From IMG/VR virus record IMGVR_UViG_3300045988_156575: DNA of 38,458 nt, one strand, 5' to 3'. The notes under the pieces were generated by a model. That model did no database searches, was not told the origin of the DNA, and saw nothing but the letters and a program-made list of their open reading frames with translations. The translations under genes and the position numbers were made by a program. This DNA is from a virus. This document shows, piece by piece, positions 1 to 38,458 of the stretch (position 1 is the stretch's first letter; every line of letters starts with the position of its first letter).

Positions 1-77
1 CGCCACCGGCGATACCGCAGTCCAGCTTGGGTCCAGCTCGGGCACGTCCTACGTCGAGGGCGACGAGGTCGCGCTGT
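1..77. repeat. Terminal overlap copy 1 (identical to 38382..38458)
   Basis: Compared base by base: cgccaccggcgataccgcagtccagcttgg...gcgctgt is present at both ends. Confidence 0.95.
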
Positions 78-730
78 CCAAGTTCACCGCCACCTACGAG
101 CCCGTGGGCGAGGCCGAGGCCTTCCCGTACCGCCGCATGACCACGCACAAGGCGATCCAGCAGTCCGGCTACGTCAACGCCGTGCTCAAGACCGACAAGC
201 ACATGGCCTCGCTCGTGCGCCGCAGCATCGTCTCGCAGTTCTTCTCCTTCCTGCTCAATGGAACGGGCGCGGCGACCGGCAAGGGCCTGCAGGCATGCGC
301 CGCGGCCGTCGACGCCAAGCTCGGCAACACCCTCGAGACCAACGGCGACGCCGCCGAGCGCATCGTCCACTTCATCAACCGAGACGACGCCGCCGACTAC
401 CTCGGCGCCGCCACCATCACCGACCAGAACCTGTTCGGCCTCACCTACCTCGAGAACTTCCTGGGCCTCTCGGGCGTCTTCCTGACCAACCAGGTCGCCA
501 AGGGAACCATGATCGCCACCCCCGCCGACAACATCCGCATCTTCGGCGTCGACTTCGGCGAGCTCGCGACCTCGGGCCTCACGTACACGGTCTCCGACTC
601 CGGCCTGATCGGCGTCGCGCACACCCCGGCGTACGACCACGTGTCCGTCGAGACTAACGTGCTCGCCGGCGCGACGTTCTTCCCCGAGGTGCAGGACTAC
701 ATCGTGAAGGGAACCATCACGACCAAGTAA
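1..730 (+). CDS. Major capsid protein, C-terminal part (continues from 38173..38458 across the circular junction; joined product about 312 aa)
   Basis: The frame starting at nt 2 is open to the TAA at 728-730. It is in phase with the ATG at 38173, since 38382 equals nt 1 and falls at codon position 3. The gene sits directly after the scaffold gene and before the connector genes, and its size is typical of HK97-fold capsid proteins. Confidence 0.8.
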   Translation, partial: ATGDTAVQLGSSSGTSYVEGDEVALSKFTATYEPVGEAEAFPYRRMTTHKAIQQSGYVNAVLKTDKHMASLVRRSIVSQFFSFLLNGTGAATGKGLQACAAAVDAKLGNTLETNGDAAERIVHFINRDDAADYLGAATITDQNLFGLTYLENFLGLSGVFLTNQVAKGTMIATPADNIRIFGVDFGELATSGLTYTVSDSGLIGVAHTPAYDHVSVETNVLAGATFFPEVQDYIVKGTITTK

Positions 731-740
731 GGAGGCCGAC

Positions 741-1160
741 GTGGACGACTACGCGTTCGCTACGGTCGACGAGTACCGCATCGACACGGGGGACGCGGTG
801 ACCGACGAGGAGCGCGTCGCGGCCGAGCTGTCGCGGCAGAGCGCGAAGCTCCGCGCGACCCTCGGCATACCGCGCTACCGCTCCCTGACGGGCGACGCCC
901 GCGAGCTTGCCCGCGACCTGGTGACCGACGCGGCCCGCAAGAAGCTGGTCCAGCCGGCCTGCGCGCCCATGGGCGTGGAGGACCTCACCGGCGTCTCGCA
1001 GTCGAGCTTCACGGCCAACGGGTTCCAGGGGAGCTTCACGTTCCAGAACCCGAGCGGCACGGCCTACTTCGACCGCTCGACGCTCGCCGCGCTCAAGAGG
1101 CTGCTCGGGCGCGGCCAGCGCATCGGCACCGTGTGCCCGAGCTACGGGGGCAGGCCGTGA
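741..1160 (+). CDS. Head-tail connector / gp6-like DNA-packaging adaptor (positional call)
   Basis: GTG start after an AAGGAGG RBS. The 139-aa product lies directly after the capsid gene. The N-terminal ATVDEYR-type motif resembles gp6-like connectors. Confidence 0.5.
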   Translation: MDDYAFATVDEYRIDTGDAVTDEERVAAELSRQSAKLRATLGIPRYRSLTGDARELARDLVTDAARKKLVQPACAPMGVEDLTGVSQSSFTANGFQGSFTFQNPSGTAYFDRSTLAALKRLLGRGQRIGTVCPSYGGRP

Positions 1161-1510
1161 TGGGCGAGGAGGTGACGGTGCTGTCGAGCACGGAGACGGG
1201 CAGGGACGCCATGGGCGAGCCTGTCGTCGAGTGGGAGGCCACCGTCGTCACTGGGTGCCTCGTGCGGCCCCTGGCGGGCTCTGATGTGGGGGATGCCGTC
1301 CGGCCTGACGGCATCGAGGCGAGCTACTCCATCGCGTTCCCCAAGACGTACGCGGGGCCGCCGCTGGCGCGCTGCCGCATCGCCCTGACGGGGCGCGGCA
1401 TGCCAGCCGACCCCGACACCGCGCTGCTGGTCGTCGGTTCCCCCGACATCGCGAACCCCTGTCCCACGGCGTGGAACATGACGGCGACGGCGGGGAGGGT
1501 CCATGGCTGA
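1160..1510 (+). CDS. Head closure / head-tail joining protein (SPP1 gp16-like by position)
   Basis: The ATG overlaps the previous TGA (GTGATG). The product is 116 aa and occupies the usual position in the neck module. Confidence 0.5.
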   Translation: MGEEVTVLSSTETGRDAMGEPVVEWEATVVTGCLVRPLAGSDVGDAVRPDGIEASYSIAFPKTYAGPPLARCRIALTGRGMPADPDTALLVVGSPDIANPCPTAWNMTATAGRVHG

Positions 1511-1826
1511 CAAGATCAAGTTCGGGCGCTTCGTCCACAGCGACGCGGGCGTCATCGCCGTCACGAAGGGCGCGGGCGTCCGCGCCTGGGCGGCGGCCGA
1601 GACCGCCCGTCTCGCGGCGAGGGCCAACGCCGAGGCAGCATCACACCACGTGCCGTCAGGCTACCGCAGGTCCCTCGAGAAGAAATACCCGGGGACATTC
1701 GACAGCGCCCCCTACGTGGGCGTCGTCAAGTCGGGCTCCTGCGACACCTTAGGCGTCGTACGCGCCGCGACCCCGGCAGGCGCCTTCGACCAGAACCGCA
1801 ACCACACGCTCGACCACCTGCTCTAA
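1503..1826 (+). CDS. Neck/tail-joining module protein, function unknown
   Basis: ATGGCTGA overlap with the upstream gene. 107 aa, within the morphogenesis operon. Confidence 0.45.
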   Translation: MADKIKFGRFVHSDAGVIAVTKGAGVRAWAAAETARLAARANAEAASHHVPSGYRRSLEKKYPGTFDSAPYVGVVKSGSCDTLGVVRAATPAGAFDQNRNHTLDHLL

Positions 1827-1835
1827 GGAGGAAAC

Positions 1836-2204
1836 GTGCCGAGACTCAACGTGATGGGCGAGCTCAGGGCGATCCTCGAGTCCGCCCTGGGCGGCGTGCC
1901 CGTTCAGGTCGGCCTGCCCGGGGAACGGCCGGGGACCGTCGTGGTGGTCCGCCGGTGCGGGGGCGCGCGGCAGGACGCGCTCGTGGACTCGCCGCAGGTC
2001 GAGGTCATCATGTGGGCCCCGACAGAGGCCAGGGCCGAGGAGCTCGCCGAGCTCGTGGGCGACGCGATGTCGCACCTGCCGTTCGCGCGGGGCTTCTGCG
2101 CCTGCGAGGAGCTCGAGATGCGGACCGACTACGACTACCTCGCCCGGTCCCCGCGCTGGTACGCGCTGTACCGACTGAAGACATACCAACCGAAAGAAGG
2201 ATAA
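1836..2204 (+). CDS. Tail terminator / tail completion-like protein
   Basis: GTG start 4 nt after an AAGGAGG RBS. The 122-aa gene lies immediately upstream of the major tail gene. Confidence 0.5.
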   Translation: MPRLNVMGELRAILESALGGVPVQVGLPGERPGTVVVVRRCGGARQDALVDSPQVEVIMWAPTEARAEELAELVGDAMSHLPFARGFCACEELEMRTDYDYLARSPRWYALYRLKTYQPKEG

Positions 2205-2837
2205 ATGGCATCCAACAACGAAGAGGCCAAGATTGCCCTCGCGTCAGAGGAAGCGACCCCCGCGGCCGATATCGACCCCTCGCTCGTAACCACCGGCTCA
2301 CCCGTCGAGGGCGGCTGCGTGTACACGAGCTTCAAGGCCAATCCGACGCTCCCGGCCGACGCCACGACCAAGATCTCCACGCTCACCGACCTCGTGTCGC
2401 TGGGCGACCTGTCGCCCGACGGCTTCACGGCCTCCAAGGGCGTGACGGTCAACGAGTTCAAGGGCTGGCACCAGTCCATCGTGCTCACCAAGGTCTCCGA
2501 GGAGAAGCACCAGTACAAGATGGTCTTCATCGAGTCCGTCCGCTCCTCCGTCGCCAAGCTGCGCTACGGCGCCGACAACGTCGAGACGAACGAGGACGGA
2601 ACGTTCAGCCACATCAAGGCCGTCGCCAACTCCGACGTGCGCGTCCCGCTCGTCATCGACGAGCTCGAGGACACTGGCAACCTCCGCCGCACCGTCATCC
2701 CGCGCGTCTCCATCGACTCCTACGACGACGTCGAGCACAAGCCCGGCGGACTGGTCCAGTACGGCTTCACCTTCACGGTCCTCAAGACCGCGGACAAGCC
2801 GCTGTTCGACATCTACCGCGCTAAGCCCGCCGCGTAG
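2205..2837 (+). CDS. Major tail protein
   Basis: 210 aa with a good RBS. It is followed by a strong terminator hairpin and then the chaperone frameshift pair and the tape measure gene, which is the canonical order. Confidence 0.75.
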   Translation: MASNNEEAKIALASEEATPAADIDPSLVTTGSPVEGGCVYTSFKANPTLPADATTKISTLTDLVSLGDLSPDGFTASKGVTVNEFKGWHQSIVLTKVSEEKHQYKMVFIESVRSSVAKLRYGADNVETNEDGTFSHIKAVANSDVRVPLVIDELEDTGNLRRTVIPRVSIDSYDDVEHKPGGLVQYGFTFTVLKTADKPLFDIYRAKPAA

Positions 2838-2856
2838 ACAGGGCCATAACGAAAAC

Positions 2857-2890
2857 GCCGCCCCGGTTCTGCCGGGGCGGCCCTTTATCT
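2857..2890 (+). terminator. Intrinsic terminator/attenuator after the major tail gene
   Basis: 10-bp GC stem gccgccccgg (2857-2866) pairs with ccggggcggc (2872-2881). The loop is 5 nt and a T-rich tail follows. Confidence 0.6.
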
Positions 2891-2900
2891 GGGAGGAAAG

Positions 2901-3290
2901 ATGAACAAGGACTACCTGGCAATGATGGACGAGGGCGAGCTCGAGGCATACGCCAAGGTCCTCGGCTTCACGACCGCCGCCGCGCAGACGGCGGCCGACA
3001 AGGCGAAGCTCATCGAGCAGAAGCGAGGACGCTGCGCCGAGCTGACCGTTCTCGGCATCGCCATGAGCATCCCCGTCAAGCGAGCGCACGACCGCCGCTT
3101 CATCGACGCCATAAACAAGGAGGACCGCACGACCGAGGAGCTCGACGGGGCGTTCCTCTTCCTCCTCGGCGACGAGCAGTACGAGAGCCTCATGGAGGCC
3201 GTGACCGAGGACGACGGCACGCAGGACGACGATGCGCTGGGCTACGCCTACAACAAGCTGCTCTACTCGGCCGAACTAAAAAACTTCTAG
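2901..3290 (+). CDS. Tail assembly chaperone (gpG-like, 0-frame product)
   Basis: 129-aa acidic protein between the major tail and tape measure genes. It ends just after a slippery heptamer. Confidence 0.8.
   Translation: MNKDYLAMMDEGELEAYAKVLGFTTAAAQTAADKAKLIEQKRGRCAELTVLGIAMSIPVKRAHDRRFIDAINKEDRTTEELDGAFLFLLGDEQYESLMEAVTEDDGTQDDDALGYAYNKLLYSAELKNF
3278..3284 (+). promoter_or_regulatory. Programmed -1 ribosomal frameshift slippery site A_AAA_AAC
   Basis: The 0-frame codons are CTA AAA AAC TTC TAG. The -1 frame stays open from here to 3658. Confidence 0.8.
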
Positions 3291-3658
3291 AGCTCGCCGA
3301 CCTTGAGGAACGCCACCTGCCCCTGCTCAGGCACGACTTCAGGGTCTTCTACGGCTGCTGCTACGACGAGGTCGGCGCCGCCGAGGCGTACGACCTCGTG
3401 AGGACGCTGCCGGACGGGTCGCTCACCGTGGCGGCCCTCCACCCGGAGCGCAGCTGGACCCAGGAGCAGCACCTGGCGGCGGACGTCGTGGACAGCGTCT
3501 ACGCGGCGGCGACCGCGCTGTGCGGCGGCAAGGCATCGGAAGCCCCGAGGGTGCCCCGCCCGCGGGACGTGGCCGCCGCCGGCGCCGCGGTAGAGCGCGC
3601 GGCGTCGGTTCGTGCCCGCATCGAGAACACCGAGTGGGTGGAGGTGACGGATGGCTGA
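3284..3658 (+). CDS. -1 frame extension of the tail assembly chaperone (gpGT-like fusion: 2901..3284 joined to 3284..3658)
   Basis: The -1 frame reads KKLLELADLEERHL...LPDGSLTVAALHPERSWTQEQHLAADVVDSVYAA without a stop. No RBS-backed start of its own was found. It ends overlapping the tape measure start. Confidence 0.75.
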   Translation, partial: LLELADLEERHLPLLRHDFRVFYGCCYDEVGAAEAYDLVRTLPDGSLTVAALHPERSWTQEQHLAADVVDSVYAAATALCGGKASEAPRVPRPRDVAAAGAAVERAASVRARIENTEWVEVTDG

Positions 3659-6600
3659 GATCGGACGCGCGGACCTGCTGATCGTCCCCAGGTTCGACAA
3701 CCTTACCAAGTCGGTCGAGTCCGCGCTCGGCAAGTGCGAGGGGCAGGCGAGCAAGTCCGGCTCCAGCCTCGGCAAGAGCACGGGCTCCGGGTTCGGGAAG
3801 GGGCTGGCCGGCTCCGGCGCGATGATAGGCGCCTTCTCGACGCTCACGTCGAAGGCCATGGACTCCATCTCGTCCCATGTCGGGTCGGCGATCAGCCGCT
3901 TCGACACACTCAACAACTACCCGAAGGTCATGCGGTCCCTCGGGTACTCCGCCGATTCCGCCAACGCGTCTATCGGCAAGATGTCCGACCGCCTGTCGAC
4001 CCTGCCCACCAGGCTCGACGACATGGTCTCGGTCGTCCAGGGCATCACCGCCACGGTCGGCGACCTCGACAAGGCCACCGACGTCGGACTCGCGCTCAAC
4101 GACATGCTCATCGCCTCGGGCAGCTCGACCCAGCTGTGCGCGGCGGCGATGGAGCAGTTCCGCCAGATCCTCTCCAAGGGCAAGCCCGAGATGGAGGACT
4201 GGCGCTCGCTTACGACGGCCGCGCCTGGCCAGATGGACCAGCTGGCGAAATCCATGCTCGGCCCCACGGCAAACGCCAACGACCTGTACGCAGCGCTCGG
4301 TGGCGGGGGCAAGGACCCGACCATCACGCTCGACCAGCTCATGGACAAGATGGTCGAGCTCGATACGCAGGGCGGCGCGAGCTTCGCGTCCTTCAAGGAC
4401 CAGGCCGAGACCGCGGCCGGCGGCGTCCAGACGAGCATCCAGAACATGTCGAACTCCGTGACCAAGGGCGTCACCGGGACGTTCGAGGCGATCGGCAGAA
4501 ACAACATCGCCGGGGTGCTCGACGACGCGAAGGGCGCCGTGAGCGGCTTCTTCAAGGTCGTCAACGGCGGAGTCTCCGCATCGATGCCCCTGGTCAAGCA
4601 GCTCTACGGCGGGTTCAAGGGCCTGGCCCCCGAGATAATCTCGGGGGCGGCGGGCATCGCGGCGTGGCAGAAGGCGGTGCCCGTCCTCTCCGGCGTCGCG
4701 AGCGGCGTGGGCAAGGCCACCGAGGCGTTCAAACTCGCCCGCGGGGGCGCCGGAACGTTCGCCGAGTCGCTCGAGGCGGTGGGCATCGGCTTCAACCCGG
4801 TCGCGATCGGCTGCACCGTCGCGGCCGCCGGCATCGGCATACTCATCGAGAAGCAGGTCGAGTGGCAGGCCCGCACGGACGCGCTCAACAAGGCCACGAC
4901 CGGCCTGGTCGACGCGGCCTCAAACACCGTGGCGCTCGAGTCCTACGCCGGCAGGGTCGAGAATGTAGGCAAGAAGTCCAGCTTCTCCGCCATGTCCGTC
5001 GACGAGCTCGCCGAGTCGATCGGCAAGCACGTCGACGCCATGAACGAGAACACGAGGGCCGCCGAGTCGCAGATCGCGCAGCTCAACACCGCGCAGCAGA
5101 TCATCGACAACTATGCCGGCAAGACCGACCTGTCCACCGACGCCCAGGGCAGGCTCACGTGGGCGCTGCAGCTGCTCAACGACCAGCTCGGGCTCAACAT
5201 CTCGGCGCAGGACGTGGCGAACGGGCAGTACGTCGACGCGGACGGCAACGTCAAGAACCTCAAGCAGTCCATCGACGAGCTCGTCGCCTCCAAGAAGAAG
5301 GAGGCCGAGGTGAGCGCCCTCACGGCGAACCTCACCGAGGCGTACCAGGCCCAGTCCGAGGCCGCCGACACGCTCGCCTCCAAGACGAAGCCCTACCAGG
5401 ACCGCCTGAAGGAGCTCGCGAAGACCTACCCGGAGCTCTCCAAGGGCGAGCTGGACGCGATAGCCTGCACCGAGAAGATCGGCAGGGAGTACAACGAGGC
5501 GAAGAAGCAGTTCGACTCCGCCTCGGACAGCATCGACGTGCTCAACGGCAAGCTCGGCGACGCCGCCCAGACCACGCAGGAGGCCGGCAGCACGTTCGAG
5601 CACTTCGCCCAGGCGCAGCTCACGCTCTTCCAGGCCCAGCTCTCGGCGAACGGACAGACGCTCACCTCAGTCTCGGGGTCGCTGTCGCAGCTCGGCGTCA
5701 ACACCGAGCAGCTGGCGGGCCTCAGCGACGAGCAGCTCGCCAGGCTGGCGCAGGACTACGACGGCGCGGCGCGGTCCATCGTCTCCGACCTCGACGCCTG
5801 GGGCGTCTCGATGGACGAGGGCGCCGCCTCGACCGTCCGGGCGGCTAGCGAGATCCAGGCCGCGCTCGAGGACATGGGCGGCAAGCTCAAGAAGGCGTTC
5901 TCGAAGGAGAACATCGACTTCGGCGCGTTCTCGGACGCGTGCGCCGCCGCCGGGGTCTCTACCGAGACACTCAACAGCATCGGTTCGGCCAACCTCGCCG
6001 CGCTCGCGCACAACTTCAACGGCAACATCGACCAGATGGTGTGGGCCGTCCAGAACTACAACGCGCAGCCGATCGTCGACAAGAACGGCAACGTCACCGT
6101 CAACCAGGCCCAGCTCATGGACGCCCAGGGCAACGTTTACACCTGGAACGGCGCGCAGCTGATGGACAAGAACGGCACCGTCGACGTGAGCGTCGGCGAC
6201 CTGCGCGACGCCCAGGGCAACCTCGTGACCTGGAACGGCACGGCTCTCCAGTCCAAGAACGGCAAGGCAAAGGTCGACAAGAAGGAAGTCGACAAGGCCC
6301 AGACGGCCGTGGACAAGCTCAACGGCACCAAGCTCAAGAGCAAGGAGATGACCGCCAAGGCGAGCTACTCGACGCTCCCAAGGTGCCAGTCCGCCATGCA
6401 CGCCGTGATGAACGAGCCGTTCCACTCCAGGTCGGCGACGATCACCACGACCTACCTGACCGTCAACAGGACGCGCAACGAGAAGGCCGCCGGCGGCATA
6501 CGCCATGCCGACGGCGGCATCCGCATGCACGCGCACGGCGCCATCGTCGACGCGCCGGTCACCGGCTACCCGCTCGACTGGGTGGGCGAGGACGGTGCCG

Positions 6601-6809
6601 AGGCCATCGTCCCGCTCACCAACCGAAAGTACTCGGAGCCGTTCGCGGCGACCATCGCCGAGCAGATGGCGCGGATCGGCGGCCAGCGCGGCGACGTCTA
6701 CAACATCTACCTCGACGGGTCGGCCCTCGAGGTCGACGAGCGCGTCGCGGAGGCGCTCAGGGCGCTGGTCTCCGAACTCAAGAGGACCGTCAGGACCGGA
6801 AGGGGGTAG
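3651..6809 (+). CDS. Tape measure protein
   Basis: 1052 aa, rich in Ala/Gly/Ser with coiled-coil-like stretches, located after the G/GT chaperone pair. Confidence 0.9.
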   Translation: MAEIGRADLLIVPRFDNLTKSVESALGKCEGQASKSGSSLGKSTGSGFGKGLAGSGAMIGAFSTLTSKAMDSISSHVGSAISRFDTLNNYPKVMRSLGYSADSANASIGKMSDRLSTLPTRLDDMVSVVQGITATVGDLDKATDVGLALNDMLIASGSSTQLCAAAMEQFRQILSKGKPEMEDWRSLTTAAPGQMDQLAKSMLGPTANANDLYAALGGGGKDPTITLDQLMDKMVELDTQGGASFASFKDQAETAAGGVQTSIQNMSNSVTKGVTGTFEAIGRNNIAGVLDDAKGAVSGFFKVVNGGVSASMPLVKQLYGGFKGLAPEIISGAAGIAAWQKAVPVLSGVASGVGKATEAFKLARGGAGTFAESLEAVGIGFNPVAIGCTVAAAGIGILIEKQVEWQARTDALNKATTGLVDAASNTVALESYAGRVENVGKKSSFSAMSVDELAESIGKHVDAMNENTRAAESQIAQLNTAQQIIDNYAGKTDLSTDAQGRLTWALQLLNDQLGLNISAQDVANGQYVDADGNVKNLKQSIDELVASKKKEAEVSALTANLTEAYQAQSEAADTLASKTKPYQDRLKELAKTYPELSKGELDAIACTEKIGREYNEAKKQFDSASDSIDVLNGKLGDAAQTTQEAGSTFEHFAQAQLTLFQAQLSANGQTLTSVSGSLSQLGVNTEQLAGLSDEQLARLAQDYDGAARSIVSDLDAWGVSMDEGAASTVRAASEIQAALEDMGGKLKKAFSKENIDFGAFSDACAAAGVSTETLNSIGSANLAALAHNFNGNIDQMVWAVQNYNAQPIVDKNGNVTVNQAQLMDAQGNVYTWNGAQLMDKNGTVDVSVGDLRDAQGNLVTWNGTALQSKNGKAKVDKKEVDKAQTAVDKLNGTKLKSKEMTAKASYSTLPRCQSAMHAVMNEPFHSRSATITTTYLTVNRTRNEKAAGGIRHADGGIRMHAHGAIVDAPVTGYPLDWVGEDGAEAIVPLTNRKYSEPFAATIAEQMARIGGQRGDVYNIYLDGSALEVDERVAEALRALVSELKRTVRTGRG

Positions 6810-6812
6810 CAG

Positions 6813-9140
6813 ATGGCATCAGCGCAGACGACCAGGGGAGGCGTGACGTACTACACCGTCAACCTCTCCACGTCCGTGTCGAACGTGAACGACACCACGG
6901 CCCGCATCTACTGGACCGCCACCGTCGACTTCGGAGACTGGTACTACTACGGCGTGCGCCTGCACGTCAAGGTCGGCGGCGTCTGGCGGGCGAGCGGCGA
7001 CGGTTACACGACCTCCTCCTGGAAGCGCGCCGTCACCGTCAGTGGGTACACCGACGCGGAGCGCAAGGACAACGACTACGACGTCTGGGTCGAGGCGTAC
7101 ACCGAGTCCGTGGCAGTCAACGGCTACGGCGGGGTCGGCGCGACGACCTCCTGCGGCGAGGGCGCCAGGATCGGCAAGGTCCCGGCATACGAGCCCGCGG
7201 CCCCGACCGACCTCAGGGTCACGCACTCGACCGACGGGACAACCGAGCTCGAGTGGGTCAACCACCCGGACGACGATGCTAGGAAGTACTACGACGGCAT
7301 CAACGTCTACCGCCATACCAACGGCGGCGACACCGAGAACCCCTACAACAGCGTCACGATCTCCAACTGGCGCGACACGTCGACATCGGCAAACAATTAC
7401 TACGACTACGACGTAAGGGCGCGCTGGCGAGGCGGCACGTCGGAGAGAACGAGCCCCGTGCGCGTCTACAAGACGCCCTCCCCACCGGCATCGGTCTCGC
7501 TATCGCGCTCCGGCGACGGCGAGGTCTCGCTGGTCGTCAGGGGTCCCGATATCCCGTTCTGGATTAGCGGCTTCGATGTCCGCGCGACCTCCGACGGCGG
7601 CAGGACCTACAAGCCCCGCGCCCTTACCGCCGACAGACAGGAGCCGGGCGTCTGGACCATGACCGACCCGTCTGCCGTGGCGGGAGAGAAGGTCGTCTAC
7701 GAGGTCCGCACCTACCGCGAGGAGCCCGTGGCGGGCGCGGGGGACACCGTCTTCTCCGCGTGGACGGCATCCAACGCAGTGGCGACGATCTGCCCGCCGT
7801 ACGCGCCCGCCGTCTCCGGGGTCGACCCCGCCTACCCGACTGGGTCGACGGCGACCATCGGCTGGACGCGGAACCACCCCGACGGGACAGCCCAGACGGC
7901 GGCGCAGATTGAGCTGGTCGGGCCCGATGGCAAGACCGTCCCGCACCACATCACCGGGCCCGCGTCGACGACATCCCTGAGCCTGTCCGCGAAGGGCACC
8001 TACCGGCTACGCGTCCGCACCAAGGGCGCCGACCCCTCATGGGGAGCGTGGTCGGAGTACGCGGTGTTCAGGGTCGCCGACCCGCCGCAGGCGTTCTTCA
8101 CGACCCCCGCGGAGGACGGCGAGGCCGTCGTCGAGCTCCCGCTGCGCGCCGCCTGGACCGCTGTCGACGAGACCGGCATCACCTACCAGCGCCTGAGGCT
8201 GCTGCGCGGCGGCTCCGCGGTCATCGACACATCGGTCGCCGCGGGCGCGCGGTCGCACGAGATCGCCTCCGGCCTGGAGAACAGGTCCGCGTACGTCCTC
8301 GAGCTCACCGTCCGCGGCGGCTCGAGCCTGTCCACGACCGTCACCCGCTCGTTCTCGACCGACTGGCTCGTGCCCGCCACGCCCATCGTCAACGTCTCCT
8401 ACAGCGACGCGCTCGCAGCCGTCGTCACGGTGCGCGACGGCATCTCGGAGTTCTCCGTCAGGGACCACAAGCTGCGCGGCCCCATGGCCATGACGCCCGA
8501 GGGCAACATCCGCATCAGGGGCGGCATGTCCATAAAGGGGACGCGCGCAACCGTCCACAGCCTCCCGCCGTGCGCCTCGTTCGATATCGAGCGCGTGCTC
8601 GCGGACGGCTCGAGGCTCCTGCTCGCGAGCGGCCTCAAGTCCGGGCAGAGCGTCATCGACCGCCTGCCGCCGCTCAACGTCGGGTTCTCCTACGTCGCGC
8701 GCGGCTACGCGGCCTCCGGAACCACCTCGACGACCGAGGTGGGGACCGTGTGCCCGTGCGACGGGTTCGCCCTCAACTTCGGGCCGGACGCCTCCGAGGT
8801 CGTCGTGGGCGACAGGAACATGGGCGGCCCGCCGCAGTACTCGGCGAGCCCCGAGCGCGAGCGCGACCAGTTCCACTTCGTCGGCGGCGGCCTGCCCATG
8901 GGGTTCGAGAGCGGCAACCTCTCGATGAAGGAGTCGATGGAGTTCACGATCGAGGAGGACGACTACCTGCGCGTCCGCGGCCTGTTCGGCCGCTACGGAA
9001 GCGCCTGGGTGCGACCCCATCTGGGCGACCGCGGCTTCGCCGCCGTCACGGGGACGCTCACCAGGTGCGCGCCTGAGGACTACAGGGTGTCCGTATCGAC
9101 GAAGAGGGAGCGATGGAGGGAGCCCAACGGTGTCGGATGA
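6813..9140 (+). CDS. Distal tail protein (Dit-like), unusually long, with FN3-like repeat modules
   Basis: It is the first gene after the tape measure. At 775 aa it carries repeated segments with the pattern P.AP..L.V...dg...L.W...D...Y.VYR. Confidence 0.55.
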   Translation: MASAQTTRGGVTYYTVNLSTSVSNVNDTTARIYWTATVDFGDWYYYGVRLHVKVGGVWRASGDGYTTSSWKRAVTVSGYTDAERKDNDYDVWVEAYTESVAVNGYGGVGATTSCGEGARIGKVPAYEPAAPTDLRVTHSTDGTTELEWVNHPDDDARKYYDGINVYRHTNGGDTENPYNSVTISNWRDTSTSANNYYDYDVRARWRGGTSERTSPVRVYKTPSPPASVSLSRSGDGEVSLVVRGPDIPFWISGFDVRATSDGGRTYKPRALTADRQEPGVWTMTDPSAVAGEKVVYEVRTYREEPVAGAGDTVFSAWTASNAVATICPPYAPAVSGVDPAYPTGSTATIGWTRNHPDGTAQTAAQIELVGPDGKTVPHHITGPASTTSLSLSAKGTYRLRVRTKGADPSWGAWSEYAVFRVADPPQAFFTTPAEDGEAVVELPLRAAWTAVDETGITYQRLRLLRGGSAVIDTSVAAGARSHEIASGLENRSAYVLELTVRGGSSLSTTVTRSFSTDWLVPATPIVNVSYSDALAAVVTVRDGISEFSVRDHKLRGPMAMTPEGNIRIRGGMSIKGTRATVHSLPPCASFDIERVLADGSRLLLASGLKSGQSVIDRLPPLNVGFSYVARGYAASGTTSTTEVGTVCPCDGFALNFGPDASEVVVGDRNMGGPPQYSASPERERDQFHFVGGGLPMGFESGNLSMKESMEFTIEEDDYLRVRGLFGRYGSAWVRPHLGDRGFAAVTGTLTRCAPEDYRVSVSTKRERWREPNGVG

Positions 9141-10695
9141 TATCTGGCTCGCGTCGTTCAGGACCTCCTACCGGTACGCCCGCGTTTCGCGGTCGACCGG
9201 CCTGGAGACCGGCGCCATCGAGTGCTTCACCGGCGGGAGCATCAGCCGCAACCAGGACACGGACACCTATGAGTCCGCATCGCTGGACTACGTCGGCAGG
9301 CTCGACATGGGCAACGACTTCGTGCGCATCTACCTCGACGCGGAGGACCCGATCTCGGGCGCGTCGCGCACCGTGTGCCTGGGGACCTTCGAGTGCTCGA
9401 CGCCGTCCCGCACGGTGAGCGGCGAGGTGGCGACCGGCATCGCGACGCTCTACGGCAGACTCCACGACCTCGCGAAGGACGACTTCGACGAGCCGTACAC
9501 CGTGCCGGCCGGCGCAAACGCGGTCTCCGCGGCCAAGGCGATCGCGGAGGGGTGCGGGCTCGAGGTGGTCGCGGAGCCGAGCGACTACACGCTGTCGACG
9601 GCATGGGTCTTCGGGATCGCCGCCACGGCGGACACGCCGGACAACAAGCTGGGCGCGGTCAATAGGCTGCTCTCCGCTGCAGGATTCAGGAGCGCGTCGA
9701 CCGACGCCTACGGGCGCGTGCTGTTCAGGCGTTACCTGGAACCGGCGGCGAGGCCGATCGACCACACCTTCTCAGAGGGCGAGGACTGCCGGGTGCTTCC
9801 CGACCTCACCGACGAGCAGGACGACTTCGACGCGGTGAACGTGGTGCACGTCGACTTCGCTACCCAGGGCGAGAGCGTCAGGGGAACGGCCTCGGACGAC
9901 AGCCCGCAGAGCGAGTGGTCGACCGTCTCCACGGGCCGCCGCATCGTGAAGCGGTACCAGTACAGCGACCTCCCGTCAGGGGAGAGCGTCATCGCCGGCG
10001 GCTCCTATCCGCTCGCCGGAGACGGCACCCACGACAGCGCGACCTTCAGGTGCAGCGGCGGCGGGGGGACCATCGAGACCGTCGGCGTTTCCGGGTGTCC
10101 GATCGGCGGCATCAGCCAGGCGATCCGCATCACGAAGGGGTCGGGCTCCGGCGAGATCGGCATCGCCCAGGACAAGATATTCCTCAAGAAGGGCCAGCCG
10201 TACACCGAGTCCGTTTACCTCTACGCGTCGCAGAGGGTGCAGGTGAGGGTCCAGCCAATCTGGCGCGAGGACGACGGGGGAGAGACCGCGACGGTCGCCA
10301 TCGGGCCAGGCTGGACGAGGCTGTCGCTCACGGCCACCCCGGCCAAGTCCGAGGAATACAGCGCGGGCTACATCTACCTTGCCGCTAGCGCGCCGACCGG
10401 ATCGTACATCGACGTAGCGCAGGTCAAGGTCGAGGAGGGCGTTGTGGCAACGCAGTTCGCGGTCGAGGCTGCGAACGAGAAGGCGGCGAGCCTGCTCGCC
10501 ACCGAGTGCTCGGTCATCCGCCGTCCGATCATCACGGCGATCTACAACCCGTCGGCGGACGTCTACTCGGCGTGCGCCATCAGGCTGCCGTCTGTCGGGA
10601 TCGAGCTCGCCCGCGCCTGCATCCGGAAGATGGACCTCGAGCTCTCGATGGGATGCCCCATGAGGATCGAGCTCCGCATGTACATGAGGGGGTGA
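9130..10695 (+). CDS. Tail-associated hub protein (Tal-like) with a C-terminal jelly-roll / carbohydrate-binding-like domain
   Basis: It is the second gene after the tape measure (521 aa, GTG start overlapping the upstream gene). The C-terminal segment ...GWTRLSLTATP...YIDVAQVKVEEGVVATQF resembles CBM-type phage tail domains. Confidence 0.55.
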   Translation: MSDDIWLASFRTSYRYARVSRSTGLETGAIECFTGGSISRNQDTDTYESASLDYVGRLDMGNDFVRIYLDAEDPISGASRTVCLGTFECSTPSRTVSGEVATGIATLYGRLHDLAKDDFDEPYTVPAGANAVSAAKAIAEGCGLEVVAEPSDYTLSTAWVFGIAATADTPDNKLGAVNRLLSAAGFRSASTDAYGRVLFRRYLEPAARPIDHTFSEGEDCRVLPDLTDEQDDFDAVNVVHVDFATQGESVRGTASDDSPQSEWSTVSTGRRIVKRYQYSDLPSGESVIAGGSYPLAGDGTHDSATFRCSGGGGTIETVGVSGCPIGGISQAIRITKGSGSGEIGIAQDKIFLKKGQPYTESVYLYASQRVQVRVQPIWREDDGGETATVAIGPGWTRLSLTATPAKSEEYSAGYIYLAASAPTGSYIDVAQVKVEEGVVATQFAVEAANEKAASLLATECSVIRRPIITAIYNPSADVYSACAIRLPSVGIELARACIRKMDLELSMGCPMRIELRMYMRG

Positions 10696-10701
10696 TGCCT
10701 C

Positions 10702-10947
10702 GTGAGCGCCATGCCGTCCCTGGCCGCGGACCTTGCCGATATCGTCGCCGGCCCTTCGGCGCCCGGCGTCTCGATCGCCTACGGCACCGTCGTCGCGGCG
10801 GACTCCAGGACCGTCGACGTGCGCATCGGGGGCTCGGTTGTCGCCGGCATCTGCATGACGACGTCCTGTCGGGGCGCGGCGCCCGGTCAGCGCGCCATCC
10901 TCATCGGGTCGCCGCCGCTCTGGACGGCGATCGGGATCATCGCTTGA
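10702..10947 (+). CDS. Small tail/baseplate-module protein, function unknown
   Basis: 81 aa with a GTG start, in the tail operon. Confidence 0.4.
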   Translation: MSAMPSLAADLADIVAGPSAPGVSIAYGTVVAADSRTVDVRIGGSVVAGICMTTSCRGAAPGQRAILIGSPPLWTAIGIIA

Positions 10948-10984
10948 TTATCGTGCGGGCGCAGGCCCGCGGAAGGGAAGCCGC

Positions 10985-11623
10985 ATGGCCAACAACAGCG
11001 ACGGGTCCGCCGTCTACGAGGTGAAGGTCGGGGAGGACGACTATATCGACGGCCTCGACGTGACGGAGAGCGACGGTAGCATCACCACCTACCTGTTCCG
11101 CCCGGCAAACTACGACGAAGTCGAGGCGGCGCGAAAGAGGGCCGAGAGCGCAGCGTCTCTGGCGATCAGCGCCGCGGGCACCGCAAAGACCCAGGCAAAT
11201 GACGCCAACGCCGCCGCCGGGGCGGCGAGGACGGCCGCGGAAAAGTGCTCGACTGCCACCAAAAGTGCCGAGGCAGCAGTCCAGAAGGCGAACTCCGCGA
11301 ATCAGACGGCCAGCGCATCGACGACGCTGGCGAGCAATGCGGCCGCCGCGGCCGACGGCGCGGCGTCTCATGCCGAGGCCGCCGCGAACCAGGCGCTGCA
11401 GATCGCGAACTCGGTGGCGCAGGGCGCCGGCGGAGAGTCCGATGTCGCCGAGCTGCGCCGGCAGAACGGCCAGCTAGCCACGATGCTCGCGGACGCGACG
11501 GGAAAATTCATCTACATGGACGGGACCGTCTACTGCCCGACATCCAAGGCGTCGGTGTCCGGTGACACGGTGACGTTCGGGAACACGTGCTCTGTCTCGG
11601 GCAGCACGGTAACCCTCGCATAA
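10985..11623 (+). CDS. Tail fibre protein with an Ala-rich coiled-coil shaft
   Basis: 212 aa. The central low-complexity stretch AAxxAxxxA suggests a coiled coil. It lies directly upstream of the DGR target gene. Confidence 0.55.
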   Translation: MANNSDGSAVYEVKVGEDDYIDGLDVTESDGSITTYLFRPANYDEVEAARKRAESAASLAISAAGTAKTQANDANAAAGAARTAAEKCSTATKSAEAAVQKANSANQTASASTTLASNAAAAADGAASHAEAAANQALQIANSVAQGAGGESDVAELRRQNGQLATMLADATGKFIYMDGTVYCPTSKASVSGDTVTFGNTCSVSGSTVTLA

Positions 11624-11632
11624 GGAGGATAA

Positions 11633-12541
11633 ATGGCAAATGCAAAGACACTGGTCGTCGGCGGCCAGTCACTCAACGTCATCGACGATACCGCGCGCAG
11701 CAACGCGCAGACGGCGCTCAACAACGCCGAGTACAACCGAATGGCGCTCATCGGCAAGTACGGCGGTCAGAGCATCGCGACGCTGCTCGCCGGAGAGATC
11801 GGCGGCGGCACGGTCTACGACGCGCTGCACAAGCGCATCGTGGCGAACAACTTCGCGGGCCTGCGCGTGGGCGACTACCTCGACGTTCCGCTCGTCTCCG
11901 CGTCCGGCGTGGCGGGCCAGCAGTCCGTACGATTCATCATCGCGCACATCGACCCGTACCTGTGGTGCGACGACCGCAGCAAGGGGCACCACATCGCGTT
12001 CGTGGCCTCCGCGCCCATCGCGGTCAGCTCGTCCTACGACGGGGTCGCCAACTCCTCGTGCATCCCGTGGAACGAGACGAACACCAACCAGGGCACGGCG
12101 GACATCAAGAACCCGTACCTGTGCTCGCAGCTCAAGGGCTGGGAGACGGCCTTCGAGGCGTGCCTGCCCGAGGGCCTGACCAAGTACATCCTCACGCAGC
12201 GCGTGCTGCTCGAGGAGCGCTACAGCGCCTCCGGTGCGCTCACCGACTCCAACAACTGGAGCTGGCAGGACATCGGCAAGGTCTGGTCGCTCTCCGAGAT
12301 GGAGGTCTACGGCTGCCCGGTTTGGGGCACGCCCGGCTACTCCGTCGGCTTCGACTGCCAGTTCGACCTCTTCAAGGACACCGCACACCGACTCAACGGT
12401 AGCCGCTTCACCTGGTGGCTCCGTTCCGTCAGGGGTGGCTCGTCTGCGACCGTCTGCTACGTCAACACCAACGGCTCCGCCAGCTTCGGCGATGCCGCGA
12501 GCGCCTGGGTTCGCCCGCGCGTGGGCTTCCTCCTAGGGTAG
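11633..12541 (+). CDS. DGR target protein: terminal tail fibre / receptor-binding protein with a C-terminal variable region
   Basis: Strong RBS (AAGGAGG), 302 aa. The C-terminus ...SRFTWWLRSVRGGSSATVCYVNTNGSASFGDAASAWVRPRVGFLLG is encoded by the VR. Confidence 0.9.
   Translation: MANAKTLVVGGQSLNVIDDTARSNAQTALNNAEYNRMALIGKYGGQSIATLLAGEIGGGTVYDALHKRIVANNFAGLRVGDYLDVPLVSASGVAGQQSVRFIIAHIDPYLWCDDRSKGHHIAFVASAPIAVSSSYDGVANSSCIPWNETNTNQGTADIKNPYLCSQLKGWETAFEACLPEGLTKYILTQRVLLEERYSASGALTDSNNWSWQDIGKVWSLSEMEVYGCPVWGTPGYSVGFDCQFDLFKDTAHRLNGSRFTWWLRSVRGGSSATVCYVNTNGSASFGDAASAWVRPRVGFLLG
12401..12535 (+). repeat. DGR variable repeat (VR)
   Basis: It aligns to 13069-13203 at an offset of 668. Across 12401-12525 there are 15 mismatches, all at TR adenines, and no other mismatches. 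Confidence 0.92.
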
Positions 12542-12569
12542 CGAAGCGGACCGTACAGGACACCCATCG

Positions 12570-12596
12570 GGCGCACGCCTCGCGCGTGCGCCTTTT
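12570..12596 (+). terminator. GC hairpin plus T-run just downstream of the VR and target stop codon
   Basis: ggcgcacgc (12570-12578) pairs with gcgtgcgcc (12584-12592). The loop is 5 nt and TTTT follows. Confidence 0.65.
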
Positions 12597-12597
12597 C

Positions 12598-13044
12598 ATG
12601 TCACGAGAGAGGAGCATCGCCTTGAGCGGAGTACCCGAGAGGCTTAGAAACCTGAGCGAGCGCGAGTTCTACAACACGGCCATCGAGCTGCGCGTGGAGG
12701 TTCTGGGCATCATCACGTCGAGCGCCATCCCGAAATCGCAGCGCTTCACGTTCGCCGTCCCGATGGCGGAGACGGCCCGCAGCGTCGTCTACAACATCGT
12801 CAAGTCAGAGGCGTTCTACCCGAACACCCCCGAGAACGTCGCGGCACGCAAGCGCTACCTCACGTTGGCCGTCGCCGACTGCGAGCAGCTGTACCAGGAC
12901 GCGCAGGCATACCTCGAGGTGTACCGCCGGAAGGGGGACACGCAGCACGCCGGGGCATTCGAGCGCATGGCGGGGCTCGTCGACTCCGAGATAAAGCTGC
13001 TCAAGGGTGCGCGCAAGGGCGTCAAGCTGATCGGGACGCGGTAG
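12598..13044 (+). CDS. avd: Accessory variability determinant (Avd-like helical-bundle protein)
   Basis: It sits between VR and TR. The product is about 140-148 aa, predicted helical and basic at the C-terminus, with an ...AETARSVVYNIVKSEA... segment like the Avd / 23S-IVS protein family. An alternative TTG start at 12622 has a better RBS (GAGAGGAG). Confidence 0.7.
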   Translation: MSRERSIALSGVPERLRNLSEREFYNTAIELRVEVLGIITSSAIPKSQRFTFAVPMAETARSVVYNIVKSEAFYPNTPENVAARKRYLTLAVADCEQLYQDAQAYLEVYRRKGDTQHAGAFERMAGLVDSEIKLLKGARKGVKLIGTR

Positions 13045-13068
13045 AATGGCAGGACGTCGTCCCTTGTT

Positions 13069-13203
13069 AACCGCTACAACTGGTGGCTCCGTTCCGTCAG
13101 GGGTGGCTCGTCTGCGAACGTCTGCTACGTCAACAACAACGGCAACGCCAACTACAACGATGCCACGAACGACTGGATTCGCCCGCGCGTGGGATTGCTC
13201 ATA
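13069..13203 (+). repeat. DGR template repeat (TR)
   Basis: It is noncoding in context. In the VR-equivalent frame it reads NRYNWWLRSVRGGSSANVCYVNNNGNANYNDATNDWIRPRVG, with 9 AAC codons. It contains about 28 adenines, of which 15 are substituted in the VR. Confidence 0.92.
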
Positions 13204-13403
13204 CTCGCCAGACAGCCCCGCCCATGCGTGGGGCTCCGAGCACATGAGGAAGGAAGGGCCGACGTTCGGGCACGCGCCCGTAAAGACGCATCCCGCTGGG
13301 AGGGCAGTCCGCTCCTTGCATGGCCGCGAGCTTCGGCGCTCGACGCGGTTTCATTGCTCCTCCCTAAGCGGCCTGGGAACGCCGGCGCCCATAGGCGCAG
13401 GCC

Positions 13404-14639
13404 GTGCGGGATGCCACCATGAATAGCGATGAGCGCCGAAAGGCCAGGAGAGCCAGGCGCGATGCGAAGAGGGCCGCGAACAGGGCGAAGCGCTGCGCGG
13501 CCCTCACCATCTCCAATGCCGCCCGCATCGAAAACATCCACGAGGCGGCACGCGACGCCGCCAAGGGCGTCCGCTGGAAGGCGAGCGTCCAGCGCTACAT
13601 GATCCACTCCCTGCGCAACTCGCTCTACGCACGCCGGGACCTCCTGGCGGGCAACGACATCCGCAAGGGCTTCGTCCGGTTCCACGTCATCGAGCGCGGG
13701 AAGGACAGGGCGATAGCCGCCCCGCGGTTCTCCGAACGCGTGATACAGAAGGCGGTCACGAGGGCCGTCATGGCCCCGGCGGTGTGGCCGACGCTCACGC
13801 CGGGATGCGCGGCCAACATGCGCGGCAGGGGCACGGACTACGCCCTCATGCGCCTGAAGGGGCAGCTCGCCGAGCATTACCGCAGGCACGGCGCGGAGGG
13901 CTACGTCCTGCTCATGGACTTCTCCGACTACTTCGGGACAATCGACCATGGAACGGCGCTGGACCTCGTGAGACGGACGCTCGCAGACCCCGCGGCCGTC
14001 GAGTTCATGCGCCTGCAGATAGAGGCGAACGGCAGGATCGGGCTCGGCCTCGGCAGCGAGCCGAACCAGGCGCTGGCCGTCGCCATACCGTCCCCGCTCG
14101 ACCACCTCGGCGAGCGCTGGCGCGGAATCGAGGCGTCGGGCCGGTACATGGACGACTCCTACTTCATGGCGCTCGACAAGGAGACCCTCTGGCGGTTCCT
14201 CGACGCCGCCCGCGCCCTGTGCACGTCGCTCGGCATCACTATCAACGAGAGGAAGACAAGGGTGGTGAAGCTCACGCGCGGGTTCACGTTCCTCAAGAAG
14301 CGGTTCCGCTTCACCGAGTCGGGCAGGATCGTCGTGACGCCGATACCCAAGTCCCTCGCGCGTGAGCGCCGGAAGATGCGCACACATGCACGCATGGTCG
14401 CCGAGGGAAGCATGACGCTCGAGCAGGCGTACGTCTCCTACATGTCGTTCCGCGGGTCTCTCGAGCGGAAGCGGGGCGACGGCAGGCCGAGGTTCCGCAT
14501 GAACGTGCACCGGGTCGTGCGCGACTTCGACCGGCTGTTCGTCGAGCTAGTCGTCGGTGCCGGCCAGTCTCACGCCACCGATACGATGCCCGTACATCAA
14601 CTACACCCACTAACAGAAAGGAGTCCGAATGGACACTAA
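13404..14639 (+). CDS. DGR reverse transcriptase
   Basis: RT motifs are readable: KDRAIAAP, LLMDFSDYFGTIDH, GLGLGSEPNQALA, RYMDDSYF, INERKTRV, FTFLKKRF. The GTG start at 13404 and the ATG at 13419 are both possible. Confidence 0.9.
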   Translation: MRDATMNSDERRKARRARRDAKRAANRAKRCAALTISNAARIENIHEAARDAAKGVRWKASVQRYMIHSLRNSLYARRDLLAGNDIRKGFVRFHVIERGKDRAIAAPRFSERVIQKAVTRAVMAPAVWPTLTPGCAANMRGRGTDYALMRLKGQLAEHYRRHGAEGYVLLMDFSDYFGTIDHGTALDLVRRTLADPAAVEFMRLQIEANGRIGLGLGSEPNQALAVAIPSPLDHLGERWRGIEASGRYMDDSYFMALDKETLWRFLDAARALCTSLGITINERKTRVVKLTRGFTFLKKRFRFTESGRIVVTPIPKSLARERRKMRTHARMVAEGSMTLEQAYVSYMSFRGSLERKRGDGRPRFRMNVHRVVRDFDRLFVELVVGAGQSHATDTMPVHQLHPLTERSPNGH

Positions 14640-14949
14640 TGAGGAGCGTCCCGACATCGTGGACGACGGCACGCAGGCCGAGGTGAACGCGCTGCGAAAC
14701 CTGCTCTCGCAGCTCGGCGACCCCGACGCGGCCCATGAGGCGGGCGTCATCGACGACGACTCGTACATCGAGCAGAAGGCCAAGAAGATGGCCTATACGG
14801 CGGCGCTCGCCGCCTACGACAGAGGCGAGACGCCCGACGTGCCGGCGCTGCTCGGCCAGATGCGCGAGCAGGCGTCGAAGCCGACGCAGACCGAGCAGAA
14901 CACGGCGAACATCGACTACCTGATGATGACGGTCGGAGGTGAGCAGTAA
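14629..14949 (+). CDS. XkdW-position hypothetical protein
   Basis: RBS AAAGGAG. The 106-aa acidic product lies directly upstream of an XkdX-like gene. Confidence 0.5.
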   Translation: MDTNEERPDIVDDGTQAEVNALRNLLSQLGDPDAAHEAGVIDDDSYIEQKAKKMAYTAALAAYDRGETPDVPALLGQMREQASKPTQTEQNTANIDYLMMTVGGEQ

Positions 14950-15116
14950 TGGCGGCGAAGAAATCCCACGAGCACTCAGAGCACTTCGCGCTCGTCAAGA
15001 AGTACTACGACCGAGGGCTTTGGAGCAAGGCGCGAGTACACAAGGCCGTCGAGTGCAAGTGGATCACCGCCGACGAGTACAAGGAGATCACCGGCGAGGA
15101 GTACACGGCCGAATAG
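14949..15116 (+). CDS. XkdX-family small phage protein (55 aa; not in the supplied ORF track)
   Basis: TAATG start overlap. My own translation is MAAKKSHEHSEHFALVKKYYDRGLWSKARVHKAVECKWITADEYKEITGEEYTAE. The VKKYYDRGLW...ITADEYKEITGEEY stretch matches the XkdX signature as I recall it. Confidence 0.75.
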   Translation: MAAKKSHEHSEHFALVKKYYDRGLWSKARVHKAVECKWITADEYKEITGEEYTAE

Positions 15117-15136
15117 GCGGAAGGAGGGCGCTCGGG

Positions 15137-15550
15137 ATGGAAGTGCTCAAGCTCTTTGCGCCTTACGGACCTGGCTGGCTCGGCGGCGTGCTCCTGGCGC
15201 TCATCGCCTTTTATTTTGGGCGCCAGTTCCTCGAGGAGTACAAACGGCAAAACCAGCGGAAGGGCGAGCTCGACCTGAAGCGCGAGGAGCGAAAGCAGGC
15301 CGAGGTGGACGAGAGGGCGCATCGCGACCGCGAACGGTCCCAGATGGAGGGGCGCATCGCCGCCCAGATGGAACGGAGCAACGCGCTCATGGAGGGCATG
15401 AAGACCCTCATGGAGTCGGTCGTGGCGTCCAACGAGGTCCTGCACAACGACTTGGCCAACAGCCAAGCGCGCAGCCAGGGAATGGCCGAGAAGGTCGACC
15501 ACATCTGCGACCGCGTCGACCTGATCTACAGCAAGGAATCCGGCAGATAG
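15137..15550 (+). CDS. Membrane-anchored coiled-coil protein of the lysis cassette (holin-associated?)
   Basis: RBS GGAAGGAGG. The N-terminal hydrophobic helix GWLGGVLLALIAFYF is followed by a charged coiled-coil region. Confidence 0.5.
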   Translation: MEVLKLFAPYGPGWLGGVLLALIAFYFGRQFLEEYKRQNQRKGELDLKREERKQAEVDERAHRDRERSQMEGRIAAQMERSNALMEGMKTLMESVVASNEVLHNDLANSQARSQGMAEKVDHICDRVDLIYSKESGR

Positions 15551-15560
15551 GAGCAATCGA

Positions 15561-15866
15561 ATGAATGAGATCCAAGCGGGCCTCACGGTCGCCACGGTGC
15601 TGGTCGTGCCGTACATCGTGCAGGCCATCAAGACGAAGGCGATGACGGGCAATGTCGCCCGCTGGACGGCCATAGCCGTCTCGGCAGGATGCGGCGCCCT
15701 CACGGCCATGTCGGGCGGCGTCCCGAGCGAACCCTCGGCATGGGTTACGTCCATCTTCGCCGCCGTCGGCGGCGTGCAGGTGGCCTATGCGGCTTTCAAA
15801 TCAGTCGGCATCACGGACAAATGGCTCGATGCGCTTCTGGCGCTCGGCGATATCAAGGAGGACTAA
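15561..15866 (+). CDS. Holin (multi-TM; r1t-holin-like by impression)
   Basis: 101 aa with 2-3 hydrophobic helices, immediately upstream of and overlapping the endolysin start. Confidence 0.65.
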   Translation: MNEIQAGLTVATVLVVPYIVQAIKTKAMTGNVARWTAIAVSAGCGALTAMSGGVPSEPSAWVTSIFAAVGGVQVAYAAFKSVGITDKWLDALLALGDIKED

Positions 15867-16930
15867 TGGCAGATTTCGCAAACGTTCAGCCGGACAAGTA
15901 TATGCTGCTCGGCTGCAACTTCTCGGTTGGCCGTCCGTTCGGCATCAGGGGCGTGACCATCCACCACATGGCGGGCGACCTCACCGGCGAGCAGTGCAAC
16001 GGCATCTGGAAGGGTAACGGCTGCTCGGCGCACTATTCCGTCGATCGCAACGGCTACATCGTGCAGCACGTCAACGACACCGACCGCGCCTACGCCTGCG
16101 GCGACGGAATCGGCACCGGACGCGGCAACGACACGACCATCAGCATCGAGCACGCCAACAACGCCCGCGGCCCGTGGACCGTGCACGAGGCCGCAATCGA
16201 GAGCGGCGCGCATCTCGTGGCGGCGCTGTGCCTGTACTACGGCCTCGGTCGCCCCGAGTGGTGCAAAAACGTGTTTCCGCACCGCTATTGGAGCGCCACG
16301 GCTTGCCCCGGCGAGCTTGCGGGCTCCCAGCGCGACCATTACATGCAGCGCGCCCAAGCGTGGTACGACGCGATGAAGGGCGGCAAGGCGCCCGCCCCCT
16401 CCACCGCCGCTAAGCCTGCCGCGGCAAAGCCCGCCCAGGCGGTATCCGGCGGCTTCTCAAAGGCATCCGGCAAGCGTATCCCCGTCCACTACTCCCTCCA
16501 CCTCAAGGGCGGCGGCTGGCTGGACGAGGTGACCGACTTCGGCGCCGGGGACAACGGCTTTGCAGGGTATCCGTGCCGACAGCACGACCTGCTGTGCGCA
16601 CGCGTCGACCGCGGCACGCTGAAGTACCAGGTGCATACCATCGAGGACGGCTGGCTAGACTGGGTCGCCAAGGGCGACCGAAACGACACCGTGAACGGCT
16701 GCGCCGGTATCGCCGGCCATACCATCGACGGCGTGCGCATGTACTACGTGACCCCGGGCGGCGAGGAGTACAAGCAGGCATGGTACCGCTCGCAGACCAC
16801 CGCACGCGCCGGATGGCTCGATACCGTGTGCGACGACGGCTCCACGTACGGCGGCGACGACTACGCCGGTTTCTACGGCGAGCCGCTAGACCGACTCCAG
16901 GTCTGCGTCACCGACGGCAACCCGTACTAG
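15866..16930 (+). CDS. Endolysin: N-acetylmuramoyl-L-alanine amidase (PGRP/Amidase_2-like) with three C-terminal ChW-like wall-binding repeats
   Basis: TAATG overlap start. The N-terminal domain shows ...VTIHHMAG...HYSVD...ISIEHAN...[13 protein letters not shown]. The C-terminus has three repeats centred on GWLDEV, GWLDWV and GWLDTV. Confidence 0.85.
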
Positions 16931-16931
16931 C

Positions 16932-17021
16932 ATGATCGCGTTGGACTTCGTCCTCGGCGCGCTCTTCGGCGGCATCGTGACGACCGTCGCATTTTGCATC
17001 GTGAGTGTTAACCGCCCATAG
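16932..17021 (+). CDS. Possible 29-aa hydrophobic peptide after the endolysin
   Basis: My translation is [29 protein letters not shown]. It starts 2 nt after the endolysin stop and a terminator follows. No clear RBS. Confidence 0.3.
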
Positions 17022-17029
17022 ACGCTGAA

Positions 17030-17060
17030 CCCCTCCCCGGTACTGCCGGGGAGGGGTTTA
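17030..17060 (+). terminator. Intrinsic terminator ending the late operon
   Basis: 11-bp stem cccctccccgg (17030-17040) pairs with ccggggagggg (17046-17056), followed by TTTA. Confidence 0.7.
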
Positions 17061-17183
17061 TGCATAGCCGTATATCCGTCAATAACCGTTCTCCAATGCA
17101 GCTTCAGCTAGTTAGGAGCGAGTGAGAGCACTGTTACCTGCAACTTTGCTGGTACAGCGCGTGCCAAAACGCCACGTTCAAGA

Positions 17184-17228
17184 CTCTTAATCCCAAGGTC
17201 CAGGGTTCGACCCCCTGACGGCCCACCA
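17184..17228 (+). tRNA. Partial tRNA-Lys(CTT) 3' portion (anticodon loop to CCA): attP core, not a complete tRNA gene
   Basis: The readable elements are, in order: CTCTTAA loop, variable AGGTC, T-arm CAGGG-TTCGACC-CCCTG, acceptor 3' strand ACGGCCC, discriminator A, then CCA. No matching 5' acceptor strand (GGGCCGT) or D-arm lies upstream. Confidence 0.75.
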
Positions 17229-17239
17229 AAGAACGCACA

Positions 17240-17267
17240 GGTCAGCGCTTCGGCGTTGGCCTTTTTT
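17240..17267 (+). terminator. Intrinsic terminator directly after the tRNA fragment
   Basis: ggtcagcgc (17240-17248) pairs with gcgttggcc (17253-17261) with two G-U pairs. The loop is TTCG and TTTTTT follows. Confidence 0.7.
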
Positions 17268-17314
17268 GTTTACCGAGAAGTCGAATCATAACCGTCCGTT
17301 ACCGTTCACGTTTT

Positions 17315-17352
17315 ACGCCCCCTGCCGTTTATGCGCGGCAGGGGGCGTTTTA
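17315..17352. terminator. Bidirectional hairpin terminator downstream of int
   Basis: 13-bp stem acgccccctgccg (17315-17327) pairs with cggcagggggcgt (17336-17348), with T-runs on both strands. Confidence 0.65.
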
Positions 17353-17387
17353 TGCATTTCGCTGGTGGCGGACCTAGAAAACGCAAA

Positions 17388-18626
17388 TCAGAGCGTCTCG
17401 GCGTCCAGACCGGTGCCATTAAAACCGCCGCCCGCGCCGCCGCCCTCGACGATCTGCAGAGCGCGCCCGACCTGCCTGGCGGCCTTCTCGCGCTCCGCGA
17501 GGCCCGGTTTGATGTAATGGCGGTAATCTGTCCCCAGGTCCGTATGACCGTGCAGATCCATGATGCTCAGCGGGTCGACCTCGGTCGCCGCCATGATGGT
17601 CTCGGACGTGTGGCGCAGGGCCTTAGGAGGGATATACCGCAGGTCATGGCGCACGCACATGCGCCGCCACGCCCGCACGAGATTATCGCCGCGCATATTG
17701 ACGATGCGCTGTCCGCTCCACTCCCGCACCTGCTCCGTAACCGAAGTGCCGCCCTCGACGGTTATGCTCGGGCGCAGCTCGTCCATGATCTGGTGCAGGC
17801 GCTCGCGGCCCGCCAATAAAACCGGCACGGTGCGCACGGAATGGGCGTTCTTGGTCTCCTTCACGCCGTCCTCGTCCGTGTACGCGCGGCAGACCTCGAT
17901 GTACTCCGACACGGTCGGCTGCCCAGTGGCGAAGTCGTAGGTCGTGGTGACCTTGAGGTCGCACGGGCGCACGGCCAGCGCCTCCTCCTTGCGCAGTCCG
18001 CTCAGGCCCAGGATGAGGTAGGCGTTCATGACCAGGTCCGCGCGGTCGTCGCTGGCGGCGAGCCTGCGCAGCGCCTCGGCGGCCTCGGGGATGCTCCACG
18101 GCTCCACGGGCGCCTGCTTGGCCTTGGGCGCTATGACGCGGCGGCGGAAGGGCTCCACCGTCACCCATCCGTCATCGAAGGCGCGGCGCATGACGGCGCG
18201 GAGTGTCGTCTTGGTCTTGGCCGGCGCGCCCGAGCGCTCGATGCAGCTTCGCATCATATCGTGGGTGATCTCGGAGATGTCGACCGACCCCAGGACGGGG
18301 GAGATGTAGTTGTCCATCTGGCCGTCGTACTCGCGTAGGCTCGCCTTTGAGCGCGGCTTGCCGCGGTTGCTGGGCGAGTCGCGGAACACGCCCCAGTAGT
18401 ACATGTCGAGCGTCACGCCCGCGTGCGCCGCCTGGGACACGCCGAGCTCGCGGGCGAGCTGGGCGATGGCGACGTCGGCCTCGGTCTCGGTGCCGTGGAC
18501 GGTGCGCGACACGCGCCGCACGTGTCCGTCCGCGCGGAAGCCCGCCTGCACGCGGATCACCCACTTGCCCGGAGCCACCTCGCGCTTCGAGCCGAGTTTT
18601 GACCTGGAATTGTCGTTGGTTGCCAT
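17388..18626 (-). CDS. int: Tyrosine integrase (phage integrase family), adjacent to attP
   Basis: Chosen start is MATNDNSRSK.... Catalytic-type motifs are ...GLRKEEAL..., ...ALRHTSETIMA..., ...LHGHTD..DYRHY. Confidence 0.88.
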   Translation of the reverse strand: MATNDNSRSKLGSKREVAPGKWVIRVQAGFRADGHVRRVSRTVHGTETEADVAIAQLARELGVSQAAHAGVTLDMYYWGVFRDSPSNRGKPRSKASLREYDGQMDNYISPVLGSVDISEITHDMMRSCIERSGAPAKTKTTLRAVMRRAFDDGWVTVEPFRRRVIAPKAKQAPVEPWSIPEAAEALRRLAASDDRADLVMNAYLILGLSGLRKEEALAVRPCDLKVTTTYDFATGQPTVSEYIEVCRAYTDEDGVKETKNAHSVRTVPVLLAGRERLHQIMDELRPSITVEGGTSVTEQVREWSGQRIVNMRGDNLVRAWRRMCVRHDLRYIPPKALRHTSETIMAATEVDPLSIMDLHGHTDLGTDYRHYIKPGLAEREKAARQVGRALQIVEGGGAGGGFNGTGLDAETL

Positions 18627-18664
18627 ATAATGGTCCTGCCTTTCCCTTATTTGCCGGAGGGCAT

Positions 18665-18706
18665 GCCCCGTGCGGATCCGCCAAGATTGCCGCACGGGGC
18701 TTTTTT
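18665..18706 (+). terminator. Strong plus-strand intrinsic terminator in the int-hicB gap
   Basis: 11-bp stem gccccgtgcgg (18665-18675) pairs with ccgcacggggc (18690-18700), followed by TTTTTT on the + strand only. Confidence 0.55.
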
Positions 18707-18735
18707 GTTTAGATGCCGAGCCCGCCCTGCTGGGG

Positions 18736-19185
18736 CTACGCCTCCGCCGCGGCCTTGCACGGACGGCCCGCCCCGGGCTTGGCCGCGATGCGGTACTCGA
18801 TGGAGTCGCGCGACACCATGCGGGTGTTGCCGACCCTCCAGCTGCTCAGACTCCCGTCGCGGCAGAGCTGCGCCACGCGCGCGGTGCTCACGCCGAGCAT
18901 CTCGGCGGCCTCGGCTGCGGTTACGGCCGGGATGTCGGACAGCTCGACGCTGGTCGCGACGGTGACGATCGTGCCGCCGTGGGACGGCGCATGGCCAAGC
19001 CCGCCGCCCTCGAACTCCGCCCCGCGCTCCAGCGCCGCCAGGGCATGGACGCGCAGCCAGTCGACGGCCATCTCCACGGCCTCCTCGTAGGTATCGCCCT
19101 CGGTGGCCCCGGCGAGCCCGCACGGCTCCACGGCGTAGCCGCCCTCGGGGTCGGGGTAGACCTCGAACTCCTGCATGACGATCAT
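18736..19185 (-). CDS. hicB: HicB-like antitoxin fused to an excisionase/MerR-type HTH
   Basis: The N-terminus ...FEVYPDPEGGYAVEPCGLAGATEGDTYEEAVEMAVDWL is a HicB-type fold signature. The C-terminus VTAAEAAEMLGVSTARVAQLCRDGSLSSWRVGNTRMVSRDSI is an excisionase-family HTH pattern. RBS GGAAAGGAG. Confidence 0.7.
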   Translation of the reverse strand: MIVMQEFEVYPDPEGGYAVEPCGLAGATEGDTYEEAVEMAVDWLRVHALAALERGAEFEGGGLGHAPSHGGTIVTVATSVELSDIPAVTAAEAAEMLGVSTARVAQLCRDGSLSSWRVGNTRMVSRDSIEYRIAAKPGAGRPCKAAAEA

Positions 19186-19222
19186 GGTGGTCTCCTTTCC
19201 TGCGGTGAAGGGGAGGGCGGGG

Positions 19223-19402
19223 CTAGAGCAGCCCCGCTTCCTTCCTGATTCCCCTCGCGGTCGTCTCCTTTATCTCCCGGTGCCTGGGCACTGTCACCGT
19301 CACGTCCCCGCGGCGGAACTTGTCGTGCTTGGCGCCGGTGCCGCTGAGCTTTACGTAGCCCGCTTCGGTCAGCTCCCGCTCGAGGTCCCTCTTCTTAGTC
19401 AC
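19223..19402 (-). CDS. hicA: HicA-family toxin (59 aa; not in the supplied ORF track)
   Basis: My translation of the minus strand is VTKKRDLERELTEAGYVKLSGTGAKHDKFRRGDVTVTVPRHREIKETTARGIRKEAGLL. The start is GTG, 7 nt after an AAAGGAG RBS. Confidence 0.75.
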   Translation of the reverse strand: MTKKRDLERELTEAGYVKLSGTGAKHDKFRRGDVTVTVPRHREIKETTARGIRKEAGLL

Positions 19403-19426
19403 CGCCTAACTCCTTTCGACAATTAA

Positions 19427-19435
19427 ATATTAGCA
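19427..19435 (-). promoter_or_regulatory. Extended -10 element (TGcTAATAT on the minus strand) upstream of hicA
   Basis: It lies in an AT-rich spacer and reads tgctaatat on the minus strand, about 20 nt before the hicA RBS. Confidence 0.4.
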
Positions 19436-19522
19436 CAGCTAAGTAATAAAGTATATAAAAGATTAGCTCAATTAAGGATTAAATTAAATCAGCGGCTGGT
19501 TTTCTGAGCCTACGCCGTTGGA

Positions 19523-19540
19523 GGTTTTTCCGGAAAAACC
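19523..19540. promoter_or_regulatory. Perfect 18-bp palindrome GGTTTTTCCGGAAAAACC (operator candidate)
   Basis: 9+9 perfect inverted repeat between the divergent hicA and orf96 genes. Confidence 0.45.
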
Positions 19541-19606
19541 CGAAAAACACTGCCGCGCCGCGGGTCATAATCGTTATGAACACCACTTACGCTCCCGGAG
19601 GTACCC

Positions 19607-19897
19607 ATGGCTCGCTGCAGCGTCGGCGCATATACGTACGAGGACGATTCCTGCGACACGATGATCTACGACGGGCTCACGGGCATTCCGCTGAGCCTTG
19701 GGTACGAGCTCGTTTCGCAGGAGCGCGGAGACACCGTGAGGGTCGTCGCCCTTGGAGTGAAGGACGACGCTGCGGGCCCTGTCCCGTTTGCGACGCTCAG
19801 GCCGTGCGCATACTCCCTGGCATCCGAATACGATGTGCGCGCCGTGAGGTGCCCGCAGACCGGTCAATGGGTCCTCATCGGGTACATGGGCGTCTAG
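19607..19897 (+). CDS. Hypothetical protein (96 aa)
   Basis: A GGAGG RBS lies 5 nt before the ATG. No motif recognised. Confidence 0.5.
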   Translation: MARCSVGAYTYEDDSCDTMIYDGLTGIPLSLGYELVSQERGDTVRVVALGVKDDAAGPVPFATLRPCAYSLASEYDVRAVRCPQTGQWVLIGYMGV

Positions 19898-19913
19898 AGG
19901 AAGCCCGCGATCT

Positions 19914-19923
19914 CCCCCCCCCC
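19914..19923. repeat. Homopolymeric C10 tract between convergent genes
   Basis: I counted ten consecutive C across the 19920/19921 line break. Confidence 0.8.
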
Positions 19924-19964
19924 GACGGAGAGGATGCCTGCTACCGGTCTCTCGTCTTTCTCGT

Positions 19965-20882
19965 CTAGTCAAACACGAGATATAGCTTCGTTGCGTTGCT
20001 GTTGTCTTGAAAGTAGTCATACATATAGCAGGCGCGGCACTGCCTTTCTTTGTATTCGGTAAGCTGCTTGTATACCTTAAGGTTGCTCGCGTTTATTTCT
20101 ACGAGCGGCTCCTTTCCCGCCAAGATCCTAATATGGGGCTTTGCGGATGAACCCTTTGGTGTCGGGATTATCTCGAAGTTCGGTGTAAAGCGGAGATCTC
20201 CTATTGGTGGTGTTCCGGCAATCCAGTTGTGTTCCGTAACGTTTATCCACACCTCGCTTGAGGTCTCATGGAGCTCGATTCCGGTTCGGTTTTGCCTGAT
20301 TTCTGAAATCCTCGCCCTGTATCGTTCCTCATTTATATGTAGTTCGTTCTCTTCTGAGAAGGGAACGGGCTCGGTTGTTAGTTTTTGTCTTTCCCACCAC
20401 TGCTTCAGGAGTCGCGGGTCCGCGGTCATGGTGACAAGTTCGGGAATCCCCGCGGAGTACATTCCGATCTTCTTAACTTTGACCTGAACCTTAAATCCGG
20501 CTGTGACCATTTCCTTGAGAAAGCCCAGGCATGAAGGCGTGAGCCCAAATGTGCGACCTTTATAGGCAAGAGGCGTGTCCCCAAATGCGCCGCTATCAGT
20601 GGTCGTCCCGGTCGACTTGCTGTGAATAACTGTGTCAAATCCGAGCGGGGCCACGTAAAACACCGCTCCTTTTTTGACCCCTTTAAACACGGCGCCGAGA
20701 TACGTGTAAATGACTTTCTCAGTATCGCCGTCGATGTCTATGACGCGCGCGGCGGGGTGCCTGCCATTTCGTACGGACATGGCGGCAGAGTCGGACACGC
20801 CTTCCGTGGAAGGAGTGCGCGCACTCGTCGATGCTCCATTGCTCGTAAAAATCGATTTAACTAATGAGCTGAAAAGGCCCAT
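19965..20882 (-). CDS. Orphan 305-aa protein, low GC, co-operonic with the CI-like repressor (candidate lysogen-expressed exclusion/defence gene)
   Basis: The ATG lies 6 nt after an AGGAGG RBS and 19 nt downstream of the repressor stop. GC content is clearly lower than in the rest of the genome. No TM segments or known catalytic motifs recognised. Confidence 0.7.
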   Translation of the reverse strand: MGLFSSLVKSIFTSNGASTSARTPSTEGVSDSAAMSVRNGRHPAARVIDIDGDTEKVIYTYLGAVFKGVKKGAVFYVAPLGFDTVIHSKSTGTTTDSGAFGDTPLAYKGRTFGLTPSCLGFLKEMVTAGFKVQVKVKKIGMYSAGIPELVTMTADPRLLKQWWERQKLTTEPVPFSEENELHINEERYRARISEIRQNRTGIELHETSSEVWINVTEHNWIAGTPPIGDLRFTPNFEIIPTPKGSSAKPHIRILAGKEPLVEINASNLKVYKQLTEYKERQCRACYMYDYFQDNSNATKLYLVFD

Positions 20883-20901
20883 GGGTACCTCCTGACCCTT
20901 G

Positions 20902-21312
20902 CTACGCGGACTTTATTTGATCCGCTTCCAGCCCTTCGCCTTCAGGCGCTGCAGCCTGAGCTTGGGAGAGCTCGGCCTGGTCGCGTGCCGTCTCCAGGAT
21001 CTTCGAGCGCCTCTTCTCGGTGCTCCGTCGGTAGCAGGTGATCAGCTCGCCCTCTTCTTGCGTCTGATTTTGCTGGGACTCCATCGGGGACCATTCCCTG
21101 CCCCCTAAGGTGTCTAGCGAGCAGTTGAGAGCGTCAGCAATTCTCCAGGCCGCATCAAATGCCATGCTGCGGCGTCCTTGCTCGTATTCCGTGTAACGGC
21201 TTGCCTCAAATCCGGCATGTTTCGCAAACGCCGCGGCGCTTTTGAAGCCAGCAGACTTTCTGAGCAACTGTATGTTCTTACCGACCTGCTTCCTAAGAGT
21301 GTCTTCTGTCAT
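20902..21312 (-). CDS. CI-like repressor, XRE-family HTH, without a recognisable S24 peptidase domain
   Basis: The HTH segment is ...IQLLRKSAGFKSAAAFAKHAGFEASRYTEYEQGRR.... It is divergent from a Cro-like gene across an operator-rich spacer. Confidence 0.75.
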   Translation of the reverse strand: MTEDTLRKQVGKNIQLLRKSAGFKSAAAFAKHAGFEASRYTEYEQGRRSMAFDAAWRIADALNCSLDTLGGREWSPMESQQNQTQEEGELITCYRRSTEKRRSKILETARDQAELSQAQAAAPEGEGLEADQIKSA

Positions 21313-21343
21313 TGGGCCTCCTCCCGTTGCTACCTAAGAAATT

Positions 21344-21440
21344 AAGGCAAAGCGCCAAATATTTCAATCAAATACTGAAATCTTTGTTGACAACTAGGCA
21401 GAGAGCCGTAATATTGAAGGCAGCAATTAGGCAGAGAGCC
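21344..21440. promoter_or_regulatory. Operator-like direct repeats (TAGGCAGAGAGCC x2 plus a degenerate AAGGCAAAGCGCC)
   Basis: Exact 13-mers at 21395-21407 and 21428-21440, and a related copy at 21344-21356. One copy fills the promoter spacer. Confidence 0.55.
21387..21414 (+). promoter_or_regulatory. Sigma-70-type early promoter (TTGACA, 16-nt spacer, TAATAT) facing the cro-like gene
   Basis: TTGACA at 21387-21392 and TAATAT at 21409-21414. Confidence 0.6.
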
Positions 21441-21444
21441 AAAA

Positions 21445-21468
21445 AACATCTTCTATATAGAAGATGTT
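21445..21468. promoter_or_regulatory. Perfect 24-bp palindrome AACATCTTCTAT/ATAGAAGATGTT
   Basis: 12+12 perfect inverted repeat downstream of the early promoter. Confidence 0.55.
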
Positions 21469-21470
21469 AC

Positions 21471-21500
21471 GGCTGAGGTTGACAGCGCTCAACCTCAGCC
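21471..21500 (+). promoter_or_regulatory. 12-bp-stem hairpin in the cro leader
   Basis: ggctgaggttga (21471-21482) pairs with tcaacctcagcc (21489-21500), with a 6-nt loop and no U-tract. Confidence 0.5.
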
Positions 21501-21532
21501 CCTCTCATTCCCGCAGATGAAAGGAGTTGTCA

Positions 21533-21760
21533 ATGGCATTTAGCAAGGAAGAGATGTCCGCATGCCTTCGTGAACTTCGTGCTCGCAAGCGCGTTACCCA
21601 ACAGGAGGTCGCCGACGCTGTTGGGGTGGATGCCACGAGCATCTACAACTACGAGAACGGTCGCACGGCACCGACTTTTGAAATCGCTTGGCGCCTTGCA
21701 GATTTTTTTGACGTTTCCCTTGACCGCTTGGGCGGGCGAAACACGGACGAGGCCGCGTAG
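21533..21760 (+). CDS. Cro-like XRE-family HTH regulator
   Basis: The ATG follows a GAAAGGAG RBS. The HTH is ...VTQQEVADAVGVDATSIYNYENGRT.... Its C-terminal WRLADFFDVSLDRLGGR parallels WRIADALNCSLDTLGGR in the repressor. Confidence 0.75.
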   Translation: MAFSKEEMSACLRELRARKRVTQQEVADAVGVDATSIYNYENGRTAPTFEIAWRLADFFDVSLDRLGGRNTDEAA

Positions 21761-21987
21761 TGATGGGGGAAGAGATGGAAGGCAAGAGGGTGGGGGAGCT
21801 GAAACTCAGGGGCAGGTGCTCCCAGGCCCTAGAGCTCGCGGAGAAGGCGAGGGAGGCTTCGGAGCACCTGCAGGCGGCCGCCGAGATCCTCAATGAGCTC
21901 GGCGAGGTCGAGCTCGCCTACGAGGTCATCGCGTGCGGTAGCCCGTCCCGCAGTGGGGGCAGAGCATCGATTCGGGGCGGAGAGTGA
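21760..21987 (+). CDS. Hypothetical early protein (75 aa)
   Basis: Overlapping start (TAGTGATG) and GC-rich third codon positions. Confidence 0.4.
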   Translation: MMGEEMEGKRVGELKLRGRCSQALELAEKAREASEHLQAAAEILNELGEVELAYEVIACGSPSRSGGRASIRGGE

Positions 21988-22160
21988 AGCCCAGGCTGCA
22001 GTCGCGAATGACCCGGGCGCTGCTGGCCTCGGCCGTCGTGATGGACGCCGCCGGGTGGATGTGCGCCGCGCAGGGGGCCTACGGCCTCGCGCGGGTGTGC
22101 TTCTCGGCCGCGCTGCCGTTCGTCGCGGCGTGGGTGGTCGGGTCGCTATGGGCGCGCTAG
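21984..22160 (+). CDS. Possible small two-TM membrane protein (58 aa; not in the ORF track)
   Basis: The GTG overlaps the previous stop (GAGTGA). My translation is VKPRLQSRMTRALLASAVVMDAAGWMCAAQGAYGLARVCFSAALPFVAAWVVGSLWAR. Confidence 0.35.
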   Translation: MKPRLQSRMTRALLASAVVMDAAGWMCAAQGAYGLARVCFSAALPFVAAWVVGSLWAR

Positions 22161-22621
22161 GCGAGCCATTCGGAGCGGTGCCCGGCGATCGCCCTGATCA
22201 CCGCGGGCCTGATGGAGAAGTCGGTCGCGGTGAGCATCGAGCCGACCGGCGGCGTGCCGAAGATGCCGAGCTCGCACAGCGCAAGGGCGTCGGTATCGAG
22301 CGGGGAGAGGCTGACGGAGCCCTCGTCGAGCGCGCGGGACACCAGTTCCATCCGCCTCCTCGACATGCCGAGGAATACGGCGGAGAGCCGTTCGTCCATC
22401 CTCCGGCGCTTTGCCCAGGCGCTCCTCGCGGAGACGATGCGCGCGGTCGCGTACCCGAGCATCGCGGCGGCGCCGGTCAGGAGGAGGCACGAGGCCGGGT
22501 GCTCGGCGATCATCCGGCGGGCGTCCTCGGCCATCGCGGCGACCGAGCCGAACCCGACCGCGCCGGCGATGGTGACCAGCAGGTCGATGTTCTCCTTCGC
22601 GGCTTTGAGCGTCTTGTTCAT
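22157..22621 (-). CDS. Membrane protein of unknown function, transcribed against the early operon (154 aa)
   Basis: The internal ATG giving MNKTLKAAKENIDLLVTIAGAVGFGSVAAMA... follows a GGAAGGGA RBS. There are two hydrophobic segments. The Arg-rich upstream part of ORF 22157..22909 looks noncoding. Confidence 0.55.
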   Translation of the reverse strand: MNKTLKAAKENIDLLVTIAGAVGFGSVAAMAEDARRMIAEHPASCLLLTGAAAMLGYATARIVSARSAWAKRRRMDERLSAVFLGMSRRRMELVSRALDEGSVSLSPLDTDALALCELGIFGTPPVGSMLTATDFSIRPAVIRAIAGHRSEWLA

Positions 22622-22648
22622 CTTCGATTCCCTTCCAAGGAGGTTCCC

Positions 22649-22717
22649 ATGGGCTTCATTCTCGCACTTTCCTTCGCGTTCCTGTTCGGGGTCGGGCTCG
22701 GCCTCATGCGCCGCTGA
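22649..22717 (+). CDS. Possible 22-aa hydrophobic peptide MGFILALSFAFLFGVGLGLMRR
   Basis: A consensus AAGGAGG RBS lies 5 nt before the ATG. It is divergent from, and only 27 nt away from, the start of the minus-strand membrane gene. Confidence 0.4.
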   Translation: MGFILALSFAFLFGVGLGLMRR

Positions 22718-22944
22718 CGGCGGAGTCAGCCCCCGCCGCGCCACGGGTTCCGCACCGCCCCCATTCCGCGGGGCCCGTGGCGCGACGGGGCCGGACTTCC
22801 TACTTCCGGCCCGCAAGGTGTCCGCCGCCGACTTGGCGGGGCGGCGGCACCGCTCCCTTTGGCGGGGGAGCGCCCTCCGGCTGCATCTATCGGTGCGGCC
22901 CTCCGGCAAGGGATTGGCTCTGTTACGTGTGAAAGGAGAAGGCC

Positions 22945-23175
22945 ATGTGGATGTCGATAGCCAAGGGCGCGCGTTACGCCTGCTGCGACAACGTCACGTT
23001 CCGCGCGATGGTCATGCAGGGCGTGATACCGCGCTACCCGTCGCTCAACCCCAACAGCTCGCGCGAGGTGGTGAGCAGCGAGGACATCGACGCCGCCATC
23101 AGGGCGCGCGGGGCGGTGCCGGCGCTGCCGTCGCCCGACTGCGTGCCGGCGCGCCGTCCGAGGCGGGTGGCGTGA
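22945..23175 (+). CDS. Xis/AlpA-like HTH DNA-binding protein (excisionase candidate)
   Basis: RBS GAAAGGAG. The segment ...SIAKGARYACCDNVTFRAMVMQGVIPRYP....VVSSEDIDAAI fits the excisionase-family HTH layout. Confidence 0.5.
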   Translation: MWMSIAKGARYACCDNVTFRAMVMQGVIPRYPSLNPNSSREVVSSEDIDAAIRARGAVPALPSPDCVPARRPRRVA

Positions 23176-23333
23176 TGGGCGACCTTATCTGGGATGCCGG
23201 CTGCAGGCTCGGCGAGTGGTGGAACTCGCTGCCCGAGCGCGTGCGCAGCGTCGCGTGCGCCGTGGCGCTCATCGGCCTGATCGCCGTCGCCGGCGCCATC
23301 GAGGGGACCGCCCCGAGCGGGATGTACTACTAG
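23175..23333 (+). CDS. Small membrane protein (52 aa)
   Basis: TGATG overlap start and a hydrophobic helix VACAVALIGLIAVAGAI. Confidence 0.45.
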   Translation: MGDLIWDAGCRLGEWWNSLPERVRSVACAVALIGLIAVAGAIEGTAPSGMYY

Positions 23334-23343
23334 GAGGAATGAC

Positions 23344-24597
23344 ATGCAATTCGAGAAGAAGTCTGTGCGCCTGGGCGATATCCGCCCGAGCGGGCAGAAC
23401 CCGCGCGAGGACTTCGGCGATATCGGCGCCCTGGCCCGCAGCATCGAGGCGACCGGCGGCGAGCCGCTGAACCCGCCCGTGGTCGTGGCGGACGGCAACG
23501 TCTACCGCATCGTGGACGGGGAGCGCCGCTACCGCGCGCTGTCCTCGATTTACAGGGAGGACCGCGAGGTCTCCGCGCTGGTGGCGGAAAGCATGGACGA
23601 GGCCAACGAGCTCGTGGCCATGCTCGCCACCGACGACAAGCGCCAGCTGACCGAGGCGGAGCGCGCCCGCGGCGTGCAGCAGATGCTCGTGCTTGGCGTC
23701 GACGAGCAGCGCATCGAGCGCGCGAGCCGCGCCACCGCCAGGCAGATCCGCGCGGCGCGCAGGCTGCGCGGGAGTATCGAGGGCCGGCAGGTGACGCTGG
23801 AGCAGCTCGAGGCGGCGTCCGCCTTCGACGACGAGAAGGACATCGAGGCTGTCCTCGCCGCAGGTGACGGCTGGGCGGGCAAGGCCGACAGCATCCGACG
23901 CCGCGTCGAGCGCGAGGAGGCCAAGGCCGAGGACTACGACGCCTTCGGCGATGCGGGCATCCCGGTCGTGAAGGAGCAGCCCGAGGGTTTCAACTACACG
24001 GACTGGGCCAACGTCGGCCTCGCCGCCCAGAAACTCGAAGGGAAGGAGTTCGCCGCCGGCACCGTTGCCGTGTGGAAGGGCAACTACTGGGATCTCTACG
24101 AGCCGGATGACGGCTCGGGCGCCGCGCCCGAGAAGACCGAGGAGGAGATGCGGGCCGAGCAGGAGGCCGAGCGCGAGAAGGCGGCGCTCGAGGAACTGTA
24201 CAGGAGCCTGATCGGCTTCGTGTCGTCCGGCGCCTTTGCCATGTCCAAGGACCTCATGATGGAGGTGCGCGTGGGCCGCGAGGACCCGCCCGCGCTGCTC
24301 ATGGCGATGGGCGGCGACAGCCACCCCGAGAACGAGGGGCGTTTCGGACTCGTGCGAGACGAGTTCGCCCGCAACCTCAAGGCCTGCAGGCCCAGCGAGT
24401 ACGAGGCCGGCTGCTGGCTCATGGCGGCGGCCAAGGACATGGCCCAGCTCAACAACCGCTGGGGCGGCGACGACGCGGAGGCGTGGCTCGACCATTATGA
24501 CATCTTCCTCTCCGCGGGCTTCGAGCCCGGCGAGGAGGACGTGTGGCTCATGGAGAGGGTTCAGGCGAGCGCCAAGGAGGATGAGAAGGATGAGTAG
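23344..24597 (+). CDS. ParB/Srx N-terminal-domain protein
   Basis: TAGGAGG RBS. Motifs are ...IRPSGQNPRED... and ...YRIVDGERRYRAL..., followed by a long acidic C-terminal region. Confidence 0.75.
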   Translation: MQFEKKSVRLGDIRPSGQNPREDFGDIGALARSIEATGGEPLNPPVVVADGNVYRIVDGERRYRALSSIYREDREVSALVAESMDEANELVAMLATDDKRQLTEAERARGVQQMLVLGVDEQRIERASRATARQIRAARRLRGSIEGRQVTLEQLEAASAFDDEKDIEAVLAAGDGWAGKADSIRRRVEREEAKAEDYDAFGDAGIPVVKEQPEGFNYTDWANVGLAAQKLEGKEFAAGTVAVWKGNYWDLYEPDDGSGAAPEKTEEEMRAEQEAEREKAALEELYRSLIGFVSSGAFAMSKDLMMEVRVGREDPPALLMAMGGDSHPENEGRFGLVRDEFARNLKACRPSEYEAGCWLMAAAKDMAQLNNRWGGDDAEAWLDHYDIFLSAGFEPGEEDVWLMERVQASAKEDEKDE

Positions 24598-24946
24598 CGA
24601 GAAGAAGGTCAGGGTGACGGTCGAGGCGTGCGGCGAGGTCCGCGCTTTCGAGTGCCGCTGCGCGACGGTCGCGACCGCCAAAGGGGACGGCTCCGGCGAC
24701 TCATGCTTCGTGGGCCCGACCGACATCAGCGACCTGTTCGCGCTCGCCTGCGAGTGCACCGACACGCTCTGCGCGGCCTTCAGCCAGGCGGGTATCCCGG
24801 ACAGGAACGCGCGCAAGCTCGTGCTCATCGCCGCGCTCGGCGCCAATCCCCATGGGCACGCCGACAGCATCCAGACCACCGACCTGGACGCGCGCAGGGA
24901 GATCCGCGACATGGCGGCGGAGCTGGGCGTCGATGCCGACATCTAG
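24590..24946 (+). CDS. Hypothetical Cys-rich protein (118 aa)
   Basis: The ATG follows AAGGAGG and overlaps the upstream stop. Confidence 0.5.
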   Translation: MSSEKKVRVTVEACGEVRAFECRCATVATAKGDGSGDSCFVGPTDISDLFALACECTDTLCAAFSQAGIPDRNARKLVLIAALGANPHGHADSIQTTDLDARREIRDMAAELGVDADI

Positions 24947-26126
24947 CGACCGCCGGGCGGTCGTGCAGCGCGGGGCGGACGGCAGATGGTTCGCCCGCCC
25001 CTACATGGGCACCGACCGCGTGACCGGAAGGCGGATCAGGCCGTACAGGTCGTGGGACGCGGAGCTGACGCGCGAGCAGGCCCAGGCCGAGTGCGACAGG
25101 TGGGCGGCCACGTTCGACCCGTCGTCGGCCCGGGACAGCTCCAAGCGCCTGTCCTCGATGCTCGAGACGTACATCTCGGACCCGGTGAACGGGCTGTCCG
25201 ACAACTCCGTGGCCACGTACCGCAGCGTCGTCAGGACGATGGTGGAGCCGACCATCGGGCGGCTTCCCTACGACCAGCTTGAGCCCTGGGACGTGTCGGC
25301 CGCCTACCGTATGCTGCTCGTCCCAAGGACGGGCAAGGGGCTGTCGCCCAAGACGTTGCTCAAGATGCACGCGCTGCTGAAGGGCGCCTACCGCTCGTGG
25401 CAGCCGGCGCTGGGGCGGGACATCATGCTCGACGTCCCCGCGCCCTCGCCCGACCCCGTCGAACCCTTCGCGCTGTCCGAGTGCGATACCGACGAGCTGT
25501 CCCGCGCGCTGGTCTCCGCCATGTCCTCGCGCTCGGCCTCGGGCGCCAACATCTCTCGGCGCACCGAGGCCATGGCGGCCTACCTCGCCCTCAACACGGG
25601 ACTGCGCTGCGGGGAGGTCTGCGGGCTGCAGCGCCGAGACTGGCGCCGCGCCCTGCACGACCTGCACGTCGTGGGACAGGCGGTCGAGCACCCCGAGCTG
25701 CACCGGCAGGCCTACACCAAGGGCCGGCGCGTGCGCAACGTGGCGCTCGCCCCGACGGTGGAGGCGCAGCTGCAGCGCCACCTGGAGTGGCAGGACACGT
25801 GGCTCTCGCGCAAGGGCCCGGCGGCGCTGGTGGTGACCTTCGGGCCGGCAGGCGGCATCGCGCGCCCGTCCACCGTGACGAGCCGCTTCAAGTCGCTCGT
25901 GAGGGACCTGGGGCTGCCGGAGGAGACGGTGTTCCACTCCCTGAGGCACACGCACGCCTCATGGCTGCTCATGAACGGGTTCGACATGAGGACCATCCAG
26001 GAGCGCCTGGGGCACGCGAGCGTCAAGACGACGCTCGACATCTACGGCTCGGTCATGCCGGGCCGCGACCAGGCCGCCGCCGCGGCCTTTACCGATTCGA
26101 TCTGCGGAGGTGATACGGATGAATAA
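24933..26126 (+). CDS. Second tyrosine recombinase (XerC/D- or Cre-like phage integrase family) in the early operon
   Basis: Motifs are ...LNTGLRCGEVCGL..., ...HSLRHTHASWLL..., ...LGHASVKTTLDIYGSV. Confidence 0.85.
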   Translation: MPTSSDRRAVVQRGADGRWFARPYMGTDRVTGRRIRPYRSWDAELTREQAQAECDRWAATFDPSSARDSSKRLSSMLETYISDPVNGLSDNSVATYRSVVRTMVEPTIGRLPYDQLEPWDVSAAYRMLLVPRTGKGLSPKTLLKMHALLKGAYRSWQPALGRDIMLDVPAPSPDPVEPFALSECDTDELSRALVSAMSSRSASGANISRRTEAMAAYLALNTGLRCGEVCGLQRRDWRRALHDLHVVGQAVEHPELHRQAYTKGRRVRNVALAPTVEAQLQRHLEWQDTWLSRKGPAALVVTFGPAGGIARPSTVTSRFKSLVRDLGLPEETVFHSLRHTHASWLLMNGFDMRTIQERLGHASVKTTLDIYGSVMPGRDQAAAAAFTDSICGGDTDE

Positions 26127-26790
26127 CTTCAACTTCAACAGGGACTTCTACGAGGGCTGCCGCGCCCTGGGCGACAGGGAGGGCATGGCGCTCGCGTGGG
26201 CGATGCTGCGCTACGGCTACGAGGGCATCGAGCCAAAGCTTAAGCCCACCACCATGGCGGCGTTCACCTTCGCGAGGGGCCGCATCGACGCCATGGTCAA
26301 CGGCAGCCTCGGGGGGCAGGCGAGGGCCGCCAAGGCAGGCGGCATCGCAACCGCCCAAGGGGGTAGCCAAGGGGGTGTCCAAGGGGGTAGCCGACCCAGC
26401 GGGCGAGGGGGTAGCCAACAGAAAGAGAAGGAGAAGGAGATAGCCCTAGCGGGCTATAGCGCGGCCCGCCAAGCACCCGATGACTTCGAGCCCCCGTCGG
26501 CCGAGGACGTGGAGGCGTACTTCGCCGCCAACTGCCTCCGGGGCGACGCCCGCCAGTTCTTCGACCACTACGCCGCGCAGGGGTGGACGCTGCCGAGCGG
26601 CCTGCCCGTGACCGACGTGTGGGCGCTCGCCCGCAACTGGAGCCGCAAGCAGGTCGGCTTCGACGCGGACCGCAAGGCCCGCGGCGGGCAGACCTCCCAG
26701 GAGGTCGAGCGCGCCGCCGTGTGGCGGCCCGTGAAGACCGATGACGAGCTCATAGCCGAGCTCGATCGCCAGATAGCGGAGGCGTCATGA
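26119..26790 (+). CDS. DUF6291-like phage protein (replication organiser candidate) with a Gly/Gln-rich linker
   Basis: GGAGG RBS. The N-terminus FNFNRDFYEGCRALGDREGMALAWAMLRYGYEG... resembles the DUF6291 N-terminal pattern as I recall it. The function call is positional. Confidence 0.5.
   Translation: MNNFNFNRDFYEGCRALGDREGMALAWAMLRYGYEGIEPKLKPTTMAAFTFARGRIDAMVNGSLGGQARAAKAGGIATAQGGSQGGVQGGSRPSGRGGSQQKEKEKEIALAGYSAARQAPDDFEPPSAEDVEAYFAANCLRGDARQFFDHYAAQGWTLPSGLPVTDVWALARNWSRKQVGFDADRKARGGQTSQEVERAAVWRPVKTDDELIAELDRQIAEAS
26357..26416 (+). repeat. Iteron-like repeats (A/G)AGGGGGT(A/G)(G/T)CC x4 inside the organiser gene
   Basis: Copies at 26357, 26369, 26381 and 26405. A 24-nt nearly all-purine tract and the inverted repeat atagccc/gggctat (26440-26457) follow. 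Confidence 0.6.
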
Positions 26791-27143
26791 TCACCCTCAT
26801 GGAGATGCTCAGGAACGAGAAGGCCGACCCCTCACACGGCCGCCCGCTCAGCCTGACGAAGGTCTACATGACCAACGTCATGTCGCGGAGGGAGGCCGTG
26901 CTGCTGGCCAAGATCCAGAAGCGCGACGCGGCGATTGCGCGCCGGCAGCGCGAGAAGGACCTGTACGAGGAGATCGCCAAGCTCGCGAAGGGTGAGGACC
27001 CGAAGGACGGGAAGCCGAATCGCGGGTGTGCCAAAGGTGTGCCAACGGCGGCGGGGCAGCTGGGCATGCAGGCGTTGGGGTTCCCGCCGCTAGACAGTGG
27101 AAACGACGCCGGCGGGGAAGCCCCCGGCGCAAAGAACACCTAA
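26787..27143 (+). CDS. Hypothetical early protein (118 aa)
   Basis: ATGA overlap with the upstream gene. Confidence 0.5.
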   Translation: MITLMEMLRNEKADPSHGRPLSLTKVYMTNVMSRREAVLLAKIQKRDAAIARRQREKDLYEEIAKLAKGEDPKDGKPNRGCAKGVPTAAGQLGMQALGFPPLDSGNDAGGEAPGAKNT

Positions 27144-27171
27144 TTCTTTTGAGATTGAGAGGAGAGAGGTT

Positions 27172-27495
27172 TTGACCGAGATCTCAGCGGTGATGAGGGC
27201 CTACCGCGACGCCCTCGACAGGCACCGGATTCCCTGGGCCGACGACACGCAGGACACCGAGCGCGTGGGCGGCTACAGGCTGCGCGTGGAGCGTACCGTG
27301 ACCATCCTGGACGACGAGATGGTGAGCGTGCTCTGGGGCTATCAGTGCCTGCCGGGCCGCGAGCCCACGGGTGTGAGCATCGGGTACCCGAACTACCTCG
27401 AGGTGCAGTACGACCCCGTGAGCACCGAGCCGTTCATGGCCACGCCGGGCGACATCCTGGCCGGCATCTTCGGCGTGAGGGGTGAGTCGAGGTGA
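27172..27495 (+). CDS. Hypothetical early protein (about 107 aa)
   Basis: The TTG start follows a GAGAGGAGAGAGG RBS. The longer ATG start at 27097 overlaps the previous gene. Confidence 0.45.
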   Translation: MTEISAVMRAYRDALDRHRIPWADDTQDTERVGGYRLRVERTVTILDDEMVSVLWGYQCLPGREPTGVSIGYPNYLEVQYDPVSTEPFMATPGDILAGIFGVRGESR

Positions 27496-27686
27496 GCTAC
27501 GCGTGCGGCCCCGCCGACTGGATAGACCTCGCCATCGGCAGGCTCGAGGACGCCAAGAGGTCGATCGGGGCGGGCATGGGCCCGACCGCTTGCGACGAGA
27601 TGCGCCAGGCGAGGCGATGCCTCAACAGGGCGCTGATCATGGTCGCGGAGGAGAAGGAAATCGAGAAGGATTGGAGCACGAGGTGA
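27492..27686 (+). CDS. Hypothetical early protein (64 aa)
   Basis: The GTG start overlaps the upstream stop. Confidence 0.4.
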   Translation: MSYACGPADWIDLAIGRLEDAKRSIGAGMGPTACDEMRQARRCLNRALIMVAEEKEIEKDWSTR

Positions 27687-27700
27687 GGGAAGAGTCGAAG

Positions 27701-28048
27701 ATGTACACCTGCGACATGTGCGGGAAACCGACGCCGAACTATCGCGAGTACTCGCCCTCGTTTGCGGCCTTTATTGGTGAGCGGGGGTACTCGAGGTGCG
27801 ATGAGTGTCAAACGAAGCTCCGCATCACGCGTGAATGGGCGAACGAGCAGGAGGCCGAAGAGCGCATGATCTGCCCCTACTGCGAGAGCGACATTAGCGA
27901 CCCGTGGGAGTACGAAGCGAGCGAGAGCGAGATCGAATGCCCCAGCTGCGGGCGCACGTTCGAGCTCGAGATTACCACCGTGTGCACGTATAGGACGCGC
28001 CGACGCATCGAGGACATGCCCGACGGCTGGAACGGGGAGGAGTTCTGA
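27701..28048 (+). CDS. Zinc-ribbon protein (four CxxC pairs)
   Basis: The pairs are CDMC...CDEC...CPYC...CPSC. The start is an internal ATG in ORF 27482..28048. Confidence 0.55.
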   Translation: MYTCDMCGKPTPNYREYSPSFAAFIGERGYSRCDECQTKLRITREWANEQEAEERMICPYCESDISDPWEYEASESEIECPSCGRTFELEITTVCTYRTRRRIEDMPDGWNGEEF

Positions 28049-28287
28049 TGGGCCGAGGATTCATGAAAGTGAAGTCGTATCTGATTAACGAGATCGCAAC
28101 CCAGGCACGCGACGTGCTGAGCGCGATTGAGGGCAAGGACCCCGTTGCGGTCGATGATATTGAGGTGCTTGGCTGCTGCCATGAAATCGCGGAAGCTATG
28201 ACCGCCCTCGAGACCGCCGTCATGGTCGCGGAGCTAGTGCCCAGTTTTCTGGAGAGCGAGGGACAGGCTCATGAAGCGAGCGATTAG
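28048..28287 (+). CDS. Small acidic hypothetical protein (79 aa)
   Basis: TGATG overlap start. Confidence 0.45.
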   Translation: MGRGFMKVKSYLINEIATQARDVLSAIEGKDPVAVDDIEVLGCCHEIAEAMTALETAVMVAELVPSFLESEGQAHEASD

Positions 28288-28519
28288 GTGGGTGCCAGAG
28301 CGGTCCGAGTATAGAGACTGGCGCGTGCCGGACGGCGCGAGCGTGTGCGCGGATGACATCTCGACTGTGGTCGACTGCGCGGAGTGCGGGTGCGAGCTCG
28401 CGTTCGGCGAGAGCTATACATCGCGGCTGATCCACAACGACCTGGGATTCGGCTACGCCGTGTGCCCGAGGTGCTACGAGGCAGAGTTCAGGGAGATGGG
28501 AGGGAGCTGTGACCTTTGA
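28271..28519 (+). CDS. Small Cys-rich (zinc-binding?) protein (82 aa)
   Basis: CAECGC...CPRC motifs. Confidence 0.45.
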   Translation: MKRAIRWVPERSEYRDWRVPDGASVCADDISTVVDCAECGCELAFGESYTSRLIHNDLGFGYAVCPRCYEAEFREMGGSCDL

Positions 28520-28721
28520 GGACGTCGAGTTCAAGGCGTGTCCCCGGTGCGGGGTCGAGCCTGTGGTGGATGTCATGCGCGGCCATCCGCGACAGCCCCA
28601 CTTGGTGGGCGTGGAGTGCCCCGTCTGCCAAGTGAAGTACTACGCCTTTTGGTTGAACGTGGGACCGGCATCGCTTGGGCACGCCGTGGCCAAGCTCGCG
28701 GACAGTTGGAACAGCCGGTGA
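28509..28721 (+). CDS. Lar-like restriction-alleviation family protein (tentative)
   Basis: The 70-aa product has CPRCG...x...ECPVC... and ends ...AVAKLADSWNSR, the layout I associate with the Lar family (two CxxC pairs plus a C-terminal WN.R). Confidence 0.45.
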   Translation: MTFEDVEFKACPRCGVEPVVDVMRGHPRQPHLVGVECPVCQVKYYAFWLNVGPASLGHAVAKLADSWNSR

Positions 28722-28930
28722 TCCGCTCGGCGGCCGAGCTGTTCCGCGCGACCGCTTGGCGCATGGTGCCCGATCTGGTGTCGGGTCCCGCGCGCCGGGC
28801 GCTCGCGCACGGACGGGCAGACGCGCCGCGCGTGACGTCGAAGCAGATCGGGGAGACGGAGCGGAGGGCGAGGACGCTGCAGCGCGACCGCGCCCGGGCG
28901 CTCAAGAGGTCGAGAAAGGCGAAGCGATGA
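28718..28930 (+). CDS. Small basic hypothetical protein (70 aa)
   Basis: The GTG overlaps the upstream TGA. Confidence 0.35.
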   Translation: MIRSAAELFRATAWRMVPDLVSGPARRALAHGRADAPRVTSKQIGETERRARTLQRDRARALKRSRKAKR

Positions 28931-29037
28931 GGTTGTTCGAGAAGCTATGGCGGATGCTCGCCGAGAACCGCCGTGTGCGCAAGAGCATCGAGGCGCGCCG
29001 TGCGCGCAGGTGCAGGAGGTCGATGAGATGGCAGTGA
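28927..29037 (+). CDS. Possible 36-aa highly basic peptide
   Basis: ATGA overlap start. It may simply be a translational-coupling spacer. Confidence 0.25.
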   Translation: MRLFEKLWRMLAENRRVRKSIEARRARRCRRSMRWQ

Positions 29038-29276
29038 TGTGGGACGTGCAGGAGAGGGCGTGCGCGGTCTGCGGGAGGGTCTTCATCCCGAAGGCGCCCC
29101 ACGCCAAGTACTGCTCGGAAGCGTGCCGGCGCGAGCACGACCTGCGCCGCGTGAAGGAGGCCCGGCGCAAGGGCGCCAAGCCGAAGCGCGACAGGGTGGA
29201 CCGCTATCTGGCCGGGTCGGGGCCGGCGCACGACGAGATCATGGCCATGCGGCGCGAGGTCGCGATGAGATATTGA
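29028..29276 (+). CDS. Small zinc-finger protein (82 aa)
   Basis: AGGAGG RBS with CAVCG....YCSEAC motifs. Confidence 0.5.
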   Translation: MAVMWDVQERACAVCGRVFIPKAPHAKYCSEACRREHDLRRVKEARRKGAKPKRDRVDRYLAGSGPAHDEIMAMRREVAMRY

Positions 29277-29311
29277 GTTTCCGCAGGTAGACATAGGTAG
29301 ATATATAATTA

Positions 29312-29344
29312 AGGCCGCTGGCGTTTGAGTGCCGGCGGCCTTTG
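29312..29344 (+). terminator. Intrinsic terminator ending the early operon
   Basis: aggccgctggc (29312-29322) pairs with gccggcggcct (29331-29341) with one wobble, followed by TTGG. It is preceded by the AT-rich aggtaga-N3-aggtaga-tatataat. Confidence 0.55.
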
Positions 29345-29405
29345 GCAAAGACGCCTCCCGGCATCCTCTATGTGGCGTAGAGCATGGTACCACGCGGGAG
29401 GTCAC

Positions 29406-29858
29406 ATGGATGCACGTGAATATTTGGAGACTGTACGGGCCGCCCAGCGCGGCATCGACCGCCGCCTGGCGGTCATCGAGTCGATGCAGGCGCGTGAGCA
29501 GGTGCGCGCCCAGCGCTACGACGCCGTGGGCAAGGGCGCGCACGGCACGGACTTCATGAGGTCCACCGACGACCGGATCGACTACGAGCGCCGCAGCGGC
29601 GCGGAGCTGTCTGAGCTTCGGCACGAAGTGGAGAGCGGCCGCGAGCTCTGCGCGGGCGTGCGCTCCGCCAACCCGGGCAAGCGCTGGGGCGACGTGCTGG
29701 AGCTGCGATACTGCGAGGACCGCACGCTGCAGGAGATCGCGGGGACGCTGGGGGTGTCGGTGAGATCGGTCCATTCAGATATGTCATCGGCCCTGGACTG
29801 GGTCGATATGGTGGGCATCGCCACCGCAAGGACTGGCGTGGGCCGTGCGGCAATATAG
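29406..29858 (+). CDS. Late-gene transcriptional activator candidate (sigma-70 region-4-like HTH; RinA/ArpU-type position)
   Basis: GGGAGG RBS. The C-terminus is ...DVLELRYCEDRTLQEIAGTLGVSVRSVHSDMSSALDWV. It lies between the early genes and the packaging module. Confidence 0.6.
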   Translation: MDAREYLETVRAAQRGIDRRLAVIESMQAREQVRAQRYDAVGKGAHGTDFMRSTDDRIDYERRSGAELSELRHEVESGRELCAGVRSANPGKRWGDVLELRYCEDRTLQEIAGTLGVSVRSVHSDMSSALDWVDMVGIATARTGVGRAAI

Positions 29859-29886
29859 TTGGATGGCTGGTTTGCGTCAGCATGTC

Positions 29887-29925
29887 GGCCCCGATCACCC
29901 TGTGCGGTCGGGGCCTTTTGTCTTT
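29887..29925 (+). terminator. Intrinsic terminator after the late regulator gene
   Basis: ggccccga (29887-29894) pairs with tcggggcc (29908-29915), followed by TTTTGTCTTT. Confidence 0.55.
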
Positions 29926-29932
29926 ACGGGAC

Positions 29933-30022
29933 TGCAGACAATTGCAGACAATTGCACACTTCTGCAGACAATTGCAGATAGTTGCAGACGATTGCACACA
30001 ATTGCAGACCGTTGCAGGTTTC
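29933..30022 (+). repeat. Nine tandem 10-bp units (consensus TGCAGACAAT), exactly helically phased
   Basis: Units begin at 29933, 29943, 29953, 29963, 29973, 29983, 29993, 30003 and 30013. Each starts with TGCA. Confidence 0.9.
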
Positions 30023-30168
30023 TTCTGGGATATAACTAGGGTGTCGATTCGCAGCGCCGCCCGCGCGGCATGCGGGTCGGATGTGCTTGGAAGCACAGAT
30101 GAGTGGCCGGGGTTCCCTTCAGCAGTTCAGGGACTCCGGCCTTTCTATTCCGTTTAATTCAATAGGGG

Positions 30169-30378
30169 ATGATGCCCGTGGTCAGCCGAGAGTACATCAC
30201 GCGATCCGCCCGCCGCCACGACACGGTCATGGCGTGGGCGTTCCGTCGCGCCCTGGGGGTCACGGCGGCGCCCCGCCGCCGACCAGGGAGTGCCGGGGGC
30301 GTGCGCCTGGAGGCGCTGCGCTACGGGGGCATCGAGGCGTGTATGTTCAACCGAGGGCGCTCCCCGGTGGAGTGGTAG
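30169..30378 (+). CDS. Hypothetical protein (69 aa)
   Basis: The ORF ends 3 nt before the HNH gene. The RBS is weak. Confidence 0.3.
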   Translation: MMPVVSREYITRSARRHDTVMAWAFRRALGVTAAPRRRPGSAGGVRLEALRYGGIEACMFNRGRSPVEW

Positions 30379-30381
30379 GGG

Positions 30382-30789
30382 ATGGGCAACCCGCGCAAGG
30401 CCAACGGCGCCCGACGCCGCCATGTCGTGCGGTGGCTGCGCTCGCAGGGTAGGCCCTGCTGGATATGTGGGCTACCCATAGACTACGGGATGCCTGCGGG
30501 CGACCCCCGGGCTTTCGAGTGCGACGAGCTCGTCCCGGTCAGCCGCGGCGGATCGCCCTTCGACCGTGACAACGTCGCCGCCGCACATCGTTGCTGCAAC
30601 AATTGGCGCCGCGCCCGCAGCGTCGCCGAGGTCTCGGCCGTCCGGTCCGCGCTCGCCTCGCGCCGCGCCGCCTGGAACTCGCCCGAGACGTTCGTCGCGC
30701 TGTGCAAGGCGCTCAAGGACGATCGCGCATCGGTTATTGGTCCCCCGTCCGTGCCCGACAGACAGCCTCGGGCAACGACCTCGTGGTAG
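30382..30789 (+). CDS. HNH endonuclease (terminase-associated type)
   Basis: The motif is CWICG...ECDELVPVSRGGSPFDRDNVAAAHRCCNNWR. Confidence 0.85.
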   Translation: MGNPRKANGARRRHVVRWLRSQGRPCWICGLPIDYGMPAGDPRAFECDELVPVSRGGSPFDRDNVAAAHRCCNNWRRARSVAEVSAVRSALASRRAAWNSPETFVALCKALKDDRASVIGPPSVPDRQPRATTSW

Positions 30790-30938
30790 GGGACGCGCCT
30801 CGGCACTCGACCCCACGGGGGTCTTTTGCCGGATGGCGACGGGCCACCATCCCGCGCCAGGGCCGCAATACCCCCGAATACGCTTTTTTACGGAAGTCAA
30901 GCCAAAGCCGCAGCTAAACCGAGAAAAACTAGGCGGGT

Positions 30939-31955
30939 GTGTACGTGAAGATACACGACATCGTCCCATATGAGCGAAATGCCCGGCACAACGCCTCCGC
31001 CGTCCCCGTGGTCGCCGACTCCATCAGGGAGTTCGGGCTGCGCGGGACCATCGGCCTGGAGAGCCGCGAGCGCCCGGTTATTGTATGGGGGCACACGCGC
31101 GTCGAGGCGTGCAGGAGCCTGGGGTGGGACGAGATTCCCGACTCCAAGATCGAGTACTGCGACGACCTGACCGACGAGCAGATCAAGGCCTTCCGCATCG
31201 CCGACAACAAGACCGGCGAGGTGGCGACCTGGAACAAGTCGATGCTGCGCGAGGAGGTCCGCAGCCTCAAGGACTTCGACATGTCGAGGTTCGGGCTCGA
31301 CTTCAAGAGCAAGCGGCTCGACTACGGCCACGAGCGCCTGAGGACGGACGACGCGTACAACCTGCGCCTCGTCAGCCGGTCCGACTGCGGCCGCGACGGC
31401 ATGCCCCGCATGAAGCGGTGCATGGCCAGGCCGGCGGACATGATCGGGTTCAACTACGCCAAGAGCACGCCCGAGGCCGACAAGGCCGGCCGCTGCTGCC
31501 ACTTCTTCATCGACGACTACCAGTTCGAGCGCGTGTGGGCCCGCCCCGCGGCCTACCTCGAGTGCCTGCGCGGCTTCGACTGCGTGCTCACGCCCGACTT
31601 CTCGCTCTACCTCGACATGCCAGACGCCATGCAGCGGTGGAACCGCTACCGCTCCCAGGCGCTCGGCCACTGGTGGCAGGAGCAGGGCCTCCGTGTAGTC
31701 CCCACCCTCTCGTGGGCGCAGCGCCGGAGCTTCCGCTTCGCGTTCGACGGCGTCCCGCGCCGCTCGACCGTCGCCGTGTCGACCGTCGGCGTGAAGGGGG
31801 ACGAGGGCGCGCAAGAGTTCTGGCATGAGGGGATGCGCGAGGCGATGAGGCGCCTGGAGCCGTCCCGCGTGCTCCTCTACGGCAAGAATATCGGATTCGA
31901 TTTCGGCGGCTGCGAGGTCGTCGAGTACAAGGCTGGTGGATTTCATGGGCGGTAG
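30939..31955 (+). CDS. ParB-like N-terminal domain fused to a DUF4417-like domain
   Basis: The N-terminus is IVPYERNARHN.....GHTRVEA. The C-terminus CCHFFIDDYQFERVW...LTPDFSLYLDMP...NRYRSQALG matches DUF4417 as I recall it. An alternative GTG start lies at 30945. Confidence 0.65.
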   Translation: MYVKIHDIVPYERNARHNASAVPVVADSIREFGLRGTIGLESRERPVIVWGHTRVEACRSLGWDEIPDSKIEYCDDLTDEQIKAFRIADNKTGEVATWNKSMLREEVRSLKDFDMSRFGLDFKSKRLDYGHERLRTDDAYNLRLVSRSDCGRDGMPRMKRCMARPADMIGFNYAKSTPEADKAGRCCHFFIDDYQFERVWARPAAYLECLRGFDCVLTPDFSLYLDMPDAMQRWNRYRSQALGHWWQEQGLRVVPTLSWAQRRSFRFAFDGVPRRSTVAVSTVGVKGDEGAQEFWHEGMREAMRRLEPSRVLLYGKNIGFDFGGCEVVEYKAGGFHGR

Positions 31956-32592
31956 AGGAAGCTGGTCGGCTACGCGGAAAGGGACGGGGACAACTAAGAC
32001 TTCCCCAGGCCGCTCAGGACAGAGAACGCCGCGCCCGATGGATGTGAAGCAGTTCCAAGGGATGACGCTTCAGGAAATCGAAGACAGGATTCGAGTGCTT
32101 GGCCATGAGGAGCTTTTCGTCATCGGCAAGGACGGCTCCGTCCTTTCCGCATATAGGGGCAACAGCAACAGCGTCGCGTTTTACAGTTCCGACCTGATGC
32201 GCCGCGGCGCGACCGTGACCCACGGCCACCCGAAGGGGGCGGAAGGTTACGGCGCAACGTTCTCGCTCCAGGACGTGCAGAATATGGCCGCGTCAAACTG
32301 GGCCGAGCACAGGGCTGCGGCGAGCGGCAAGAATGAGCTGAATTACATCATTCGCCGCAACCCCTCGAATACCGAAGCGAAGAGCAAGGCCCTATACGAG
32401 AAGATCGGAAAGGATTCGGCGAGCATCCAGGCCGAGATTAAAAGCGAGGCAAGAAAGGCCGGGGGGAATCTGTCTGCCGCGAGCAGGCGGCAGATTTACA
32501 CCGGCGTCCTCGACCGCTATTACTCAGAGACCCTTCCTAAGTACGGATTCGATTACATCACCCGCAATAAAGGGTACAATTACAACAGATAG
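31945..32592 (+). CDS. Hypothetical protein (MGGRGS... N-terminus) with an HxH...SxxD motif; lower GC
   Basis: The ATG overlaps the upstream gene end. The motif VTHGHPKGAEGYGATFSLQD is only loosely JAMM-like. Confidence 0.5.
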   Translation: MGGRGSWSATRKGTGTTKTSPGRSGQRTPRPMDVKQFQGMTLQEIEDRIRVLGHEELFVIGKDGSVLSAYRGNSNSVAFYSSDLMRRGATVTHGHPKGAEGYGATFSLQDVQNMAASNWAEHRAAASGKNELNYIIRRNPSNTEAKSKALYEKIGKDSASIQAEIKSEARKAGGNLSAASRRQIYTGVLDRYYSETLPKYGFDYITRNKGYNYNR

Positions 32593-32614
32593 CGGCAGGT
32601 AGGAGGCTACAGCC

Positions 32615-32782
32615 ATGAATGAGACAAAGTCCGGCCAGAATCCCTTCAATCTTTCCGACTTGAGTTTTGAGGAGTTCCGGAACCAAGGTGTCGTCGTGAC
32701 GGACGACGGCGCTTTCTTCGATGCTCTGGACGAGATGGTCGGCGTTGTCCCGAGGACAGACGAGCTTCTCGAAGGAGAGTAG
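32615..32782 (+). CDS. Small acidic protein (55 aa; not in the ORF track)
   Basis: An AGGAGG RBS lies 8 nt before the ATG. My translation is MNETKSGQNPFNLSDLSFEEFRNQGVVVTDDGAFFDALDEMVGVVPRTDELLEGE. Confidence 0.5.
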   Translation: MNETKSGQNPFNLSDLSFEEFRNQGVVVTDDGAFFDALDEMVGVVPRTDELLEGE

Positions 32783-32788
32783 CAGCCT

Positions 32789-33130
32789 ATGGCCGCAGAC
32801 GATTTCGACGTCGTTGTCTTCAAGGTACTGAGCTACCTGTATCAGTGCATCAAGGACGGCGTTGAGCCGAATCCGGCGAAGGCACAGGAGCTCGCGAAGA
32901 TAAATCCCGTCTATTGGCGGGCCGTCGTCTCTGATCTTATTGACCGCAAGCTGGTCGTAGCCACAGTCCTGAAAACGACGGGCGAGACGCTCTACTACGA
33001 CCTGCGCATCACGTCAGCGGGCGTCGATTACCTCAACGAGAGCCCGAAGATGCGCAAGGTGAAAGAGTTCCTGGGCACAGCGCTCGATGTGGCCATCCAT
33101 ATCGCAGTGGAGGCCACCAAGGCGCTCTAA
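32789..33130 (+). CDS. YjcQ-like winged-helix protein (tentative)
   Basis: 113 aa. The pattern ...FKVLSYLYQCIKDG....DLIDRKLV......ITSAGVDYLNES fits the YjcQ family as I recall it. Confidence 0.45.
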   Translation: MAADDFDVVVFKVLSYLYQCIKDGVEPNPAKAQELAKINPVYWRAVVSDLIDRKLVVATVLKTTGETLYYDLRITSAGVDYLNESPKMRKVKEFLGTALDVAIHIAVEATKAL

Positions 33131-33154
33131 TGGGCTTTATACCAGATTTCGCCA

Positions 33155-33178
33155 GCCGTCCCAAGGGGCGGCTTTTTT
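33155..33178 (+). terminator. Intrinsic terminator between the insert and terS
   Basis: The gccgtcc/ggggcggc stem has one wobble pair and is followed by TTTTTT (33173-33178). Confidence 0.55.
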
Positions 33179-33198
33179 ATGCCGATTGGAGGTGGCGG

Positions 33199-33582
33199 AT
33201 GCCCCTCGAGAAGCCCGCCGCGGTCGCCGGCGACCCCGTGAAGAGCGCCAAATGGGACGAGCTCACAGCCGGCCGCTCGTTCACCCAATCCGACGCGCCT
33301 ACGCTCGCGCTGCTGTGCCAGTGGTACAAGATCGTCCAGCTCGCCCAGGACGAGCTCGACAGCTTCGGCGAGCAGACCGCCTACCAGAACGACATGGGGG
33401 ACCTGAAGTCCTTCCCGCAGATAGCGACCCTGAAGACCGCGTCGGCGGAGATCAGGCAGCTCAACAAGCAGCTCGGCATAACCGACGGCCACGAGGGGGC
33501 GCCAGATGTCCGGAACGTCCAGACCAAGCTCTTCTCGATCGCCGAGCGCCACGAGGCGCGGAAGGCAAGAGCCGCGGTATAG
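33199..33582 (+). CDS. terS: Terminase small subunit (P27-family-like)
   Basis: The ATG follows a GGAGGTGG RBS. The pattern ...W..L.......D...L..LC.WY....AQDEL...G.........K..P........A..I..L...LGIT matches the P27 family. It lies directly upstream of terL. Confidence 0.65.
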   Translation: MPLEKPAAVAGDPVKSAKWDELTAGRSFTQSDAPTLALLCQWYKIVQLAQDELDSFGEQTAYQNDMGDLKSFPQIATLKTASAEIRQLNKQLGITDGHEGAPDVRNVQTKLFSIAERHEARKARAAV

Positions 33583-33589
33583 GGTCGCC

Positions 33590-35017
33590 GTGGGCGAGGT
33601 CGCCTACTCCGAGGGCGAGGACGCCGCCGAGCTGGGCGGGGACCTGGGCATGGAGCCCATCGAGTGGCAGTCCCTGGTTCTGTCCGATTGGTGCGCGTGC
33701 GACGCCGAGGGCCGCCCCGCCTACATCACGTGCGGCCTGGACGTGCCCCGGCAGAACGGCAAGAACGCCGTCATCGAGATATACGAGGTGTTCCGCCTGG
33801 CGGTCTGCGGCTGGCACATCCTCCACACCGCGCACCGCGTGAAGACCGCCAAGAAGGCGTTCAACCGACTCGTCCGCTACTTCACGGACAAGGAGCACCC
33901 AGAGCTCTCGTGCCTCGTCGAGAGGATCCGCCGCACGAACGGCGAGGAGGCCATCTACCTCACCAACGGCGGCTCCATCGAGTTCTCGGCGCGCACCAAC
34001 GGAAGCGCCCGAGGCTTCGATGACATCCAGCTCGTCGTGTTCGACGAGGCGCAGGAGCTCACCGACTCCCAGTACGACGCCATCATGTACACGCTCGCCG
34101 CCTCCGCGACCGGGGAGCGCCAGATCATCTACACGGGCACGCCGCCCAACGAGGACTGCCCCGGCACCGTGTTCGCGCGCACGCGCGCGGCCATCCTCGC
34201 CGGCGACATCCCGAGCACCGAGTGGTGCTCGTGGGCCACGGACGAGTGCCCGCGCCAGGACGCCACGTTCGACGACGTGGTGGACCTCATCTACGAATCG
34301 AACCCGAGCATGGGCATCATCCTGTCGCTCGACTTCACCCGCACGGAGTTCGCCGGCGGCTCGATCACCGGCTTCGCCCACGAGCGCCTGGGCTGGTTCA
34401 GCCCGGCCGCCATGCTCACGAGGGCCATCCCGCGGGAATCGTGGGGCGCCGCCCTCATCGACGCCATCGGCGACCGGTACCGCGGCAAGAAGGCCTTCGG
34501 GGTGAAGTTCTCGAGGGACGGGTCGACCTACGCGCTGTCGGGCTGCAAGCTCGGCCAGCGTGCGCTCAAGGGCAAGGCCGCCGTCGAGCTCATCAGGGTC
34601 GGAACGACGGCGGGCGGCGCCCGCGAGCTCGCCGAGTGGCTCTACGACCGCCGCACGACCGCGTCGGTCGTCGTCATCGACGGCATGTCGGGCGCCGACG
34701 CGCTCATCGACCGCCTCGCCGAGATGAAGCCGCCGCGCGGCTACGTCGTGAGGCCGCAGACGCGCGACGTGGTCGCCGCCGCCGTCGGCTTCGTGGACGC
34801 GCTCAACGACGGCACGCTCGCGCACACCTACGACCCGACGCTCGAGGATTCGGCGAGGAAGTGCGTGCGCAGGAAGATCGGGTCCCGCGGCGGGTGGGGC
34901 TTCGGCTCCCCCGAGGACGCGACCGTGTCGCCCGAGCCACTCGAATCTTGCTCGCTCGCGCTGTGGGGCGCGAGGAACACCAAGCGCAACCCGCGCAGGA
35001 AGCAGAGGACACTGTGA
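33590..35017 (+). CDS. terL: Terminase large subunit
   Basis: Walker A-like GLDVPRQNGKN and Walker B-like LVVFDEAQE. The start is uncertain: GTG 33590, or ATG 33506 overlapping terS. Confidence 0.85.
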   Translation: MGEVAYSEGEDAAELGGDLGMEPIEWQSLVLSDWCACDAEGRPAYITCGLDVPRQNGKNAVIEIYEVFRLAVCGWHILHTAHRVKTAKKAFNRLVRYFTDKEHPELSCLVERIRRTNGEEAIYLTNGGSIEFSARTNGSARGFDDIQLVVFDEAQELTDSQYDAIMYTLAASATGERQIIYTGTPPNEDCPGTVFARTRAAILAGDIPSTEWCSWATDECPRQDATFDDVVDLIYESNPSMGIILSLDFTRTEFAGGSITGFAHERLGWFSPAAMLTRAIPRESWGAALIDAIGDRYRGKKAFGVKFSRDGSTYALSGCKLGQRALKGKAAVELIRVGTTAGGARELAEWLYDRRTTASVVVIDGMSGADALIDRLAEMKPPRGYVVRPQTRDVVAAAVGFVDALNDGTLAHTYDPTLEDSARKCVRRKIGSRGGWGFGSPEDATVSPEPLESCSLALWGARNTKRNPRRKQRTL

Positions 35018-36537
35018 TCCAGAGAATTGGGCAGGGGGCCTCCGTCGAGACGCCGAACCTCGACGCCGTCCCCGAGCCGTACCGAGCCGCCGTGGAGGAC
35101 ATGTTCGACACCTGGGGCGACATGTCGGCGCGCAACACCGTCCTCAAGCGCTACTACGACATGAAGAACGAGATGAAGAGCCTCGGCATCTCCATCCCGC
35201 CCATGCTCGAGATGGTCAACTGCGTCACCGGGTGGTGCGCCAAGGCCATCAAGGCGCACTCCGTGCGCTCCGTCTTCGACGGCTTCGTCTTCGACGGCGC
35301 TGAGGACCAGGACCTCAAGCGCCTCGTGCGCGAGAACCGCCTGAGGTCGCTCTACCGGCAGGCGTGCGCTAGCGCCCTCACCTACGGCGTGTCGGCCATG
35401 ACCGTCATGAGGGGCGGCCCCGGACAGCCCGAGGCGATGGTCCGCGTGTTCAGCGCGAACCAGTTCTGCTGCCTGTGGGACAAGGACGCCCGCCGCATCC
35501 GCTGCGGCGTCGTCCTCGCCGACGTCGACAGGTCGGGCAACGCCTCCCGCTACGTGTGCCACTTCCCGGACGCGGTGCTCACGCTGGTGCGTATCGGCTC
35601 GGGCAGCGGCCCATATGAGTGGGGCTGCGAGACGGAGCCGAACCCCATGGGTCGCCCGCTCATGGAGGTGTTCACCTACGACCCCGACCCGGACCGCCCG
35701 CTCGGCCACTCCATGCTCACGCCCGAGATCCTGGGCATCGTCGACAAGGCCATGCGCGACGTGCTGCGCATGGAGGTCGGCGCGGAGTTCTTCACGTTCC
35801 CCCAGCGATACATCCTCGGCGCCAAGGACGACCTCTTCTCCGTGAAGGACGGGGACGGCGGGGAGGGCGATGGCGATGATGGGGACGAGGGCGGCCCCGC
35901 CACCCCGCCGTCGCCCATCGCCAAGTTCAACGCGTACGTCGGGTCGTTCCTCGCCATCACCAAGGACGAGGACGGCGACGTCCCGACCGTGGGGCAGTTC
36001 GCCGCGCCGACCGCCGACAACTTCACGCGCGTCTTCGAGAACGACGCGCAGCGGTTCTCCGGCGCGACCAACGTCCCGCTGGCGCAGCTGGGAGTGCTGT
36101 CGAACACCTACACGTCCTCGGACGCCCTGGGCGCGGCGAACGACCCGCTCATCCTCGAGGTGGAGCAGATCAACGAGCACAACGCCGAGGCGCTCGAGAC
36201 GGTCGCGCAGATGATGATGGCGGTCAAGGACGGCGTCCCGATATCCGGGCTCACCGACGAGCAGCGCGCCGTCCAGGCGTACTTCAAGGACCCCTCGATG
36301 CCGACCATCGCGGCGCGCGCCGACGCGTGGACGAAACTCGCCGCCGCGGACGAGAGCATGCTGGGCACCCGCGTCTACTACGAGGGCGTGGGCCTGTCCC
36401 AGCCGACCATCGACCGCCTGGAACGCGAGAAGCAGCAGGGCGGGGCCATCGCGGCGCTAAACGCCATGGCGGAGACGATGGCCGCGCAGGCCGCGAAGGC
36501 CGCGGCCCTGCCGCCCGCCGGCGGTGAGGCGGAGTGA
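35014..36537 (+). CDS. Portal protein (SPP1 gp6-like by size and position)
   Basis: The GTG overlaps the terL stop (GTGA). The 507-aa product has an acidic internal insert (GDGGEGDGDDGDEGG). It lies between terL and the MuF-like gene. Confidence 0.8.
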   Translation: MIQRIGQGASVETPNLDAVPEPYRAAVEDMFDTWGDMSARNTVLKRYYDMKNEMKSLGISIPPMLEMVNCVTGWCAKAIKAHSVRSVFDGFVFDGAEDQDLKRLVRENRLRSLYRQACASALTYGVSAMTVMRGGPGQPEAMVRVFSANQFCCLWDKDARRIRCGVVLADVDRSGNASRYVCHFPDAVLTLVRIGSGSGPYEWGCETEPNPMGRPLMEVFTYDPDPDRPLGHSMLTPEILGIVDKAMRDVLRMEVGAEFFTFPQRYILGAKDDLFSVKDGDGGEGDGDDGDEGGPATPPSPIAKFNAYVGSFLAITKDEDGDVPTVGQFAAPTADNFTRVFENDAQRFSGATNVPLAQLGVLSNTYTSSDALGAANDPLILEVEQINEHNAEALETVAQMMMAVKDGVPISGLTDEQRAVQAYFKDPSMPTIAARADAWTKLAAADESMLGTRVYYEGVGLSQPTIDRLEREKQQGGAIAALNAMAETMAAQAAKAAALPPAGGEAE

Positions 36538-37415
36538 TACCGCGCGAGGACTTCGACCGCTACGCCCGCGCGCTCGGCATCAACGCCGACCTGCTGCAGG
36601 CGGCGGTCGCGCAGGCGATAGACGAGTTCGCCGGACTCTACGGCGATGAGCTCTACCGGGCGCTGGCGCGCACCTACGCGGCGCTCGTGGCCAAGTTCGG
36701 CTCTTTTGCCGCCGCGGCGGCCGTCGAGTTCTACGCCGCCATGCGCTCGGGCGCCGGCCCGGCGCAGGGATACGAGCCGCGGCAGTTCGACCCCGGCCAC
36801 GGCGGGCTTCTCGCGAGCGACGTCGACGAGGCGCTGCGGACTTCCGCGGCCGCCACGGCGCTCGCGGCGACCGCCGTGCAGCGCGCCATGGGCTATGCGG
36901 ACGCCACGATCCAGGGCAACGCCATGGCCGACCCCGCGCACCCGCGCTGGGCGCTGGTGCCGCACGCGGGCGCGTGCGACTGGTGCCGGATGATCGGCTC
37001 TCGCGGCTTCGTCTTCAAGAGCTCGGCGACAGCCGGAGCCGAGCGCCACCCGAGCTGCAGGTGCATACCGGTCGCCGACTTCTCCGGCAGCCCCGCGCTC
37101 GACGGATACGACCCGTCGGCGCTCTACGACGAGTACCGCGGGAAGCACCCCGAATGGGGGTCCAGGCGCTCGGGGTCCCGCGGCCACCGCAGGGGCGGCA
37201 AGGTAGTCGCCGCGTTCGTGGACGGGAAGAGGTTCGGGAGCATCGGCGACATCCAGAGGTACATGGAGGGGGCATCGTCCCCGGACGACCTCAAGGCCCG
37301 CATGGCCACCGCGAACAGGGCGGGGCTGGCCATGGGCTTCAAGCCCGGGAGCCCCTACGCCAAGTCGCTCGCGCAGACCGCGGCGAGCGTGAGCAAGAGG
37401 CTCTCGGCCAAGTGA
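36534..37415 (+). CDS. MuF-like minor head / head morphogenesis protein
   Basis: It follows the portal gene. It contains the motif CDWCRMIGSRG...ERHPSCRCIPV. Confidence 0.7.
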   Translation: MIPREDFDRYARALGINADLLQAAVAQAIDEFAGLYGDELYRALARTYAALVAKFGSFAAAAAVEFYAAMRSGAGPAQGYEPRQFDPGHGGLLASDVDEALRTSAAATALAATAVQRAMGYADATIQGNAMADPAHPRWALVPHAGACDWCRMIGSRGFVFKSSATAGAERHPSCRCIPVADFSGSPALDGYDPSALYDEYRGKHPEWGSRRSGSRGHRRGGKVVAAFVDGKRFGSIGDIQRYMEGASSPDDLKARMATANRAGLAMGFKPGSPYAKSLAQTAASVSKRLSAK

Positions 37416-37598
37416 GGACGCCCCGTGGGAGGGCGGGCGCGACGCGCCATCAAGCGTCGCCGGCGAAGACACGCAACGCGCCGGCAGAAACATGAGGCCG
37501 CAGCCCGCACGGGAGGCGGCCTTTTCCATGCCCAAACACCGCCAGCGCCACCGCACGGGGCGCGAGGCGGGCCCCGCACGGGGCGGAAGGAGTGCAAG

Positions 37599-38159
37599 AT
37601 GCCGACCCAGCAGCAAGCCAACAACGTGACCGATCCCGTCGAGCCCCCGCAGCCCGCCGCGCCGGCGGAACCCGGCGCCGGCCAAGAGCCCGGCGCGCCG
37701 CAGGAGCCGCCCGCGATCGACTGGAAGGCCGAGGCCGAGCGATTCAAGAAGGAGTCCCGCAAGTGGGAGGCCCGGGCCAAGGAGAACAAGGGCAAGGCCG
37801 ACCTGTGGGACGCCCAGGGCGCGCAGGCGCCCACCGTCGAGTCCCTCAACGACGAGCTCAACGACCTGAAGGGACGCCTCGCCGCGTCCGAGGCCGAGCG
37901 CGAGCGCGAGCGCACGCTCGCCCGCGTGTCGCAGGCCACCGGCGTGCCGGCCGCGCTCATCCACGGCGACGACGAGGAGTCGATGACGGCATCGGCCAAG
38001 GCCGTAGCCGACTTCGCCGAGTCGCGCCAGCCGGGCTACCCGCTCGACAAGGGCGGATCAGGCGGAGGCAAGAAAGTGAACAGGGAGTCCATCGAGTCCA
38101 TCAAGGACCCCGCCAAGCGCATCATGGCCCGCGCCGCGCACATGGACCTCTACAAGTAA
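37599..38159 (+). CDS. Capsid scaffolding protein
   Basis: The ATG follows a GGAAGGAG RBS. The product has a Pro/Ala-rich N-terminus and a charged coiled-coil core, and lies immediately upstream of the capsid gene. Confidence 0.7.
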   Translation: MPTQQQANNVTDPVEPPQPAAPAEPGAGQEPGAPQEPPAIDWKAEAERFKKESRKWEARAKENKGKADLWDAQGAQAPTVESLNDELNDLKGRLAASEAERERERTLARVSQATGVPAALIHGDDEESMTASAKAVADFAESRQPGYPLDKGGSGGGKKVNRESIESIKDPAKRIMARAAHMDLYK

Positions 38160-38172
38160 GAAAGGGGCAAGC

Positions 38173-38458
38173 ATGCCAGTACCCGCAAACATCTCCGACT
38201 CCAAGGCCATCAACGCCTCGATGGACCAGGAGTTCATCCGCAACTTCGAGGGCGACCTCGACCGCCTGCTCGAGGTCCTCGGCATCTTCGGCGCCGAGAC
38301 CATCGCCGCCGGCACCACGCTCAAGATGCTCAAGGTGACCGGCGAGCTCAACAACTCCAAGACCGACGGCTCCAAGGAGTCCGCCACCGGCGATACCGCA
38401 GTCCAGCTTGGGTCCAGCTCGGGCACGTCCTACGTCGAGGGCGACGAGGTCGCGCTGT
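38173..38458 (+). CDS. Major capsid protein, N-terminal part (continues at nt 78 / nt 1-730 through the circular junction)
   Basis: The ATG follows an AGAAAGGGG RBS. The ORF runs off the window end in phase with 1..730. Confidence 0.8.
   Translation, partial: MPVPANISDSKAINASMDQEFIRNFEGDLDRLLEVLGIFGAETIAAGTTLKMLKVTGELNNSKTDGSKESATGDTAVQLGSSSGTSYVEGDEVAL
38382..38458. repeat. Terminal overlap copy 2 (identical to 1..77)
   Basis: Same 77-nt string as the window start. This looks like an assembly closure overlap rather than a biological repeat. Confidence 0.95.

What the first reader, a model, noticed from the sequence alone, without database searches (positions are those of the whole stretch)
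12401..13203. VR/TR pair: 15 mismatches, every one at a template adenine
I aligned 12401-12525 against 13069-13193 (125 bp) by hand. There are 15 differences, at VR positions 12402, 12408, 12411, 12450, 12468, 12476, 12477, 12483, 12486, 12488, 12489, 12497, 12501, 12504 and 12509. Each corresponds to an A in the TR, replaced by G, C or T in the VR. All non-A positions are identical.

The TR holds about 28 adenines, so roughly half are substituted. In the VR frame the TR reads NRYNWWLRSVRGGSSANVCYVNNNGNANYNDATNDWIRPRVG. Its adenines are concentrated at the first two positions of AAC/TAC-type codons. This is the classic design that maximises amino-acid diversity without creating stop codons. 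It is direct evidence that mutagenic retrohoming has occurred.
Basis: seen in the sequence. Interest (0 to 1): 0.85.

Follow-up and report, generated by a model that had tools for sequence, protein, structure and literature searches.

The report
Working diversity-generating retroelement in Collinsella phage
The two repeats are the variable and template copies of a standard diversity-generating retroelement, a reverse-transcriptase system that rewrites the tip of a phage tail protein. It sits in a complete temperate phage of the gut bacterium Collinsella, so this is a clean example of a known mechanism, not a new one.

Summary
Window 12401-12525 and 13069-13193 align without gaps, and all 15 differences fall on the 28 adenines of the downstream copy (P = 4e-12).

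The anatomy is that of a canonical diversity-generating retroelement (DGR) with Bordetella-phage gene order:
- a DUF6273 tail-associated target gene carrying the variable repeat (VR) at its 3' end;
- a GC-rich initiation-of-mutagenic-homing (IMH) stretch, then a hairpin/terminator;
- a small four-helix accessory protein (divergent Avd-like);
- the template repeat (TR);
- a structured spacer RNA (Rfam RT-2);
- a DGR-type reverse transcriptase (RT).

The window is a complete circular 38.4-kb temperate siphovirus-type phage. Near-identical prophages lie in Collinsella genomes.

In 14 related genomes the TR is nearly constant, all 14 VRs differ, and 186 of 195 VR/TR mismatches sit at TR adenines. 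VR diversity falls at codon positions 1 and 2, not 3. Activity is therefore recent and recurrent in this lineage.

Beyond the finding, covariation in 38 relatives supports a hairpin just 3' of the TR and a roughly 10-bp duplex bracketing it. These resemble RNA elements reported for the Bordetella element.

Verdict: real, correctly interpreted, and a new member of a known kind. Interest is low to moderate.

The parts
11633..12541 (+). Target (variable-protein) gene, 302 aa. It lies after the tail genes and before the lysis genes.
   Evidence: ORF. Pfam DUF6273 (PF19789) at aa 215-295, E 1.5e-7, above the curated cut-off. 734 homologs were found, and all 120 listed carry PF19789.
12401..12525 (+). 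Variable repeat (VR): the last 41 codons but five of the target gene.
   Evidence: 15/15 mismatches to the TR lie at TR adenines. There are 14 distinct VRs in 14 related genomes. In 118 homologs, protein entropy is 2.32 bits at A-containing codons and 0.22 at other VR codons.
12510..12535 (+). IMH-like 3' end of the VR. A GC-rich stretch (12510-12525) is identical to the TR. It is followed by 10 nt with three fixed differences from the TR (C/A at 12526, C/G at 12529, C/A at 12533).
   Evidence: Alignment. The VR-type and TR-type versions are each constant over these 10 nt in all 14 genomes, so they are fixed markers and not stochastic A-mutagenesis. Their function is inferred from BPP-1.
12570..12593 (+). 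GC-rich hairpin (9-bp stem, 5-nt loop) followed by TTTT, 28 nt after the target stop codon. It is either a terminator of the target gene, a DGR target-recognition hairpin, or both.
   Evidence: The stem is invariant in 13 genomes while the flanks vary. Its role is not tested.
12622..13044 (+). Accessory gene in the Avd position (TTG start, 140 aa): a divergent Avd-like four-helix bundle.
   Evidence: No Pfam, PHROG or NCBIfam hit reaches threshold. The AF2 model is a four-helix bundle, pLDDT 88.8. The top two BFVD fold matches are 'Avd-like protein', TM 0.69-0.76. PDB 2rld, deposited as 'S23 ribosomal protein family', has TMt 0.74. 12 of 29 family members hit PF05635 below threshold. All 75 analysable loci that encode a homolog have a VR upstream and a TR downstream. 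hhalign against bAvd was negative.
13042..13047 (+). Conserved TAGAAT (TA[G/A/T]AAT in relatives) overlapping the accessory-gene stop codon. It is a candidate -10 box for the TR RNA.
   Evidence: T, A, A and T are invariant in 38 diverse relatives. This is inference only. The two-hexamer promoter scan found nothing here.
13053..13065 (+). 5' strand of a long-range duplex just upstream of the TR. It pairs with 13254-13266, and the conserved core is 13056-13065.
   Evidence: The window forms 12 of 13 standard pairs. In 38 relatives the core 10 pairs are kept, and 5 pairs of the 13-pair helix change on both sides.
13069..13193 (+). Template repeat (TR), non-coding, with 28 adenines.
   Evidence: It is identical in 8 of the 14 related genomes compared, including the window. 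Nucleotide diversity is 0.034, against 0.147 in the VR.
13194..13203 (+). IMH*-like end of the TR (ATTGCTCATA), which differs from the VR version at three fixed positions.
13214..13235 (+). 8-bp stem-loop immediately 3' of the TR (13214-13221 paired with 13228-13235).
   Evidence: 8 of 8 pairs show changes on both sides across 38 relatives, and 89.5% of cells are paired. Its position and size match the Avd-binding stem-loop class described for Avd-type DGRs (bioRxiv 10.1101/2023.10.23.563531).
13254..13266 (+). 3' strand of the long-range duplex, inside the spacer.
13222..13434 (+). [quoted passage not shown]
   Evidence: 74.2 bits against a gathering score of 40, E 2.9e-15, with the full model matched. 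The same hit occurs in four relatives. It is the least variable segment of the cassette apart from the 16-nt VR 3' end, with pi 0.027. The equivalent spacer of BPP-1 matches RF03022 Phage_DGR.
13419..14639 (+). DGR-type reverse transcriptase, 406 aa.
   Evidence: RVT_1 and phrog_1423 at 2e-55. The best PDB hit is 8ub7_A, which is BPP-1 bRT, with 27% identity over 269 aa. YMDD is at 243. Motif 4 is LGSEPNQ at 211. R97 aligns with bRT R74.

Best explanation
This is a functional-looking, canonical diversity-generating retroelement (DGR) carried by a complete temperate siphovirus-type phage of Collinsella.

Proposed mechanism, by homology with Bordetella phage BPP-1:
1. The non-coding template repeat (13069-13193) is transcribed together with the structured spacer RNA (Rfam RT-2, 13222-13434).
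2. The reverse transcriptase (13419-14639), together with the small four-helix accessory protein (12622-13044), copies the TR RNA into cDNA. It misincorporates specifically opposite template adenines.
3. The cDNA replaces the variable repeat (12401-12525) at the 3' end of the tail-associated DUF6273 gene. The GC-rich IMH end of the VR sets the direction of transfer.
4. Because all 28 TR adenines sit at codon positions 1 or 2, each round rewrites up to 18 codons of the presumed receptor-binding surface without making a stop codon. About 3e16 peptides are possible, which lets the phage shift receptor specificity.

Shown here: the A-specific mismatch pattern, the gene set and its order, the RNA family match and RNA covariation, and recurrent VR turnover among relatives.

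Inferred from BPP-1: cis-priming by the spacer RNA, the role of the accessory protein, IMH function, and receptor binding by the target.
For: - **Mismatch pattern.** 15/15 mismatches lie at TR adenines, P = 4e-12.
- **Relatives.** Fourteen related genomes have 14 distinct VRs, and 186 of 195 mismatches lie at TR adenines. Eight of the 14 TRs are identical.
- **Codon bias.** VR diversity at codon positions 1/2/3 is 0.187/0.234/0.018. In the rest of the gene it is 0.066/0.046/0.137. Protein entropy is 2.32 bits at A-codons and 0.22 bits at other VR codons.
- **Reverse transcriptase.** Its best solved homolog is BPP-1 bRT. YMDD, the equivalent of R74, and an [L]GxxxNQ motif 4 are present (the roles of R74 and I181 are from PMC7826257).
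- **Accessory protein.** A confident four-helix bundle, with top viral fold hits named 'Avd-like protein'. It is flanked by a VR and a TR in 75 of 75 analysable loci.
- **Spacer RNA.** It matches Rfam RT-2. The BPP-1 spacer matches Phage_DGR at the same position.
- **RNA structure.** Covariation supports the post-TR hairpin and the TR-bracketing duplex.
- **Target.** It carries DUF6273, a published C-type-lectin-like DGR target domain (PMC10743442, PMC11792537).
- **Phage context.** Head, portal, protease, scaffold, tail, tape measure, amidase and integrase genes are present. A 77-nt terminal overlap implies a circular genome.
- **Host.** Nine loci with RT 93-96% identical lie in Collinsella genomes, including a cultured C. 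aerofaciens.
Against: - Nothing contradicts the DGR reading.
- The accessory protein shows no significant sequence similarity to bAvd or to any Pfam model at threshold.
- RT motif 4 has N where the signature has S.
- The AF2 model of the target was too poor (pLDDT 45.7) to confirm a C-type lectin fold here.
- The hairpin after the VR could simply be a transcription terminator.
- Thermodynamic folding of the spacer and of the hairpin region is no better than shuffled sequence at this GC content.
- Activity of this individual copy is not demonstrated.
Confidence: 0.95

Rival explanations
1. A fossil DGR. The VR/TR pair records past mutagenic retrohoming, but this particular copy no longer works. 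The defect might lie in the RT, in the divergent accessory protein, or in the RNA.
For: No experiment or read-level heterogeneity is available for this genome. Motif 4 deviates from the signature by S to N. Some relatives show decay: the TRs of L011 and L014 have lost 10-12 adenines, and L026 lacks most of the spacer.
Against: All ORFs are intact and the catalytic YMDD is present. LGSEPNQ is shared by 85 of 86 relatives, so it is the lineage norm and not a lesion. The TR keeps all 28 adenines. The RNA motif scores as well as in relatives. Genomes with RT 93-96% identical all carry different VRs, so turnover is recent.
Confidence: 0.1
2. An ordinary duplicated segment (paralogous repeat) that diverged by random point mutation. 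The neighbouring reverse transcriptase would be unrelated, for example retron-like, group II intron-like or a defence RT.
For: Weak sub-threshold NCBIfam similarity of the RT to group II intron and retron RT models.
Against: Random divergence gives 15/15 at adenines with P = 4e-12. It would also concentrate changes at codon position 3, the reverse of what is seen. The downstream copy is non-coding yet far more conserved than the coding copy. All NCBIfam scores are far below the cut-offs. The best structural homolog is the DGR enzyme bRT.
Confidence: 0.01
3. Cassette-type gene conversion or adenosine-deaminase editing. Either the downstream repeat is a silent donor cassette copied faithfully into the expressed gene, or the A changes come from deamination of DNA or RNA.
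For: A donor copy and a recipient copy in direct orientation, 668 nt apart, could recombine. A to G is the commonest change: 117 of 186 substitutions.
Against: Faithful conversion would erase mismatches, not create A-specific ones. Deamination gives only A to G, yet A to T (37) and A to C (32) are frequent. An RT, an Avd-like gene and a DGR-position RNA are all present.
Confidence: 0.01

Closest known systems
Bordetella phage BPP-1 DGR (mtd-avd-TR-brt), the prototype
   Same: Same gene order: target with a 3' VR, a small accessory protein, the TR, a structured spacer RNA, then the RT. It likewise sits in a temperate tailed phage among the tail genes. TR length is similar (125-135 nt against 134 nt). 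There is a GC-rich IMH with a few fixed IMH/IMH* differences. The RT is 27% identical to bRT, with YMDD and the R74 equivalent conserved. A hairpin just 3' of the TR and a duplex bracketing the TR are present, as described for the BPP-1 RNP.
   Different: The target is DUF6273, not Mtd. The accessory protein is not detectably similar to bAvd in sequence. The spacer RNA belongs to a different Rfam family, RT-2 (RF03077), not Phage_DGR (RF03022). RT motif 4 is LGSEPNQ, not IGSLTSQ. The RT is 78 aa longer. The host is a Gram-positive actinobacterium.
DGRs of Eggerthella lenta prophages (Coriobacteriia), PMC8778435
   Same: Same host class. The same mtd-like, predicted avd, TR, RT architecture is described for prophage clades 3, 4, 7 and 10. 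That paper reports VR changes after chemostat culture for one prophage.
   Different: Different host genus (Collinsella). I did not compare sequences with those prophages, so the degree of relatedness is unknown.
DUF6273-target DGRs of gut Bacillota phages (Faecalibacterium phages Roos, Pioen, Lelie; nd4/nd12 'tentaclin' phages)
   Same: The variable region maps to the C-terminal end of a DUF6273 domain. That domain was modelled as C-type-lectin-like (PMC10743442, PMC11792537). The RTs are related at 32% identity.
   Different: There is a single short target (302 aa) with no Ig domains and no second target. The host phylum differs. The closest GenBank phage RT is only 41.6% identical (Roseburia phage Shimadzu).
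Rfam RT-2 RNA (RF03077; Weinberg et al. 2017, PMC5737381)
   Same: Full-length match at 74 bits.
   Different: The original paper linked only RT-10 to a DGR. It merely speculated that other RT motifs serve DGRs. Here RT-2 sits exactly in the TR-RT spacer of a DGR with proven A-specific VR/TR mismatches, in five genomes.

Membership tests
Diversity-generating retroelement (DGR) | A TR/VR repeat pair whose differences are confined to adenines of the template copy | tested here: met
   15/15 in the window and 186/195 over 14 genomes.
Diversity-generating retroelement (DGR) | The VR lies inside a protein-coding gene, usually at its 3' end, while the TR is non-coding or not under the same constraint | tested here: met
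   The VR ends 16 nt before the stop codon of ORF 11633-12541. The TR lies between the accessory gene and the RT.
Diversity-generating retroelement (DGR) | An adjacent reverse transcriptase of the DGR clade with the signature motif [I/V/L]GxxxSQ and YxDD | tested here: inconclusive
   The best solved homolog is the DGR enzyme bRT, and YMDD is present. Motif 4 is LGSEPNQ, so L, G and Q are kept but S is replaced by N, in 85 of 86 relatives. No RT phylogeny was built.
Diversity-generating retroelement (DGR) | TR adenines placed at codon positions 1 and 2 (AAY-rich), so that no stop codon can arise | tested here: met
   28 of 28 adenines are at positions 1 or 2, there are 10 AAC codons, and no stop is reachable.
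Diversity-generating retroelement (DGR) | IMH at the VR 3' end and a non-identical IMH* at the TR 3' end, which set the direction of transfer | tested here: met
   At sequence level, a GC-rich identical stretch (12510-12525) is followed by three fixed differences that are constant in 14 genomes. Function is not testable here.
Diversity-generating retroelement (DGR) | An accessory protein (Avd four-helix bundle or an HRDC protein) encoded in the cassette | tested here: inconclusive
   For: a four-helix bundle model at pLDDT 88.8; top BFVD hits named 'Avd-like protein' at weak E-values of 4e-3 and 9e-3; sub-threshold PF05635 hits in 12 of 29 members; strict VR/TR linkage in 75 of 75 loci. Against: no significant sequence match to bAvd or to any Pfam model.
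Diversity-generating retroelement (DGR) | The variable protein displays the VR on a C-type-lectin (or Ig-like) fold | tested here: inconclusive
   The Pfam DUF6273 hit is above the cut-off, and that domain is published as C-lectin-like (PMC10743442). My own AF2 model was unusable at pLDDT 45.7, and a profile search of the PDB found nothing.
Diversity-generating retroelement (DGR) | VR sequence turnover between closely related genomes or within populations | tested here: met
   There are 14 distinct VRs in 14 genomes whose RTs are 93-96% identical to the window's where measured. Within-population variation is not testable without reads.
Rfam RF03077 (RT-2 RNA) | Covariance-model score above the gathering threshold | tested here: met
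   74.2 bits against 40, with the full-length model matched. Four relatives score 75-77 bits.
Avd family (Pfam PF05635 23S_rRNA_IVP / PF22296 bAvd-like) | A profile match above the curated threshold | tested here: not met
   The window protein scores 13.6 bits against a cut-off of 33.8. The best family member reaches E 2.3e-4. hhalign against bAvd gives 0.1% probability. It therefore works in the Avd position with an Avd-like predicted fold, but it is not a demonstrable sequence member.

The most novel reading that the evidence does not exclude
The cassette may represent a Coriobacteriia-phage DGR lineage whose non-RT parts are so far unannotated. Three things point that way.

- **Accessory protein family.** It has at least 670 representative clusters in the 50%-identity library, no Pfam model, and strict DGR linkage. 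It would be an uncatalogued Avd family.
- **Rfam RT-2 RNA.** It would be this lineage's DGR RNA. It carries a covariation-supported post-TR hairpin and a TR-bracketing duplex equivalent to the Avd-binding stem-loop and cPRT-stop duplex of the Bordetella element. That would extend the cis-priming RNP architecture to Actinomycetota and assign a function to an orphan Rfam family.
- **TR erosion.** In some relatives the TR itself has lost adenines at A-specific sites. This suggests leaky self-homing or VR-to-TR conversion as a route of DGR decay.
Probability: 0.6. Interest if true: 0.4.

Novelty: new member of a known kind. Interest (0 to 1): 0.27.

Why it matters
As a DGR, this element adds little conceptually. 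DGRs are common in gut phages. They have been reported in Coriobacteriia prophages, and DUF6273 is a known target domain.

Its practical value is threefold:
- It is a complete, circular, well-delimited Collinsella phage genome. Collinsella is an abundant gut genus, and no record in the GenBank phage collection searched matched this cassette at DNA level. The genome shows an intact DGR with measurable natural VR turnover.
- It links an orphan Rfam family (RT-2) to the TR-RT spacer of a proven DGR. Covariation also supports two RNA elements that parallel those seen in the Bordetella RNP structure.
- It flags an accessory-protein family that current domain libraries miss. DGR-finding pipelines that rely on Avd models would therefore under-annotate it.

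Tried and rejected
- **DNA search of the GenBank phage collection** with the cassette found no match. A protein search found only distant RTs, at most 41.6% identical.
- **Sequence identification of the accessory protein failed.** I tried Pfam, PHROGs, NCBIfam, PDB phmmer, PDB profile search and hhalign against bAvd. A wider profile search found 670 representative clusters, but the distant members still do not reach Pfam Avd thresholds. Foldseek against the PDB was dominated by generic four-helix bundles such as Dps and ferritin.
- **AF2 model of the target protein** from 119 close homologs was unusable (pLDDT 45.7), because the alignment was too shallow. A PDB profile search for the target found nothing meaningful.
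- **Thermodynamic tests were uninformative** in this 67% GC sequence: hairpin z = -1.0, spacer z = -0.6, and duplexfold energies equal to shuffles. Only comparative covariation was informative.
- **The consensus promoter scan** found no sigma-70-type site in the cassette.
The closer alignment A1 worked.
- **A search for a second, remote VR** in the window was negative.
- **Literature searches** for 'RT-2' together with DGR, and for the PDB code 8UB7, returned nothing. The identity of 8ub7 was established instead by matching the BPP-1 Brt and Avd sequences to it.
Full report
**1. The observation**

I compared window 12401-12525 with 13069-13193 without gaps. In each one the downstream copy has A and the upstream copy has G, C or T. 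The downstream copy contains 28 A among 125 bases. The probability that 15 randomly placed mismatches all fall on those 28 sites is 4.1e-12.

The repeat finder reports the same pair, extended to 12400-12535 / 13068-13203. No other copy exists in the window on either strand, even when only non-A template positions are scored.

All 28 adenines sit at codon position 1 or 2. Enumerating every adenine substitution gives no stop codon and about 2.8e16 possible peptides.

**2. Anatomy of the locus**

The cassette reads, on the + strand:

| Element | Coordinates | Key evidence |
|---|---|---|
| Target gene, 302 aa | 11633-12541 | C-terminal part matches Pfam DUF6273 above the curated cut-off |
| VR | 12401-12525 | ends 16 nt before the stop codon |
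| GC-rich stretch identical in both repeats | 12510-12525 | followed by 10 nt with three fixed differences |
| 9-bp GC hairpin with a T-run | 12570-12593 |; stem invariant in relatives |
| 140-aa ORF from a TTG start | 12622-13044 | accessory protein, see section 5 |
| TR | 13069-13193 | non-coding |
| Spacer RNA | 13222-13434 | full-length Rfam RF03077 'RT-2 RNA', 74 bits against a gathering score of 40 |
| Reverse transcriptase, 406 aa | 13419-14639 | RVT_1; phrog_1423 at 2e-55 |

The RT's best match among solved structures is 8ub7 chain A. Its chain-A alignment gives the same residues as the BPP-1 Brt sequence, and chain B of that entry is BPP-1 Avd. The entry is therefore the Bordetella phage DGR bRT-Avd complex.

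The pairwise alignment with Brt shows 27% identity over 269 residues. It conserves YMDD and the arginine equivalent to bRT R74, and it places L211 opposite bRT I181. R74 and I181 are the two residues shown to promote adenine mutagenesis (PMC7826257). Motif 4 reads LGSEPNQ, a variant of the DGR signature [I/V/L]GxxxSQ with N for S. The same variant occurs in 85 of 86 related RTs.

**3. Genomic context**

The first and last 77 nt of the window are identical, so this is a circularly closed 38,381-bp genome. It encodes:
- portal, protease, scaffold and major head proteins;
- major tail protein, tape measure and tail proteins upstream of the cassette;
- an amidase just downstream;
- an integrase.

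It is a temperate siphovirus-type phage, and the DGR sits between the tail-fibre region and the lysis genes. There are no tRNAs.

No GenBank phage record matches the cassette at DNA level. The closest GenBank phage RT is 41.6% identical (Roseburia phage Shimadzu).

In the species-representative genome collection, nine loci with RT 93-96% identical all lie in Collinsella genomes, including a cultured C. aerofaciens strain. The host is therefore Collinsella (Coriobacteriia).

**4. Evidence from relatives that the element is, or recently was, active**

A pattern scan and the RT search brought in 13 related cassettes. The 125-nt TR is identical to the window's in seven of the 13 relatives. All 14 VRs differ. 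Of 195 VR/TR mismatches, 186 (95%) lie at adenines of the cognate TR. Of the 28 adenines, 27 vary in at least one of the first five relatives alone. At adenine sites the VR carries A 49%, G 32%, T 10% and C 9% of the time, so this is not deamination.

Nucleotide diversity by codon position across 13 aligned cassettes:

| Region | Position 1 | Position 2 | Position 3 |
|---|---|---|---|
| VR | 0.187 | 0.234 | 0.018 |
| Rest of the target gene | 0.066 | 0.046 | 0.137 |

The VR pattern is the reverse of the ordinary pattern in the rest of the gene.

At protein level, 118 homologs (78-93% identical overall) show 2.32 bits of entropy at the 18 VR codons that contain a template adenine. The 23 other VR codons show 0.22 bits, and the rest of the protein shows 0.41 bits.

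The three IMH/IMH* differences are constant in all 14 genomes, even though two of them are at template adenines. They therefore mark the edge of the transferred tract and are not products of mutagenesis.

**5. The accessory protein**

It has no significant hit in Pfam, PHROGs, NCBIfam or the PDB by sequence or profile. hhalign against bAvd is negative.

Several lines still place it in the Avd role:
- AlphaFold2 on a 29-sequence alignment gives a confident four-helix bundle (pLDDT 88.8).
- Its two best matches in the viral structure library are 'Avd-like protein' entries, with TM 0.69-0.76 and E 4e-3 and 9e-3.
- A PDB entry (2rld) deposited as a protein of the 'S23 ribosomal protein family' aligns with TM 0.74. 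My reading, from the family names only, is that this is the PF05635 family.
- Twelve of 29 family members hit PF05635 below threshold.
- In IMG/VR, all 75 analysable loci encoding a homolog (49-99% identity) have a repeat pair with adenine-biased mismatches on either side of the gene.

I therefore treat it as a functional Avd counterpart from a family that present domain libraries miss. I do not claim sequence membership.

**6. The RNA**

The BPP-1 spacer matches Rfam Phage_DGR (RF03022) at the position where this element matches RT-2. Weinberg et al. tied only RT-10 to a DGR and speculated that other RT motifs might also serve DGRs (PMC5737381).

I aligned 38 diverse TR regions and counted pairs for two helices that I named from the sequences:
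- **Post-TR hairpin.** The 8-bp hairpin immediately 3' of the TR (window 13214-13221 with 13228-13235) has double-sided changes at all 8 pairs, and 89.5% of cells are paired.
- **TR-bracketing duplex.** The duplex joins the 10-13 nt just 5' of the TR (13053-13065) to the spacer (13254-13266). Its core of 10 pairs is kept, and five pairs of the 13-pair helix show double-sided changes.

For the whole structure, 86.5% of cells pair, against at most 51% when partners are slid by 1-3 columns. No shuffle in 500 reaches the observed covariation.

A caveat applies: I derived the structure from these sequences, which inflates the paired percentage. The compensatory changes (for example C-G to A-U or G-C at column 39/241) are not subject to that bias.

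These two elements match in position and size the 'Avd-binding stem-loop' and 'cPRT Stop duplex' reported for the Bordetella RNP, which were predicted in 207 of 278 Avd-type DGRs (bioRxiv 10.1101/2023.10.23.563531). Energy-based folding was uninformative at this GC content.

**7. Mechanism**

Shown here:
- A-specific, codon-position-1/2 rewriting of the VR from a conserved non-coding template;
- the full DGR gene set in BPP-1 order;
- a conserved structured RNA with TR-bracketing pairing;
- recurrent VR turnover among near-identical phages.

Inferred from BPP-1 (PMC6182149, PMC7826257 and the cryo-EM preprint):
- The RT and accessory protein bind the TR-spacer RNA.
- The spacer cis-primes cDNA synthesis near the 3' end of the TR.
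- Adenines are miscopied.
- The cDNA replaces the VR, with the IMH defining the recipient.
- The target is a receptor-binding protein whose variation changes host-surface recognition.

The hairpin at 12570-12593 may be the target-recognition hairpin known from BPP-1, a plain terminator, or both. I could not distinguish these.

**8. Comparison with what is known, and verdict**

This is a DGR by every sequence-level criterion I could test. Three rows remain inconclusive: the exact motif-4 signature, sequence membership of the accessory protein, and the fold of the target.

DGRs with this architecture have been described in Eggerthella lenta prophages of the same bacterial class, with experimental VR change in one of them (PMC8778435). 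DUF6273 is a published DGR target domain with a C-lectin-like predicted fold (PMC10743442, PMC11792537).

The finding is therefore real and correctly interpreted, but it is a new member of a known kind. The modest added value lies in three places:
- the link between RT-2 and a proven DGR, with covariation evidence;
- the unannotated Avd-like family;
- the observation that some relatives' TRs have themselves lost adenines.

I score interest at 0.27.

Noticed in passing
L011 3651-3775 and L014 3651-3775 (the TRs of a Collinsella MAG and of C. aerofaciens NZ_JAQLFJ010000002); also L002, L013, L015 and L016: The template repeat itself has changed in some relatives, almost only at consensus adenine sites: 10/10 changes in L011, 12/13 in L014, and 27/30 across the clade. 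L011 and L014 retain only 18 and 16 adenines, against 28 in the window. This suggests leaky self-homing of mutagenised cDNA into the TR, or VR-to-TR gene conversion, as a route by which DGRs lose coding capacity. Their VRs still differ from their own TRs almost only at the remaining adenines.
   Followed up: partly
window 13042-13047: TAGAAT overlaps the accessory-gene stop codon and is conserved as TA[G/A/T]AAT in 38 diverse relatives. It looks like a -10 box. If so, the TR RNA would start at the 5' strand of the TR-bracketing duplex.
   Followed up: no
window 29933-30017: About 8.5 tandem copies of a 10-nt unit (TGCAGACAAT, 76% matches) lie in an intergenic stretch of the early or replication region. 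The helical-turn spacing suggests an iteron or operator-like protein-binding array.
   Followed up: no
window 1-77 and 38382-38458: There is an identical 77-nt overlap at the two ends. The window is a circularly closed 38,381-bp phage genome. The major head gene appears to run across the junction, because ORF 104-730 matches only the C-terminal two-thirds of the PHROG profile.
   Followed up: partly
window 14049-14069 (RT residues 211-217): RT motif 4 is LGSEPNQ, not the DGR signature [I/V/L]GxxxSQ. The S-to-N variant is fixed in 85 of 86 related RTs. BPP-1 has IGSLTSQ.
   Followed up: partly
L026 about 3060-3310: In this relative, whose accessory protein is 65% identical, the sequence right after the TR already resembles the 3' end of the RT-2 region and the RT start. 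Most of the spacer, including the hairpin and the duplex strand, therefore seems to be deleted. It may be a decayed cassette or an assembly artefact.
   Followed up: no
L008 and L010 VR position 85; L002 position 24; L010 position 7: The rare non-adenine VR/TR mismatches (9 of 195) are mostly T to G. Two independent genomes share the same T-to-G change at the T of a TAC codon flanked by adenines. This may be low-level misincorporation next to adenines, or selection.
   Followed up: no
window 17388-18695 (- strand): An integrase gene (phrog_1, E 5e-31) lies just downstream of the lysis module. Together with the Collinsella prophage loci, it shows the phage is temperate. The attachment site was not sought.
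   Followed up: no

What the first reader, a model, noticed from the sequence alone, without database searches (positions are those of the whole stretch)
19965..20882. Low-GC orphan gene co-transcribed with the repressor: candidate lysogen-expressed exclusion or defence function
The 305-aa ORF starts 19 nt after the CI-like repressor stop with a consensus AGGAGG RBS, so it should be made whenever the repressor is made. This is the position rexAB occupies behind cI in lambda.

Its composition is strikingly different from the rest of the genome: long AT-rich runs, and GC by eye in the mid-40s percent against roughly two-thirds elsewhere. That argues for recent horizontal acquisition. I recognise no family, catalytic motif, TM segment or signal peptide. 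An unknown, foreign, lysogeny-expressed gene is the best place in this window to look for an undescribed anti-phage or host-modulating function.
Basis: inference. Interest (0 to 1): 0.72.

Follow-up and report, generated by a model that had tools for sequence, protein, structure and literature searches.

The report
Swappable prophage cargo gene behind repressor
A real, conserved but unnamed gene sits in an exchangeable cargo slot directly behind the repressor of a Collinsella gut phage, and its predicted protein looks membrane-tethered with DNA-end-binding-like (HIRAN-like) domains, which makes it a good but untested candidate for blocking incoming phage DNA.

Summary
The ORF is real. It lies on the minus strand (19965-20882, 305 aa), 19 nt after the stop of a 136-aa XRE-type repressor, with AGGAGG 5 nt before the ATG. 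At 51.2% GC it is the lowest-GC stretch of a 66.6% GC window.

It is not an orphan. About 109 clusters at 50% identity exist in prophages of Collinsella, Olsenella, Thermophilibacter and Bifidobacterium longum. None is named, and Pfam, PHROGs, PADLOC and NCBIfam have no model. dN/dS is 0.12-0.37.

Near-identical repressors in other phages carry different genes in this position. Similarity breaks exactly at the repressor stop codon and resumes about 20 nt after the ORF's stop. Among more distant relatives of this repressor, one has AbiD behind it and one a RhuM/PDC-S05 protein. So this is an exchangeable cargo cassette, not an obligate partner of the repressor.

The predicted protein has:
- a short conserved N-terminal hydrophobic/amphipathic motif, replaced by 1-2 transmembrane helices in some subfamilies;
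- a disordered linker;
- two beta-rich domains.

The C-terminal domain matches only HIRAN domains by fold, and weakly. There is no sequence-level match.

The closest analogues are the uncharacterised phage E6 gp33 and pneumococcal "ThaL".

Best reading: a lysogen-expressed exclusion or defence factor that acts on DNA ends at the membrane. The function itself is untested.

The parts
19965..20882 (-). orf305 coding sequence (305 aa, ATG to TAG)
   Evidence: Conserved in 56 clusters at 90% identity and 109 at 50%. dN/dS 0.12-0.37.
20844..20882 (-). Residues 1-13, MGLFSSLVKSIFT: conserved N-terminal hydrophobic/amphipathic motif, the inferred membrane-targeting element
   Evidence: M1 and G2 are invariant or nearly so. 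Hydrophobic moment about 0.5. Relatives carry 1-2 TM helices here instead: 35 of 144 full-length members. Membrane binding itself is inference.
20751..20843 (-). Residues 14-44: low-complexity, predicted disordered linker
   Evidence: pLDDT below 50 for residues 1-38. Length is variable across the family.
20379..20750 (-). Residues 45-168: N-terminal beta-rich domain with the conserved loop HSKSTGT..D
   Evidence: pLDDT 86-96. Strand/helix order matches my recollection of the HIRAN topology (my mapping, inference). Foldseek aligns the full-length model over 328 columns with phage E6 gp33, whose first globular domain is a Pfam HIRAN.
20274..20378 (-). Residues 169-203: connecting region with a long helix (177-200)
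   Evidence: DSSP on the model.
19968..20273 (-). Residues 204-305: C-terminal HIRAN-like domain
   Evidence: A stand-alone model of residues 201-305 has pLDDT 94.1. Its top PDB matches are almost all HIRAN domains (3k2y, 4xzg, 4s0n, 5bnh, 6l8n), with probability up to 0.96, TM 0.42-0.48 and E 0.07-0.3.
20130..20165 (-). Residues 240-251, P-T-P-K-G-S-S-A-K-P-H-I: the most conserved motif of the family
   Evidence: In 42 diverse members: S245 42/42, A247 41/42, P249 41/42, G244 40/42, H250 40/42, K248 39/42. It lies in the loop between the strands at 234-239 and 250-255, which I map to the 3'-end-binding loop of HIRAN (inference).
20883..20901 (-). 19-nt intergenic spacer with RBS AGGAGG (20888-20893)
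19945..20901 (-). The exchangeable cargo cassette (spacer, orf305 and about 20 nt)
   Evidence: blastn breakpoints against L052, L054, L056, L057, L058 and L061: similarity ends at 20899-20902 and resumes at 19944 in L054 and L056.
20902..21312 (-). 136-aa XRE-type HTH repressor (CI position). Its C-terminal tail (about 20902-21057) is nearly identical across at least 4 HTH types
   Evidence: mosaic breakpoint at 21054-21057.
21313..21526 (.). Divergent switch region with candidate operators
   Evidence: Three 15-nt direct repeats at 21345, 21396 and 21429, a 24-bp perfect palindrome at 21445-21468, and a plus-strand promoter-like site at 21387-21415.
21527..21760 (+). 77-aa Cro-like HTH
   Evidence: HTH_3 6.3e-17.
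17388..18695 (-). Tyrosine integrase, closing the lysogeny module (context)
   Evidence: Phage_integrase 5.1e-5, below the Pfam cut-off. A homologous integrase lies 60-2500 nt downstream of the gene in most related loci.

Best explanation
orf305 is a genuine accessory ('moron') gene. It occupies an exchangeable cargo slot immediately downstream of the repressor gene of a temperate Collinsella phage, and is therefore most likely made with the repressor in lysogens.

The predicted protein is cytoplasmic but tethered to the inner face of the membrane by a short N-terminal amphipathic element. Some subfamilies have 1-2 TM helices there instead. A flexible linker follows, then two beta-rich domains joined by a long helix. 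The C-terminal domain, and probably the N-terminal one, has a HIRAN-like fold. HIRAN is a fold that binds free DNA ends in HLTF and Rad5.

Most likely mechanism (inferred, not shown): in the lysogen the protein meets the end of incoming linear DNA at the membrane and sequesters or marks it. This would prevent establishment of a superinfecting phage, i.e. superinfection exclusion or defence. No enzymatic effector domain is recognisable, so sequestration is more parsimonious than killing the cell.

Shown: the gene is real and conserved; the cassette is exchangeable; the repressor coupling holds; the fold resemblance exists; N-terminal membrane-type elements are present.

Inferred: expression in lysogens, membrane binding, DNA-end binding and the anti-phage effect.

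My confidence is about 0.55 that it is a lysogeny-expressed accessory gene with an exclusion or defence role. It is about 0.25-0.3 for the specific DNA-end mechanism. The overall figure is a compromise between these.
For: Gene reality: 56 and 109 clusters; dN/dS 0.12-0.37.

Coupling to the repressor: a 19-nt gap with AGGAGG and no terminator-like site between. Gaps of 0-19 nt behind an HTH repressor recur in about 35 of 48 family loci, which include duplicate contigs, including relatives at 35% identity. The gene also follows HTH+Peptidase_S24 repressors directly (L028, L030).

Cargo slot: among 34 repressor-anchored IMG/VR loci with room downstream, 9 carry this family and 25 carry other genes. 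Breakpoints fall exactly at the repressor stop and about 20 nt past the ORF stop. Behind two distant relatives of the repressor (32-33% identity) the next downstream genes are AbiD and RhuM/PDC-S05. Abi_2 lies near a family member in L029, and an SLFN-g3 helicase lies next to one in L031. In B. longum the gene sits in the integrase-repressor interval but is convergent to the likely repressor, so it does not depend on repressor adjacency.

Fold: the full model has pLDDT 81.8 and the C-domain model 94.1. PDB top hits are almost exclusively HIRAN. In BFVD the top hit is phage E6 gp33 at E 2.3e-6, followed by two HIRAN-annotated phage proteins. E6 gp33 has 2 apparent hydrophobic N-terminal segments (by eye from the sequence), a linker and a Pfam HIRAN (2e-10). 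It sits behind an HTH that is divergent from another HTH, the same layout as here.

Membrane element.

[quoted passage not shown] HIRAN domains in HipL/HipN toxin-antitoxin (TA) systems were proposed to recognise the DNA ends of invading phages (PMC8262856).
Against: - No sequence-level link to HIRAN. There is no Pfam hit for any of 42 members, and the PDB profile search is empty. hhalign against the E6 gp33 family gives probability below 1%.
- The fold matches are weak: E 0.07-0.3, TM below 0.5, rmsd about 6 A.
- By my mapping, the loop where HLTF has its 3'-OH-binding Asp carries G-S-x-A-K-P-H instead, so the ligand may not be a 3'-OH DNA end at all.
- The domains are not notably basic (median pI 6.6-6.9).
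- The window protein has no TM helix, and its N-terminal motif is short, so membrane binding is unproven.
- PADLOC has no model for it.
- Cargo in lysogeny modules can instead tune prophage induction, as shown for SzaL and SpaL in pneumococcus (PMC12637031).
- Expression and phenotype are untested.
Confidence: 0.45

Rival explanations
1. It is a modulator of the prophage's own lysis-lysogeny decision. A sensor with a HIRAN-like fold would detect free DNA ends or ssDNA from damage, replication stress or DNA uptake. It would then tune repressor activity or the timing of induction, rather than act on other phages.
For: - The gene is tightly coupled to repressor genes of several types.
- The window's repressor is only 136 aa and has no Peptidase_S24 domain. 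No ImmA/M78 protease was found among the genes scanned, so its route of inactivation is unknown.
- The repressor's C-terminal tail co-occurs with this family down to 35% identity.
- HIRAN domains are linked to damaged DNA and stalled forks (PMC11706625, PMC8262856).
- The lysogeny-module cargo proteins SzaL and SpaL alter prophage activation in pneumococcus (PMC12637031).
Against: - Phages with repressors 88-96% identical, tail included, lack the gene and carry unrelated cargo. The repressor therefore works without it.
- The gene also follows repressors that have their own S24 autocleavage domain.
- In B. longum it coexists with a separate M78 protease and is convergent to the likely repressor gene.
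- The same repressor tail pairs with orf305 alleles only 62-67% identical, so there is no tight co-variation.
- A membrane tether is not obviously needed for this role.
Confidence: 0.2
2. It acts on host DNA traffic rather than on phages. For example, it could block natural transformation or conjugative DNA entry by capturing incoming single-stranded DNA ends at the membrane. That would protect the prophage from being deleted by recombination.
For: - The architecture is the same as for the best explanation: a membrane element plus a HIRAN-like fold.
- Prophages and transformation are in conflict, and lysogeny-module genes take part in that conflict in pneumococcus (PMC12637031).
- A DprA gene is present in a Collinsella chromosome next to a related prophage (L001). 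This shows only that part of the competence machinery exists.
Against: - Nothing here shows that Collinsella is transformable.
- No specific link to competence genes was found.
- The other occupants of the slot that can be identified are anti-phage genes (AbiD, PDC-S05).
Confidence: 0.1
3. It is the toxin or effector of a two-gene HTH-regulated toxin-antitoxin or abortive-infection module. The upstream HTH would be its antitoxin or regulator rather than the phage repressor.
For: - The pairing of an XRE-type HTH with a downstream gene, with overlapping or abutting reading frames, is typical of type II TA systems.
- Phage E6 and locus L002 carry this pair as a second divergent HTH cassette, beside another repressor-like cassette.
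- HIRAN domains occur in HipA-type TA systems (PMC8262856).
Against: - The HTH occurs without the gene in 25 of 34 loci, and the gene occurs without an adjacent HTH in B. longum, L027 and L031.
- In the window the HTH is the only candidate repressor found. It faces a Cro-like gene across an operator-rich region.
- No toxin-like catalytic domain or pore is recognisable.
Confidence: 0.07

Closest known systems
Propionibacterium phage E6 gp33 (AOT24562.1, UniProt A0A1D8EU41; annotated 'DNA binding domain protein', uncharacterised)
   Same: - It is the best structural match, at Foldseek E 2.3e-6 over 328 columns.
- It has an N-terminal membrane element, a linker and several beta-rich domains.
- It lies directly behind a small HTH gene that is divergent from another HTH gene in a temperate actinophage.
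   Different: - It is 532 aa with 2 apparent N-terminal hydrophobic (TM-like) segments and a bona fide Pfam HIRAN (2e-10). The window protein is 305 aa, has no TM helix and no Pfam hit.
- There is no detectable sequence or profile similarity.
- In E6 this cassette is a second HTH pair, beside the annotated immunity repressor.
[quoted passage not shown]
   Same: It is a membrane-anchored HIRAN-type protein encoded in the lysogeny module of a prophage with a C1-type repressor in a Gram-positive host.
   Different: - Only the name and the description are available; I could not obtain its sequence, so homology is untested.
- It has a true TM segment and an annotated HIRAN domain.
- Its function was not tested in that paper either.
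HIRAN domain (Pfam PF08797; HLTF 4s0n/4xzg, Rad5 6l8n, L. plantarum lp_0118 3k2y)
   Same: - It is essentially the only fold class recovered for the C-terminal domain: 17 of the top 18 PDB matches, probability up to 0.96.
- The order of strands and helices is the same (my mapping, from memory of the HLTF structure).
   Different: - TM is only 0.42-0.48 and E 0.07-0.3.
- There is no HMM match.
- The signature loop is G-S-x-A-K-P-H-I rather than N-x-x-D-x-N-A-I (HIRAN consensus recalled from memory), so the 3'-OH-binding Asp has no evident counterpart.
Lambda RexA/RexB
   Same: They are genes made with the repressor in the lysogen that exclude other phages, and the position behind the repressor gene is the same (established knowledge of lambda; position here).
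   Different: - Rex is a two-protein sensor plus membrane channel (established knowledge). Here there is a single gene and no channel.
- No similarity in PADLOC or PHROGs.
Superinfection-exclusion genes of Gram-positive siphophages (lactococcal Sie2009, S. thermophilus Ltp) and prophage-mediated defence genes of mycobacteriophages (from my own knowledge, not checked in papers here)
   Same: They lie in the repressor-integrase interval, are expressed from the prophage, are membrane-associated, and vary between related phages.
   Different: - Those proteins are small TM proteins or lipoproteins acting at the outer face or within the membrane.
- This one is a 305-aa protein predicted to be cytoplasmic, with folded domains.
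- No PHROG match.
HipN/HipL HIRAN-containing toxin-antitoxin components (PMC8262856)
   Same: A bacterial HIRAN module in a conflict system, proposed to sense the DNA ends of invading phages.
   Different: Those are fused or paired with HipA-type kinases and HipS-like domains. No kinase lies next to the gene in any locus examined.

Membership tests
HIRAN domain (PF08797) | Match to the Pfam HMM above the gathering score | tested here: not met
   No HIRAN hit at E<=1 for the window protein or any of the 42 family members scanned. E6 gp33 scores 40.8 bits as a positive control.
HIRAN domain (PF08797) | HIRAN fold (small beta-barrel with two helices) | tested here: inconclusive
   A C-domain model with pLDDT 94 hits almost only HIRAN structures at the top, but with E 0.07-0.3 and TM 0.42-0.48. 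The full model gives the same hits. The N-domain was not tested on its own.
HIRAN domain (PF08797) | Conserved 3'-end pocket residues (HLTF Asp94 with flanking aromatics; residue numbers from memory) | tested here: not met
   By topological mapping the equivalent loop is P-x-P-x-G-S-x-A-K-P-H-I, with no Asp. The mapping is mine and not a structural superposition, so this is provisional.
HIRAN domain (PF08797) | Binding of free DNA 3' ends | not testable with these tools
   Needs gel-shift or fluorescence anisotropy assays with defined DNA ends.
Membrane-anchored HIRAN proteins of prophage lysogeny modules (ThaL, E6 gp33) | Location in the lysogeny module next to the repressor | tested here: met
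   E6 layout; ThaL description.
Membrane-anchored HIRAN proteins of prophage lysogeny modules (ThaL, E6 gp33) | Transmembrane anchor | tested here: inconclusive
   The window protein has no TM helix (KD maximum 1.03) but does have a conserved N-terminal amphipathic motif. 35 of 144 full-length relatives have TM segments in its place.
Lambda RexAB-type exclusion | Homology to RexA or RexB; a two-component sensor plus membrane channel | tested here: not met
   No PADLOC or PHROG match. Single gene, no TM channel. Only the position behind the repressor is shared.
ImmA/IrrE (Peptidase_M78) anti-repressor protease | M78 domain with an HEXXH motif, encoded next to its repressor | tested here: not met
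   No Pfam M78 hit. No HEXXH motif by eye in the sequence. B. longum prophages carry a separate M78 gene as well as a family member.
Type II toxin-antitoxin pair (XRE antitoxin plus toxin) | Obligate co-occurrence of the two genes | tested here: not met
   25 of 34 repressor loci lack the gene. The gene occurs without an adjacent HTH in L027, L031 and L033-35.
Prophage cargo ('moron') in a defence hotspot | Alternative unrelated genes at the same position in otherwise similar phages, with sharp breakpoints | tested here: met
   (breakpoints at 20899-20902 and at 19944 or 19489). AbiD and PDC-S05 lie behind distant relatives of the same repressor.
Prophage cargo ('moron') in a defence hotspot | Demonstrated anti-phage phenotype | not testable with these tools
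   Needs phage challenge of strains with and without the gene.

The most novel reading that the evidence does not exclude
Membrane-tethered proteins built from HIRAN-like domains would form a widespread, uncharacterised class of lysogeny-module proteins in Gram-positive prophages. The class would include this family in Collinsella, Olsenella and Bifidobacterium, phage E6 gp33 and pneumococcal ThaL. These proteins would capture the free end of DNA as it enters the cell, either the single-stranded cohesive end of a superinfecting phage genome or incoming transforming ssDNA. That would be a new exclusion mechanism acting on the DNA end itself, rather than on the receptor, the injection channel or the sequence. 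The divergent G-S-x-A-K-P-H pocket would then define a new end- or nucleotide-recognition variant of the HIRAN fold.
Probability: 0.2. Interest if true: 0.8.

Novelty: new variant of a known kind. Interest (0 to 1): 0.55.

Why it matters
Cargo genes beside prophage repressors are a proven source of exclusion and defence functions, but almost nothing is known about them in gut Actinomycetota. This family is common in human-gut metagenomes: one 90%-identity cluster alone has 554 member sequences, and the B. longum form has clusters of up to 977. It has no name in any of the four libraries searched.

If it does bind DNA ends at the membrane, three things follow:
- it would add a mechanistically new class of exclusion;
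- it would give a function to the equally uncharacterised ThaL and E6 gp33 proteins;
- it would extend the HIRAN fold to a new ligand pocket.

The precisely bounded cargo slot behind a conserved repressor tail is also a practical handle for mining further candidates. Two unnamed families with hydrophobic C-terminal tails were found there in passing.

Tried and rejected
Sequence-level searches that found no named relative:
- Pfam, PHROGs, PADLOC and NCBIfam on the protein and on relatives: nothing. The only Pfam line was VasX_N at E 0.11 (13 bits against a cut-off of 27), which I dismiss as noise.
- Profile search of PDB sequences: empty.
- tblastn against 50,697 cultured phage genomes: only a chance hit at E 0.5. 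megablast of 10 kb around the gene: no match.
- Profile-based homologous-protein search (alignment A2): it found more family members, including the B. longum TM forms, but no protein with any precomputed Pfam HIRAN domain.

Attempts to link the family to HIRAN by sequence, all negative:
- hhalign of the family against E6 gp33 and its 5-member family, whole and domain by domain, and N-domain against C-domain. All gave probability below 1%.
- So neither the HIRAN link nor an internal duplication can be claimed from sequence.

Hypotheses considered and rejected:
- An ImmA-like protease for the repressor. Rejected because there is no M78 domain or HEXXH motif, the gene follows S24-bearing repressors, and B. 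longum has a separate M78 gene.
- An obligate repressor partner acting through the conserved repressor tail. Rejected because identical tails occur with other cargo. The tail coincides with the DNA-level junction between immunity module and cargo slot.
- A spurious ORF. Rejected on conservation and dN/dS.

Other:
- The first attempt at search for related loci with the diverse alignment failed because no stretch was conserved enough. It was redone with the closer alignment.
- I could not retrieve Foldseek residue ranges or model coordinates, so which residues align to HIRAN in the full-length search is unknown. That is why the C-domain was modelled separately.
- E6 gp33 has no relatives in cultured phages beyond E6 itself.
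Full report
**1. What is in the sequence**

The ORF exists at the stated coordinates but on the minus strand. ATG is at 20882-20880, TAG at 19967-19965, and the product is 305 aa.

Upstream on the same strand lies a 136-aa XRE-type HTH protein at 20902-21312 (HTH_31 1.7e-9, HTH_3 2.9e-7; phrog_8). It is transcribed divergently from a 77-aa Cro-like HTH at 21527-21760. The 214-nt region between them holds three 15-nt direct repeats and two perfect inverted repeats, as expected for a genetic switch.

The gap between the repressor stop and the ORF start is exactly 19 nt (CAAGGGTCAGGAGGTACCC). AGGAGG lies 5 nt before the ATG. The consensus scan finds no terminator-like site between the two genes.

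Downstream on the minus strand come three further elements:
- a convergent 96-aa ORF;
- a HicA/HicB-like pair;
- a tyrosine integrase at 17388-18695.

The rest of the window is a siphophage-like genome. It has a tape measure protein, an amidase, a portal, a ParB-like protein and a second recombinase. No tRNA gene was found.

**2. Composition**

The ORF is 51.2% GC against 66.6% for the window. It is the lowest-GC 918-nt stretch in the window; 0.05% of such windows are as low. Its GC3 is 0.59, against 0.69-0.97 (mostly above 0.8) for every other predicted gene except the repressor and cro.

The repressor (GC3 0.66) and cro (0.62) share the deviation, so the whole immunity region is atypical, not this gene alone.

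**3. Not an orphan**

A search of 5.8 billion proteins found 56 clusters. A full HMMER pass over 1.84 billion 50%-identity representatives found 109, of which 55 are below 1e-10. None carries a name beyond 'hypothetical protein'.

Genome hits are in Collinsella (13 of 18 loci), Olsenella and Thermophilibacter. Four short MAG contigs are labelled Sodaliphilus, Bacteroidaceae or uncultured bacterium. A profile search added 405-423-aa forms from Bifidobacterium longum. Sixteen IMG/VR viral contigs carry the gene.

Pairwise dN/dS is 0.12-0.37, so it is a protein under purifying selection. Pfam, PHROGs, PADLOC, NCBIfam and a PDB sequence-profile search all return nothing.

**4. Genomic context: a cargo slot**

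In about 35 of 48 family loci (which include duplicate contigs), the gene follows an HTH repressor by 0-19 nt. These include relatives at only 35% identity.

Context elsewhere:

| Locus | What lies next to the family member |
|---|---|
| L028, L030 | Directly behind a full HTH+Peptidase_S24 repressor |
| L033-35 (B. longum) | In the integrase-repressor interval, beside a separate Peptidase_M78 gene, convergent to the likely repressor |
| L029 | A relative sharing only the C-terminal domain follows an HTH, with an Abi_2 gene two genes further on |
| L031 | An SLFN-g3-type helicase gene |

The reverse survey is the key result. I anchored on the repressor's conserved C-terminal tail and retrieved 36 viral loci. 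Of the 34 with room downstream, 9 carry this family and 25 carry something else:
- two unnamed families of 184-240 aa with hydrophobic C-terminal tails;
- AbiD (PADLOC 1.1e-41), 144 nt behind a repressor only 33% identical to the window's;
- a RhuM/PDC-S05 protein (1.5e-138), 34 nt behind a repressor only 32% identical and lacking the tail motif.

Several of the loci without the family have repressors 88-96% identical to the window's. blastn places the breakpoints at the repressor stop codon (20899-20902), and at 19944 (L054, L056) or 19489 (L052, L061) on the far side. The unit 19945-20901 is therefore a discrete exchangeable cassette.

A second mosaic junction lies at 21054-21057, between the HTH domain and the tail. 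The tail (E-E-G-E-L-x-x-C-Y-R-x-S-T-E-K-R-R-S-K-I-L-E-T-A-R-D-Q-A-E-L-S-Q...) is nearly identical behind at least four different HTH domains. It also pairs with orf305 alleles only 62-67% identical. It is best read as the conserved junction between the immunity module and the cargo slot, not as a co-evolving partner surface.

**5. The protein**

AlphaFold2 with a 26-sequence alignment gives pLDDT 81.8. The layout is:

| Residues | Feature |
|---|---|
| 1-38 | Disordered |
| 47-166 | Beta-rich domain |
| 177-200 | Long helix |
| 209-304 | Second beta-rich domain |

Foldseek against the PDB returns HIRAN domains at the top: HLTF, Rad5 and lp_0118, at E 0.07-0.3 and probability up to 0.89. Against BFVD the top hit is Propionibacterium phage E6 gp33, at E 2.3e-6 over 328 columns. 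Two HIRAN-annotated phage proteins follow at about 6e-3.

A separate model of residues 201-305 has pLDDT 94.1. It again hits almost only HIRAN structures, with probability up to 0.96 and TM 0.42-0.48. The C-terminal domain is therefore HIRAN-like by fold, though weakly.

The N-terminal domain has the same order of strands and helices by my reading. It probably corresponds to the bona fide HIRAN of E6 gp33. This could not be tested separately, and it remains inference.

The family's most conserved motif is P240-x-P-x-G-S245-x-A-K248-P-H250-I. It sits in the loop that I map to the 3'-end-binding loop of HIRAN. It has no counterpart of the HLTF Asp, so the ligand may differ.

At the sequence level nothing links the family to HIRAN or to E6 gp33.

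**6. The N-terminus**

The protein has no TM helix. It does begin with a conserved MG-hydrophobic-hydrophobic-x-x-hydrophobic-hydrophobic motif. By eye this motif opens most family members, and M1 and G2 are invariant or nearly so.

In 35 of 144 full-length relatives one or two TM helices stand there instead. Charge distribution suggests that the globular part stays cytoplasmic in those forms.

From memory, the motif resembles the membrane-binding first helix of PspA/Vipp1. That is a lead, not a test.

**7. Known analogues**

E6 gp33 has:
- two apparent hydrophobic N-terminal segments (by eye);
- a Pro-rich linker;
- a Pfam HIRAN domain (2e-10);
- further domains.

It lies directly behind an 89-aa HTH that is divergent from an 83-aa HTH and an antirepressor gene.

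[quoted passage not shown] It did not test the gene's function. It did show that other lysogeny-module cargo proteins, SzaL and SpaL, modulate prophage activation (PMC12637031).

HIRAN domains in HipL and HipN were proposed to sense the DNA ends of invading phages (PMC8262856). HIRAN-HipA clusters lie near defence genes in Actinobacteria (PMC11706625).

**8. Interpretation**

What is shown:
- a real, conserved, unnamed gene;
- tight coupling to the repressor gene;
- a sharply bounded, exchangeable cargo slot;
- known defence genes behind distant relatives of the same repressor;
- a two-domain protein with a HIRAN-like C-terminal fold;
- a membrane-type N-terminal element.

What is inferred:
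- expression in the lysogen;
- membrane tethering;
- recognition of nucleic-acid ends;
- an exclusion or defence effect.

The obligate-partner, ImmA-like and toxin-antitoxin readings are contradicted by the free recombination of repressor and cargo. A role in tuning the prophage's own induction remains the main rival. An effect on DNA uptake is a further possibility.

**9. Verdict**

Its interpretation is partly supported. This is a lysogeny-module cargo cassette and a reasonable defence or exclusion candidate, but its function is untested.

It is best classed as a new variant of a known kind, namely prophage cargo beside the repressor. It is distinguished by a membrane-tethered, HIRAN-like architecture that recurs, uncharacterised, in other Gram-positive prophages.

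Interest 0.55.

Noticed in passing
window 11633-14639: A diversity-generating retroelement. It has a reverse transcriptase (RVT_1, 411 aa) at 13404-14639 and a template repeat at 13068-13203. The variable repeat at 12400-12535 lies at the 3' end of the 302-aa gene 11633-12541. The repeats are 87% identical, and within the repeat the mismatches fall at template adenines.
   Followed up: partly
window 20902-21057 and loci L008, L010, L012, L018, L019: The C-terminal 50 residues of the repressor are nearly identical behind at least four different HTH domains. DNA-level mosaic breakpoints fall at 21054-21057 and at the stop codon. The tail therefore looks like a conserved recombination junction between the immunity module and the cargo slot.
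   Followed up: yes
L052:4437-4994, L073:4270-4824, L083:4237-4794, L084:4319-4873; L054:4478-5200, L069:4423-5082: Two unnamed cargo families (184-189 aa and 219-244 aa) occupy the same slot behind the repressor in 22 of 34 related viral contigs. Both end in a hydrophobic, Gly/Ala-rich tail such as ...GLVPKVAKAIGTLAALLGA. Neither has a credible match in Pfam, PADLOC or NCBIfam (only a marginal GajB line, E 0.009, for the 219-aa representative). In L014 one of them sits directly after an orf305 homologue.
   Followed up: partly
window 21313-21526: The switch region holds three 15-nt direct repeats (AGGCARAGMGCCRWA at 21345, 21396 and 21429) and a perfect 24-bp palindrome at 21445-21468. A second inverted repeat lies at 21471-21500. 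These are candidate operators.
   Followed up: no
window 23344-26126: A ParB_N-domain protein (417 aa) is followed by a second tyrosine recombinase (424 aa, Phage_integrase 1.2e-21) in the early region. This is in addition to the integrase at 17388-18695. A similar ParB_N plus integrase pair occurs in L029.
   Followed up: no
window 18736-19402: A HicA toxin (59 aa, 8.8e-10) lies with a 149-aa protein carrying a C-terminal HTH_17 domain, whose N-terminal half looks HicB-like by eye. They sit between the cargo slot and the integrase, and are present or absent independently of orf305 in related phages.
   Followed up: partly
window 19607-19897 (+): A 96-aa ORF convergent to orf305 is conserved in several Collinsella prophages, with GC3 0.80-0.94. 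It has no significant match in Pfam, PHROGs, PADLOC or NCBIfam. It behaves as a separate cassette: it is retained in L054 and L056 but absent in L052, L061 and L010.
   Followed up: partly
L026 (phage E6, KX620753) 22813-27273; L002 6043-10858: Phage E6 and one metagenomic prophage each carry two divergent HTH/HTH cassettes in tandem. Only the second is followed by the HIRAN-type gene. This suggests that the HTH pair plus the HIRAN-like gene can travel as a unit.
   Followed up: no
P0107, P0114; L029 5001-5909: Some relatives share only the C-terminal HIRAN-like domain with the G-S-K-A-K-P-H motif, and have an unrelated N-terminal domain. The C-domain is therefore the common module of the family.
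   Followed up: partly
L022/L024 6978-7697: In Thermophilibacter and Olsenella, a 239-aa protein is inserted between the tail-bearing repressor and the orf305 homologue. By eye its N-terminus looks like a lipoprotein signal. This shows that the slot can hold more than one cargo gene.
   Followed up: no
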